From Escherichia coli (GTDB lineage Bacteria; Pseudomonadota; Gammaproteobacteria; Enterobacterales; Enterobacteriaceae), in assembly GCF_003334305.1 (NCBI RefSeq), contig NZ_QOWS01000008.1: a stretch of 64,000 nucleotides of DNA; one strand, written 5' to 3'. This document shows positions 1 to 64,000 of this stretch, piece after piece. The notes under the pieces are model-generated. The model did not search any database. It was not told the origin of the DNA and saw nothing but the letters and a program-made list of their open reading frames with translations. How positions within the stretch are numbered: the first letter of the stretch is position 1; every line of letters starts with the position of its first letter. The position numbers and the translations under genes are program-made.

Positions 1-52
1 GCGTGACGCCGTTAAACATCTGCTGCAAGAAATATAAAAACTGCTCAGACAT
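1..52 (-). CDS. livH: Branched-chain amino acid ABC transporter permease LivH, N-terminal 17 codons only (gene runs off the window start)
   Basis: Reverse complement of 1..52 reads ATG TCT GAG CAG TTT TTA TAT TTC TTG CAG CAG ATG TTT AAC GGC GTC ACG = MSEQFLYFLQQMFNGVT, matching the LivH N-terminus as remembered; sits directly downstream of livK as in the livKHMGF operon. Confidence 0.6.
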   Translation of the reverse strand, partial: MSEQFLYFLQQMFNGVT

Positions 53-99
53 AAGGTAACCTTTCTAAACCCGCCCGTTTTTCACGGGCGGTGGGATGA

Positions 100-1209
100 T
101 CACTTGGCTGCCGTGGATGAACCGTCGGCGTGCCACTGGAAGACACCAAAATCAAATCCCTTAAGATCGCCTTTTTCATCCCAGTTCAGCGGCCCAATCA
201 CGGTGTTTGCACCGTTTGCTTTTAAATCTTTCACCAGCGCCAGCGGCTCATCGCTGCCGGTACGCTCAAGGGCTGTTGCCAGAGATTGCACCGCCGCGTA
301 AGTGATCCAGACATAAGGCCCGGACGGATCTTTCTTGTCTGCTTTCAGCGCATCAACGATGCCCTGGTTTGCCGGATCCTGGTCATAGCGTTTTGGCATG
401 GTGACCAACATGCCTTCGGCAGCATCGCCAGCAATATTCGACAGCGACGCATTACCCACACCTTCCGGCCCCATAAACTGGGTTTTCAGGCCAACGGAAC
501 GGGCCTGGCGCAGCATCTGCCCCATTTCCGGGTAGTAACCGCCGTAGTAAACGAAGTCGATGTTTTCTTTTTTCAGGCGGGCGATCAGCGCGGAGAAATC
601 TTTCTCGCCAGCGGTAATGCCGTCGAAGAAAACAACATTGGCGTTAGCCGCTTTCAGCCCGTCCTGCACCGAACGTGCCAGCCCTTCGCCATATTGTTGT
701 TTGTCGTGAATGATGGCGATGCGCTGGGGCTTCACCGTCTCAAGAATGTATTTTGCCGCCGTTGGCCCCTGGGAAGAGTCCAGCCCGGCAGTACGCATAA
801 TGTGTTGATAACCGCGTTGGGTCAGCTCCGGGTTGGTCGCTCCCGGCGAGATCATCAGAATACCTTCGTCTTCATAGATATCTGACGCAGGCTGGGTAGA
901 AGAAGAACACAGATGACCAATAACGTATTTAATGCCGTCATTAACGATTTTGTTGGCGACCGCAACGGCTTGTTTCGGGTCGCAGGCGTCGTCATATTCC
1001 ACGCCAACCAGCTTGTCGCCCTTAATTCCCCCTTTGGCATTAATGTCTTTAATCGCCTGACGCGCGCCGTTAAATTCCATATCACCCCACTGGGCAATCG
1101 GGCCGGACATCGCGCCGACAACGGCGACTTTAATATCGTCAGCCATAGCGGTGTGTGAAATTGCCAGTGCAATCATCCCTGCGATGATAGTTTTCGCATT
1201 CCGTTTCAT
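100..1209 (-). CDS. livK: Leucine-specific periplasmic binding protein LivK
   Basis: Translation [37 protein letters not shown]... (369 aa); start placed at MKRNAKT inside the 387-aa ORF. Confidence 0.93.
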
Positions 1210-1632
1210 AGTCAAAAATCCCCATTCGTGATGTTGTGTTGCTTTGTTTTTATGTGTTAACAAATCAGACTGTTCTTTTTTTATACTGCACTGTTTTTGC
1301 CTGTCTGATTAAGGGTTTAGCGCAGTATTTTGTGATAATAGCGATTAAAATCCCTATTTTTCAGTCGATTAAGAACAGATAATATTCTGAATTTATTGAT
1401 AGATAAACAGAAAAAAGTGCCTTTGTCAGCATAAAATAACGGCACAAAGGGCGGAATAATTCACTACCATTCAGGGGATTATGCTGGGTATTTTTCATTC
1501 TCTAATGTTTTAACTTTGTAATTATTGCTGTTAAAAAATTAATCACCTGCCAAAAGAAATAAAAAAGAGAAAGCCTCCGATTAAATTATTTCGCTACACT
1601 GGTTCCACTTTTGTGATTTACACGGGTTACCC

Positions 1633-2016
1633 ATGAAGCTGACCATCATTCGATTAGAAAACTTTAGCGACCAGGACCGGATTGACCTGCAAAAGATCTG
1701 GCCGGAGTATTCCCCTTCCTCTTTACAGGTTGACGATAACCACCGTATCTACGCCGCGCGTTTTAACGAGCGCCTGCTCGCTGCCGTACGGGTAACCTTA
1801 AGCGGCACCGAGGGAGCACTGGATTCCCTGCGTGTGCGGGAAGTCACCCGACGTCGCGGTGTGGGGCAATATCTGCTGGAAGAGGTTTTGCGTAACAATC
1901 CTGGCGTTTCATGCTGGTGGATGGCGGATGCAGGCGTGGAAGATCGCGGTGTGATGACGGCGTTTATGCAGGCACTGGGATTTACGGCACAGCAGGGCGG
2001 CTGGGAGAAGCGTTAA
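1633..2016 (+). CDS. panM: PanD maturation factor PanM/PanZ (YhhK), GNAT fold
   Basis: 127-aa ORF MKLTIIRLENFSDQDRIDLQKIWPEY... at the conserved position between livK and livJ. Confidence 0.85.
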   Translation: MKLTIIRLENFSDQDRIDLQKIWPEYSPSSLQVDDNHRIYAARFNERLLAAVRVTLSGTEGALDSLRVREVTRRRGVGQYLLEEVLRNNPGVSCWWMADAGVEDRGVMTAFMQALGFTAQQGGWEKR

Positions 2017-2057
2017 TCGTCAAGTTTGATTTCAAAAGTGATGACCAACGAGAAATT

Positions 2058-2157
<100 letters not shown>

Positions 2158-2215
2158 TGAAGCAACGTACTCGATATTAGCAATTTGGCGGCAACCCAAA
2201 GTTGCCGATTAATGA

Positions 2216-3319
2216 TTACTTCGCATCGGTTGCCGTGCCGTTGGCGTGCCAGTCAAATACGCCGAACTCAAAGCCTTTCAGATCGCCTTTCTCATCCCAC
2301 GTCAGCGGCCCCATCACGGTATCAACCGAGTTCGCTTTCAGGTATTTGGCGATTTCAGCCGGATCGTCAGACTGATTCAGGCCCGCCTGCAAAGATTGCA
2401 GCGCGGCGTAGGTGGTCCAGACGAACGCGCCACTTGGATCCTGTTTTTTCGCTTTGATGGCGTCAACAATGGGTTTGTTCGCCGGAACCTGATCGTAGTT
2501 CTTCGGCTTGGTCACCAGCAGCCCTTCCGCTGATTCGCCCGCAATGTTAGACAGCGAAACGTTAGCCACACCTTCCGGCCCCATAAACTGAGTTTTCAGC
2601 CCTGCCGCGCGTGCCTGACGCAGGATTTGCCCCATTTCCGGGTGATAACCGCCGTAGTAAACGAAGTCGATATTCTCTTTTTTCAGACGCGCCACCAGCG
2701 TTGAGAAATCTTTTTCCCCGGCGGTGATACCATCAAAGAACACCACGTTAGCATTGCCTTTCTTCAGGCCGTCCTGCACCGCTCGCGCCAGACCTTCGCC
2801 GTATTGCTGTTTGTCGTGAACGATAGCAATACGCTGCGGTTTCACTTTCTCAAGAATATATTTCGCCGCCGTCGGCCCCTGGTCGGAGTCCAGGCCGGTG
2901 GTGCGCAGGATCAGCTGATAGCCACGGGCGGTCAGCTCCGGCGCGGTTGCCGCTGGGGTGATCATTAAAATGCCTTCGTCTTCGTAGATGTCAGACGCAG
3001 GCTGCGTTGATGAAGAACAGAGGTGACCAATCACATATTTAATGCCGTCGTTAACGACTTTGTTCGCCACCGCAACCGCCTGTTTCGGGTCACAGGCATC
3101 GTCATATTTTACGATTTGCAGTTTGTTGCCTTTAATGCCGCCTTTAGCGTTGATATCCGCAACCGCCTGCTCTGCGCCGGTAAACTCCTGGTCACCGTAC
3201 TGCGCAACCGGACCGGACATTGCGCCCACGACCGCGACTTTAATATCTTCTGCCAGAGCCATATTGCTGAATGCCAGCGCGATACATCCTGCCAGTAACG
3301 CTTTACCCTTTATATTCAT
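2216..3319 (-). CDS. livJ: Leu/Ile/Val periplasmic binding protein LivJ
   Basis: Translation [42 protein letters not shown]... (367 aa); start placed at MNIKGK inside the 386-aa ORF; paralogue of livK. Confidence 0.93.
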
Positions 3320-3589
3320 CCTGAGAATCCCCATTCTTCTGGTTATTACGTGTGTTGTGGTGTTGTGATTCAGCACTTTATTTCGTTTTATGCATGACTA
3401 CCCGTGCTTTAGCAGCATACTCTGCTAAAACATACCCCATTTTTATGATATTGGAATAGCTATTTTGACAGTTTATTAACAATCTGCGTGGGGATTGACG
3501 TTTTGCCGGAGGGGGAATTGATTATTGTAGAGGCCCAAAAAACAAAAACCCCGGACTCTCATCCAGGGTTCTCTGCTTAATAGCGGAAA

Positions 3590-4444
3590 TTACGCTTCAA
3601 TAGCGGCGCGAAGTTTTTTCATCGCGTTCTTTTCCAGTTGGCGCACACGTTCAGCGGAAACACCGTAACGGTCAGCCAGTTCCTGCAACGTGGACTTGTT
3701 GTCTTCGTCCAGCCAGCGCGCACGGATGATGTCCTGGCTGCGTTCGTCCAGACCCTGCATCGCGTCGGTCAGACGGTTTGCCGCCTGCTCTTCCCAGTTA
3801 TCATCTTCGATGCCGTCGGCAAAGTTAGATGATTTATCCTGCAGATAGAGCACCGGTGCCATCGGCTGGCTGTCGGAATCGTCGTCGGAAAACAGGTCAA
3901 AGGTCATGTCCTGTGCCGCCATACGTGATTCCATCTCACGTACGTCTTTGCTGGTTACGCCCAGTTCACGGGCCACCATTTCAACTTCATCCTGATTAAA
4001 CCAGCCCAGACGCTGCTTGGTTTTACGCAGGTTGAAGAACAGTTTGCGCTGCGCTTTGGTAGTCGCAACTTTGACGATACGCCAGTTACGCAGAACGTAT
4101 TCGTGGATCTCTGCTTTGATCCAGTGGACGGCGAAGGAGACCAGGCGCACACCCACTTCCGGGTTGAAACGGCGCACTGCTTTCATCAGGCCGATGTTAC
4201 CTTCCTGAATCAAATCCGCCTGTGGCAGGCCATAGCCCGCATAATTACGAGCAATATGAACAACAAACCGCAGGTGAGACAGGATCAGCGTTTTAGCTGC
4301 TTCCAGATCGCCATGGTAATGCAGCTTTTCAGCCAGCGCCCGCTCCTCGTCAGCCGACAACATCGGCCACGCGTTAGCTGCCCGGATGTAGGAATCCAGG
4401 TTGCCAACTGGGGCTAAAGCTAAACTTTGCATTTTGTCAGTCAT
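3590..4444 (-). CDS. rpoH: RNA polymerase heat-shock sigma factor sigma-32
   Basis: 284-aa translation [51 protein letters not shown]... matches RpoH. Confidence 0.97.
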
Positions 4445-4687
4445 TCAAATCCTCTCAATCGATATCTTCTGGCGCTTCAGTGGTAGCAACAACTGTGCCA
4501 GAGCTTAAGAGCAACGAGGTTATCATTCACTGTTTTATCAGACCGTGATTTTATCCACAAGTTCAATGCAAGCTTGTGAATAAATTACGCACAAAATGTG
4601 ACATAGAGATGAAATACCGGGAAGAGACAACGGGATCTCTTTCCCTGCTACGGAACCCATTGCAGGGAAGAGTATAACACGCTTTTA

Positions 4688-5746
4688 TTATTCAGGCGTA
4701 AAGTGGCGTAAATGTTGTACCGTGGCAAGCCACGCTGCCACCCAGCCAATCATCGAGCATACCAGCAGCAATAGCAGGCATTCATCGAACGATAAGCCAT
4801 TGATATCAAACTTCGTTCCGAAAACCTGTGCCACTTCTGCAACCGCCGATGACAAACGCAGTACCAGAATTTCTGACAAAATTAATGACAGCAATGCGCC
4901 AGAAAATCCCAGCAGTGCGCCACCATACAGGAACGGGCGAAGGATGAAACCATCCGTCGCACCAATCAGTTTCTGCACGTTGATGGAGTCACGGCGAGCA
5001 AAGATGCTCAGACGTACGCTGTTGCCGATGACGAGGAACACTGCCGCCACCATCAACACGCCGATCATCGCCGAAACGCGCCCGACCAGCCCGGTCAACG
5101 CCGCCAGACGGGCAAACCAGCTGTCATCCATCCGCACTTCGTCAATGCCGTTAATCTGCGTGATACGATCACGCAGCGTATTGAGTGATTCCGTCCCCTG
5201 AAAATCGAGTTTCGGGATCACCACCGCCACTGCCGGAAGCGGGTTTTCTTCCAGCATATCCAGCGCACCACCAAAACCAGACCAGTTACGGAACTCGCCC
5301 AGTGCGTCTTCACGAGAAAGATAGTTCACTTTCTCCACGCCTTGCTCGGCCTGCAACTGTGCCACCACGCCCGCAGCGGCGTCATCGTCCAGCGTTTTTT
5401 GCAAGTAAACAGTGATTTGCGGTGACGGATAATACTGCGTCGCCGCCTGATTAACGTTTTTGTACACCATATAACAGACGCTGGGCAGCGTCAGGGAGAT
5501 GGCGATAACCATCACCGTTAAAAACGTGGCGAACGGTTTGCTTTTCAGATCCTGCAATGCGCCGTGGAAGGCATAGCGCACCTGTTCGTTGAAAACGTTG
5601 GTTTTACGATTTACCGGTTTTGGCGAGGATTTCGCGCGTTTCGGGGCGTTACGACCGCCGTCGCCAGAGCCGCCGACCGATTTACGGAAGCGATCAAGAC
5701 GCCCGCCAAACTGCCGAATATGATTGATTGCATCGCGCTTATTCAT
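4688..5746 (-). CDS. ftsX: Cell division ABC transporter permease-like protein FtsX
   Basis: Translation [22 protein letters not shown]... (352 aa); start chosen at MNKRD; overlaps ftsE stop by a few nt. Confidence 0.92.
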
Positions 5747-6407
5747 GGCCCACGCCTCCATGCAAGTGACCATCGCTCAGGGTGAGCATGCGATAGGAAC
5801 GCCGTGAAATCAGGTTGATGTCGTGCGTTGCCATCAATACGGTTACCCCAACGCGGTTAAACTCTTCAAACAGACGTAGAATCCCTTCCGACAACGCGTC
5901 GTCCAGGTTACCGGTCGGTTCGTCCGCCAGCAGTACCGCGGGCTTATTCACCACCGCGCGGGCAATGCCAACACGCTGTTGTTCACCGCCGGAAAGCTGA
6001 ATAGGGAAGTTCTTCGCTTTGTCCAGTAGCCCGACTTTATCCAGTGCCGCCGACACCCGGCGACGAATATCGTCACCGCTGGCACCAGCGATAATCAGCG
6101 GGATCGCCACGTTATCGTAGACAGTACGGTCCATCAGTAGATGGTGATCCTGGAAAATCATGCCAATCTGGCGGCGCAGAAACGGAACTTCACGGTTTTT
6201 CAGACGCGTGATGTCATGGCCGCTAAACCAGATTTTCCCGGCGCTGGGCCGCTCAATCCCACAGATCAGCTTCAGGAGGGTACTTTTCCCTGCGCCGGAA
6301 TGACCGGTCAGAAACGCCATCTCACCCGGCTGCATATGGAACGTAACGCCCTGCAGCGCCTGTCTCCCACCGAGATAAGCCTTGCTGACATGTTCAAAGC
6401 GAATCAT
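5739..6407 (-). CDS. ftsE: Cell division ATP-binding protein FtsE
   Basis: 222 aa, Walker [13 protein letters not shown] signature [29 protein letters not shown]... Confidence 0.95.
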
Positions 6408-6409
6408 TG

Positions 6410-7903
6410 TTAATCCTCTCGGGCAAAAAGTGCCTCTATAAAGTCGTCCGCCTTAAACGGACGCAAATCCTCAATACGTTCGCCGACACCAATGTAGCGG
6501 ATAGGGATACCAAACTGGTCAGCCACCGAGAAAATTACCCCGCCTTTCGCCGTGCCGTCCAGTTTCGTTAGCGTGATGCCGGTTAAGCCAACAGCTTCGT
6601 GGAACAGTTTGGCCTGGCTTACCGCGTTCTGCCCGGTGCTGGCATCAATAGTCAGCATAACTTCATGCGGCGCTTCAACGTCGAGTTTCTTCATCACGCG
6701 GACGATTTTCTTCAACTCTTCCATCAGATGCGATTTGTTCTGCAGACGTCCGGCGGTATCGGCAATCAGGACGTCGATATTACGCGCTTTAGCTGCCTGA
6801 ATGGCGTCGAAGATAACAGAGGCGGAATCCGCACCAGTATGCTGGGCAATCACCGGAATATTGTTGCGCTGACCCCAGACCTGAAGCTGTTCAACCGCTG
6901 CTGCACGGAAAGTATCGCCCGCCGCCAGCATCACCGATTTACCCTGCTGCTCAAACTGACGCGCCAGCTTACCAATCGTCGTGGTTTTACCCACACCGTT
7001 GACGCCCACCATCAGGATCACGAACGGCGTTTTACCTTCAACATTCAGCGGCTCATCGACTTTCGCCAGAATCTCGCCCATCTCTTCTTTCAGCAGGCCA
7101 TAGAGCGCCTCGGCATCACGAAGCTGCTTGCGGGATGCGCCTTCCGTCAGATTGGTGATAATTTTACGTGTGGTTTCCACGCCCACATCGGCGATCAACA
7201 GCTGTTCTTCCAGCTCCTCAAACAGATCATCGTCGATTTTTTTACCGCGGAACAGGCTGATAAATCCGGAACCGAGATTTTCTTTGGTTTTTAACAGGCT
7301 GCGTTTCAGGCGCGCGAAGAAACCTTCTTTGGTCGGTTTTTCCTGCTCCTGAGCGATTTCTTCCACCGGCTGCTCTTCTACCGGAGGAACCACCATCACC
7401 GCCTCTTCTGCCGCTTCGGCAGCCAGCGCCTGTGCTTCCAGCTCTTCGTCGGTGATTTCTTCTTTAGCCGCTTCTTCTTCCGCCGCTTCGACAATCTCTA
7501 CGGTTTCCGCTTCAGCCTGCCACTCTTCTGGCGAAACCTCTTCGGCGTTGACGTCTTCCGGCAACGGCAGCTCTTCACGCTCGATAGCCACTGGCTCCGG
7601 CGTTTCTTCTACGACCGGTTCCGGCTGTGCAACGACTTCCGCTTCAGGCTGCGCTTTTTCACTTTCAGCAACCTGTTCAGTGACTTCCACAACGTCGGCA
7701 GCAAAAGTTTCCGCCTCGGCTTCAGTATGCGCCTGCGGCTGCTCTTCGACGGCTTGTTCAGAAGCCTTCACAGGCTCTTGCGCCTGAACGATTTCTTCTA
7801 CAACCGGTTGTTCATTCTGAACTTCTGTCTCTTTTTCCGGGGTCTGCTCTTTTTGACCAAAGCCCAGCCAGGAAAAAAAGCCACGTTTTTTTTCTTTCGC
7901 CAT
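6410..7903 (-). CDS. ftsY: SRP receptor FtsY
   Basis: 497 aa; acidic low-complexity N-terminal domain followed by SRP-GTPase NG domain (GVNGVGKTTTIGKLA, DTAGR). Confidence 0.95.
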   Translation of the reverse strand: MAKEKKRGFFSWLGFGQKEQTPEKETEVQNEQPVVEEIVQAQEPVKASEQAVEEQPQAHTEAEAETFAADVVEVTEQVAESEKAQPEAEVVAQPEPVVEETPEPVAIEREELPLPEDVNAEEVSPEEWQAEAETVEIVEAAEEEAAKEEITDEELEAQALAAEAAEEAVMVVPPVEEQPVEEIAQEQEKPTKEGFFARLKRSLLKTKENLGSGFISLFRGKKIDDDLFEELEEQLLIADVGVETTRKIITNLTEGASRKQLRDAEALYGLLKEEMGEILAKVDEPLNVEGKTPFVILMVGVNGVGKTTTIGKLARQFEQQGKSVMLAAGDTFRAAAVEQLQVWGQRNNIPVIAQHTGADSASVIFDAIQAAKARNIDVLIADTAGRLQNKSHLMEELKKIVRVMKKLDVEAPHEVMLTIDASTGQNAVSQAKLFHEAVGLTGITLTKLDGTAKGGVIFSVADQFGIPIRYIGVGERIEDLRPFKADDFIEALFARED

Positions 7904-8052
7904 TTGCGACTACACTCCTCGCTGTTGCTTCATGGCACAGCGTTAACGCTATGTACATAGCAGCTAAAAAAATGATGAAATAGTCTATCACTTAACTTAA
8001 TTCACATCACCGCCTGCAAGTATGTGTTATCTGGCGGATTGAGCAATTTATC

Positions 8053-8649
8053 ATGAAAAAACCGAATCATTCCGGCAGCGGCCAAATCCGCATTATTGGC
8101 GGGCAGTGGCGAGGCCGTAAACTCCCGGTTCCTGATAGCCCAGGTCTGCGCCCCACCACCGACCGCGTACGCGAAACGTTGTTTAACTGGCTGGCTCCGG
8201 TCATTGTTGACGCCCAATGTCTGGATTGCTTCGCCGGGAGCGGCGCGCTGGGGCTGGAAGCGTTATCGCGCTACGCTGCGGGGGCCACGTTGATTGAGAT
8301 GGATCGCGCAGTTTCTCAGCAGTTAATTAAGAATCTGGCGACACTAAAAGCAGGCAATGCACGCGTGGTGAACAGCAACGCAATGTCATTCCTGGCGCAA
8401 AAAGGCACACCGCATAATATCGTGTTTGTCGATCCACCGTTCCGCCGTGGCTTGTTAGAAGAGACGATAAATTTACTGGAAGATAACGGCTGGCTGGCTG
8501 ACGAAGCCCTGATTTATGTCGAAAGCGAAGTCGAAAACGGTCTGCCCACTGTTCCGGCAAACTGGTCATTACATCGGGAAAAAGTGGCGGGTCAGGTGGC
8601 TTATCGGCTGTATCAACGCGAAGCACAAGGAGAAAGTGATGCTGATTAA
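8053..8649 (+). CDS. rsmD: 16S rRNA m2G966 methyltransferase RsmD
   Basis: 198 aa, MKKPNHSGSGQIRIIGGQWRGRKL..., class I methyltransferase motif FAGSGALGLEALSR, DPPF motif. Confidence 0.92.
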   Translation: MKKPNHSGSGQIRIIGGQWRGRKLPVPDSPGLRPTTDRVRETLFNWLAPVIVDAQCLDCFAGSGALGLEALSRYAAGATLIEMDRAVSQQLIKNLATLKAGNARVVNSNAMSFLAQKGTPHNIVFVDPPFRRGLLEETINLLEDNGWLADEALIYVESEVENGLPTVPANWSLHREKVAGQVAYRLYQREAQGESDAD

Positions 8650-8908
8650 TATTGGTCGTTTGTTAATGCTCTGCGTTTGGGGATTTTTAATCCTCAATCT
8701 GGTGCATCCCTTCCCGCGCCCGCTGAATATTTTCGTTAACGTGGCGCTGATTTTTACCGTGCTGATGCATGGTATGCAACTGGCGCTATTGAAATCCACT
8801 TTACCGAAAGATGGCCCGCAGATGACCACCGCCGAAAAGGTGCGGATTTTCCTTTTCGGCGTGTTTGAACTGCTGGTCTGGCAGAAGAAATTTAAAGTTA
8901 AAAAATAA
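8639..8908 (+). CDS. yhhL: Small inner membrane protein YhhL (DUF1145)
   Basis: 89-aa MLINIGRLLMLCVWGFLILNLV...; ATG overlaps the rsmD 3' end (translational coupling); the 130-aa ORF is an over-extension. Confidence 0.8.
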   Translation: MLINIGRLLMLCVWGFLILNLVHPFPRPLNIFVNVALIFTVLMHGMQLALLKSTLPKDGPQMTTAEKVRIFLFGVFELLVWQKKFKVKK

Positions 8909-8910
8909 CC

Positions 8911-9270
8911 TTATTGTTCGCCTACAAAGCTGACAAAGCGCGTTCCTTTATAGCTCAGCGTACCTTTATCGCCCACTGTCAGGGCGTGGTACTGCTGGGC
9001 GTCGAGGCGAAACGTCTGCTCCATTCCTCCGCTTTGCGGTTTGAAGCTTGCCTCATAGCGCATACTGGTGCCTGCCGGAGTCACTTCCTGCTGGCGCGAA
9101 CGGCGATCGTTAATCGGTTTTTCCCGCTTGTTGCTCACCACCACCAGCTTTTGCTGGAGCGGAGCCATATCATTATCAGCTTTTTCCCGTCGCTGTTGCA
9201 TAAAACGAAACGATGCGGCGACGACAATTAAGCCAATGATAACAATAAAGAAAAGAGGTGGTTTGCTCAT
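8911..9270 (-). CDS. yhhM: YhhM (DUF2500 family)
   Basis: 119-aa ORF with N-terminal TM helix MSKPPLFFIVIIGLIVVAASF... Confidence 0.82.
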   Translation of the reverse strand: MSKPPLFFIVIIGLIVVAASFRFMQQRREKADNDMAPLQQKLVVVSNKREKPINDRRSRQQEVTPAGTSMRYEASFKPQSGGMEQTFRLDAQQYHALTVGDKGTLSYKGTRFVSFVGEQ

Positions 9271-9410
9271 CTTTATCCCTCATCGGAAAATGCGGAAATA
9301 AGCATACCCTGCCAGTTATGGTGTTGTCATCCGTCCACCCTCGCCACTAAACTGGAAGCAAGACCGTAGGCATTCCGCTTACGAAAAAATAACGAATTCA
9401 AGGAACTAAG

Positions 9411-10037
9411 ATGCTTTGGTCGTTTATCGCTGTCTGTCTTTCCGCATGGCTATCTGTGGATGCATCGTATCGTGGGCCAACCTGGCAACGCTGGGTGTTT
9501 AAACCGTTAACCCTTCTTCTCCTGCTGTTACTGGCCTGGCAAGCGCCGATGTTCGACGCCATTAGCTATCTGGTGCTGGCAGGGCTGTGCGCCTCACTGC
9601 TGGGCGATGCGCTAACCCTGTTGCCACGTCAACGTCTGATGTACGCCATCGGCGCGTTTTTCCTCTCGCACCTGCTGTACACCATCTATTTCGCCAGTCA
9701 GATGACGCTCTCTTTCTTCTGGCCTCTGCCACTGGTGTTGCTGGTTCTGGGTGCGCTGCTACTGGCGATTATCTGGACGCGGCTGGAAGAGTACCGTTGG
9801 CCTATCTGCACGTTTATCGGCATGACGCTGGTGATGGTGTGGCTGGCAGGTGAACTGTGGTTCTTCCGTCCGACCGCTCCGGCGCTCTCTGCGTTTGTTG
9901 GCGCTTCGTTGCTGTTTATCAGTAACTTTGTCTGGCTGGGGAGCCACTATCGCCGACGCTTCCGTGCGGATAACGCGATTGCTGCGGCCTGCTACTTTGC
10001 CGGTCACTTCCTCATCGTCCGCTCGCTGTATCTCTGA
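9411..10037 (+). CDS. yhhN: YhhN family inner membrane protein
   Basis: 208-aa polytopic membrane [31 protein letters not shown]... Confidence 0.85.
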
Positions 10038-10043
10038 TAAAAC

Positions 10044-10075
10044 TTGACTCTGGAGTCGACTCCAGAGTGTATCCT
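10044..10075 (+). promoter_or_regulatory. zntA promoter with ZntR (MerR-type) operator
   Basis: -35 TTGACT (10044..10049), perfect 22-bp palindrome ACTCTGGAGTCGACTCCAGAGT (10047..10068), -10 TATCCT (10070..10075); 20-bp spacer typical of MerR-family promoters. Confidence 0.8.
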
Positions 10076-10110
10076 TCGGTTAATGAGAAAAAACTTAACC
10101 GGAGGATGCC

Positions 10111-12309
10111 ATGTCGACTCCTGACAATCACGGCAAGAAAGCCCCTCAATTTGCTGCGTTCAAACCGCTAACTGCGGTACAGAACGCCAACGACTGTTGC
10201 TGCGACGGCGCATGTTCCAGCTCGCCAACGCTCTCTGAAAACGTCTCCGGCACCCGCTATAGCTGGAAAGTCAGCGGCATGGACTGCGCCGCCTGTGCGC
10301 GCAAGGTAGAAAATGCTGTGCGCCAGCTTGCAGGCGTGAATCAGGTGCAGGTGTTGTTCGCCACCGAAAAACTGGTGGTCGATGCCGACAATGACATTCG
10401 TGCACAAGTTGAATCTGCGGTGCAAAAAGCAGGCTATTCCCTGCGCGATGAACAGGCCGCCGAAGAACCGCAAGCATCACGCCTGAAAGAGAATCTGTCG
10501 CTGATTACGCTAATCGTGATGATGGCAATCAGCTGGGGTCTGGAGCAGTTCAATCATCCGTTCGGGCAACTGGCGTTTATCGCGACCACGCTGGTTGGGC
10601 TGTACCCGATTGCTCGTCAGGCATTACGGCTGATCAAATCAGGCAGTTACTTCGCCATTGAAACGTTAATGAGCGTAGCCGCTATTGGTGCGCTGTTTAT
10701 TGGCGCAACGGCTGAAGCTGCGATGGTGTTGCTGCTGTTTTTGATTGGTGAACGACTGGAAGGTTGGGCCGCCAGCCGCGCGCGTCAGGGCGTCAGCGCG
10801 TTAATGGCGCTGAAACCAGAAAACGCCACGCGCCTGCGTAACGGTGAGCGTGAAGAGGTGGCAATTAACAGCCTGCGCCCTGGCGATGTGATTGAAGTTG
10901 CGGCGGGTGGGCGTTTGCCTGCCGACGGTAAACTGCTCTCACCCTTTGCCAGTTTTGATGAAAGCGCCCTGACCGGCGAATCCATTCCGGTGGAGCGTGC
11001 GACGGGCGATAAAGTTCCTGCAGGCGCCACCAGCGTAGACCGTCTGGTGACGTTGGAAGTATTGTCCGAACCGGGAGCCAGCGCCATTGACCGGATTCTG
11101 AAACTGATCGAAGAAGCCGAAGAGCGTCGCGCTCCCATTGAGCGGTTTATCGACCGTTTCAGCCGCATTTATACGCCAGCAATTATGGCCGTCGCCCTGC
11201 TGGTAACGCTGGTGCCGCCGCTGCTGTTTGCCGCCAGCTGGCAAGAGTGGATTTATAAAGGCCTGACGCTGCTGCTGATTGGCTGCCCGTGTGCGTTAGT
11301 TATCTCCACGCCCGCGGCGATTACCTCCGGGCTGGCAGCAGCGGCACGTCGTGGGGCGTTGATTAAAGGCGGAGCGGCGCTGGAACAGCTGGGTCGTGTT
11401 ACTCAGGTGGCGTTTGATAAAACCGGTACGCTGACCGTCGGTAAACCGCGCGTTACCGCGATTCATCCGGCAACGGGTATTAGTGAATCTGAACTGCTGA
11501 CACTGGCGGCGGCGGTCGAGCAAGGCGCGACGCATCCACTGGCGCAGGCCATCGTACGCGAAGCACAGGTTGCTGAACTCGCCATTCCCACCGCCGAATC
11601 ACAGCGGGCGCTGGTCGGGTCTGGCATTGAAGCGCAGGTTAACGGTGAGCGCGTATTGATTTGCGCTGCCGGGAAACATCCCGCTGATGCATTTGCTGGT
11701 TTGATTAATGAACTGGAAAGCGCCGGGCAAACGGTTGTGCTGGTAGTACGTAATGATGACGTGCTGGGTATCATTGCATTGCAGGATACCCTGCGCGCCG
11801 ACGCAGCAACTGCCATCAGTGAACTGAACGCGCTGGGGGTTAAAGGAGTGATCCTCACCGGCGATAATCCACGCGCAGCGGCGGCAATTGCCGGGGAGCT
11901 GGGGCTGGAGTTTAAAGCGGGCCTATTGCCGGAAGATAAAGTCAAAGCGGTGACCAAGCTGAATCAACATGCGCCCCTGGCGATGGTCGGTGATGGTATT
12001 AACGACGCGCCAGCGATGAAAGCTGCCGCCATTGGGATTGCAATGGGCAGTGGCACAGACGTGGCGCTGGAAACCGCCGACGCAGCATTAACCCATAACC
12101 ACCTGCGCGGCCTGGTGCAAATGATTGAACTGGCACGCGCCACTCACGCCAATATCCGCCAGAACATCACTATTGCGCTGGGGCTGAAAGGGATCTTCCT
12201 CGTCACCACGCTGCTAGGGATGACCGGACTATGGCTGGCGGTGCTGGCAGATACCGGTGCGACCGTGCTGGTAACAGCGAATGCGTTAAGATTGTTGCGC
12301 AGGAGATAA
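10111..12309 (+). CDS. zntA: Zn(II)/Cd(II)/Pb(II)-translocating P-type ATPase ZntA
   Basis: 732 aa; N-terminal Cys-rich CCCDGAC plus GMDCAAC metal-binding motifs, CPC transmembrane motif, DKTGTLT phosphorylation site. Confidence 0.97.
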   Translation: MSTPDNHGKKAPQFAAFKPLTAVQNANDCCCDGACSSSPTLSENVSGTRYSWKVSGMDCAACARKVENAVRQLAGVNQVQVLFATEKLVVDADNDIRAQVESAVQKAGYSLRDEQAAEEPQASRLKENLSLITLIVMMAISWGLEQFNHPFGQLAFIATTLVGLYPIARQALRLIKSGSYFAIETLMSVAAIGALFIGATAEAAMVLLLFLIGERLEGWAASRARQGVSALMALKPENATRLRNGEREEVAINSLRPGDVIEVAAGGRLPADGKLLSPFASFDESALTGESIPVERATGDKVPAGATSVDRLVTLEVLSEPGASAIDRILKLIEEAEERRAPIERFIDRFSRIYTPAIMAVALLVTLVPPLLFAASWQEWIYKGLTLLLIGCPCALVISTPAAITSGLAAAARRGALIKGGAALEQLGRVTQVAFDKTGTLTVGKPRVTAIHPATGISESELLTLAAAVEQGATHPLAQAIVREAQVAELAIPTAESQRALVGSGIEAQVNGERVLICAAGKHPADAFAGLINELESAGQTVVLVVRNDDVLGIIALQDTLRADAATAISELNALGVKGVILTGDNPRAAAAIAGELGLEFKAGLLPEDKVKAVTKLNQHAPLAMVGDGINDAPAMKAAAIGIAMGSGTDVALETADAALTHNHLRGLVQMIELARATHANIRQNITIALGLKGIFLVTTLLGMTGLWLAVLADTGATVLVTANALRLLRRR

Positions 12310-12410
12310 GGCAAACCGATCGCAACATTGAGCGCGATCGGTCCCCTCGCTCCTCTGGGGAGAGGGTTAGGGTGAGGGGAAAAGGCGGCATCGAAGCCAA
12401 TCTTTCCCCA

Positions 12411-12656
12411 TCAACCGCCTTTACGAATCAAATAACGATAAGGCAGTCCATCCGTCTCTTTCGCAACCAGTTCGTGTTCCATAAAGGTACAAAACCCAGG
12501 AATATCGCGGGTCGTCGCCGGATCGTCGGCGATAATCAGTAAAGTTTCGCCAGGCTGCATATTGCGCACGGTTTTGCGCACCATCATCACCGGTTCCGGG
12601 CAGCGCAGGCCAAGCGCGTCGAGTGTGTGGTCAGGGCTGGAAAAGAGATCGGTCAT
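12411..12656 (-). CDS. tusA: Sulfur carrier protein TusA (SirA/YhhP)
   Basis: 81 aa, [28 protein letters not shown]... with the CPxP active-site motif. Confidence 0.93.
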
Positions 12657-12876
12657 TTTCTTCTCATCACTTAAAAAAACGGCGCTAGTTTACGCCCTGT
12701 GAGTCCGTAAGCAAACCAGGTTAACGATTGCGTGAAAATTAACCATTGCATTGTCAACGTAAAGCAGTATCATGCGGCGGCTCGAAAAAAGGGTAAGCAC
12801 GTTATTATGTTAAGATAACAGACGTGTCGTACGTATTGGGTTCCCTCACCCCAATGGTTAATCAAAAAGGTACAAT

Positions 12877-13542
12877 ATGAACGTTTTCTCGCAAACTCAA
12901 CGCTATAAGGCGTTGTTCTGGTTATCGTTATTTCATCTGCTGGTGATCACCTCCAGTAACTATCTGGTCCAGCTTCCGGTCTCCATTTTTGGTTTTCATA
13001 CCACCTGGGGCGCGTTTAGTTTTCCGTTTATCTTTCTCGCGACCGACCTGACCGTGCGTATTTTTGGCGCACCGCTGGCCCGACGCATTATCTTCGCGGT
13101 AATGATCCCTGCGTTATTAATCTCCTATGTCATCTCGTCGCTGTTCTATATGGGTTCATGGCAGGGATTCGGCGCACTCGCCCACTTCAACCTGTTTGTC
13201 GCCCGTATCGCCACCGCCAGTTTCATGGCCTACGCGCTGGGGCAAATCCTCGACGTGCACGTTTTTAACCGCCTGCGTCAAAGTCGCCGCTGGTGGCTGG
13301 CACCGACAGCGTCCACACTGTTCGGTAACGTCAGTGACACGCTGGCCTTTTTCTTCATTGCCTTCTGGCGTAGCCCGGATGCCTTTATGGCTGAACACTG
13401 GATGGAAATCGCGCTGGTCGATTACTGTTTCAAAGTGTTAATCAGTATCGTTTTCTTCCTGCCAATGTATGGCGTATTACTCAATATGCTGTTGAAAAGA
13501 CTGGCAGATAAATCCGAAATCAACGCTTTGCAGGCGAGTTAA
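12877..13542 (+). CDS. yhhQ: Queuosine precursor transporter YhhQ
   Basis: 221-aa membrane ORF MNVFSQTQRYKALFWLSLFHLLVITSSNYLVQLP... Confidence 0.88.
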   Translation: MNVFSQTQRYKALFWLSLFHLLVITSSNYLVQLPVSIFGFHTTWGAFSFPFIFLATDLTVRIFGAPLARRIIFAVMIPALLISYVISSLFYMGSWQGFGALAHFNLFVARIATASFMAYALGQILDVHVFNRLRQSRRWWLAPTASTLFGNVSDTLAFFFIAFWRSPDAFMAEHWMEIALVDYCFKVLISIVFFLPMYGVLLNMLLKRLADKSEINALQAS

Positions 13543-13614
13543 AGGTTCGTTATCAGAGTTGTGATAAGATGGATGAATGAGCCGTTATGGCCGTTTATCG
13601 AAAGGAAGAAGTCA

Positions 13615-14172
13615 ATGCGCAATCTGGTTAAATATGTCGGAATTGGCCTGCTGGTTATGGGGCTTGCGGCCTGTGATGATAAAGACACTAACGCTACGGC
13701 GCAGGGTTCGGTCGCGGAAAGTAACGCTACCGGGAATCCCGTCAACCTGCTTGATGGCAAGTTAAGTTTCTCGCTGCCAGCGGATATGACCGACCAGAGC
13801 GGTAAGCTGGGAACGCAGGCCAATAACATGCATGTCTGGTCCGACGCCACCGGGCAGAAAGCAGTCATCGTCATCATGGGCGATGATCCGAAAGAAGATC
13901 TGGCGGTGCTGGCGAAGCGTCTGGAAGATCAGCAACGTAGCCGCGATCCGCAGCTGCAAGTGGTAACCAATAAAGCCATTGAGCTGAAAGGTCACAAAAT
14001 GCAGCAGTTAGACAGTATTATCTCCGCGAAAGGCCAGACGGCGTACTCTTCCGTTATTCTGGGTAACGTGGGTAATCAACTGCTGACCATGCAAATTACG
14101 CTGCCCGCTGACGATCAGCAAAAAGCGCAGACCACCGCAGAAAACATCATTAATACGCTGGTTATTCAGTAA
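13615..14172 (+). CDS. dcrB: Periplasmic lipoprotein DcrB
   Basis: [24 protein letters not shown]... lipobox LAAC; start chosen inside the 203-aa ORF to give 185 aa. Confidence 0.85.
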
Positions 14173-14175
14173 GTT

Positions 14176-15393
14176 TTAAGATGATGAGGCGGCCTCAGGG
14201 ACGTGTTCCGGAGGCCGTTTTTTTAATCGCCACGTCAGTAATAACGCGATTGCGACCAGTCCCGCCGCCGCCAGATAAATCACCGGTACGCCCGCCCAGC
14301 TCATCACCAGCCCAGCCAGTGGTCCAGTCACGCCAAGCGATAAATCCATAAATACGGTGTAAGTTGCCAGCGCCGCCCCCTGATTTTGCTGCGGAACCGC
14401 TTTTACCGCCACTACACCCAATGCCGGGAACACCAGCGAAAACCCGGCCCCCGCCAGTAAGACGCCGATTTTCGCCATCCACGGCATAGTCGCCACGCCA
14501 ACCAGTAGCAGGCCGATTATCTCAACGCTAAAGCAAATCATCGCTACGTTTAAGCCACCGATACGGTTAATGCCGTTAGGGAATAACAAACGCGTACCGA
14601 CAAACGCACAGCTAAACAGCGTCAGCGCGAAAGCCGCACCGTCCCAACCTTTAGCGTCATAAAACAGCGTGATAAAGGTGGCGATGACGCCAAATCCGGC
14701 GGAAGCCAGTGCCAGCGCCATACCGTACAGCCAGACGCTCCCAAGCACCGCGCGAAACGGCAGCGGTTTGCCTTTACTGGCTTTTACCGTCGGACGCGGG
14801 ATCGCCAACAAAATGGCCACCAGCGCCACGCCCATAATGATTAACGCTAACGCCTGCAAGCCGCCCCAGTGATAAAACACGACGCCTAACGGCGCACCCA
14901 TCGCCATCGCCCCGTAAGTGACAATGCCGTTCCACGAAATCACCCGCCCGATATGCAGCGAGCCAACCACGCCAACGCCCCACAGGGTCGATCCCGTTCC
15001 GGCAAAACTTTGCCCAATCCCAAGGATGACGCGCCCCAGGCAAAGTAATAACAGGCTGATGACAGGCAGACTGGCGGTTAATCCTGCCGTCAGATACCCC
15101 AGACCGCTCAAAAAGCAGCCGCATAAACCGAAGACGACAATCTTTTTGGGTCCCAGCAAATCGGCATAACGTCCGGCATGAGGGCGGCTCAGCAAGGTGG
15201 CGAAATATTGCAGGCTGATAACCAATCCTGCCCAGAAAGCGCTAAAGCCCATCACATCATGGACATAGCCCGGTAATACAGCGAGCGGCAACCCGATGGT
15301 GAGGTAGCTGGCGAAGTTAAACATGACAATGGAGACAATGCGCAAATTCAGGCGCAATCCGTTTAGCGCGGGTTCGGCTACGGGTTCGGGCAT
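14176..15393 (-). CDS. yhhS: MFS transporter YhhS
   Basis: Polytopic MFS-like translation MPEPVAEPALNGLRLNLRIVSIVMFNFASYLTIGLPLAVLPGY...; internal start chosen (405 aa). Confidence 0.85.
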   Translation of the reverse strand: MPEPVAEPALNGLRLNLRIVSIVMFNFASYLTIGLPLAVLPGYVHDVMGFSAFWAGLVISLQYFATLLSRPHAGRYADLLGPKKIVVFGLCGCFLSGLGYLTAGLTASLPVISLLLLCLGRVILGIGQSFAGTGSTLWGVGVVGSLHIGRVISWNGIVTYGAMAMGAPLGVVFYHWGGLQALALIIMGVALVAILLAIPRPTVKASKGKPLPFRAVLGSVWLYGMALALASAGFGVIATFITLFYDAKGWDGAAFALTLFSCAFVGTRLLFPNGINRIGGLNVAMICFSVEIIGLLLVGVATMPWMAKIGVLLAGAGFSLVFPALGVVAVKAVPQQNQGAALATYTVFMDLSLGVTGPLAGLVMSWAGVPVIYLAAAGLVAIALLLTWRLKKRPPEHVPEAASSS

Positions 15394-15524
15394 GAGGATC
15401 ACCACATTTTTACAACAGTGTTTCATTTTTACCATGTGCTGACGTGAAAATCAGCAGTAAGAATCAGAATATTGCTGGCGTGACTCCCGCTACACTTAAT
15501 ACAAAAAGTCACAAGGAAGCCCCA

Positions 15525-16574
15525 ATGGAAACCCCTCAACCCGATAAAACGGGCATGCACATTCTGCTCAAGCTGGCCTCGCTGGTAGTGATCCTCGCGG
15601 GCATTCACGCAGCGGCAGATATCATTGTGCAGCTGTTACTGGCGCTGTTTTTTGCCATCGTCCTCAACCCGCTCGTCACCTGGTTTATTCGTCGGGGAGT
15701 ACAACGCCCCGTTGCCATTACGATTGTAGTGGTGGTGATGCTGATCGCACTAACCGCGCTGGTCGGCGTACTGGCGGCATCGTTTAACGAATTTATCTCT
15801 ATGCTGCCGAAGTTTAATAAGGAGCTGACGCGCAAACTTTTTAAATTGCAGGAGATGTTGCCTTTTCTTAATTTGCATATGTCGCCGGAGCGAATGCTGC
15901 AGCGGATGGACTCGGAAAAAGTGGTTACCTTCACCACAGCGCTAATGACCGGGCTTTCCGGGGCAATGGCGAGCGTGCTTTTGCTGGTGATGACCGTAGT
16001 TTTTATGCTGTTTGAAGTGCGCCACGTCCCTTACAAAATGCGTTTTGCGCTGAATAATCCACAGATTCACATCGCGGGATTACACCGCGCACTTAAAGGC
16101 GTTTCGCACTATCTTGCATTGAAGACGCTACTCAGTTTATGGACAGGTGTCATCGTCTGGCTGGGGCTGGAGCTGATGGGGGTACAGTTTGCGCTGATGT
16201 GGGCAGTACTGGCGTTTTTGCTTAACTACGTGCCCAATATCGGCGCGGTAATTTCCGCCGTACCGCCAATGATTCAGGTGCTGCTGTTTAATGGTATTTA
16301 CGAATGTATTCTGGTCGGCGCATTGTTTTTAGTTGTCCATATGGTCATCGGCAATATTTTAGAGCCACGGATGATGGGCCATCGCCTGGGGATGTCCACC
16401 ATGGTGGTATTTCTTTCATTGTTAATCTGGGGATGGCTGCTCGGCCCGGTAGGGATGCTACTTTCGGTGCCATTAACCAGCGTGTGTAAAATCTGGATGG
16501 AAACGACGAAAGGTGGCAGCAAACTGGCGATTTTACTGGGGCCGGGCAGACCGAAAAGTCGGTTACCGGGATGA
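15525..16574 (+). CDS. yhhT: AI-2E (PerM) family inner membrane protein YhhT
   Basis: METPQPDKTGMHILLKLASLVVILAGIHAAADIIVQ...; internal start chosen inside the 376-aa ORF (349 aa). Confidence 0.8.
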   Translation: METPQPDKTGMHILLKLASLVVILAGIHAAADIIVQLLLALFFAIVLNPLVTWFIRRGVQRPVAITIVVVVMLIALTALVGVLAASFNEFISMLPKFNKELTRKLFKLQEMLPFLNLHMSPERMLQRMDSEKVVTFTTALMTGLSGAMASVLLLVMTVVFMLFEVRHVPYKMRFALNNPQIHIAGLHRALKGVSHYLALKTLLSLWTGVIVWLGLELMGVQFALMWAVLAFLLNYVPNIGAVISAVPPMIQVLLFNGIYECILVGALFLVVHMVIGNILEPRMMGHRLGMSTMVVFLSLLIWGWLLGPVGMLLSVPLTSVCKIWMETTKGGSKLAILLGPGRPKSRLPG

Positions 16575-16628
16575 GGCGACAAGTGATACGATACGCACTT
16601 TCATTTTCCATTAAACGTTGGCCCTGAT

Positions 16629-17216
16629 ATGTATCGGATAGTTCTGGGGAAAGTTTCGACCTTAAGCGCAGCTCCACTGCCACCGGGTTTACGCGAGCAA
16701 GCACCGCAAGGTCCACGACGCGAACGCTGGCTGGCGGGGCGTGCATTGCTTTCGCACACGCTTTCCCCGCTACCGGAGATCATCTATGGCGAACAAGGCA
16801 AACCTGCATTCGCGCCGGAAACGCCGCTATGGTTCAACTTAAGCCATAGCGGTGACGATATCGCTCTGCTGTTGAGTGATGAAGGCGAAGTCGGCTGCGA
16901 TATCGAAGTGATTCGCCCGCGCGCCAACTGGCGCTGGCTGGCGAACGCCGTATTCAGCCTCGGGGAACACGCTGAGATGGACGCCGTGCATCCTGATCAG
17001 CAACTGGAAATGTTCTGGCGCATCTGGACGCGCAAAGAAGCCATCGTTAAACAGCGTGGCGGCAGCGCCTGGCAAATCGTCAGCGTAGACAGCACCTATC
17101 ACTCCTCGCTGTCAGTCAGCCATTGTCAGCTTGAAAATTTAAGCCTGGCGATCTGCACCCCCACCCCCTTTACGCTCACCGCCGACAGTGTGCAATGGAT
17201 CGATTCAGTTAACTGA
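16629..17216 (+). CDS. acpT: 4'-phosphopantetheinyl transferase AcpT
   Basis: 195 aa MYRIVLGKVSTLSAAPLPPGLREQ..., Sfp-type PPTase. Confidence 0.87.
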   Translation: MYRIVLGKVSTLSAAPLPPGLREQAPQGPRRERWLAGRALLSHTLSPLPEIIYGEQGKPAFAPETPLWFNLSHSGDDIALLLSDEGEVGCDIEVIRPRANWRWLANAVFSLGEHAEMDAVHPDQQLEMFWRIWTRKEAIVKQRGGSAWQIVSVDSTYHSSLSVSHCQLENLSLAICTPTPFTLTADSVQWIDSVN

Positions 17217-17262
17217 TCCGCCCACCCGACTGCCCATCTATTGATCCAGAACAGGTAATCAG

Positions 17263-17290
17263 TATGACGAATACTTAAAATCGTCATACT
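17263..17290 (+). promoter_or_regulatory. NikR operator in the nikA promoter
   Basis: GTATGA-N16-TCATAC (gtatgacgaatacttaaaatcgtcatac), the canonical NikR dyad, about 40 bp upstream of the nikA ATG. Confidence 0.82.
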
Positions 17291-17326
17291 TATTTCCGCC
17301 ATCTATTTTAATCCATTGGGGTTACC

Positions 17327-18901
17327 ATGCTCTCCACACTCCGCCGCACTCTATTTGCGCTGCTGGCTTGTGCGTCTTTTATCGTCCATGCCGCTGCACC
17401 AGATGAAATCACCACCGCCTGGCCGGTGAATGTCGGGCCACTAAACCCGCACCTTTACACGCCTAACCAGATGTTCGCCCAGAGCATGGTTTATGAACCA
17501 TTGGTGAAATATCAGGCAGACGGTTCGGTGATCCCGTGGCTGGCAAAAAGCTGGACTCATTCAGAAGATGGTAAAACCTGGACCTTCACCCTGCGTGATG
17601 ACGTGAAATTCTCCAACGGTGAACCGTTCGATGCCGAGGCGGCGGCAGAAAACTTCCGCGCAGTGCTCGATAACCGTCAACGTCACGCCTGGCTGGAGCT
17701 GGCAAACCAGATTGTTGATGTTAAAGCACTCAGTAAAACAGAGCTGCAAATTACCCTGAAAAGCGCCTACTATCCTTTCCTGCAAGAACTGGCCCTGCCC
17801 CGTCCTTTCCGTTTTATCGCTCCCTCGCAGTTTAAAAACCATGAAACCATGAACGGAATTAAAGCGCCGATTGGCACCGGACCGTGGATTTTGCAGGAAT
17901 CGAAACTGAATCAGTACGATGTCTTCGTCCGTAACGAAAACTACTGGGGCGAAAAGCCGGCGATTAAGAAGATCACTTTTAACGTCATCCCGGACCCGAC
18001 TACCCGCGCGGTGGCGTTTGAAACTGGCGATATCGACCTGCTGTACGGAAACGAAGGGTTATTACCGCTCGATACCTTCGCCCGCTTTAGCCAGAACCCG
18101 GCTTACCACACCCAACTGTCACAGCCGATCGAAACCGTGATGCTGGCACTCAATACCGCCAAAGCCCCCACCAACGAGCTGGCAGTACGGGAAGCTCTTA
18201 ATTACGCGGTGAACAAAAAATCGCTGATTGATAACGCGTTGTATGGCACCCAGCAGGTCGCCGACACCCTGTTTGCCCCTTCTGTGCCCTACGCCAACCT
18301 CGGCCTGAAACCGCGCCAGTACGATCCGCAGAAAGCGAAAGCGTTGCTGGAAAAAGCCGGTTGGACGCTGCCTGCGGGCAAAGACATCCGCGAGAAAAAT
18401 GGTCAGCCGCTGCGCATTGAACTGTCGTTCATCGGCACCGATGCGTTAAGCAAATCGATGGCGGAAATCATTCAGGCTGATATGCGCCAGATTGGCGCAG
18501 ATGTCTCGCTGATTGGCGAAGAAGAGAGCAGTATCTATGCTCGTCAGCGCGACGGTCGTTTTGGCATGATTTTCCACCGCACCTGGGGCGCGCCATACGA
18601 TCCACACGCCTTCCTCAGTTCAATGCGCGTACCGTCACACGCTGACTTCCAGGCACAGCAAGGATTAGCCGACAAACCGCTGATTGATAAAGAGATCGGC
18701 GAAGTGCTGGCGACCCATGACGAAACGCAACGTCAGGCGCTGTATCGCGACATTCTGACCCGTCTGCATGACGAGGCGGTTTATCTGCCTATCAGCTACA
18801 TCTCGATGATGGTGGTATCAAAACCGGAGCTGGGTAATATCCCCTACGCGCCGATCGCCACCGAAATTCCGTTCGAACAGATTAAACCGGTGAAACCTTA
18901 A
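17327..18901 (+). CDS. nikA: Nickel ABC transporter periplasmic binding protein NikA
   Basis: 524 aa with signal peptide [28 protein letters not shown]... Confidence 0.95.
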
Positions 18902-19841
18902 TGTTGCGTTACGTATTACGCCGCTTTCTGCTGCTGATCCCGATGGTGCTCGCCGCCTCGGTGATCATTTTTCTGATGCTGCGCCTCGGTACCGGCGACC
19001 CGGCGCTCGATTATTTGCGTCTGTCTAACCTGCCGCCGACGCCGGAGATGCTGGCCTCTACCCGCACCATGCTGGGACTGGATCAGCCGCTGTACGTCCA
19101 GTACGGCACCTGGTTGTGGAAGGCGCTGCATCTTGACTTTGGTATCTCATTCGCCAGCCAACGCCCGGTACTGGACGATATGCTGAACTTCCTGCCCGCC
19201 ACGCTGGAACTTGCAGGTGCGGCGCTGGTATTAATTCTGCTCACTTCCGTACCGCTCGGTATCTGGGCGGCGCGCCACCGCGACCGTCTGCCGGATTTCG
19301 CCGTGCGCTTTATCGCGTTTCTTGGCGTGTCGATGCCTAACTTCTGGCTGGCGTTTTTACTGGTGATGGCGTTTTCGGTGTATCTGCAATGGCTACCCGC
19401 GATGGGTTACGGCGGCTGGCAGCACATCATTTTGCCTGCGGTTTCCATTGCCTTTATGTCGCTGGCGATTAACGCGCGTTTACTGCGCGCCAGTATGCTG
19501 GACGTCGCCGGTCAGCGTCACGTCACCTGGGCGCGTCTGCGCGGCCTGAACGACAAACAGACCGAACGTCGCCACATCCTGCGCAATGCCTCGCTGCCGA
19601 TGATCACCGCCGTGGGGATGCACATCGGCGAACTGATCGGCGGGACGATGATTATCGAAAACATCTTTGCCTGGCCGGGCGTCGGGCGCTATGCGGTGTC
19701 GGCGATTTTTAACCGTGACTATCCGGTGATCCAGTGCTTTACGCTGATGATGGTGGTGGTTTTTGTGGTCTGTAATTTGATTGTCGATTTGCTCAACGCC
19801 GCGCTGGACCCGCGCATTCGTCGTCATGAAGGAGCGCACGC

Positions 19842-19845
<4 letters not shown>
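18901..19845 (+). CDS. nikB: Nickel ABC transporter permease NikB
   Basis: 314-aa permease; start overlaps nikA stop. Confidence 0.94.
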
Positions 19846-22649
<2,804 letters not shown>

Positions 22650-22681
22650 GTTATTTCTGAAACGAGGAAAGAAAAGATATT

Positions 22682-22714
22682 AACTGAACTTAATTTATAA
22701 AATTAAGTTCAGTT
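22682..22714. terminator. Perfect 14-bp inverted repeat hairpin between convergent nikR and the HicB-like gene
   Basis: aactgaacttaatt-N5-aattaagttcagtt; AT-rich stem-loop in a convergent intergenic region, likely bidirectional terminator. Confidence 0.55.
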
Positions 22715-22768
22715 GCATAGATAGATCCTGTAAAGGCAGATATTCTGCGTAATGTACGCCGCTAAAAT

Positions 22769-23128
22769 TTATAAATGATTCAAACGCTCATTCAGTGTTT
22801 CAATAATATAGGTATTAACAGAGACTTGTTGCTGCGCAGCCGCATTATTAAGGCGTTCACTCAGCGATTCTGGATAGCGTAACGTAAAGGTCTTAATCTT
22901 TTCTGTACGCGCATACGGCTCAATACCCGCAGCTTTACAATCCTCAAGATACTCTCGCAGGGAAAGTTCCCCTTCTTTTTGCAGCCCCTGAATGCTGTCA
23001 GAGACAAAATCACAATAACCTGACAAGCCCAGGAATTTGCCACGAAATGCATTCAGTTCTGGCACGTAAGTGATAACTGCAGGTTGCCCGGCAATCTCCA
23101 TAGAGTTTGGCGTCTTCAGTTTGATCAT
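22769..23128 (-). CDS. HicB-family antitoxin-like protein with C-terminal ribbon-helix-helix
   Basis: 119 aa; C-terminal TLRYPESLSERLNNAAAQQQVSVNTYIIETLNERL resembles a CopG/RHH DNA-binding motif; ATG overlaps the stop of the upstream HicA-like ORF. Confidence 0.7.
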   Translation of the reverse strand: MIKLKTPNSMEIAGQPAVITYVPELNAFRGKFLGLSGYCDFVSDSIQGLQKEGELSLREYLEDCKAAGIEPYARTEKIKTFTLRYPESLSERLNNAAAQQQVSVNTYIIETLNERLNHL

Positions 23129-23400
23129 GGTTTTACCCCTATACTTAGTAACCAGTCACGCACGCTTTCTACAGCGCCTTTATCGGTATCTGGCGACGGA
23201 TGAGGCCGATGGAAACACGCAACGCTCATATTTAGTATGAACTTACAACGCGAACCTCTTCCTTCCTTAATTTCTCCGCCTAATGCTTTAACCAGTGACT
23301 CTATATCAGACCACTTGATCCCTTGAGGAACAGGAGTTTTAAATATTTGATCCAATGTATTTTTTTGTTTCTTCCGTAAAGCCTGTACCTTGGTTCTCAT
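23125..23400 (-). CDS. HicA-family toxin-like protein (putative mRNA interferase)
   Basis: 91 aa; ...IESLVKALGGEIKEGRGSRCKFILNMSVACFHRPHP... matches the HicA pattern (G..GS..K......HRPHP); AAGGA ribosome-binding site before ATG; 4-bp overlap with downstream antitoxin-like ORF. Confidence 0.7.
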   Translation of the reverse strand: MRTKVQALRKKQKNTLDQIFKTPVPQGIKWSDIESLVKALGGEIKEGRGSRCKFILNMSVACFHRPHPSPDTDKGAVESVRDWLLSIGVKP

Positions 23401-33986: not shown

Positions 33987-35189
33987 TCAGGACGACTTCG
34001 CTGCAATCAAATCCTGCGCACAAGCCCACGCACTCGACCACGCCCACTGGAAGTTATAGCCCCCCAGCCAGCCGGTAACGTCCATCACTTCGCCGATGAA
34101 GTACAGCCCAGGCACTTTGCGCGCTTCCATCGTCCGTGAAGAGAGTTCGTTGGTGTCCACGCCGCCGAGCGTCACTTCGGCAGTGCGATAGCCTTCAGTG
34201 CCGTTGGGTTGTACGCGCCAGTCGGTCAATGTGCTAATCAGTGCCTGTTGGTCACGCACGTTGAGCTGTTTTAGCGAAACATCCGGGATTTGCCCGAGTT
34301 GCTGTAAGCGTTCAACCAACCGCTTCGGTAGATGAACCGCCAGTGTGTTTTTCAGGCTCTGATTCGGATGTGCGTTACGCTGCTCATTCAGGAAGGTTTC
34401 GAGATCCACATCCGGTAGCAGATTGATACTGACAAATTCACCCGGTTGCCAGTAGCTGGAAATCTGCAACACCGCCGGTCCAGACAAGCCGCGATGGGTG
34501 AAGAGTAAGTTCTCACGGAAAACGATGCCGTTTTCAGCAGTAATCACGGAAGGCACCGCCACGCCCGCCAGCACCTGTAACTCTTCGAGCAACGGTTTAT
34601 GCAGAGTGAATGGCACCAGACCCGCGCGGGTCGGCAGCACGTTGAGGCCAAATTGTTCGGCAATCTTATAACCAAACGGCGACGCGCCCAGCCCCGGCAT
34701 TGACAGCCCACCGGTCGCGATGACCAGCTTTTCGCAACCGACAGTCATGCCGTTCAGTTCAAGCGTGAAGCCTGTTTCATCCTTCGCCACACTCAGCACT
34801 TCGCTACGCAATCTGAAGGTTACATTGCCCTTCTCGCACTCATCCACCAGCATGTCGACAATCTGCTGCGCGGAGTCATCGCAGAAGAGTTGTCCTAACG
34901 TTTTCTCGTGCCAGGCGATGCCGTGTTTATTGACCAGATCAATGAAATCCCACTGGGTAAAACGCGCGAGTGCAGACTTACAAAAATGCGGATTCTGGCT
35001 CAGATAAGCGCCTGGTTCGACATAAAGGTTGGTAAAGTTGCAGCGCCCACCGCCAGACATAAGGATTTTGCGCCCTGGTTTTTTACCATTATCGATCAGC
35101 AGAACCCGGCGTCCTGCCTGACCTGCCAGCGCAGAACAGAACATACCCGCCGCACCAGCGCCTATAATAATGGCATCAAACCTTTCCAC
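33987..35189 (-). CDS. yhiN: NAD(FAD)-utilising dehydrogenase YhiN (HI0933-like flavoprotein)
   Basis: 400 aa, N-terminal dinucleotide-binding motif IIGAGAAG. Confidence 0.9.
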   Translation of the reverse strand: MERFDAIIIGAGAAGMFCSALAGQAGRRVLLIDNGKKPGRKILMSGGGRCNFTNLYVEPGAYLSQNPHFCKSALARFTQWDFIDLVNKHGIAWHEKTLGQLFCDDSAQQIVDMLVDECEKGNVTFRLRSEVLSVAKDETGFTLELNGMTVGCEKLVIATGGLSMPGLGASPFGYKIAEQFGLNVLPTRAGLVPFTLHKPLLEELQVLAGVAVPSVITAENGIVFRENLLFTHRGLSGPAVLQISSYWQPGEFVSINLLPDVDLETFLNEQRNAHPNQSLKNTLAVHLPKRLVERLQQLGQIPDVSLKQLNVRDQQALISTLTDWRVQPNGTEGYRTAEVTLGGVDTNELSSRTMEARKVPGLYFIGEVMDVTGWLGGYNFQWAWSSAWACAQDLIAAKSS

Positions 35190-35420
35190 GTTGCGCTCCT
35201 CTTAGAAAAAACGGGCGTGAATTGTAAAGATTCCTCAGTGGTCGCACCAGCATCAATATTACTAAAAGGAAGTATTTGCCTGAATTATATAAGATAATTA
35301 TTTTTTGAGTGAAATCCATACAGGAGGCAAATCAAAAAAAGTCTATATTTCACTTTGCCCGCGCCGCGAAAGTCACTGATAATGCGCCGCGTTCATGTCC
35401 TCAAAATGGCGTAACGTCCT

Positions 35421-36920
35421 ATGCTACATTTGTTTGCTGGCCTGGATTTGCATACCGGGCTGTTATTATTGCTTGCACTGGCTTTTGTGCTGTTCTACGA
35501 AGCCATCAATGGTTTCCATGACACAGCCAACGCCGTGGCAACCGTTATCTATACCCGCGCGATGCGTTCTCAGCTCGCCGTGGTTATGGCGGCGGTGTTC
35601 AACTTTTTGGGTGTTTTGCTGGGTGGTCTGAGTGTTGCCTATGCCATTGTGCATATGCTGCCGACGGATCTGCTGCTTAATATGGGATCGTCTCATGGCC
35701 TTGCCATGGTGTTCTCTATGTTGCTGGCGGCGATTATCTGGAACCTGGGTACCTGGTACTTTGGTTTACCTGCATCCAGCTCTCATACGCTGATTGGCGC
35801 GATCATCGGGATTGGTTTAACCAATGCGTTGATGACCGGGACGTCAGTGGTGGATGCACTCAATATCCCGAAAGTATTAAGTATTTTCGGTTCTCTGATC
35901 GTTTCCCCTATTGTCGGCCTGGTGTTTGCTGGCGGTCTGATTTTCTTGCTGCGTCGCTACTGGAGCGGCACCAAGAAACGCGCCCGTATCCACCTGACCC
36001 CAGCGGAGCGTGAAAAGAAAGACGGCAAGAAAAAGCCGCCGTTCTGGACGCGTATCGCGCTGATCCTTTCCGCTATCGGCGTGGCGTTTTCGCACGGCGC
36101 GAACGATGGTCAGAAAGGCATTGGTCTGGTTATGTTGGTATTGATTGGCGTCGCGCCAGCAGGCTTCGTGGTGAACATGAATGCCACTGGCTACGAAATC
36201 ACCCGTACCCGTGATGCCATCAACAACGTCGAAGCTTACTTTGAGCAGCATCCTGCGCTGCTCAAACAGGCTACCGGTGCTGATCAGTTAGTACCGGCTC
36301 CGGAAGCTGGCGCAACGCAACCTGCGGAGTTCCACTGCCATCCGTCGAATACCATTAACGCGCTCAACCGCCTGAAAGGTATGTTGACCACCGATGTGGA
36401 AAGCTACGACAAGCTGTCGCTTGATCAACGTAGCCAGATGCGCCGCATTATGCTGTGCGTTTCTGACACTATCGACAAAGTGGTGAAGATGCCTGGCGTG
36501 AGTGCTGACGATCAGCGCCTGTTGAAGAAACTGAAGTCTGACATGCTTAGCACCATCGAGTATGCACCGGTGTGGATCATCATGGCGGTCGCGCTGGCGT
36601 TAGGTATCGGTACGATGATTGGCTGGCGCCGTGTGGCAACGACTATCGGTGAGAAAATCGGTAAGAAAGGCATGACCTACGCTCAGGGGATGTCTGCCCA
36701 GATGACGGCGGCAGTGTCTATCGGCCTGGCGAGTTATACCGGGATGCCGGTTTCCACTACTCACGTACTCTCCTCTTCTGTCGCGGGGACGATGGTGGTA
36801 GATGGTGGCGGCTTACAGCGTAAAACCGTGACCAGCATTCTGATGGCCTGGGTGTTTACCCTTCCGGCTGCGGTACTGCTTTCCGGCGGGCTGTACTGGC
36901 TCTCCTTGCAGTTCCTGTAA
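35421..36920 (+). CDS. pitA: Low-affinity inorganic phosphate transporter PitA
   Basis: 499 aa [48 protein letters not shown]... Confidence 0.95.
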
Positions 36921-36937
36921 TCGTACACACCAAAACG

Positions 36938-36966
36938 AGCGGGTCAGTTTACTGGCCCGCTTTTTT
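36938..36966 (+). terminator. Intrinsic terminator after pitA
   Basis: GC-rich stem gcgggtcag...ctggcccgc followed by a T7 run. Confidence 0.7.
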
Positions 36967-36990
36967 TATGCGTTATTATTGCTGAAGTGC

Positions 36991-37326
36991 TTAATGCCAA
37001 ATCATCAATGCAATCAGGCTGACCACCACCAGACCACACAATGCGCTGGTCAGAATAAACTGCCGACGCACCCGCTCACAGCGGCGAATAAATTCATCAT
37101 CGTGATGATCGCGATAACGTTGGGCATAGATATACCAAACGAGACGCACCTGTTTGTTGGGTTGGCCATGTGAGGTAAAAAAGCCCCCTCCATCAACATA
37201 TTGATAGAGCAATGGATCGCAGTTACGCAGTACCACTAACAACGCGCGTAGTGATGAGAAATAGCGCGCCATGTTAACAATGCAAACGACACATAAAGCC
37301 CAAAATAATGCGACGGTGCTTATCAT
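36991..37326 (-). CDS. uspB: Universal stress protein B
   Basis: 111-aa small membrane protein [30 protein letters not shown]... Confidence 0.92.
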
Positions 37327-37716
37327 ACCTCCTCCCCGGCGACCTGCCCGCGGAGTTCCACCCCGGGGCTACCGCTCCCGATACGCTGCCAATCAGTTAA
37401 CACCAGGTCCTGGAGAAACCGCTTTTGTGGTGACCAACATCCGAGCGGCTCTATAGATAGTGTAGGAGATCAGGTTGTTTTTTTTCCAGAAGGTTAACCA
37501 CTATCAATATATTCATGTCGAAAATTTGTTTATCTAACGGGTAAGCAAGGCGGATTGACGGATCATCCGGGTCGCTATAAGGTAAGGATGGTCTTAACAC
37601 TGAATCTTTACGGCTGGGTTAGCCCCGCGCACGTAGTTCGCAGGACGCGGGTGACGTAACGGCACAAGAAACGCTAGCTGGCCAGTCATCGACAACTTTA
37701 TGGAAGGAGTAACACT

Positions 37717-38151
37717 ATGGCTTATAAACACATTCTCATCGCAGTCGATCTCTCCCCGGAAAGCAAAGTTCTGGTAGAGAAAGCAGTCTCTATGGCTCGC
37801 CCCTACAATGCGAAAGTTTCTCTGATCCACGTAGATGTAAACTACTCTGACCTATACACCGGGCTTATTGATGTGAATCTGGGTGATATGCAGAAACGCA
37901 TCTCTGAAGAGACACATCATGCGCTGACCGAGCTTTCCACTAATGCAGGCTACCCAATCACTGAAACCCTGAGCGGCAGCGGCGACCTGGGCCAGGTTCT
38001 GGTCGATGCAATCAAGAAATACGATATGGATCTGGTGGTTTGTGGTCACCACCAGGACTTCTGGAGCAAACTGATGTCTTCCGCACGTCAGCTGATCAAC
38101 ACCGTTCACGTTGATATGCTGATTGTTCCGCTGCGCGACGAAGAAGAATAA
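37717..38151 (+). CDS. uspA: Universal stress protein A
   Basis: 144 aa [49 protein letters not shown]... Confidence 0.96.
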
Positions 38152-38175
38152 TCATCCCTCCACGACGTGTTCCTG

Positions 38176-38206
38176 AACGCCCGCATATGCGGGCGTTTTG
38201 CTTTTT
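38176..38206 (+). terminator. Intrinsic terminator after uspA
   Basis: aacgcccgc-atat-gcgggcgtt stem-loop followed by ttttgctttttgg. Confidence 0.8.
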
Positions 38207-38468
38207 GGCGCGCCTTGTTACCTGATGCAGCGTAAACCCCTTATCTGGCCTACGATCTGCGTACGCAATCAAAATCTCCTGCCAATACAACATTTAACAC
38301 CATCATATTTTCCATCATTAGTGTGATCAGCTGGTTATTTTCTGTTGTAATAGTGTATTAATCTATTCACCGCATCAATATTAAGAATCTCTGACAGATG
38401 TAAACTTTTTCGCGCGTTATCCCTTACGCGTTCATACTTTTCAGGATGGTATTGGAAGGTTAATAAAT

Positions 38469-39938
38469 ATGAATACAACAACACCCATGGGGATGCTGCA
38501 GCAACCTCGCCCATTTTTCATGATCTTTTTTGTCGAGTTATGGGAGCGATTCGGCTACTACGGCGTGCAGGGCGTACTGGCGGTTTTCTTCGTTAAACAG
38601 CTTGGATTCTCGCAAGAGCAGGCTTTTGTCACTTTTGGTGCTTTTGCTGCGCTGGTCTATGGCCTCATTTCCATTGGCGGCTATGTCGGCGACCACCTGC
38701 TGGGGACCAAACGCACCATTGTTCTCGGAGCACTTGTGCTGGCGATTGGCTACTTCATGACCGGCATGTCGCTACTTAAGCCTGACCTGATTTTCATCGC
38801 CCTGGGGACTATCGCTGTCGGTAACGGCCTGTTTAAAGCTAACCCAGCCAGCTTGCTTTCGAAGTGCTATCCGCCGAAAGATCCGCGGCTTGATGGCGCA
38901 TTCACCCTGTTCTATATGTCGATCAATATCGGCTCGTTGATAGCGTTATCGCTGGCCCCTGTGATCGCTGATAGATTCGGTTATTCAGTCACCTACAACC
39001 TGTGCGGGGCGGGGTTAATTATCGCATTACTGGTTTACATCGCCTGTCGTGGAATGGTGAAAGACATTGGTTCTGAACCCGACTTCAAGCCGATGAGCTT
39101 CAGCAAACTGTTGTACGTATTACTTGGCAGCGTGGTGATGATCTTCGTATGTGCATGGCTGATGCACAACGTAGAAGTCGCCAATCTGGTGCTGATTGTT
39201 CTCTCCATCGTCGTCACCATCATCTTCTTTCGTCAGGCATTCAAGCTGGATAAAACCGGGCGCAATAAAATGTTTGTCGCCTTTGTCCTGATGCTCGAAG
39301 CGGTGGTGTTTTACATTCTCTACGCCCAGATGCCAACATCGCTGAACTTCTTTGCCATCAACAACGTGCATCATGAAATTCTCGGTTTTTCCATCAACCC
39401 GGTCAGCTTCCAGGCGCTTAACCCGTTCTGGGTGGTACTCGCCAGCCCAATACTGGCAGGCATTTACACGCATCTGGGTAACAAAGGCAAAGACCTCTCC
39501 ATGCCGATGAAATTTACTCTCGGTATGTTTATGTGCTCGCTGGGCTTTTTGACGGCGGCAGCTGCGGGAATGTGGTTTGCGGATGCCCAGGGGCTGACAT
39601 CGCCATGGTTTATCGTGCTGGTGTACTTATTCCAGAGCTTAGGTGAACTGTTTATTAGCGCCCTTGGCCTGGCGATGATTGCTGCCCTGGTGCCGCAGCA
39701 TTTGATGGGCTTTATTCTCGGGATGTGGTTCCTGACGCAGGCTGCCGCGTTCTTGCTGGGCGGCTATGTGGCAACATTTACCGCGGTGCCGGACAACATT
39801 ACCGATCCGCTTGAGACGTTGCCCGTCTATACCAACGTGTTTGGTAAGATTGGTCTGGTCACACTGGGCGTTGCAGTAGTGATGCTGTTGATGGTGCCGT
39901 GGCTGAAACGCATGATTGCGACGCCGGAAAGCCATTAA
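38469..39938 (+). CDS. dtpB: Di/tripeptide:proton symporter DtpB (YhiP), POT family
   Basis: 489 aa [41 protein letters not shown]... (POT-family signature). Confidence 0.93.
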
Positions 39939-39986
39939 TTATTCTTGCAGAAAGCAGGGTAGCGTTATCGCTACCCTGGTTTACTT

Positions 39987-40739
39987 TTACACTGGCGTAC
40001 CTGCATAAATATCAAACCTATGCCCTTTAGTGACTACCGCGTTTGGCGTGGCGACATTCGCCAGCGGTGGCGCGTAGTCCGGGCGCTTTACCACCACGCG
40101 TTTGGTCGCCAGCAAGCGTGCAGGCTCCAGTAATCCATCGGCATCAAGATCCGGTCCCACCAGCGACTGAAAGACACGCATCTCTTTTTTCACTAGCGCG
40201 CTTTTCTGCTTATGCGGGAACATCGGGTCGAGATAAACCACCTGCGGGCGCGGGGTAATATCAGTCAGCGCCGTCAGGCTGGAGGCGTGAATTAACTGCA
40301 ACCGCTCCTGCAACCAGCCGCCGATTTCCGCATCCGCATAACCACGCGCCAGGCCGTCGTCGAGCAATGCGGCAACGACTGGATTACGCTCCAGCATCCG
40401 CACGCGGCAGCCGACTGAAGCCAGCACAAAGGCATCGCGCCCCAGCCCTGCGGTGGCATCCACCACATCCGGCAAATAATCGCCTTTAATGCCCACCGCT
40501 TTCGCCACCGCCTCACCGCGACCACCGCCGAATTTGCGTCGGTGCGCCATCGCTCCGCCAACAAAATCAACAAAGATGCCGCCAAGTTTTGGCTCATCAC
40601 GCTTGCGCAATTCCAGATGTTCCGGCGTTAACACCAGCGCCATCAGGTTGTCTTCATCGTGCTCCAGCCCCCAGCGGACCGCCAGAACAGATAAGGCACC
40701 GTCTCCGGTGCCTGTTTCATCAATTAAGCAGATTTTCAC
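39987..40739 (-). CDS. rsmJ: 16S rRNA m2G1516 methyltransferase RsmJ (YhiQ)
   Basis: Start chosen at GTG ([17 protein letters not shown]...) inside the 285-aa ORF, giving 250 aa; lies immediately downstream of prlC. Confidence 0.82.
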
Positions 40740-40746
40740 TGAATGA

Positions 40747-42789
40747 TCAGCCCTTAATGCCGTAATGCTCCAGCATCGCATCCAGCTGCGGTTCACGACC
40801 ACGGAAGCGTTTGAACAGATCCATCGGCTCTTCTGAACCGCCACGGCTCAGAATGTTGTCGAGGAACGACTGCCCGGTTTCACGGTTGAAAATGCCCTCT
40901 TCCTCAAAGCGCGAGAAAGCATCTGCCGCCAGTACGTCAGCCCACAGGTAGCTGTAGTAACCTGCGGCATAACCACCGGCGAAAATATGGCTGAAAGCGT
41001 GCGGGAAACGGCCCCAGGATGGAGACGGTACTACGGCAACCAGTTTCTTGATTTCTGCCAGAGTTTCGAGGATTTTCGCTCCCTGATCCGGGCGGAACTC
41101 GGCATGGAGGCGGAAATCGAACAGGCCGAACTCCAGCTGGCGCAGAATAAACAGCGCCGCCTGGTAGTTCTTCGCCGCCAGCATTTTATCCAGCAACTCT
41201 TTCGGCAGCGGTTCGCCGGTTTCGTAGTGACCGGAGATAAACGCCAGCGCCTCCGGCTCCCAGCACCAGTTTTCCATAAACTGACTCGGCAGTTCGACCG
41301 CATCCCACGGCACACCGCTGATACCGGAAACACCAGCGGTTTCGATGCGGGTCAGCATATGGTGCAGGCCGTGACCGAACTCGTGGAACAGGGTGATCAC
41401 TTCGTCGTGAGTGAACAGCGCCGGTTTACCATTTACCGGGCGGTTGAAGTTACAAGTCAAATACGCGACCGGTTTTTGCAGAGAACCATCAGCTTTACGC
41501 ATCTGGCCTACGCAGTCATCCATCCACGCCCCGCCGCGCTTGTTTTCACGGGCATACAGATCGAGGTAGAAGCTGCCGCGCAGTTCGTTATTTTCGTCAT
41601 ACAGTTCGAAGAAACGTACATCCGGATGCCAGACATCAACATCTTTACGCTCTTTAGCGGTGATGCCGTAAATACGTTTCACCACTTCAAACAGGCCGTT
41701 AACCGCTTTGTTTTCTGGGAAGTACGGACGCAGCTGCTCGTCGCTGATGCTGTAGAGGTGCTGTTTTTGTTTTTCGCTGTAGTACGCGATATCCCACGGC
41801 TGCAACTCATCGACGCCAAATTCCGCTTTGGCGAAGGCGCGCAGTTGTGCCAGCTCTTTTTCGCCTTGCGGACGCGCGCGTTTTGCCAGATCGGTTAAGA
41901 AATCCAGCACCTGCTGCGGGTTTTCTGCCATTTTAGTGGCAAGGGATTTAAAGGCGTAGTTTTCAAAGCCCAGCAGTTGCGCCAGTTCGTGACGCAGAGC
42001 GAGGATCTCTTCCATCACCTTGCTGTTATCCCATTTACCGGCGTTCGGGCCTTGATCGGAGGCGCGGGTGCTGTAAGCGCGATACATCTCTTCACGCAAG
42101 GCCTGGTTGTCGCAGTAGGTCATTACCGGCAGGTAGCTTGGGATATCCAGCGTCAGCAGGTAGCCTTCCAGCTCTTTCGCTTCGGCCTGGGCTTTTGCCG
42201 CAGCCAGCGCGCTTTCAGGCATCCCCGCCAGCTCCGCTTCGTCGGTAACGAGTTTGGTCCAGCCCATCGTCGCATCGAGGACGTTGTTGCTGTACTGGTT
42301 GCCCAGCTCGGAAAGACGAGTGGCAATCTCACCGTAGCGTTGTTGTTTCTCTATTGGCAGACCGATGCCAGAGAGTTCGAAGTCGCGCAGTGCGTTATCA
42401 ACCGCTTTTTTCTGAGCCGTGTTCAGCGTGGCGTAATGATCGCCATCGCGCAGGTCGCGATACGCTTTATACAGCCCTTCATGTTGCCCTACCCAGGTGC
42501 TGTATTCCGACAGCAGCGGCAGGGTTTGTTCGTACGCTTCACGCAGTTCCGGGCTATTTTTCACCGAGTTCAGGTGGCTGACCGGGGAGAAGATACGCCC
42601 CAGCACATCGTCCACTTCCGCCAACGGCTGGCAGAGATTTTCCCAGGTGTACGGTGCTCCTTGCGCTACTACGCGCTCCACATTTTCGCGGCAGTCGTTC
42701 AGCGCCTTAGTCACGGCTGGAACGACATGTTCCGGGAGAATTTTAGAAAACGGAGGCAATTCAAAGGGAGTCAGTAACGGATTCGTCAT
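40747..42789 (-). CDS. prlC: Oligopeptidase A
   Basis: Start at [17 protein letters not shown]... (680 aa); zinc metallopeptidase motif HEFGHGLHH. Confidence 0.95.
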
Positions 42790-42991
42790 TCGCGCAGTCC
42801 TGGTTAAAGAGGTTAAGGAAGCGCTCAACAGGCGCTTTACATAATGTGTGTAGCATGGGGTTAAGTGTAGTGAATTTCAATGAGAAACGTTACGCTTTCG
42901 CGGCGGCGGCCTCTTTTCGGTATACTGTCCTGATACGCTTTTGTGCGCCCCGAATACGGGCCGATTTTTACTTACCGGAACACCTTTACCC

Positions 42992-43834
42992 ATGCTCAGT
43001 TATCGCCACAGCTTTCACGCTGGCAACCACGCCGACGTCCTTAAACATACCGTTCAGAGCCTGATCATCGAGTCGCTGAAAGAGAAAGATAAACCGTTTC
43101 TCTATCTCGACACCCACGCAGGGGCCGGGCGTTATCAGTTAGGCAGCGAACATGCCGAGCGTACCGGCGAATATCTCGAAGGCATCGCCCGTATCTGGCA
43201 GCAGGACGATTTGCCCGCAGAACTGGAGGCGTACATCAATGTGGTAAAACACTTCAACCGTAGCGGTCAGTTGCGTTACTACCCCGGTTCGCCATTGATT
43301 GCTCGCCAGCTACTGCGCGAACAAGACAGCCTGCAACTGACCGAACTGCACCCGAGCGATTACCCGTTGCTGCGTTCTGAATTTCAGAAAGACAGCCGTG
43401 CGCGCGTGGAAAAAGCCGATGGTTTCCAGCAGCTTAAGGCCAAACTGCCGCCGGTTTCCCGCCGTGGTTTAATCCTTATCGACCCGCCGTATGAAATGAA
43501 AACCGACTATCAGGCGGTGGTCAGCGGGATAGCAGAAGGTTACAAACGTTTCGCCACTGGTACTTACGCACTGTGGTATCCGGTGGTGCTGCGTCAGCAA
43601 ATTAAGCGCATGATCCACGATCTGGAAGCGACCGGTATTCGCAAAATTCTGCAAATTGAACTGGCGGTACTGCCAGACAGCGATCGCCGTGGCATGACCG
43701 CTTCCGGCATGATTGTGATTAACCCGCCGTGGAAACTGGAACAGCAGATGAATAACGTGCTGCCGTGGCTGCACAGCAAACTGGTTCCGGCAGGCACCGG
43801 GCACGCCACCGTAAGCTGGATCGTGCCGGAGTAA
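42992..43834 (+). CDS. rlmJ: 23S rRNA m6A2030 methyltransferase RlmJ (YhiR)
   Basis: Start at MLSYRHSFHAGNHADVLKH... (280 aa) inside the 297-aa ORF. Confidence 0.9.
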   Translation: MLSYRHSFHAGNHADVLKHTVQSLIIESLKEKDKPFLYLDTHAGAGRYQLGSEHAERTGEYLEGIARIWQQDDLPAELEAYINVVKHFNRSGQLRYYPGSPLIARQLLREQDSLQLTELHPSDYPLLRSEFQKDSRARVEKADGFQQLKAKLPPVSRRGLILIDPPYEMKTDYQAVVSGIAEGYKRFATGTYALWYPVVLRQQIKRMIHDLEATGIRKILQIELAVLPDSDRRGMTASGMIVINPPWKLEQQMNNVLPWLHSKLVPAGTGHATVSWIVPE

Positions 43835-43905
43835 TTGCAGCCATTGCTGGCACCTATTACGTCTCGCGCTACAATCGCGGTAATCAACGATAAGGACACT
43901 TTGTC

Positions 43906-45258
43906 ATGACTAAACACTATGATTACATCGCCATCGGCGGCGGCAGCGGCGGTATCGCCTCCATCAACCGCGCGGCTATGTACGGCCAGAAATGTGCGCT
44001 GATTGAAGCCAAAGAGCTGGGCGGCACCTGCGTAAATGTTGGCTGTGTGCCGAAAAAAGTGATGTGGCACGCGGCGCAAATCCGTGAAGCGATCCATATG
44101 TACGGCCCGGATTATGGTTTTGATACCACTATCAATAAATTCAACTGGGAAACGTTGATCGCCAGCCGTACCGCCTATATCGACCGTATTCATACTTCCT
44201 ATGAAAACGTGCTCGGTAAAAATAACGTTGATGTAATCAAAGGCTTTGCCCGCTTCGTTGATGCCAAAACGCTGGAGGTAAACGGCGAAACCATCACGGC
44301 CGATCATATTCTGATCGCCACAGGCGGTCGTCCGAGCCACCCGGATATTCCGGGCGTGGAATACGGTATTGATTCTGATGGCTTCTTCGCCCTTCCTGCT
44401 TTGCCAGAGCGCGTGGCGGTTGTTGGCGCGGGTTACATCGCCGTTGAGCTGGCGGGCGTGATTAACGGCCTCGGCGCGAAAACGCATCTGTTTGTGCGTA
44501 AACATGCGCCGCTGCGCAGCTTCGACCCGATGATTTCCGAAACGCTGGTCGAAGTGATGAACGCCGAAGGCCCGCAGCTGCACACCAACGCCATCCCGAA
44601 AGCGGTAGTGAAAAATGCCGATGGTAGCCTGACGCTGGAGCTGGAAGATGGTCGCAGTGAAACGGTGGATTGCCTGATTTGGGCGATTGGTCGCGAGCCT
44701 GCCAATGACAACATCAACCTGGAAGCCGCTGGCGTTAAAACTAACGAAAAAGGCTATATCGTCGTCGATAAATATCAAAACACCAATATTGAAGGTATTT
44801 ACGCGGTGGGCGATAACACGGGTGCAGTGGAGCTGACACCGGTGGCAGTTGCAGCGGGTCGCCGTCTCTCTGAACGCCTGTTTAATAACAAGCCGGATGA
44901 GCATCTGGATTACAGCAACATTCCGACCGTGGTCTTCAGCCATCCGCCGATTGGTACTGTTGGTTTAACGGAACCGCAGGCGCGCGAGCAGTATGGCGAC
45001 GATCAGGTGAAAGTGTATAAATCCTCTTTCACCGCGATGTATACCGCCGTCACCACTCACCGCCAGCCGTGCCGCATGAAGCTGGTGTGCGTTGGATCGG
45101 AAGAGAAGATTGTCGGTATTCACGGCATTGGCTTTGGTATGGACGAAATGTTGCAGGGCTTCGCGGTGGCGCTGAAGATTGGTGCAACCAAAAAAGACTT
45201 CGACAATACCGTCGCCATTCACCCAACGGCGGCAGAAGAGTTCGTGACAATGCGTTAA
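43906..45258 (+). CDS. gor: Glutathione reductase
   Basis: 450 aa; FAD-binding GGGSGG, redox-active disulfide [13 protein letters not shown]. Confidence 0.96.
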
Positions 45259-45311
45259 ATGTTAAAGGGCTAAGGGTAGTGTGCTCTTAGCCCTTAATTA
45301 CGTTTCCGCTA

Positions 45312-45395
45312 TCAGTTCAGAAGCTGAAGCAGAAAGCGGATCAGTTCCAGCAGCGCAATTAACGCCCCAAGAACGATGATTGCTTTATCAATCAC
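45312..45395 (-). CDS. dinQ: Type I toxin peptide DinQ (27 aa, GTG start)
   Basis: Reverse complement reads GTG ATT GAT AAA GCA ATC ATC GTT CTT GGG GCG TTA ATT GCG CTG CTG GAA CTG ATC CGC TTT CTG CTT CAG CTT CTG AAC TGA = (M)IDKAIIVLGALIALLELIRFLLQLLN; lies between gor and arsR as expected for dinQ. Confidence 0.75.
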   Translation of the reverse strand: MIDKAIIVLGALIALLELIRFLLQLLN

Positions 45396-45469
45396 CCGTT
45401 TTCTCCATGCGATGGAGTGAGAATGCATCCGCTTACTCATCCACTGCCTGTCACGGCGCATGCCCTATT

Positions 45470-45701
45470 GTTAGATAATGGCATTCTCACTCCGGCCAGA
45501 GCATCAGTTAACGGCACCACCCGTACTTCTGACCAGGACTTTGAAAGCGTTTATGCGCATTACCAGAGTGAAAATGCCTCAGAGCTAACTGGATAATCAT
45601 ACAGTACATTCAGGTTATAAAACCAGCATGTCCTTGCAATAGTTTCAGTATGGTATTAGCATTGATGCGTTAGATAATGGCATTCTCACTCCAGCCAGAG
45701 C
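45470..45701 (+). ncRNA. agrB: agrA/agrB antisense sRNA region of the dinQ type I toxin-antitoxin locus (boundaries approximate)
   Basis: Two ~33-nt direct repeats gttagataatggcattctcactcc(g/a)gccagagc at 45470..45503 and 45669..45701, complementary to ggagtgagaatgc in the dinQ leader (45415..45427); exact transcript ends cannot be set from sequence alone. Confidence 0.5.
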
Positions 45702-45723
45702 CACCAACTCAGGGCTGGAAAGT

Positions 45724-45751
45724 AAAAAACCGACGCAAAGTCGGTTTTTTT
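45724..45751 (+). terminator. Intrinsic terminator, bidirectional form
   Basis: aaaaaaccgac-gcaaa-gtcggttttttt: stem flanked by an A-run and a T-run. Confidence 0.7.
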
Positions 45752-45903
45752 ACGTCCTGATTCAGACCTCCTTTCAAATGAATAGCCAACTCAAAATTCA
45801 CACCTATTACCTTCCTCTGCACTTACACATTCGTTAAGTCATATATGTTTTTGACTTATCCGCTTCGAAGAGAGACACTACCTGCAACAATCAGGAGCGC
45901 AAT

Positions 45904-46257
45904 ATGTCATTTCTTTTACCCATCCAATTGTTCAAAATTCTTGCTGATGAAACCCGTCTGGGCATCGTTTTACTGCTCAGCGAACTGGGAGAGTTATGCG
46001 TCTGCGATCTCTGCACTGCTCTCGACCAGTCGCAGCCCAAGATCTCCCGCCACCTGGCATTGCTGCGTGAAAGCGGGCTATTGCTGGACCGCAAGCAAGG
46101 TAAGTGGGTTCATTACCGCTTATCACCGCATATTCCAGCATGGGCGGCGAAAATTATTGATGAGGCCTGGCGATGTGAACAGGAAAAGGTTCAGGCGATT
46201 GTCCGCAACCTGGCTCGACAAAACTGTTCCGGGGACAGTAAGAACATTTGCAGTTAA
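45904..46257 (+). CDS. arsR: Arsenical resistance operon repressor ArsR
   Basis: 117 aa; metal-binding/HTH motif ELCVCDLC, MSFLLPIQLFKILADETRLGIVLLL... Confidence 0.95.
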   Translation: MSFLLPIQLFKILADETRLGIVLLLSELGELCVCDLCTALDQSQPKISRHLALLRESGLLLDRKQGKWVHYRLSPHIPAWAAKIIDEAWRCEQEKVQAIVRNLARQNCSGDSKNICS

Positions 46258-46310
46258 AAATTTAGCTAAACACATATGAATTTTCAGATGTGTTTTATCC
46301 GGGAGGCATT

Positions 46311-64000: not shown

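Follow-up and report, generated by a model that had tools for sequence, protein, structure and literature searches.

What does a short, GC-rich palindrome do between the first two genes of a textbook ABC importer operon? The start of the window, by which we mean the whole stretch of 64,000 nucleotides analyzed here, raises this question because it contains the junction between livK, the gene for the periplasmic leucine-binding protein at the head of the livKHMGF operon, and the permease gene livH. The window is a segment of the Escherichia coli chromosome: each of the 5426 complete E. coli genomes has a match to its first 400 bases, at 100% identity in strain ECONIH4, and both livK and livH are annotated under the match. 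The genes are read from the minus strand, and their spacer comprises 47 nt (livK stop at 102..100, livH ATG at 52..50) with the following elements in the order of the mRNA:

100..102 (-): livK stop codon UGA, 8 nt upstream of the hairpin
92..99 (-): UCAUCCCA, directly 5' of the stem, includes the AUCCC box (97..93)
71..91 (-): GC-rich RNA hairpin of the livKHMGF mRNA, as characterized below by structure, energy, covariation, and E. coli alleles
91..84 (-): 5' arm of the hairpin, CCGCCCGU
83..79 (-): loop of the hairpin, GAAAA
78..71 (-): 3' arm of the hairpin, ACGGGCGG
67..70 (-): GUUU tail directly 3' of the stem; 67 is the 3' end found by Term-seq in K-12
60..65 (-): livH Shine-Dalgarno region GAAAGG, outside the hairpin and 5 nt downstream of it
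50..52 (-): livH start codon, with the 3' edge of the hairpin 18 nt upstream

The livK-livH spacer forms a GC-rich hairpin

The two halves of the palindrome are a perfect inverted repeat of 8 nt, spaced 5 nt apart (window 71-78, CCGCCCGT, and 84-91, ACGGGCGG), which on the mRNA (minus) strand reads CCGCCCGU-GAAAA-ACGGGCGG. Its stem of 8 bp, 7 of them G-C, gives a folding energy of -16.1 kcal/mol on the minus strand (z = -4.56 compared to dinucleotide shuffles, 1 of 200 of which equals it), and with these properties the element has the GC-rich stem-loop of an intrinsic terminator; the allele of K-12 folds with -15.7 kcal/mol. The hairpin that a first-pass annotation of this DNA had placed at 71-91, between the livK stop and the livH start, is therefore real, as judged by the inverted repeat and the folding-energy check, and its position is borne out by the 47-nt spacer between the two annotated genes. 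The stem of 7 bp and loop of 7 nt given there describe the same element, but with the closing U-A pair omitted.

The hairpin is selected as an RNA structure

We obtained LivH loci from 80 Enterobacterales species and extracted every livK-livH spacer. All LivH relatives recovered are at least 88% identical, so that the comparison stops short of braC-braD of Pseudomonas and other distant systems. When hairpins of -12 kcal/mol or better that end 15-21 nt before the livH AUG are counted as strong, such a hairpin is found in 51 of the 80 loci, compared to 30 of 240 shuffled upstream sequences and 36 of 235 control anchors inside livK. These 51 strong hairpins represent 43 distinct sequences and at least a dozen unrelated stem families (for example CCGCCCG/CGGGCGG, CUCUGCGGGC/GCCCGUAGAG, CCUUCCGG/CCGGAAGG, GCCUCUGCC/GGCAGAGGC, and GCCCCCG/CGGGGGC), and the loops of the orthologous hairpins vary between 3 and 9 nt.

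Covariation was assessed in a plain, unfitted MAFFT alignment of 35 of the 51 hairpins. The share of paired cells in this alignment is 87.7%, as opposed to 70.3% in shuffled alignments and 40-59% with the partner slid, and compensatory (both-side) changes occur in 7 of the 8 stem pairs. Cells with a double change number 42 where 12.8 are expected, a count reached in 0 of 500 shuffles, and RNAalifold recovers the stem independently. The mRNA strand also folds more stably than the opposite one, by a mean of 1.4 kcal/mol (29 vs 13, Wilcoxon p = 0.0017, for sequences that are phylogenetically non-independent).

Within the species, the spacer is present in each of the 5426 E. coli genomes with an identity of at least 90%, and the stem is near-invariant. 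A set of 9 spacers (from the window and 8 sampled genomes) yielded 7 distinct alleles that differ in the loop, in the 5' arm, or, for two alleles, by a change of UC to AA in the 5' flank between stop codon and stem. The window strain differs from K-12 by the loop only (UGAAAAA in the window, UAAAAUG in K-12). Two alleles with C to U changes in the 5' arm, CCGUCCG and CCGUUCG, still pair through G.U on the mRNA strand (-13.4 and -10.6 kcal/mol, respectively), and on the opposite strand the same alleles have A.C mismatches (-7.5 and -4.8 kcal/mol). Given the covariation, the strand-biased stability, and these G.U-keeping alleles, we conclude that purifying selection maintains the hairpin as an RNA structure in the liv mRNA.

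An element without any function, be it a chance palindrome, a DNA-level site for protein binding, or a remnant of the REP type, is very improbable in view of these data. It could be suspected since the element is short (21 nt), the intergenic DNA of E. coli is rich in palindromes, and REP elements are found downstream of livJ at a distance of 2 kb. Yet a single-copy element that covaries across many stem sequences with loops of 3-9 nt, whose stem hardly varies in 5426 E. coli genomes and whose G.U asymmetry points to RNA, does not fit this description. As specific identities, we rejected a DNA-level palindrome (because the G.U pairs favor one strand and both loops and stems vary) and a REP/BIME repeat, given that the element occupies one place per genome, that the pattern CCGCCCG-N3-9-CGGGCGG has 1 match in 64 kb (0.00 expected), and that Rfam offers no match. 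The Rfam scan covered window positions 1-4600 and returned nothing at the hairpin at E up to 10; sub-threshold, REP-like matches to naRNA4 are located at 2015-2181 and not at the hairpin.

Several spacers are organized differently. In Trabulsiella (L037 and L038), a natural deletion leaves a spacer of 34 nt that lacks the GC hairpin but keeps the AUCCC box and the ribosome site. Spacers of Yersinia (L058, L061, and L062) contain AUCCCC...GGGGGAU hairpins around 70-95 nt upstream of the livH AUG that are followed by UUUUC-rich tails, i.e., a canonical-looking terminator replaces the U-less hairpin beside the ribosome site. Large palindromic insertions upstream of the hairpin are seen in some other spacers (L024:1316-1500 and L049:1191-1500, also in L020 and L033). 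The one in L024 matches the sequence of the ERIC2 primer, AAGTAAGTGACTGGGGTGAGCG, and looks like an ERIC element. As a single case, the weakest hairpin allele (CCGUUCG, with two G.U pairs and -10.6 kcal/mol) is found in E. coli A1.S1.65 together with a livK that is annotated as a frameshifted pseudogene.

An RNA 3' end of K-12 lies directly past the stem

Curated Term-seq data of K-12 MG1655 contain a 3' end at 3596418 on the minus strand (Adams 2021, eLife, Supplementary file 1; PMC7815308). It is classified as "primary" for livK with 27,317 mean reads, is flanked by ...CCGCCCGTAAAATGCGGGCGGGTTT on its 5' side and AGAAAGGTTA on its 3' side, and is listed in the sheet "M63 0.4" only, which stands for minimal medium (M63 glucose; PMC7815308). 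MG1655 has its livH ATG at 3596403 and its livK stop at 3596451-53, which places this end on the final U of GUUU, at a distance of 4 nt from the stem and 15 nt from the downstream livH AUG, so that the RNA ends in ...CGGGCGGGUUU. It corresponds to position 67 of the window, with the data coming from K-12. In this strain, whose hairpin has a different loop than that of the window strain, a steady-state 3' end is thus found where a protective stem-loop would leave it, directly past the stem. That it is listed for M63 only fits the fact that rich medium keeps liv repressed through Lrp and leucine.

Other datasets contribute little at this site. The bicyclomycin (Rho) data of Adams 2021 show no Rho region here; for a treatment in LB, they would be expected to carry no information on liv. 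There is no livK entry in the supplement tables of Dar & Sorek 2018 PLoS Genet (differential decay) or of SMRT-Cappable-seq, and our literature search retrieved no paper that discusses the hairpin or the 3596418 end. We presume that the genome-wide study of differential decay was performed in rich medium, where liv would be repressed.

A steady-state 3' end is compatible with processing or termination alike, and the sequence downstream of the stem bears on the choice between them. The 8 nt that follow the stem, GUUUAGAA, contain three U (GUUU, then AGAA), and 7 of the 8 are A or U. One reading of this tail is a leaky intrinsic (Rho-independent) terminator or attenuator at which some polymerase passes end at the hairpin and GUUU(AGAA), giving a livK-only transcript. 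A GC-rich stem, three U within an A/U-rich stretch, and a mapped end on the last of these U are what such a terminator would have, and a hairpin with a real U-rich tail exists in the same spacer of Yersinia. A TransTermHP-style score of the tail is -2.73, compared to -7.15 for a perfect U15, a value that we ourselves assess as marginal. A U-tract of 3 nt is, however, no U-rich tract directly 3' of the stem, and a scan for promoter and terminator consensus sequences (at least 5 T in 8) left the hairpin site uncalled. Intrinsic terminators normally release the transcript 7-9 nt from the stem, so that an end 4 nt from it looks trimmed; the position of the 3' end therefore suggests trimming.

The orthologues argue in the same direction. 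In the 8-nt tails of their 51 hairpins, such as ACAGAAAA and GACUAGAA, the number of U ranges from 0 to 4 with a mean of 2.3, that of A averages 3.7, and 0 of 51 have at least 5 U in 8 nt. With tails this poor in U across species, the conserved feature is the stem and not a terminator. Altogether, we regard the leaky terminator as unlikely, although weak termination in E. coli and a protective stem-loop need not exclude each other. Earlier statements that the hairpin has no U-tract and is less likely to be a terminator hold in part. A canonical tract is indeed absent, which fits a stabilizing role, but three U do follow the stem (GUUUAGAA), so that the first statement is nearly right, and since GUUU ends at the mapped 3' end, the second has to leave room for weak termination.

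A protective stem-loop as the likely origin of a livK-only mRNA

We favor, with moderate confidence, the explanation that the hairpin is a 3'-end-defining stem-loop that blocks exonucleases and thereby creates a stable livK-only mRNA that raises LivK over LivHMGF. In this model, livKHMGF transcripts would be cut in, or terminate within, the livH region and would then be trimmed 3' to 5' by PNPase or RNase II until these enzymes stall at the GC stem. The product that remains would be a stable and translatable livK-only mRNA with the end ...CGGGCGGGUUU, full-length mRNA would supply livHMGF at a lower steady-state level, and one promoter would consequently yield several-fold more LivK than membrane and ATPase subunits. 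Of this model, the structure, its selection as RNA on the transcribed strand, a 3' end found in vivo in K-12, and the protein excess are observed; that the end forms by trimming rather than termination, and that the hairpin causes the excess of LivK, is what we infer from them.

The protein excess is apparent in proteome data calibrated by ribosome profiling (Mori 2021, Dataset EV9, A1-1), which give mass fractions of 1.13e-3 for LivK, 1.68e-4 for LivH, 2.13e-4 for LivM, 1.58e-4 for LivG, and 2.35e-4 for LivF. After normalization of these fractions by protein length, the molar excess of LivK at the protein level is around 5.6x over LivH, 6.1x over LivM, 4.9x over LivG, and 3.1x over LivF. Such an excess of protein could stem from translation efficiency alone. 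The stable stem-loop lies in the spacer just 3' of the more abundant cistron, and it is kept in 51 of 80 species. In the orthologues, the stem never starts less than 8 nt from the livK stop codon, a distance at which it may stay folded while ribosomes terminate. The suggestion that the hairpin stabilizes mRNA and underlies differential expression, made from the sequence in the first-pass annotation, agrees with a 3' end 4 nt past the stem and with the molar excess of LivK.

The spacing between hairpin and livH start codon is fixed

The distance between the 3' edge of the hairpin and the livH AUG is 18 nt in 29 loci and 17 nt in 11 (40 of the 51), whereas the livK stop is anywhere from 8 to 112 nt away, with all insertions, including ERIC-like elements, upstream of the hairpin. 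Immediately before the stem, 28 of the 51 loci with a strong hairpin have kept a (Y)AUCCC box despite their differing stems, and these comprise nearly all Enterobacteriaceae; the insertions are always upstream of this box. In the alignment, the AAGG core of the livH Shine-Dalgarno sequence is almost invariant across orthologues. A model in which the hairpin does nothing else than protect the 3' end of livK does not predict this fixed spacing, which is a hint of some function in connection with the livH ribosome site.

The stem spans 91..71, while the Shine-Dalgarno region (65..60) and the AUG (52..50) are both outside it, and a local ribosome-site hairpin was rejected as an identity for this reason. 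The earlier idea that the hairpin itself mediates translation coupling finds no support for the same reason. In silico disruption of the stem (arm-flip mutants) caused no consistent shift in the predicted accessibility of the livH Shine-Dalgarno sequence and no clear insulator effect. The folding of window positions 45-205 instead predicts long-range pairing of the spacer with livK codons, involving the following segments:

176..202 (-): hypothetical long-range partner within the livK coding sequence (10-residue stretch), predicted pairing
99..92 with 183..176 (-): predicted helix of UCAUCCCA with UGGGAUGA
70..65 with 189..184 (-): predicted helix of GUUUAG with CUGAAC
61..58 with 194..191 (-): predicted helix of GGUU (Shine-Dalgarno) with GGCC
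54..50 with 202..198 (-): predicted helix of UUAUG (AUG) with CGUGA

In the first of these helices, UCAUCCCA is perfectly complementary to UGGGAUGA, which covers the livK codons W-D-E (inverted repeat 92-99 / 176-183). All four helices are part of both the MFE and the centroid structure (14 contiguous bp plus 4 and 5 bp), and the fold has a z-score of -2.08. Among 1154 livK windows, 176..202 is the best duplex partner in E. coli (-29.3 vs -18.6 kcal/mol), and its equivalent is the best or second best partner in around 11 of 20 Enterobacteriaceae. The codons of 176..202 show the top synonymous conservation within the last 146 codons of livK (0.91, with a mean of 0.70 and 0.89 for the next window), and RNAalifold retains the Shine-Dalgarno and AUG helices with 94-97% of cells paired. 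Across species, we found compensatory changes in none of the long-range pairs. Natural changes rather break pairs without compensation, as is the case for GAU to GAC in Citrobacter and Phytobacter and UC to AA in O157, and the tail helix is paired in 60% across species.

These results bear on the alternative that the element acts on livH translation, with the hairpin, the AUCCC box, and the ribosome site as one module. It could either block re-initiation or 70S scanning by ribosomes coming from the heavily translated livK, or the helix with livK codons could mask the livH Shine-Dalgarno sequence and AUG until ribosomes on livK open it (coupling). What makes this idea attractive is that the hairpin is spaced to the livH AUG and not to the livK stop, that the AUCCC box stays while stems change, and that the predicted helices of E. 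coli recur in the MFE and centroid structures, in the duplex ranking, in the Shine-Dalgarno and AUG helices of RNAalifold, and at the codons with the highest synonymous conservation. We nevertheless find it doubtful: long-range pairs show zero compensatory changes and are broken by natural ones, the tail helix is paired in 60% only and the fold reaches just z = -2.08, disrupting the stem in silico changes accessibility in no consistent direction, constraints on the coding sequence and on the ribosome site can account for the conservation, and this model leaves the RNA end at the stem unexplained.

A combination of both functions would be a three-part module of AUCCC box, GC stem 17-18 nt before the AUG, and livH ribosome site that folds onto livK and masks the livH Shine-Dalgarno sequence and AUG, with the stem also capping the livK-only mRNA. 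We think that this is improbable. If true, the module would gate livHMGF translation by ribosomes on livK, and translational repression at the livK leader, where the known livK regulator GcvB would act, would pass down to the whole transporter.

Comparison with known intercistronic stem-loops

The protective stem-loop that we favor has its closest precedent in the malEFG operon, where the stem-loops (REP) between malE and malF selectively stabilize the binding-protein mRNA (Newbury et al. 1987, as summarized in PMC5927463). Selective stabilization of the binding-protein gene has likewise been described for the ABC operons mal, pot, art, his, and met (Dar & Sorek 2018, PMC5927463). As at malE-malF, a stable stem-loop directly follows the periplasmic binding-protein gene that opens an ABC importer operon, an RNA 3' end maps to the structure, and the binding protein exceeds the membrane subunits. 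Unlike the malE-malF stem-loops, the livK hairpin is a non-REP, single-copy element of 21 nt that is located 18 nt from the next start codon, and its effect on decay is inferred.

Precise 3' ends just past terminator-like stems that block PNPase and RNase II are known from E. coli transcripts without U-tracts (Dar & Sorek 2018, PMC6061677). The livK hairpin shares with the stem-loops of these Rho-dependent transcripts a terminator-like energy, the lack of a U-rich tail, and a 3' end directly downstream, but it is found inside an operon whereas theirs are at the end, and its dependence on Rho, PNPase, or RNase II is hypothetical. With intrinsic terminators and leaky intra-operon attenuators, it has in common a GC-rich hairpin followed by U and an RNA end within these U; it differs from intrinsic terminators by having three U, by orthologues that keep the hairpin and miss the tract, and by an end at 4 instead of 7-9 nt. 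In SRPS operons such as cip-cel of Clostridium, intergenic stem-loops 3' of the more abundant gene set the stoichiometry (PMC4423207, PMC8219983). The livK hairpin resembles them as an intergenic stem-loop on the 3' side of the more abundant gene, though those operons belong to other organisms with other RNases, and a processing site in liv is hypothetical. Regarding the predicted long-range fold, the livH Shine-Dalgarno sequence and AUG would pair with livK codons around 100 nt upstream, much as in MS2 coat-replicase and rpmI-rplT, the classical cases of translational coupling in which an upstream coding sequence masks a ribosome site over a long range. In contrast to these cases, the pairing in liv is a prediction without covariation, and the hairpin itself excludes the ribosome site.

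We regard the hairpin as an experimentally uncharacterized case of the known protective or 3'-end-forming intercistronic stem-loops after an ABC binding-protein gene, and the interpretation given in the first-pass annotation is supported in part. The hairpin offers a concrete, testable cause for the excess of LivK over LivHMGF in a textbook operon. It also extends the known cases in which an intercistronic stem-loop uncouples a binding-protein gene from its permease by one that is single-copy and not a REP. In practical terms, a livK-only transcript is to be expected when the livK-livH junction is edited or RNA-seq data of the operon are read. The principle has been familiar since malEFG, which makes the general significance modest, and the unusual aspects are limited to the conserved spacing, the AUCCC box, and a possible fold that masks the ribosome site.

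Further RNA 3' ends near livK and livJ

A second abundant 3' end maps to MG1655 3597520 on the minus strand, at nt 41 of the livK ORF (around 1169 (-) in the window), again in M63 only (Adams 2021). It directly follows the stem AUCAUC-GCAGG-GAUGAU, a small hairpin at window 1172-1188, and may reflect premature termination or a processing product of the livK leader. Downstream of livJ, at window 2026-2207 (-), a short hairpin (2189-2207) is accompanied by two REP-like palindromes, in a region where the window strain has a small insertion relative to K-12. A Term-seq 3' end of K-12 at 3598392(-) is located at the distal REP, so that the mRNA of the paralogous binding protein, livJ, also ends at a stem-loop.

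Follow-up and report, generated by a model that had tools for sequence, protein, structure and literature searches.

The window, by which we mean the whole 64,000-nt stretch of Escherichia coli DNA that was analysed, carries the gene pair yhhN and zntA, with a promoter lying in the short interval between them (Table 1). The downstream open reading frame scores 1447 bits against the NCBIfam model NF033775 for ZntA (cut-off 1240). The stop codon of yhhN ends 6 nt 5′ of the −35 hexamer, a gap that leaves no room for a terminator, and a terminator scan returned no plus-strand terminator-like site between 10037 and 10111.

Table 1. Features of the yhhN–zntA promoter region, in window positions
Feature	Position	Strand	Basis or remark
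yhhN, upstream gene	9411–10037	+	ORF list and RefSeq annotation
−35 hexamer of PzntA, TTGACT	10044–10049	+	Direct read
ZntR operator, ACTCTGGAGTCGACTCCAGAGT, perfect 22-bp palindrome	10047–10068	none	Direct read and inverted-repeat finder
Spacer, ctggagtcgactccagagtg, 20 nt, over-long	10050–10069	+	Direct count
−10 hexamer of PzntA, TATCCT	10070–10075	+	Direct read
Inverted repeat	10069–10109	+	5′ arm 10069–10083 (−10 and start region), 3′ arm 10095–10109 (Shine–Dalgarno); function hypothetical
Predicted zntA transcription start, A at 10082 or 10083	10081–10083	+	Placed from the −10 hexamer only, ~7 nt after TATCCT
zntA Shine–Dalgarno, GGAGG	10101–10105	+	Direct read; 5 nt 5′ of the ATG at 10111
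zntA, Zn(II)/Cd(II)/Pb(II)-exporting P-type ATPase, 732 aa	10111–12309	+	ORF, RefSeq annotation and NF033775
Half-site repeat, GTCGACTCCTGA	10113–10124	+	11/12 match to operator right half, GTCGACTCCAGA

The operator consists of two halves of 11 nt each, ACTCTGGAGTC (10047–10057) and GACTCCAGAGT (10058–10068), which the inverted-repeat finder reports as 100% complementary with a gap of 0. It shares the three terminal bases of the −35 hexamer and ends one base before the −10 hexamer; the dyad centre, between 10057 and 10058, lies 8 bp past the former and 12 bp ahead of the latter. The optimal spacer for sigma-70 promoters is 17 bp, and a standard promoter scan of 9400–10700 found no promoter with the usual 16–18 nt spacing, which fits an activator-dependent promoter that overcomes a bad spacer. 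The end of the −10 hexamer is 35 nt from the zntA ATG. The accessible genome-wide start-site and operon datasets yielded no entry for a mapped zntA start, and the start in Table 1 is accordingly a predicted one. The earlier note had placed TTGACT and TATCCT 20 bp apart at 10044–10075, overlapped by a perfect 22-bp palindrome, and every coordinate and string in that description proved correct.

The same arrangement is found throughout the species. Every one of the 5426 complete E. coli genomes has a match to the surrounding 1.3 kb, with flanking genes annotated as yhhN and zntA. Identity is 100% in H15 and 2013C-3181, among other strains, and 95–99% in most of the rest. The 32-mer that spans the promoter is present in 5414 of these 5426 genomes, and never on plasmids. 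In K-12 MG1655 the promoter stretch is found base for base at 3,606,384–3,606,415, as is the leader, with the zntA ATG at 3,606,451. The source strain of the window is an E. coli other than K-12, and the promoter does not differ from K-12 PzntA: counted from the −35 hexamer, the two agree at every base from at least −20 to +90, with the same flanking genes, operator consensus, −35 hexamer and 20-bp spacer.

The regulator gene itself lies elsewhere. A tblastn search did not find zntR in the 64-kb window (best E-value 3.3). In K-12 MG1655 zntR occupies 3,438,705–3,439,130, ~167 kb from the identical promoter, and ZntR therefore acts in trans, as noted also in PMC7911910 and PMC1526738; that the window’s own strain has zntR is assumed from the species.

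Over its length the window is colinear with strain H15, from livH to gadX, at 99.98% identity, and the H15 annotation supplies coordinates for several further features. These are a hicAB toxin–antitoxin pair between nikR and yhhJ (~22769–23400), a frameshifted DUF4049 pseudogene adjoining yhiJ (~30646–32234), and an extra ArsR/SmtB-family regulator with a permease past arsRBC (~48402–49800). The nik and ars loci are the other metal-regulated loci of the window.

Conservation of the operator and its 20-bp spacer

Some components of this promoter are of a kind that chance can supply. In 64 kb, ~0.015 perfect palindromes of 22 bp are expected, and the 11-nt half-length was reached in 4 of 200 windows simulated under a Markov-1 model. 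The window holds a second such palindrome, AACGCCCGCATATGCGGGCGTT at 38176–38197, which is followed by TTTTGCTTTTT just past uspA and is an ordinary intrinsic terminator of that gene; a perfect 22-bp palindrome alone is thus not diagnostic of an operator. The hexamer pattern TTGACN-N19/20-TANNNT has four matches in the window, about the chance expectation. The operator sequence occurs once in the 64 kb, with no further ZntR-like site at up to 3 mismatches, and none of 100 shuffled sequences contained a match. What is not due to chance is the conjunction: an operator in register with both hexamers, directly 5′ of zntA, and kept across species.

For the cross-species comparison we searched 100,044 species, each represented by one genome, with the 18-bp core TCTGGAGTCGACTCCAGA only, so that both hexamers (except the T that ends the −35) and the palindrome bases beyond the core were left free. 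The scan returned 111 loci, 105 of them zntA promoters: a zntA homologue starts 47–70 nt downstream in 101, and in the other four the stored DNA stops at what is the same promoter, truncated. Five loci have the same operator in a different context, and one (L061, Steroidobacter) lacks a −35 hexamer, has a T7 run past the palindrome and is a look-alike terminator. The gene order extends upstream as well, with yhhN directly 5′ on the same strand as zntA in 100 of 101 loci of other species; yhhN–zntA is likewise handled as one unit, and placed in a Fur-like cluster, in a transcriptome study of Yersinia pestis (PMC2231364).

Together with the window, the 101 complete loci form a scored set of 102 sequences, which were picked by a perfect core, so that operator conservation is partly by construction and the flanks alone are an independent test. 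Those flanks are strikingly constant. TTGAC, outside the query, is invariant in 102/102, as are the outer AC and GT of the 22-mer beyond the 18-mer core (102/102) and the last spacer base, G, in the 102 sequences; the scored species are related, however, and these counts are not independent events. At exactly 20 bp past the −35 hexamer stands TATCCT in 51 sequences, TATGCT in 32, CATACT in 8, TAGGAT in 4 and one of six rarer forms in 7 (n = 102). Within this hexamer A2 and T6 are both present in 102/102 and T1 in 94/102, while positions 3–5 are variable. The bases immediately 5′ of the −35 hexamer vary freely across loci, and this variation at neighbouring positions indicates divergence enough for unconstrained bases to have changed. 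Judged from the aligned sequences, the pattern is the signature of a real −10 hexamer at a fixed distance of 20 bp, and the hexamer counts illustrate selection on that spacing and on the T, A and T of the −10, with the rest drifting.

The five sites away from zntA also have TTGAYT and NANNNT exactly 20 bp apart. Two of them, in Enterobacteriaceae (L019 and L050), read TTGATT-20-TACATT or TACCCT and precede the gene of a small secreted BsmA/DUF1471-like protein. The others are TTGACT-20-CACAAT in an Acidobacteria MAG (L052), TTGACT-20-CATACT in Pseudoxanthomonas (L111) and TTGACT-20-CAGACT in Labilithrix (L096); a MerR-family metal regulator is encoded directly 3′ of the site in L052 and L111. 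These five may be extra targets of ZntR type, or may be the sign of a widely shared operator.

Identity of the promoter and competing readings

The primary footprint and primer-extension papers for PzntA are said to be those of Brocklehurst et al. 1999 and Outten et al. 1999. Secondary sources agree with the architecture in the window. The ZntR operator consensus is given together with a 20-bp spacer in PMC1526738, and the window operator is identical to the printed consensus at 22/22 positions. TTGACT is the −35 hexamer common to PmerT, PzntA and PpbrA (PMC3431237), and the same paper, from the Brown/Hobman laboratory that mapped PzntA, gives the MerR-family spacing as 19 bp “except ZntR (20 bp)”. 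The 20-bp figure is repeated, with identical operators in Enterobacter, in PMC7911910. The comparison with the published footprint that the earlier note had suggested comes out in favour of its placement, here by way of a secondary source: PMC3431237 describes ZntR DNase I protection as consistent with coverage of the −35 hexamer, the spacer and the −10 hexamer.

ZntR binding, the footprint, the dependence on zinc and the distortion mechanism are thus taken from the literature. A long spacer misaligns the hexamers, and the metal-bound regulator distorts and underwinds the operator, which realigns them (PMC9909328, PMC2611976 and PMC9189660). Activation by ZntR extends to heterologous RNA polymerases (PMC9909328), Zn-ZntR drives run-off transcription of zntA in vitro (PMC2611976), and PzntA passes from repression at low zinc to ~10-fold activation (PMC9189660). 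The effect of apo-ZntR is disputed, with ~4-fold stimulation in one paper (PMC2611976) as against repression at low zinc in another (PMC9189660).

Among the readings that compete with this one, the nearest concerns the spacer, which would truly be 19 bp if the −10 hexamer lay one base further upstream, as GTATCC. A 19-bp spacer is stated for PzntA in PMC9189660 and is the norm for MerR, CueR and PbrR promoters. Direct counting from TTGACT to TATCCT, however, gives 20 nt, the figure of three other papers (PMC7911910, PMC3431237 and PMC1526738), one of them from the promoter-mapping laboratory. The comparison across species points the same way: the hexamers at 19 nt would be GTATCC, GTATGC, GCATAC and GTAGGA, with an invariant G1 and without the A2/T6 signature that is universal at 20 nt. 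We consider a 19-bp spacer very improbable; the figure in PMC9189660 is imprecise, and is contradicted by the sequence and by the conservation pattern.

A palindrome of this kind might also act as RNA, as a hairpin or an intrinsic terminator of yhhN or of a minus-strand transcript, rather than as a protein operator. A consensus terminator scan did flag the operator as a minus-strand terminator, with a 9-bp stem followed by CAAGTTTTAT; in the Steroidobacter locus the same core, with its T7 run and no −35 hexamer, is terminator-like; and the operator would fold in a read-through RNA (10038–10113). On the plus strand, however, the palindrome is followed 3′ by GTGTATCC, which holds no U-tract, and yhhN and zntA both lie on that strand, so that no minus-strand gene ends here and the minus-strand call made by the pattern scan is spurious. 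A hairpin requires complementarity only, yet the sequence is invariant and stands with the promoter hexamers at a fixed register, even in distant phyla, and published ZntR binding goes to exactly this operator consensus (PMC1526738). We therefore reject a terminator at the zntA locus, on the missing plus-strand U-tract, the invariant sequence and the conserved hexamers, and give a purely RNA-level role of the palindrome next to no weight. Equally negligible is the chance that the site serves a different or additional MerR-family regulator, such as CueR or another paralogue, and not ZntR specifically. MerR-family operators do have a common overall layout, and the same core adjoins other merR-type genes in distant bacteria, but the CueR consensus differs (ACCTTCC..GGAAGGT in a 19-bp spacer; PMC1526738), and zntA is the only known ZntR target, with PzntA responding to titrated ZntR (PMC9189660).

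We conclude that the element is PzntA, the sigma-70 promoter of zntA under control of the MerR-family zinc sensor ZntR acting in trans, with a probability of roughly 97%; no observation runs counter to this reading. The architecture, the identity with K-12, the identity of the downstream gene and the evolutionary constraint on the bases that the model needs are all shown by the present analysis. The promoter is already known and is not a discovery. Its assignment in the earlier note as a ZntR-type zntA promoter holds on the K-12 identity, the NF033775 score, the 22/22 match to the ZntR consensus, and the −35 hexamer and 20-bp spacing of the literature. The use proposed for it there, as an internal positive control, is likewise sound: a known switch was placed correctly to the base, which gives a trustworthy yardstick for the note’s other metal-regulation calls in the window, where the nik and ars regions are also present.

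According to the model, TTGACT and TATCCT would be adequate hexamers, but at 20 bp apart, as compared to ~17, they would be too far from each other and out of phase for RNA polymerase; bare of its regulator, a promoter with such over-long, out-of-phase spacing would thus be weak. A ZntR dimer would occupy the 22-bp palindrome that fills the spacer and, without zinc, would keep the promoter poorly active or repressed. On binding Zn(II) (also Cd or Pb), ZntR would kink and underwind the centre of the operator, shortening and re-phasing the spacer until the −35 and −10 hexamers are both contactable. Transcription of zntA would then rise, and the pump would lower cytoplasmic metal.

This promoter can be compared to PmerT of Tn21/Tn501, the MerR-activated founding member of the class, which also has a TTGACT −35 hexamer. 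In both, a dyad operator fills an over-long spacer, the regulator sits between the two hexamers, and it activates by distorting the DNA. The PmerT spacer is 19 bp as compared to 20 bp in PzntA, and, set against the Tn501 sequence, the extra base pair of PzntA presumably falls between the dyad centre and the −10 hexamer. In PmerT the merR gene diverges from the same region, whereas zntR is unlinked, ~167 kb off, and the PmerT dyad is shorter, of other sequence and of a 7-4-7 type (PMC1526738). PcopA with CueR and PpbrA with PbrR have the same MerR-family layout as PzntA, each driving a metal-efflux P-type ATPase; unlike PzntA, they have 19-bp spacers, other half-sites and other metals.

An inverted repeat joining the −10 region to the ribosome-binding site

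The zntA leader contains a further inverted repeat. The inverted-repeat finder pairs 10069–10083 (G-TATCCT-TCGGTTAA) with 10095–10109 (TTAACCGGAGGATGC), an arrangement that sets GGAGG opposite the 3′ half of the −10 hexamer. As RNA, the segment from the −10 hexamer to the ATG (10066–10113) folds at −21.1 kcal/mol (z = −5.8), and addition of the operator hairpin (10038–10113) brings this to −35.8 kcal/mol (z = −8.0). The fold from the predicted +1 (10082–10135) has −6.8 kcal/mol (z = +0.2). The same arrangement is present in every Enterobacteriaceae promoter examined, the fold energies running from −12 to −29 kcal/mol, and the length of the repeat across species is 13–17 bp. Most species have a longer form, TCC-CCGGTTAATGA-gaaaatta-TCATTAACCGG-AGGA, of which Escherichia has lost the inner five pairs and kept the outer stem. 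Seven Erwiniaceae have unrelated GC-rich hairpins at the same place that only abut the Shine–Dalgarno sequence.

The helix was scored on an alignment of 67 sequences. Pairing holds in 87.6% of cells, as compared to 30–58% with the partners slid by 1–3 columns, and two-sided changes occur in 20 cells, a number reached by none of 500 shuffles; the helix scored in this way was hand-written from the same sequences and is to that extent biased towards structure. Compensatory examples include a change from U-A to G-C at one pair in nine sequences and from G-C to A-U at another in seven. In the pairs TAAGCTTCCGG...CCGGAAGCT and TGCTTCCGG...CCGGAGGCA the −10 bases and the post-Shine–Dalgarno bases change together, which is suggestive. 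The extent of covariation is modest, and shared phylogeny makes the sequences correlated. RNAalifold returned no consensus structure for the 67 unique −10-to-ATG sequences, probably owing to register shifts from indels.

The predicted accessibility of the Shine–Dalgarno sequence depends on where the transcript begins. Its mean probability of being unpaired is 0.10 (median 0.002) in the read-through transcript and 0.37 (median 0.30) in the transcript from the predicted +1, with 0.25 in a control whose upstream 48 nt were shuffled; for the window itself the values are 0.00 in read-through as compared to 0.74 in its own transcript. Of 92 sequences, 22 (e.g. from Enterobacter and Kluyvera) show no predicted gain of this kind.

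Searches for a known element gave little. The leader hairpin has no match in Rfam beyond sub-threshold eukaryotic miRNA precursors (20 bits as compared to a gathering score of 80), hits attributable to the long inverted repeat. A Fur box in the AT-rich leader palindrome was considered and rejected, the best matches of 11–12/19 being equal to those of AT-rich 55-nt windows drawn at random from these loci, and a Zur box was set aside at 10–11/23 against a Zur consensus; the E. coli window has lost the inner segment that holds this AT-rich palindrome. The open-access literature searched contained no description of a zntA leader hairpin or of yhhN–zntA read-through.

A last feature of the leader region is the half-site repeat within codons 1–5 of zntA (ATG TCG ACT CCT GAC). 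In 46 of 102 species the match to GTCGACTCCAGAGT is 12/14 or better, reaching up to 13/14 in Kluyvera, Enterobacter and Klebsiella. Codon usage is uneven at this point: among 64 proteins that start with MSTP, Ser2 is TCG in 64/64, with ACT in 41 and CCA in 45. The repeat could be a duplication relic, an RNA partner of the left operator arm in read-through, an anti-Shine–Dalgarno element (it has CUCC) or a weak extra contact for ZntR.

A possible second layer of zntA control

These features suggest, as a tentative model with a minority chance of being right, a two-layer module in which ZntA would be gated transcriptionally by ZntR and translationally by the point at which the transcript starts. 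With no terminator after yhhN, read-through RNA would hold both arms of the inverted repeat, fold at −21 kcal/mol and hide the ribosome-binding site. Transcripts activated by ZntR would begin inside the 5′ arm, so that the hairpin could not form and the ribosome-binding site would be exposed. The CC of TATCCT, which is unusual, would be selected as an anti-Shine–Dalgarno sequence, and the half-site repeat in codons 1–5 might help to occlude the site or offer ZntR a second contact. Alternatively, the inverted repeat could be a 3′-end or stability hairpin of the yhhN mRNA, a 5′-terminal stabiliser, or a site that acts at the DNA level.

There is a parallel for such a device. Fold-back inhibition of translation was reportedly described for the IS10 transposase by Davis, Simons and Kleckner in 1985, and is said to operate similarly in other insertion sequences. 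In IS10 the ribosome-binding site pairs, by way of an inverted repeat, with a segment that lies 5′ of the element’s own start, and only transcripts from outside are silenced. The same fold-back logic is proposed here for zntA, where it is computational and built on a predicted start.

Any potential for discovery at this locus is confined to the pairing of the −10 and start region with the ribosome-binding site. If the model is true, a tightly regulated toxic-metal pump would be insulated from its upstream gene without a terminator.

Follow-up and report, generated by a model that had tools for sequence, protein, structure and literature searches.

The described systems closest to the sequence studied here are the dispersed repeat known as BoxC, PIT or TMECO, the REP/BIME (PU) elements, and the intrinsic or bidirectional terminators of convergent genes. 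BoxC was reportedly described in the 1990s by Bachellier, Gilson, Hofnung and colleagues, and the PIT element by Hoyne and Maher in 2000/2002. REPs resemble BoxC in being short GC-rich extragenic palindromes that are present in many copies, often lie between convergent genes, and are transcribed into 3' UTRs with RNA 3' ends at their base. Exonuclease blocking has been demonstrated for REPs, whereas for BoxC we infer it here. The two differ in sequence; REPs lack the third, purine-rich block of BoxC, and BoxC is not known to be associated with a RAYT-type transposase. The length of BoxC is given as about 50-56 bp (PMC2267715). A TMECO is defined as 5'-CCCTCNCCC N3-6 GGGNGAGGG N3 GGGNGAGGG, with one mismatched stem pair tolerated by the authors, and TMECO elements have no consistent position or orientation relative to genes (Holder et al., PMC4666352), which speaks against selection for an RNA function across the family. 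According to the summary in Holder et al. of the reporter assays of Hoyne and Maher, PIT elements showed neither promoter nor terminator activity and left RNA polymerase unaffected. A search of the available literature for later work on TMECO found none.

The window, a 64 kb stretch of E. coli DNA, includes zntA (10111-12309, plus strand, TAA stop at 12307-12309), which encodes a Zn/Cd/Pb P-type ATPase, and the convergent tusA (12411-12656, minus strand), which encodes a sulfurtransferase. Both genes were identified from the list of open reading frames and RefSeq annotation, for zntA that of identical or orthologous loci. A 221-bp query covering the region between them was 100 % identical to strain 503025, where the flanking genes are annotated as zntA and tusA. 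As the two genes end at 12309 and 12411, the spacer is 101 bp long (12310-12410). The RefSeq annotation of MG1655 does not include a repeat feature in this spacer, and the alignment of the window with K-12 across it is free of gaps, which is the basis for transferring coordinates.

The sequence-only reading had reported a GC-rich compound palindrome directly after the zntA stop codon, and it is real. Its second unit, CCCCTCGCTCCTCTGGGGAGAGGGTTAGGGTGAGGGG, is found at 12343-12379 exactly as quoted, directly 3' of the first palindrome. Judged by its sequence, the compound palindrome is a copy of the known repeat BoxC (synonyms PIT and TMECO), as the suggestion of a repetitive palindromic element had anticipated. 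The type A core is at 12344-12379 on the plus strand and is made up of a C block, CCCTCGCTC (12344-12352), the loop CTCTG, a G block, GGGAGAGGG (12358-12366), the loop TTA, and a second G block, GGGTGAGGG (12370-12378). This order of a C block, 5-nt loop, G block, TTA loop and second G block is that of BoxC/PIT/TMECO, as are the flanks and the intergenic location in many dispersed copies. The core lies 35 nt past the zntA stop codon and 32 nt before that of tusA, and is therefore intergenic.

Table 1 of Holder et al. 2015 (PMC4666352) contains the MG1655 orthologue (3,608,684-3,608,719) as TMECO no. 16, a type A element that has one mismatch. The window core differs from it by a single base, a T at 12351 in place of the C in K-12, and this is a strain polymorphism. 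The window agrees with the TMECO architecture at 26 of the 27 block positions, and its loops are of the right length. The strict TMECO pattern is matched by the K-12 orthologue; the window deviates from it solely at C-block position 8 and matches once that position is freed. Hence, owing to this additional substitution, a search with the strict published consensus misses the window allele by one base. In an alignment of the 23 MG1655 copies with the window, all 23 K-12 copies were found to have common left and right flanks outside the 36-nt core, and the window flanks, GAGCGCGATCGGTC and GAAAAGGCGGCAT, agree with the consensus of the type A copies (left, g.gc.C...GTC; right, GAA.AG..GCAC). Based on the conservation profile of these 24 aligned copies, the full element with its family-conserved flanks extends over 12329-12393 on the plus strand (boundaries approximate), with the C-rich block first.

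Some 20-30 copies of BoxC are present per E. coli genome. The 48-nt unit containing the cccctc...gagggg sequence was detected in all of the 5426 E. coli genomes searched, where the median count was 18 and the highest 34, and at 29 places in strain 503025. The family is thus multi-copy, dispersed and near-identical, and the 23 K-12 copies align closely. REP identity is ruled out by sequence; the REP consensus (...CTTATC(C/A)GGCCTAC) has no match in 12310-12410, and REP tails occur in the window only at 2073-2086 and 2123-2136.

The sequence-only reading had also proposed a calculation of RNA folding energy. Compared to dinucleotide shuffles, the predicted fold of the 111-nt region is more stable than chance, with energies of -47.4 kcal/mol (z = -3.6) for the plus strand and -50.0 kcal/mol (z = -4.75) for the minus strand. 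For the BoxC core, the plus-strand fold is -22.8 kcal/mol. The 20-mer GAGAGGGTTAGGGTGAGGGG did not occur in 100 shuffles of the window, and the window contains 40 perfect 9-bp hairpins compared to 2.9 ± 2.0 in shuffled sequence. That the region is chance GC-rich sequence with neither structure nor repeat identity is refuted by the recurrence, the folding z-scores and the shuffles; nothing but the shortness of the motifs speaks for it, and we regard it as virtually impossible.

The first palindrome, here called hairpin A, begins 5 nt past the TAA stop codon of zntA and is one pair longer than had been claimed, namely a perfect 9-bp stem with a 10-nt loop, ACCGATCGC (12315-12323) and GCGATCGGT (12334-12342). 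The alignment of the 23 MG1655 copies and the window places the right arm within the left flank that BoxC copies have in common (consensus g.gc.Cg.tC.GTC, after which the core begins), so the right arm belongs to BoxC and only the left arm is specific to this locus. The inverted-repeat search and flank alignment put the left arm outside the repeat, and none of the remaining 22 K-12 copies has it in its flanks. At this copy an outside sequence pairs with the left flank to form an extra perfect hairpin, which was not seen at those 22 when their aligned flanks were read. An interpretation of hairpin A as a separate, second palindromic repeat was ruled out, as in megablast searches only 12341-12381 is repeated and the left arm is absent at other copies. 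As far as the alignments go, the two palindromes are not independent; they represent one BoxC repeat together with a complement specific to the locus, rather than a novel regulatory device.

Two further inverted repeats overlap or adjoin the element. A third hairpin, GGGGAAA...TTTCCCC (12376-12409), overlaps the last G run of BoxC and is allele-specific, with AGCCCCT replacing TTTCCCC in K-12. An 8-bp inverted repeat with a 26-nt loop, AAAGGCGG and CCGCCTTT (12381-12422), runs into the final tusA codons and is retained in K-12.

The reading had further suggested that the element doubles as a bidirectional transcription block or mRNA stabilizer, with 3'-end mapping as a check. For zntA, published data support part of this. 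In rich medium, a zntA transcript extends from a TSS at 3606421 to a 3' end at 3608685 (SMRT-Cappable-seq, Rich_TTS table, Yan et al. 2018), equivalent to 12345 on the plus strand of the window and 3 nt past hairpin A. Among the 117 zntA reads that reach the site, 15 end at 3608685, 64 end in the next 50 nt and 38, about a third, pass through (Yan et al. 2018); the exact position therefore rests on 15 reads, and SMRT-Cappable-seq cannot separate termination from trimming. The Term-seq tables of Adams et al. (2021) do not contain a 3' end within the zntA-tusA spacer, and this could reflect low expression of zntA when zinc is not added. For tusA, 3' ends were not found in the published tables searched (TERMITe, SMRT-Cappable-seq and the Term-seq of Adams et al.), and the supplement of the TERMITe paper does not include 3' ends for either zntA or tusA. 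The suggestion is borne out in part: the zntA 3' ends and the Term-seq 3' ends at other BoxC copies described below are in its favour, and the read-through at zntA, the Rho-dependent region described below and the negative family reporters (as summarized by Holder et al.) count against a tight block.

One alternative explanation is that hairpin A is a weak but real intrinsic terminator for tusA and, with BoxC, forms a bidirectional terminator of the convergent pair. The minus strand would be transcribed as ACCGAUCGC-loop-GCGAUCGGU followed by UUUGCCUUAUCU, where polymerase would be released. The likeness to such terminators lies in the stable GC-rich stem-loops between convergent genes, the zntA 3' end just past the stem, albeit on the other strand, and the partial U-run on the tusA strand. 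Hairpin A folds at -14.1 kcal/mol on the plus strand and -15.6 kcal/mol on the minus strand, where it is followed by TTTGCCTTATCT, a tail with 5 U in its first 8 nt. Rfam searches (E-value mode, performed twice) did not produce a match near a gathering score. The best was the sRNA Hrs13, which scored 19.7 bits where the threshold is 52, with others weaker, and in this match Infernal placed the minus-strand hairpin and tail on the stem and U-run of the Hrs13 terminator; the weak match simply reflects the terminator-like stem. The potential for pairing at hairpin A is also retained, with different left arms, in the short E. coli haplotype, E. albertii and MAG L033.

However, the sequence-only reading had stated that this is not a textbook intrinsic terminator because there is no long T-run, and this holds, with the qualification that TTTGCCTTATCT follows hairpin A on the minus strand. 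A scan of 12000-13000 for intrinsic terminators, which required a GC-rich stem of 5 bp or more, a 3-8-nt loop and five or more T in the 8 nt that immediately follow the stem, found three terminator-like sites, all outside the spacer; neither strand of the spacer has one. The minus strand does have the T content (TTTGCCTT), but the loop is 10 nt and the run is degenerate, and the plus strand does not have a U-run. A scan for consensus promoters also found nothing in the spacer. Furthermore, a Rho-dependent region is located at 3607955(-), antisense within zntA and approximately 700 nt further along the tusA strand, with a Rho score of 2.93 and read counts of 90 upstream and 24 downstream in untreated cells, compared to 128 and 100 with bicyclomycin (Adams et al. 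2021). A Rho-dependent region in this position implies that transcription on the tusA strand crosses the spacer. In addition, a third of the zntA reads at the site continue past it, the approximately 10 % of genomes with the BIME haplotype have a degenerate left arm in place of the perfect one, a tusA 3' end was not present in the data sets searched, and the PIT reporters did not reveal terminator activity, as summarized by Holder et al. Overall, we consider that hairpin A is unlikely to be a terminator of tusA.

The explanation that we favour, with modest confidence, is that a known dispersed repeat forms RNA hairpins that act as leaky barriers at which 3' ends arise. Once transcribed, the stacked GC-rich hairpins, hairpin A and then the hairpin of the BoxC C and G blocks, would behave like REP elements. 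They would not stop RNA polymerase efficiently, though polymerase pausing may occur, and the stable 3'-terminal structures would halt 3'-to-5' exonucleases. The identity, copy number and extent of the repeat, the origin of the hairpin arms, the position of the mapped 3' end and the polymorphism of the locus are established; we infer that the hairpins cause the 3' ends, through exonuclease blocking rather than termination. As a result of this halt, perhaps with pausing, zntA mRNAs with 3' ends at the base of hairpin A and throughout BoxC would build up. Sizeable read-through would be expected from either side, with termination elsewhere, for example by Rho antisense within zntA.

Transcript ends have also been mapped at other BoxC copies. 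In the M9 sheet of Yan et al. (2018), the 3' end of argF (289240) is 6 nt beyond BoxC no. 4 and that of hemB (388690) is inside BoxC no. 5, and dominant 3' ends in Term-seq data coincide with or closely follow BoxC copies at 3781065(+), 3959467(-), 4231270(-), 632098(+) and 847200(-) (Adams et al. 2021). At six other BoxC loci, the SMRT-Cappable-seq table does not list 3' ends. The broader proposition is that BoxC elements are general modules for forming RNA 3' ends, with stable ends building up at or shortly beyond many copies in both orientations, contrary to the 2002 reporters (known from the summary in Holder et al.), and that the zntA-tusA copy is reinforced by its locus-specific flank complement, with pairing kept via different left arms in the short E. 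coli haplotype, E. albertii and one MAG. We regard this proposition as doubtful.

The zntA-sense strand from 12357 to 12379 includes GGGG-AGA-GGG-TTA-GGG-TGA-GGGG, which is the only match in the 64 kb window, on either strand, to the G-quadruplex pattern (G3+ N1-7 repeated three times, then G3+), a definition that refers to sequence alone. That this strand also folds into an RNA G-quadruplex within the 3' UTR is less likely than the broader proposition. The rG4-seq paper does not include zntA, tusA or the BoxC G strand. For a TMECO DNA oligonucleotide, NMR argued against a G-quadruplex (Holder et al., PMC4666352).

The spacer is highly variable. A short spacer is present in about 84 % of genomes (4571), and in about 10 % (526) the spacer is 268 bp and carries a BIME of three REPs, with ACCGGTTTC replacing the left arm of hairpin A. 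In strain HM670 the third BoxC block has been lost. In E. albertii both G blocks have been lost and the left arm is replaced by ACCGATTGC. Among Escherichia lineages, the spacer contains a BIME or two additional ORFs, and the two ORFs in E. albertii did not match NCBIfam, PADLOC or Pfam entries. The spacer of Citrobacter carries REPs, and in Kosakonia and Pantoea it is 0 bp, with the stop codons abutting. True REPs thus occupy this location in other Enterobacteriaceae as well as in some E. coli. In the explanation that we favour, BoxC is, at the DNA level, a hot spot of local rearrangement, which accounts for a spacer that differs greatly between strains.

This variability also bears on a further explanation, namely that any importance of the element lies in its DNA. 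Whenever replication or transcription leaves it single-stranded, the purine strand would fold into an intrastrand triplex (or G-quadruplex), leading to stalling, slippage and recombination; the repeat would be selfish or neutral, with no role in the expression of zntA or tusA, and the RNA 3' ends would be incidental. TMECO oligonucleotides do form a stable triplex in vitro, as determined by CD and NMR, and rearrangement and variability are greater around TMECO than at control loci (Holder et al., PMC4666352). The hypervariable spacer, the perfect G-quadruplex motif and the family's inconsistent gene context fit the same explanation. However, DMS footprinting in vivo did not provide evidence of a stable triplex (Holder et al., PMC4666352), and PIT elements block DNA polymerase in vitro and are without effect in vivo, as relayed by Holder et al. 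The C to T change in the window also weakens the duplex underlying the triplex, with a DNA fold of -9.5 kcal/mol compared to -11.0 kcal/mol in K-12 (Watson-Crick folding). Finally, a role confined to DNA leaves the accumulation of 3' ends at several copies unexplained, though these would be compatible with it as a by-product. We consider this explanation possible rather than probable.

Descriptions of this family of elements go back to the 1990s and the present copy was tabulated in 2015, hence it is already known, though its function is still unsettled. The discovery value of the finding is small, and its chief use is that the sequence can be labelled correctly. The zntA-tusA spacer is nevertheless a clear example of the turnover of repeats, BoxC and REP/BIME, between two conserved convergent genes. 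In addition, the public 3'-end maps for several BoxC copies, including the one at zntA, reopen the question of whether these repeats shape the ends or stability of transcripts, which the old reporters had answered in the negative.

The 64-kb window is Escherichia coli DNA, and a 221-bp query over the feature was 100 % identical to strain 503025. zntA (10111..12309, + strand) and tusA (12411..12656, - strand), annotated as such in thousands of genomes, converge on a spacer of 101 bp. The compound palindrome that the sequence-only reading placed directly after zntA is present, with both of the motifs it quoted. In the first, hairpin A, the inverted arms ACCGATCGC (12315-12323) and GCGATCGGT (12334-12342) match over all 9 bp and enclose a loop of 10 nt. 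The second unit is CCCCTCGCTCCTCTGGGGAGAGGGTTAGGGTGAGGGG (12343-12379). On either strand, the region folds far more stably than shuffled sequence does (-47.4 kcal/mol, z = -3.6, for the + strand; -50.0 kcal/mol, z = -4.75, for the - strand). A consensus scan found no stem-plus-T-run terminator in the spacer, in agreement with the view that this is not a textbook intrinsic terminator. A third hairpin, GGGGAAA/TTTCCCC, is found only in the window allele; when 12400-12409 is compared with 4741-4750 of L002, the K-12 counterpart of the locus, K-12 has AGCCCCT there.

The further suggestion of a repetitive palindromic element was borne out by searching for other copies. A 48-nt query (12338-12385) hit each of the 5,426 complete E. 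coli genomes; the number of places per genome had a median of 18 and a maximum of 34 (29 in strain 503025). The window holds a single copy. The family was first named BoxC in the 1990s, was rediscovered by Hoyne and Maher as the PIT ('potential intrastrand triplex') element, and was later called TMECO (Holder et al. 2015), with the consensus CCCTCNCCC N3-6 GGGNGAGGG N3 GGGNGAGGG. Among the 23 MG1655 copies tabulated by Holder et al. (Table 1), TMECO no. 16 is CCCTCGCCCCTCTGGGGAGAGGGTTAGGGTGAGGGG, at 3,608,684-3,608,719, type A with one mismatch. As zntA and tusA end at 3,608,649 and 3,608,751 in MG1655, and the window aligns with K-12 without gaps, this entry is exactly window 12344-12379. The window copy differs from this entry by a single C-to-T change in the C block, at 12351, and a strict regular expression therefore misses it by one base. 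The feature is thus a known BoxC/PIT/TMECO copy, and its identity is settled. Another K-12 copy, L097 (MG1655 3908495-3908530), lies inside the pst phosphate-transporter cluster, between the neighbouring genes pstA and pstB, which run in the same direction, and so does not mark where a transcription unit ends. REP signatures were detected at one place only in the window, as an inverted pair of CTTATCCGGCCTAC-like REP tails at 2073-2136.

When all 23 MG1655 copies were fetched with their flanks and aligned, conservation continued past the 36-nt core. In type A copies, the common left flank has a roughly A-rich stretch and then g.gc.Cg.tC.GTC, and the common right flank reads GAA.AG..GCAC, in agreement with the classical BoxC element of about 50-56 bp. 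By this alignment, BoxC occupies about 12329-12393 in the window, and its conserved left flank contains the whole of hairpin A's right arm, GCGATCGGT; other copies have ...CGATCGGTC, ...CAATCGGTC or ...GAACGGTC there. Nothing equivalent to the left arm, ACCGATCGC, is seen at the other MG1655 copies, and megablast concurs, as only 12341-12381 is repeated elsewhere in the genome. The two palindromes are thus one BoxC element with a local complement.

The short spacer seen in the window was found in 4,571 E. coli genomes (about 84 % of a collection of 5,426, in which 5,399 gave any match). A 268-bp spacer, present in 526 complete genomes (about 10 %), contains a three-REP BIME between zntA and ...GCAACATTGAGCGCGATCGGTC-BoxC, with a degenerate left arm, ACCGGTTTC, for hairpin A; spacers in other strains are represented by L003 1322-1589 and L004 1322-1581. 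Strain HM670 has, in addition, a deletion of the third BoxC block (GGGTGAGGG). In E. albertii, about 1.1 kb separates the two genes and includes one REP and two unannotated ORFs (1883-2191, + strand, and 2251-2748, - strand, in L005). One ORF encodes a predicted membrane protein of 102 aa and the other a protein of 165 aa, neither with an NCBIfam, PADLOC or Pfam match; E. coli strain SCPM-O-B-8794 (L006) also carries the region of the 102-aa ORF. E. albertii retains a hairpin, ACCGATTGC ... GCGATCGGT, in which one pair is G.T and the loop is 17 nt, and has lost the G blocks of BoxC. Relative to the BIME and E. albertii forms, the window/K-12 haplotype lacks REPs and has a loop shorter by 7 nt, which yields the perfect stem.

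The spacers in 80 Enterobacterales species were very different, and this fits the report that TMECO loci are unusually variable (Holder et al. 2015). In Kosakonia, several Pantoea and others, the spacer is 0 bp and the stop codons abut, indicating that the whole E. coli spacer is lineage-specific added sequence. Citrobacter spacers (27-103 bp) contain REPs, that of Enterobacter soli contains a bare CCCTCTCCC-loop-GGGAGAGG hairpin, and tandem arrays of REP-like units are found in Superficieibacter (L039), a Raoultella MAG (L064) and Klebsiella grimontii (L077), with 3 to 6 units of about 100 nt each and 335-659 bp in total. L033, a MAG labelled Pseudocitrobacter, has an E. coli-like arrangement, CCGATCG-N19-CGATCGG followed directly by a consensus BoxC, and also has some upstream sequence in common with E. 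albertii; this could reflect common descent, gene transfer or a binning error. The 19 nt ATCGAAGCCAATCTTTCCCC are missing from both L033 and E. albertii.

In SMRT-Cappable-seq data for MG1655 in rich medium (Yan et al. 2018, Supplementary Data 1), the zntA transcript from the TSS at 3606421 has a 'novel TTS' at 3608685, which is window 12345, 3 nt past the right arm of hairpin A. Of 184 reads that start at this TSS, 15 end at the TTS, a further 64 within the following 50 nt, which span BoxC, and 38 read through (median 187 nt), though these numbers are small and 3'-end methods cannot separate termination from trimming. In the M9 sheet of that file, the 3' end of argF (289240) is found 6 nt past BoxC no. 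4 and that of hemB (388690) inside BoxC no. 5; there was no entry at six other BoxC loci. The Term-seq tables of Adams et al. 2021 (1,175, 882 and 1,053 dominant 3' ends in three conditions) include none in the zntA-tusA spacer. They do contain ends that fall on BoxC copies or closely follow them, at 3781065(+), which is listed as primary for lldD, and at 3959467(-), 4231270(-), 632098(+) and 847200(-).

None of the searchable tables gave a 3' end for tusA. On the tusA strand, transcription runs roughly 700 nt past the spacer, as judged from a Rho-dependent region at 3607955(-), antisense in zntA (Rho score 2.93; upstream/downstream reads 90/24 untreated and 128/100 with bicyclomycin; Adams et al. 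2021). Transferred to the window, this region is at about 11615 (-), in the 3' part of zntA, and another, from 3606645, is at about 10305 (+), in sense orientation and within 200 nt of the start of zntA. One rival reading is that tusA transcription would be terminated at hairpin A by a weak intrinsic terminator; on the minus strand the hairpin (-15.6 kcal/mol) is followed by UUUGCCUUAUCU and aligns weakly to an sRNA terminator model. Another is a role at the DNA level only, through triplex or G-quadruplex formation and genome instability, or no role. The window has a single canonical G4 motif, on the G strand at 12357-12379, and triplex formation and locus instability are drawn from Holder et al.

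The most economical mechanism is a REP-like, leaky 3'-end barrier. Once transcribed, the hairpins would behave like REP elements, leaky for RNA polymerase and stable enough to define mRNA 3' ends and to protect them against 3'-to-5' exonucleases. With such a barrier, the clustering of zntA 3' ends and the occurrence of 3' ends at other copies are compatible with read-through and with reporter assays in which terminator activity was reported to be lacking; we infer the link from hairpin to 3' end. The proposed bidirectional block or mRNA stabiliser stays plausible from the zntA ends clustered by hairpin A and BoxC, but it would be a leaky one, as the 38 reads that pass it show, and is unproven. 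The barrier, weak tusA termination and DNA-level readings are not mutually exclusive, and each would concern a BoxC copy at zntA-tusA that was already known and catalogued.

Follow-up and report, generated by a model that had tools for sequence, protein, structure and literature searches.

A NikR operator dyad with an embedded candidate promoter upstream of nikA in Escherichia coli

Introduction

Within the nikABCDE promoter, the dyad GTATGA-N16-TCATAC is the target of the nickel-responsive regulator NikR, which binds it in its nickel-loaded form at nanomolar affinity (PMC7055735). The consensus consists of GTATGA half-sites separated by N16, and the antiparallel beta-strands of the ribbon-helix-helix domains enter the major groove of each half-site (PMC4486848). 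From a comparative perspective, the enterobacterial consensus has been given as GTATGAT-N13/14-ATCATAC, and the sites of delta-proteobacteria as GTGTTAC-N13/14-GTAACAC (PMC545781). The Helicobacter pylori NikR is pleiotropic, acting both as an activator and as a repressor, with no clear consensus (PMC4486848). With regard to regulatory output, NikR represses the nikA promoter as nickel rises, and anaerobic activation of this promoter needs FNR (PMC9434800).

We compared these systems with an operator located in the stretch of Escherichia coli chromosomal DNA analyzed here (64 kb in length; hereafter, the window). The enterobacterial NikR signal (PMC545781) has the same half-sites and the same overall length of 28 bp as the window operator. 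The consensus of the 60 unique operators collected in the present analysis is GTATGAtGAAT...TAaAATCgTCATAC; at position 7, T is the base of most Enterobacterales, whereas the E. coli operator has C (GTATGAC), a difference within the normal spread. The operators of delta-proteobacteria and H. pylori display the same architecture, that is, an inverted repeat of 27-28 bp recognized by the NikR tetramer, but their half-site sequences are unlike GTATGA. The E. coli K-12 nikABCDE operator matches in intergenic sequence, NikR and gene order, with no difference at the operator; the sole nearby difference lies 3' of nikR, where the rhsB island is absent from the window strain. The footprint of NikR on this K-12 operator was reportedly described in J Biol Chem by Chivers & Sauer 2000, and the NikR co-crystal 2HZV is said to come from the work of Schreiter et al. 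2006.

The site is, accordingly, already known: it is the characterized E. coli NikR operator. The value of the finding is that of a positive control, in which a textbook operator was called from raw sequence with an error of one base. This control reproduces known biology, namely, a unique site, co-occurrence with nikR, and a clean phylogenetic footprint showing an embedded candidate -10 element and an FNR half-site. It does not take any open question further.

A single operator dyad in the window

A pattern search recovered the exact dyad GTATGA-N16-TCATAC once in the 64-kb window, with the following components:

17262-17289, no strand assigned: NikR operator GTATGACGAATACTTAAAATCGTCATAC, two 6-bp half-sites with 16 bp between them
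17262-17267, no strand assigned: left half-site GTATGA, operator positions 1-6, identical in 56-60 of the 60 unique operators
17284-17289, no strand assigned: right half-site TCATAC, operator positions 23-28, identical in 51-60 of the 60 unique operators

The perfect arms of the 28-bp operator GTATGACGAATACTTAAAATCGTCATAC are in reality 9 bp long (GTATGACGA and TCGTCATAC) and flank a 10-bp center. The sequence-only reading from which this analysis started had recognized the dyad correctly and had placed it at 17263-17290; the true site lies one base to the left. Its estimate that the dyad is located about 40 bp upstream of the nikA ATG is a fair one, given that the ATG is at 17327, with the end of the dyad 37 nt before it and the dyad center 51.5 nt upstream. 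The proposed match to the reported NikR dyad was also borne out: half-sites and spacing equal the published consensus (PMC7055735, PMC4486848), and the K-12 sequence is identical.

When the search of the window was relaxed, no match with exactly one mismatch was found and only two had two mismatches, so 17262-17289 is the only real site in the window. At up to three mismatches, 24 dyad matches were counted compared to 20.8 expected; this is the chance level, and further NikR sites in the window were rejected. The 28-mer itself yielded no match in a full-text literature search.

Identity with K-12 extends beyond the dyad: from the acpT stop to the nikA start, 141/141 bp are identical, including the FNR box, the dyad and the leader. 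Within the species, the acpT-nikA junction is present in 5426/5426 complete E. coli genomes, 5199 of these share 99% identity or more over the 110-bp acpT-nikA intergenic region, and the exact operator word occurs in 5300. In the two most divergent intergenic variants retrieved from E. coli, all substitutions fall outside the dyad. Judged by sequence, the features that define an enterobacterial-type NikR operator were all found, namely, the half-sites, the spacing, the location, the cognate regulator and the orthologous conservation, which indicates that the E. coli nik operator itself, and not just a similar site, lies at 17262-17289.

The nik operon and its regulator

The identities of the nik genes were assigned using the curated NCBIfam equivalog cut-offs, which are exceeded by all six ORFs between 17327 and 22649:

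16629-17216: acpT, the gene upstream of nikA, with the stop codon ending at 17216
17327-18901, plus strand: nikA, periplasmic nickel-binding protein, ORF of 524 aa (TIGR02294, 840.6 bits against a cut-off of 393; RefSeq annotation)
18901-19845, plus strand: nikB, permease (NF007677, 643 bits against 433)
19842-20675, plus strand: nikC, permease (NF007738, 537 bits against 335)
20675-21439, plus strand: nikD, ATPase (TIGR02770, 351 bits against 319)
21436-22242, plus strand: nikE, ATPase (NF007739, 511 bits against 354)
22248-22649, plus strand: nikR, nickel-responsive ribbon-helix-helix repressor (NF002815 and TIGR02793, both above cut-off)

The NikR encoded in the window is identical, at 133/133 residues, to the protein in the PDB entries 1Q5V, 2HZA, 2HZV and 3OD2. 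As had been noticed from the sequence, nikR (22248-22649) stands at the end of the nik gene string, after nikABCDE. The accompanying description of the locus as a complete autoregulated unit is accurate as far as the parts are concerned, with nikABCDE-nikR and the operator all present, but the word autoregulated is a simplification. According to De Pina et al. 1999, nikR reportedly also has a weak constitutive promoter located inside nikE, because of which autoregulation of nikR would be only partial. A sigma-70 consensus scan upstream of nikR produced no site, a result that speaks neither for nor against a weak promoter, and a literature search for a constitutive nikR promoter produced no match.

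The nik operon appears to share the window with zntA, encoding a Zn/Cd/Pb P-type ATPase, with arsRBC, and with a second regulator of the ArsR/SmtB family. The annotation of strain 503025 was used to position these metal loci, at window 10111-12309 and about 53350-55490; the colinearity of this strain with the window is established only as far as nikR. Since strain 503025 carries the rhsB island missing from the window, coordinates in the window's second half are approximate.

Conservation of the dyad across species

For the cross-species analysis, we sampled one genome per species, which resulted in 80 nikA loci with a total length of 1.18 Mb. At no more than one mismatch, the dyad occurs 75 times in the 80 loci, invariably 5' of nikA and with the spacing N16 in 75/75 cases; elsewhere in the 1.18 Mb of nikA loci, no dyad was detected at this threshold. 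Nearly all of the dyads are located 19-41 nt before nikA, with a full range of 8-41 nt for 73 of the 75. The dyad-bearing Enterobacterales include Escherichia, Citrobacter, Klebsiella, Raoultella, Kosakonia, Edwardsiella and Arsenophonus, and the dyad is found also in Halomonas and several Rhizobiales. In Samsonia, it is degraded, with two mismatches. No dyad with at most one mismatch was found at the nikA loci of Desulfovibrio, Paenibacillus and Domibacillus, which is consistent with the differing half-sites described for other lineages.

These results bear directly on the trivial possibility that the dyad is a chance palindrome devoid of function. A 12-base match can indeed arise in large genomes, and nothing more speaks for a fortuitous origin, whereas the pattern appeared in 0/100 dinucleotide-preserving shuffles of the window and at least 5300 of the 5426 E. 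coli genomes carry the site unchanged. Furthermore, about 1e-3 matches with up to one mismatch are expected by chance in a 400-bp upstream region, per spacing, compared to the dyad found in the same place in 75 of the 80 species. The cross-species result rules out a chance origin, the probability of which we consider to be practically nil.

The presence of the dyad is associated with that of a linked nikR: both are found in 61 loci, the dyad only in 14, nikR only in one, and neither in four (Fisher p = 0.008). The 14 dyad loci without nikR in the examined flank include some with short flanks; in the remaining ones, with longer flanks, nikR is presumably unlinked. The linked NikR homologs share the N-terminus M-Q/E-R-[VI]-T-x-T, in which R3, T5 and T7 are kept in 62/62 sequences; these three residues of the N-terminal beta-strand are reportedly the base-contacting ones in the 2HZV structure.

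One locus merits a separate mention. In Stappia sp. WLB 29 (L072), the best dyad, at about 6912-6938, has the spacing N15 rather than N16 (GTATGATGTTATTGAAATAACTCACAC), and nikR is located directly 5' of nikA (6348-6752), not at the end of the operon.

The two displaced dyads, 149 nt (L004) and 471 nt (L002) upstream of nikA, are found at loci where repeat elements have been inserted. In Escherichia sp. MOD1-EC7003 (L004:6869-6977), an element of approximately 110 bp lies between the nik operator/promoter and nikA; based on the ERIC consensus, we take this insert (...AATCCCCAGGCGCTTACTAAAGTAAGTGACTGAGGTG...) to be ERIC-like. Its 3' end, AAGTATGACGAGTAT, is a lookalike of the NikR half-site. 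In Escherichia sp. E1V33 (L002:6531-6957), the insert consists of tandem palindromic repeats rich in G+C, about 430 bp in all, with units CCCTCTCC...GGAGAGGG; it sits exactly at the operator's 3' edge (window-equivalent 17290) and leaves the operator intact. Next to nikA lies a degenerate right-arm copy, AATCGTCGCCATAC.

Protein site versus RNA hairpin

Any inverted repeat can, in principle, act at the RNA level, and the location of this one, 46 nt after the acpT stop, is compatible with a terminator or 3'-end stabilizer of acpT, or else with a structured leader of nikA, instead of, or in addition to, a protein-binding site. The RNA from 17250 to 17305 folds into a 10-bp stem with flanking pairs (-15.6 kcal/mol, z = -5.7), which is followed by UUAUUU. 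However, such a z-score is unremarkable, being expected of any perfect 9-bp palindrome, and the features of an intrinsic terminator are lacking, given the 10-nt loop, the four G-C pairs among the 9-10 of the stem and the interrupted tail TTATTT. The terminator scan did not call the hairpin, and Rfam returned no match for 17100-17450 at E-values of up to 1.

The pattern of conservation is more telling. Across the 60 unique operators, the half-site positions are 85-100% identical, and what is conserved is the sequence rather than the pairing: none of the pairs 1-6 has undergone a compensatory change, and the variants break pairs without compensation, with A-C at pair 3 in 9/60 and pair 6 disrupted in 8/60. 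The main variant of the right half-site, TCACAC, is present in 9/60 operators, and the left arm never compensates for it. The would-be loop contains the strongly conserved, non-symmetric bases TAnAATC. In addition, the dyad follows nikA in genera where the 5' sequence is unrelated to acpT. Finally, with a candidate -10 element inside the loop (see below), the nikA mRNA would begin at the dyad's 3' end and lack the hairpin. On the strength of the conservation pattern, we rejected an RNA hairpin or terminator as the primary function, and we regard this interpretation as very improbable.

A minor, secondary role of the hairpin in stopping read-through from acpT may nevertheless exist. There is a slim likelihood, somewhat greater than that of a primary RNA function, that the repeat has a second job as an acpT 3' hairpin insulating nik, or that the insertions in Escherichia sp. 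E1V33 and MOD1-EC7003 create long structured leaders that rewire nickel control in these two lineages. If true, either scenario would leave the identity of the site in the window, as a NikR operator, unchanged.

Candidate promoter elements embedded in and adjacent to the operator

An anchored alignment of 73 unique upstream regions, with per-position counts taken from the 60 unique operators, revealed three blocks conserved at fixed register: TTGATCC, the two half-sites, and TAnAAT in the spacer. The first and the last of these blocks correspond to the following elements of the window:

17241-17254, plus strand: FNR-like box TTGATCCAGAACAG, matching 8/10 specified consensus positions
17276-17281, plus strand: candidate -10 hexamer TAAAAT, inside the operator spacer

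The -10 assignment agrees with the constraint on the spacer, where operator positions 15, 16, 18, 19 and 20 (T, A, A, A and T), all outside the palindrome, are conserved in 56-59 of the 60 operators. From this hexamer, the nikA transcription start is predicted to lie near 17288-17289, in the right half-site.

The sequence-only reading had suggested a search for an FNR site upstream. This search returned the box TTGATCCAGAACAG at 17241-17254, which has two mismatches; its left half does not vary among Enterobacterales, where the alignment shows TTGATCC at a constant 21 nt upstream of the dyad. Taken alone, a box of this quality is near the chance expectation (58 with two mismatches in the window compared to 37 expected). 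Its center is 28.5 nt before the candidate -10 element, which, counted from the inferred start, would put it at about -40.5 to -41.5 and fits, to within 1 bp, a class II arrangement. Class II FNR promoters, with TTGAT-N4-ATCAA near -41.5, are similar in the TTGAT half, in the spacing to the candidate -10 element and in the absence of a -35 element; the window box differs in its degenerate right half, AACAG as opposed to ATCAA of the consensus. A sigma-70 scan of 17000-17500 called no promoter and found no -35 hexamer, a result that we read as pointing to an activator-dependent promoter without a -35 element rather than to the absence of a promoter.

Among the alphaproteobacterial loci (L067-L073; Consotaella, Rhizobium, Fulvimarina and a Proteobacteria MAG), TTGATCC is replaced by a -35-like TTGAC about 20-30 nt upstream of the dyad, with the register of the NikR dyad unchanged. 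The activation logic appears to differ between Enterobacterales and alphaproteobacteria, whereas the repression logic is conserved.

Another regulator could, in theory, be the main ligand of the site, the foremost example being NarL, which would bring about nitrate repression of nik. Rowe et al. 2005 are said to have reported that nitrate represses nikABCDE through NarLX, and a perfect NarL heptamer, TACTTAT (consensus TACYYMT), is present at 17287-17293, where it overlaps the right half-site. However, NarL heptamers occur in the window at the level expected by chance (30 compared to 33 expected), and outside the half-site this heptamer is poorly conserved, with A or C at position 31 in 25/60 operators. 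Moreover, control by NarL would supplement that by NikR, not substitute for it. We therefore consider a main regulator other than NikR even less probable than a primary hairpin function, though still far more probable than a chance palindrome.

A model for nickel-dependent repression

Our preferred account, to which we assign a probability of roughly 0.96, is that the dyad is a NikR operator lying over an FNR-activated nikA promoter and that nickel-loaded NikR blocks RNA polymerase. No observation made here contradicts it. Under this model, sufficient cytoplasmic Ni(II) would lead the nickel-loaded tetramer of NikR, the gene for which lies 5 kb downstream, to bind 17262-17289, with two ribbon-helix-helix domains entering the major groove at the GTATGA half-sites, two helical turns apart. 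The bound NikR would cover the -10 element (17276-17281) and, via the right half-site, the predicted start near 17288-17289, and would therefore exclude RNA polymerase. Synthesis of the NikABCDE importer would be shut off, along with that portion of the nikR mRNA that reads through from the nikA promoter. FNR, at the TTGAT box 17241-17254, would activate transcription in place of a -35 element. The combination of FNR activation with repression by nickel-loaded NikR would keep the operon on only in an anaerobic, nickel-poor cell.

The components of this model differ in their provenance. The present analysis shows the sequence of the site and its uniqueness, its identity with K-12, the identity of NikR with the crystallized protein, and the conservation among species of the half-sites, the -10 block and the FNR half-site. 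Nickel-dependent nanomolar binding, repression and FNR dependence come from the literature on K-12 and are expected to apply here, where the sequence is identical. We infer the exact start site and the occlusion of the polymerase as the repression step; the basis for the proposed steric exclusion is that the location of the operator over the -10/start region is the constant feature across lineages.

The region downstream of nikR

The region 3' of nikR (window 22650-23400) contains no rhsB island, unlike the corresponding regions of K-12 and strain 503025. Instead, nikR is followed by two small ORFs on the minus strand (22769-23128 and 23125-23400) and then by yhhJ, rbbA and yhiI. In identical genomes, at least one of the two small ORFs is annotated as a HicB-family antitoxin (type II toxin-antitoxin). 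At least 80% of window 22600-30600 is covered in 4185 of the 5426 E. coli genomes. Between nikR and the antitoxin gene, at 22682-22714, there is a 15-bp inverted repeat, perfect and rich in A+T (AACTGAACTTAATTT-ATA-AAATTAAGTTCAGTT), which the terminator scan called as terminator-like on the minus strand. This repeat is possibly a bidirectional terminator or, alternatively, the junction of the rhs island present in other strains.

Follow-up and report, generated by a model that had tools for sequence, protein, structure and literature searches.

The locus at 45265-45753 of the window, the 64-kb stretch of Escherichia coli DNA analyzed here, is very probably a chromosomal, SOS-regulated dinQ/agr type I toxin-antitoxin locus with one antitoxin gene, situated between gor and arsR. 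Of its two near-identical direct repeats, the first (repeat 1) is the toxin mRNA's own antitoxin target site and not an sRNA gene; the second (repeat 2) forms the 5' end of the sole agr gene. The dinQ/agr system is already known and annotated (dinQ by PGAP, AgrB by Rfam), and the value of the present analysis is corrective: the locus holds one antitoxin gene and a target site, not an antitoxin pair, and an "agrA" annotation at 45470 or probes directed against 45414-45426 would mislead. The anatomy, copy number, complementarity and folding behavior of this allele were determined in silico; its features are as follows.

43906-45258, plus strand: gor, the flanking gene proximal to dinQ
45265-45295, both strands: hairpin between the convergent gor and dinQ; gor terminator on the plus strand, putative dinQ terminator on the minus strand
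45312-45395, minus strand: dinQ coding sequence, 27 aa, GTG start, single-transmembrane toxin (open reading frame, NF041472, RefSeq)
45403-45408, minus strand: element 4 (mRNA A182-G187), including GGAG at 45403-45406 (mapped from PMC5066626)
45412-45426, minus strand: element 3 (mRNA U167-U178), the anti-Shine-Dalgarno, given as "ggagtgagaatgc" in an earlier note on this DNA (mapped from PMC5066626)
45471-45502, minus strand: Agr-binding site of the dinQ mRNA (G88-A119), which holds element 2 (alignment; PMC3567139, PMC5066626)
45484-45496, minus strand: element 2, within the Agr-binding site
45562-45574, minus strand: element 1 (mRNA nt 16-28), which locks element 2 in the full-length +1 RNA of K-12 and is lost on processing at +44 (mapping; PMC5066626)
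45587-45606, minus strand: LexA operator TACTGTATGATTATCCAGTT, identical to the K-12 operator
45634-45662, plus strand: agr promoter, TTGCAA, 17-nt spacer, TAGCAT, identical to the K-12 agrA promoter region
45670-45753, plus strand: single agr antitoxin sRNA (Rfam RF02891, fold, duplex energy)
45724-45750, plus strand: agr terminator, A6-CCGAC-GCAAA-GTCGG-T7, the terminator stem of the Rfam AgrB model
45904-46257, plus strand: arsR, the other flank of the dinQ/agr locus

The numbering of PMC5066626 was mapped onto the window by the relation coordinate = 45590 - nt, and the published bases at the element ends agree (U16, G88, G94, A119, U167, U178, A182, G187); C28 and G106 of the published numbering hold in K-12, the window having U28 and A106. 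The dinQ +1, the +44 processing site (which maps to 45546) and the agr transcription start were transferred from K-12 by alignment or published numbering.

The source strain is E. coli, though not K-12; E. coli strain A7, with a RefSeq dinQ annotation, matches the region 45250-45910 at 100% identity, and almost every complete E. coli genome does so at 90-99%. The earlier note was correct in naming the locus a dinQ type I toxin locus, as the peptide matches NF041472 and the sRNA matches RF02891, and the hydrophobic 27-aa minus-strand reading frame that it had proposed is present at 45312-45395; translation from the GTG gives VIDKAIIVLGALIALLELIRFLLQLLN followed by a stop, a peptide identical to K-12 DinQ that scores 54 bits against the NCBIfam model NF041472 toxin_DinQ (cut-off 30, E = 1.4e-14). 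Membrane toxicity and SOS induction have been demonstrated for the identical peptide in K-12 (PMC3567139). A Shine-Dalgarno (SD) sequence, GGAG, lies 8 nt 5' of the GTG, inside a CUCCAU/AUGGAG hairpin that is able to close in predicted folds. The dinQ terminator of K-12 is placed a few nt 3' of the gor stop codon (PMC3567139). Transcription, processing, repression and toxicity of this allele are expected, by analogy with the K-12 experiments, to follow those of the K-12 system.

A plus-strand reading frame of 59 aa at 45417-45596, which carries the name "hypothetical protein" in several RefSeq genomes (WP_001296816, WP_001362224), is probably no real gene but a spurious call, as it is merely the antisense of the conserved dinQ RNA leader.

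The direct repeats lie at 45470-45502 and 45669-45701, are 33 nt in length and are identical at 32/33 positions (97%); the sole mismatch, at repeat position 25, is G (45494) vs. A (45693). These are the two repeats of about 33 nt with one G/A difference reported previously, with the first ending at 45502 instead of 45503. That report had further assigned the locus an agrA/agrB architecture in which both repeats are antisense sRNA genes (agrA at ~45470 and agrB at ~45669), each pairing with the dinQ leader at 45414-45426; the near-identity of the repeats, the presence of two agr genes in K-12, and the fact that the DNA of both repeats is the reverse complement of 45414-45426 are in its favor, yet it is considered highly improbable on several independent grounds. 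In the MG1655 annotation agrA begins 275 nt and agrB 506 nt past the start codon of dinQ, and the MG1655 repeat has three copies, at +75, +274 and +505 from the dinQ start, the first of which is inside the dinQ 5' UTR. Of these three the window has only those at +75 and +274, and pairwise alignment with MG1655 gives a clean gap of 231 bp, exactly the agrA-to-agrB spacing; repeat 1 is therefore the homolog not of agrA but of the dinQ-internal repeat of K-12, named the "agrAB repeat of dinQ" and bound by the Agr RNAs (PMC3567139, Fig. 1C legend), and the window has only one agr gene. A K-12-type tandem of agrA and agrB, 231 bp apart and 5' of the dinQ promoter, was not found in the window, and repeat 1 sits within the dinQ transcription unit.

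The two repeats also differ in what surrounds them. The sequence beginning at repeat 2 (45670-45753) scores 109.5 bits against the Rfam AgrB model RF02891 (gathering score 40) and covers model positions 1-84 of 84, while the corresponding segment from repeat 1 (45471-45556) reaches only 23.8 bits, below the gathering score, with its stems broken; the locus has only one AgrB match above threshold. The agr RNA displays the expected layout of a single-stranded 5' seed, an internal hairpin and a rho-independent terminator (45724-45750), and folds at -29.2 kcal/mol (z = -5.9); a hypothetical plus-strand RNA of repeat 1 gains no stability over shuffled sequence (z = -0.66). A register-specific sigma-70 scan detected TTGCAA-17-TAGCAT 5' of 45670 and no site 5' of 45471, and repeat 1 has no terminator. 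A generic promoter and terminator scan was also silent 5' of repeat 1; this silence is uninformative because the same scan missed the real agr promoter (8/12 matches, threshold 9/12) and the agr terminator. The remaining argument against two antisense genes is one of strand. The 13-nt sequence GGAGTGAGAATGC at 45414-45426 matches 45481-45493 and 45680-45692 exactly in reverse complement; the 64-kb window holds three occurrences of GCATTCTCACTCC, two on the plus strand (45481 and 45680) and one on the minus strand (45414-45426), vs. 0.05 expected by chance, and none of 100 shuffles reached three. The inverted match that had been placed at 45415-45427 in the dinQ leader does exist, one position away, but not as an antisense pairing site: the dinQ mRNA at 45426-45414 and the plus-strand agr RNA both read GCAUUCUCACUCC, therefore the two cannot pair there. 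The earlier proposal that the RNAs of both repeats bind at 45414-45426 had inverted the strand logic; the real Agr site is mRNA nt 88-119.

With repeat 1 as the target site, nt 1-32 of agr are complementary to dinQ mRNA nt 88-119 (window 45502-45471) with one A.C mismatch, the seed being complementary to its target at 32/33 positions. Duplex prediction, proposed by the earlier note as a check, has the RNA of repeat 2 pairing at nt 88-119, as opposed to 45414-45426, with a predicted energy of -58.0 kcal/mol for dinQ nt 87-120 (-58 to -59 across computations); the best agr site downstream of the repeat (mRNA nt 130-332, element 3 included) reaches only -21.8 kcal/mol. In this respect the locus does have an Agr antisense RNA, as had been claimed, and its match to the dinQ mRNA is near-perfect; the base-pairing between antitoxin and toxin mRNA that is expected of a type I system was obtained by computation (32/33, -58 kcal/mol). 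Pairing energies were computed for a 34-nt seed against defined mRNA segments; duplex folding of full-length RNAs was discarded as its energies are inflated through long interior loops.

A different concern is that the single agr could be a degenerate, non-functional agrA-like copy, so that dinQ would have no working antitoxin in this strain. In position and promoter the single agr corresponds to K-12 agrA, which does not repress dinQ and is experimentally inactive (PMC3567139, PMC5066626); the seed, however, fits its own dinQ target as the functional K-12 pair does, the computed energies being -58.2 kcal/mol for K-12 agrB:dinQ and -42.7 kcal/mol for K-12 agrA:dinQ. The sole mismatch of the window pair, A.C at repeat position 25, is likewise shared with K-12 agrB:dinQ, which is 30/31 complementary (PMC3567139). 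A degenerate agr is considered very improbable on this evidence, and the single agr is instead read as the antitoxin; repression of toxin translation and destabilization of the mRNA have been demonstrated for K-12 agrB (PMC3567139, PMC5066626), and by analogy agr would repress dinQ in this allele.

The A.C mismatch (45494 vs. 45693) recurs at 19 of 23 complete loci that were sampled; L008, L018 and L026, whose targets show no mismatch with their cognate copy, depart from it, as does the distal copy of L017. Each base of the G/A difference suits the helix of its own RNA, namely the agr hairpin CCAGCC/GGCUGG and the dinQ pair G26-C96.

The 13-nt inverted repeat corresponds to the helix that elements 2 and 3 form within the dinQ mRNA (PMC5066626). 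Both arms lie in this mRNA, at nt 97-109 (45493-45481) and nt 164-176 (45426-45414), and the element 3 arm of this allele reaches nt 164. In K-12 the +1 RNA pairs element 1 with element 2, and a hairpin of elements 3 and 4 sequesters the SD; the +44 RNA lacks element 1, so that element 2 can pair with element 3 and the SD becomes accessible; when AgrB occupies nt 88-119, element 3 is released, the SD hairpin forms again and a substrate for RNase III arises (PMC5066626). This switch has been supported by SHAPE, mutagenesis, in-vitro translation, gel shift and RNase III assays (PMC5066626). For the window allele, partition function calculations give the 2:3 helix a probability of 0.00 in the +1 RNA and 0.55 in the +44 RNA; blocking nt 88-119 returns the helix to 0.00 and brings the SD hairpin to 0.93. 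The ViennaRNA minimum-free-energy fold of the +44 RNA keeps the SD hairpin and the SD has a mean unpaired probability of only 0.24, therefore the in-silico switch is partial, and the predicted folding supports the published model for this allele qualitatively only. The window allele lengthens the 2:3 helix to 13 bp and -24.7 kcal/mol, vs. 10 bp and -19.3 kcal/mol in K-12, which is why a 13-nt inverted repeat is visible here and a shorter one in K-12; the 1:2 helix is also longer, 17 bp and -31.2 kcal/mol vs. 13 bp and -23.8 kcal/mol.

By this model, transcription of dinQ would proceed leftwards from ~45589 under the control of LexA, and in the full-length mRNA element 1 would pair with element 2 while the hairpin of elements 3 and 4 keeps the SD shut. 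Loss of the first 43 nt would free element 2 to pair with element 3 through the 13-bp inverted repeat, which would open the SD and allow the 27-aa membrane toxin to be made. The agr RNA would be expressed from a constitutive promoter, divergent from dinQ and without overlap, and its first 32 nt would pair with mRNA nt 88-119; Agr binding is predicted to displace element 3, so that the SD hairpin closes again and an RNase III substrate is formed.

The control regions of this model are conserved with K-12. A search for a LexA box near dinQ, also suggested previously, located the core CTGGATAATCATACAG at 45589-45604, the same as in K-12, where the operator has a heterology index of 4.83 (PMC3567139); the operator overlaps the dinQ +1 transferred from K-12 (45589) and a -10 box, TATGAT (45596-45601). 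A second, weak LexA operator with a heterology index of 13.82 has been described (PMC3567139); a candidate for it is CTGGTTTTATAACCTG at 45611-45626 on the minus strand, although its placement is uncertain. Expression of K-12 agrA from the agrA promoter sequence is constitutive by Northern blot and primer extension (PMC3567139). The bidirectional terminator that had been claimed at 45724-45751 is present at 45724-45750 and is structurally two-way, with a symmetric T6/T7 run on each strand, but only its plus-strand use is supported.

The window locus shares with K-12 dinQ/agrAB (PMC3567139, PMC5066626) its site between gor and arsR, an identical DinQ peptide, LexA operator, SD hairpin and element 3, the four-element switch, the Agr hairpin and terminator, and the conserved A.C mismatch; it differs in having one agr gene where K-12 has two, and in five bases of the variable block of the dinQ target (AATGGCAT vs. 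AAGAACTC in K-12), which the window agr seed matches. A broader likeness exists to tisB/istR-1, where a LexA-controlled toxin mRNA is inert as a primary transcript and activated by 5' processing, and a divergent, non-overlapping antisense RNA binds the 5' UTR far 5' of the ribosome-binding site with cleavage by RNase III (PMC3567139); the sequences are unrelated, however, and IstR-1 blocks a ribosome standby site while Agr re-closes an SD hairpin (PMC5066626). The dql (dinQ-like) genes of Enterobacteriaceae chromosomes and plasmids, placed in the DinQ/AgrB family of T1TAdb (PMC8594479), share the logic of the 5' UTR elements; the window gene differs from these as a true dinQ ortholog at the canonical locus and not a dql paralog.

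The single agr is a chimera with an agrA-type promoter and an agrB-type 3' flank, and most likely arose from a two-copy locus through unequal recombination within the agr bodies. The window is identical to two-copy strain 41 (L002) over the dinQ leader, the promoters and the proximal agr as far as its nt 30, and beyond agr repeat position 30 it follows the 3' flank of the distal copy of strain 41; this switch is the expected product of unequal recombination within agr bodies that are identical for ~65 nt. The one-copy strain 2011C_4037 (L024) retains the T of the proximal copy at repeat position 31 where the window has A; there are therefore at least two crossover points, which implies that the 231-bp deletion in L024 was independent. 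E. albertii and Escherichia sp. E1V33 likewise carry one agr, and E. whittamii carries two; the agr duplication is old, and one copy could be the ancestral state in some lineages rather than a deletion product.

A survey of 5,426 complete E. coli genomes places the one-copy form in context. The presence of two agr genes is signaled by the K-12 inter-agr spacer, which is missing from the window and occurs in 3,842/5,426 genomes; a tally of 9,260 chromosomal places for agr among 5,423 genomes agrees with this count. Short-read assemblies can collapse tandem repeats, and the one-copy state might on that account be an assembly collapse of the 231-bp tandem duplication; the spacer between gor and arsR, 645 bp in the window, would in that case be 876 bp. 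Such a collapse is scarcely credible, as 462 complete, mostly long-read genomes have this 661-bp configuration at >=99% identity, and 428 have agr with both of its flanks. The exact one-copy configuration, a genuine genomic arrangement by this evidence, accounts for 428-462 genomes, or ~8% of complete E. coli.

The survey also revealed loci with a larger loss. A total of 864 genomes (~16%) cover <80% of the locus query, and the two of these that were sampled (L005 and L006, one of them ST131) have a 199-bp deletion extending exactly from the dinQ-leader repeat to the agr repeat. This deletion (L005 1631-1860; window 45470-45668) removes mRNA nt 1 to ~119, elements 1 and 2, the LexA boxes and both promoters, and the dinQ coding sequence is still annotated by PGAP in the sampled genomes; these two samples suggest that an annotated but promoterless dinQ coding sequence persists in ~16% of genomes, ST131 among them. 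No prior description of the ST131 dinQ deletion was found in the literature searched; tisB/istR is likewise absent from phylogroup B2 (PMC9040746). The repeats may drive both kinds of deletion, the 231-bp event leaving one agr, as in the window, and the 199-bp event leaving a promoterless, dead locus, as in ST131.

Repeat positions 8-15 (window 45477-45484 and 45676-45683) are variable across loci L001-L027, and were compared between target and agr at the 23 loci from related genomes that have an intact dinQ promoter. At all 23, the dinQ target has a partner agr with at most two mismatches (G.U allowed) and a pairing energy of -53 to -67 kcal/mol; the second agr copy, where present, usually has 3-6 mismatches and -43 to -53 kcal/mol. 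Only E. whittamii (L017) departs from this, its two copies pairing to a similar degree with 1 and 2 mismatches and both at -59 kcal/mol. When the agr sets were shuffled among genomes the mean best mismatch rose from 1.22 to 2.68 +/- 0.28, and 0/5,000 shuffles were as low as observed, an outcome that is not a true probability because the genomes are related. The cross-matrix of targets and agr copies is block-diagonal with four classes, and each "non-cognate" agr fits the target allele of other strains: K-12 agrA (GATGGCTA), for instance, pairs with the GACGACTA dinQ target with one mismatch and two G.U pairs at -59 kcal/mol, and this target is that of E. albertii and of single-agr E. coli strains without arsR/arsB. 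For pairs across alleles, window agr with K-12 dinQ and K-12 agrB or agrA with window dinQ, the computed energies are -41 to -50 kcal/mol, similar to the inactive K-12 agrA:dinQ pair and far weaker than the cognate -58 kcal/mol. The 8-nt block is tentatively proposed, at somewhat less than even confidence, to determine specificity and to have split within Escherichia into at least four classes in which toxin target and antitoxin match; were this so, the second agr of two-copy strains would be the working antitoxin of another class and not decayed junk. No prior description of this allele co-variation was found in the literature searched, and T1TAdb lists AgrA only in some strains, the most stable asRNA pairing having been chosen (PMC8594479).

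The matched copy is distal in K-12-like strains and in strains with GTGGGCAT-type targets, and proximal in AATGGCAT-target strains and in two-copy E. coli strains with the GACGACTA target. The window target allele is found in 1,571 genomes, ~1,100 of which are estimated to have two agr genes, and the proximal copy is the matched one in 5/5 sampled two-agr genomes with this target (L002, L013, L022, L023, L025). Lineages differ in which copy, proximal or distal, is the cognate one, and this points to short gene-conversion tracts between the three repeats of the same orientation as a possible way in which specificity switches. The population comparison further suggests that the label of agrB as antitoxin and agrA as degenerate does not transfer between strains. 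The co-varying octamer provides a natural set of compensatory variants for tests of sRNA-target specificity; the allele co-variation and the repeat-mediated deletions are modest by-products of a known system.

Outside this comparison, Escherichia sp. MOD1-EC7003 (L021 4600-5500) has a decayed dinQ remnant adjoining gor and no agr; the peptide is diverged and without a GTG start (GIVKAIIIPGVLIV...), and its leader gives way to unrelated sequence directly after element 3. A total of 46 plasmid places in E. coli genomes match the locus query, and the sole plasmid example examined (NZ_JCAUKO010000003.1 5644-5681) matches 38-39 nt of the agr body (window ~45683-45721); the plasmid matches are presumably the dinQ-like (dql) toxin-antitoxin loci that have been described on plasmids. 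Elsewhere in the 64-kb window, full-length Rfam matches were obtained for GadY at 62526-62639 (150 bits) and the ES205 sRNA at 56676-56747 (105 bits), both of which are expected for that part of the E. coli chromosome.
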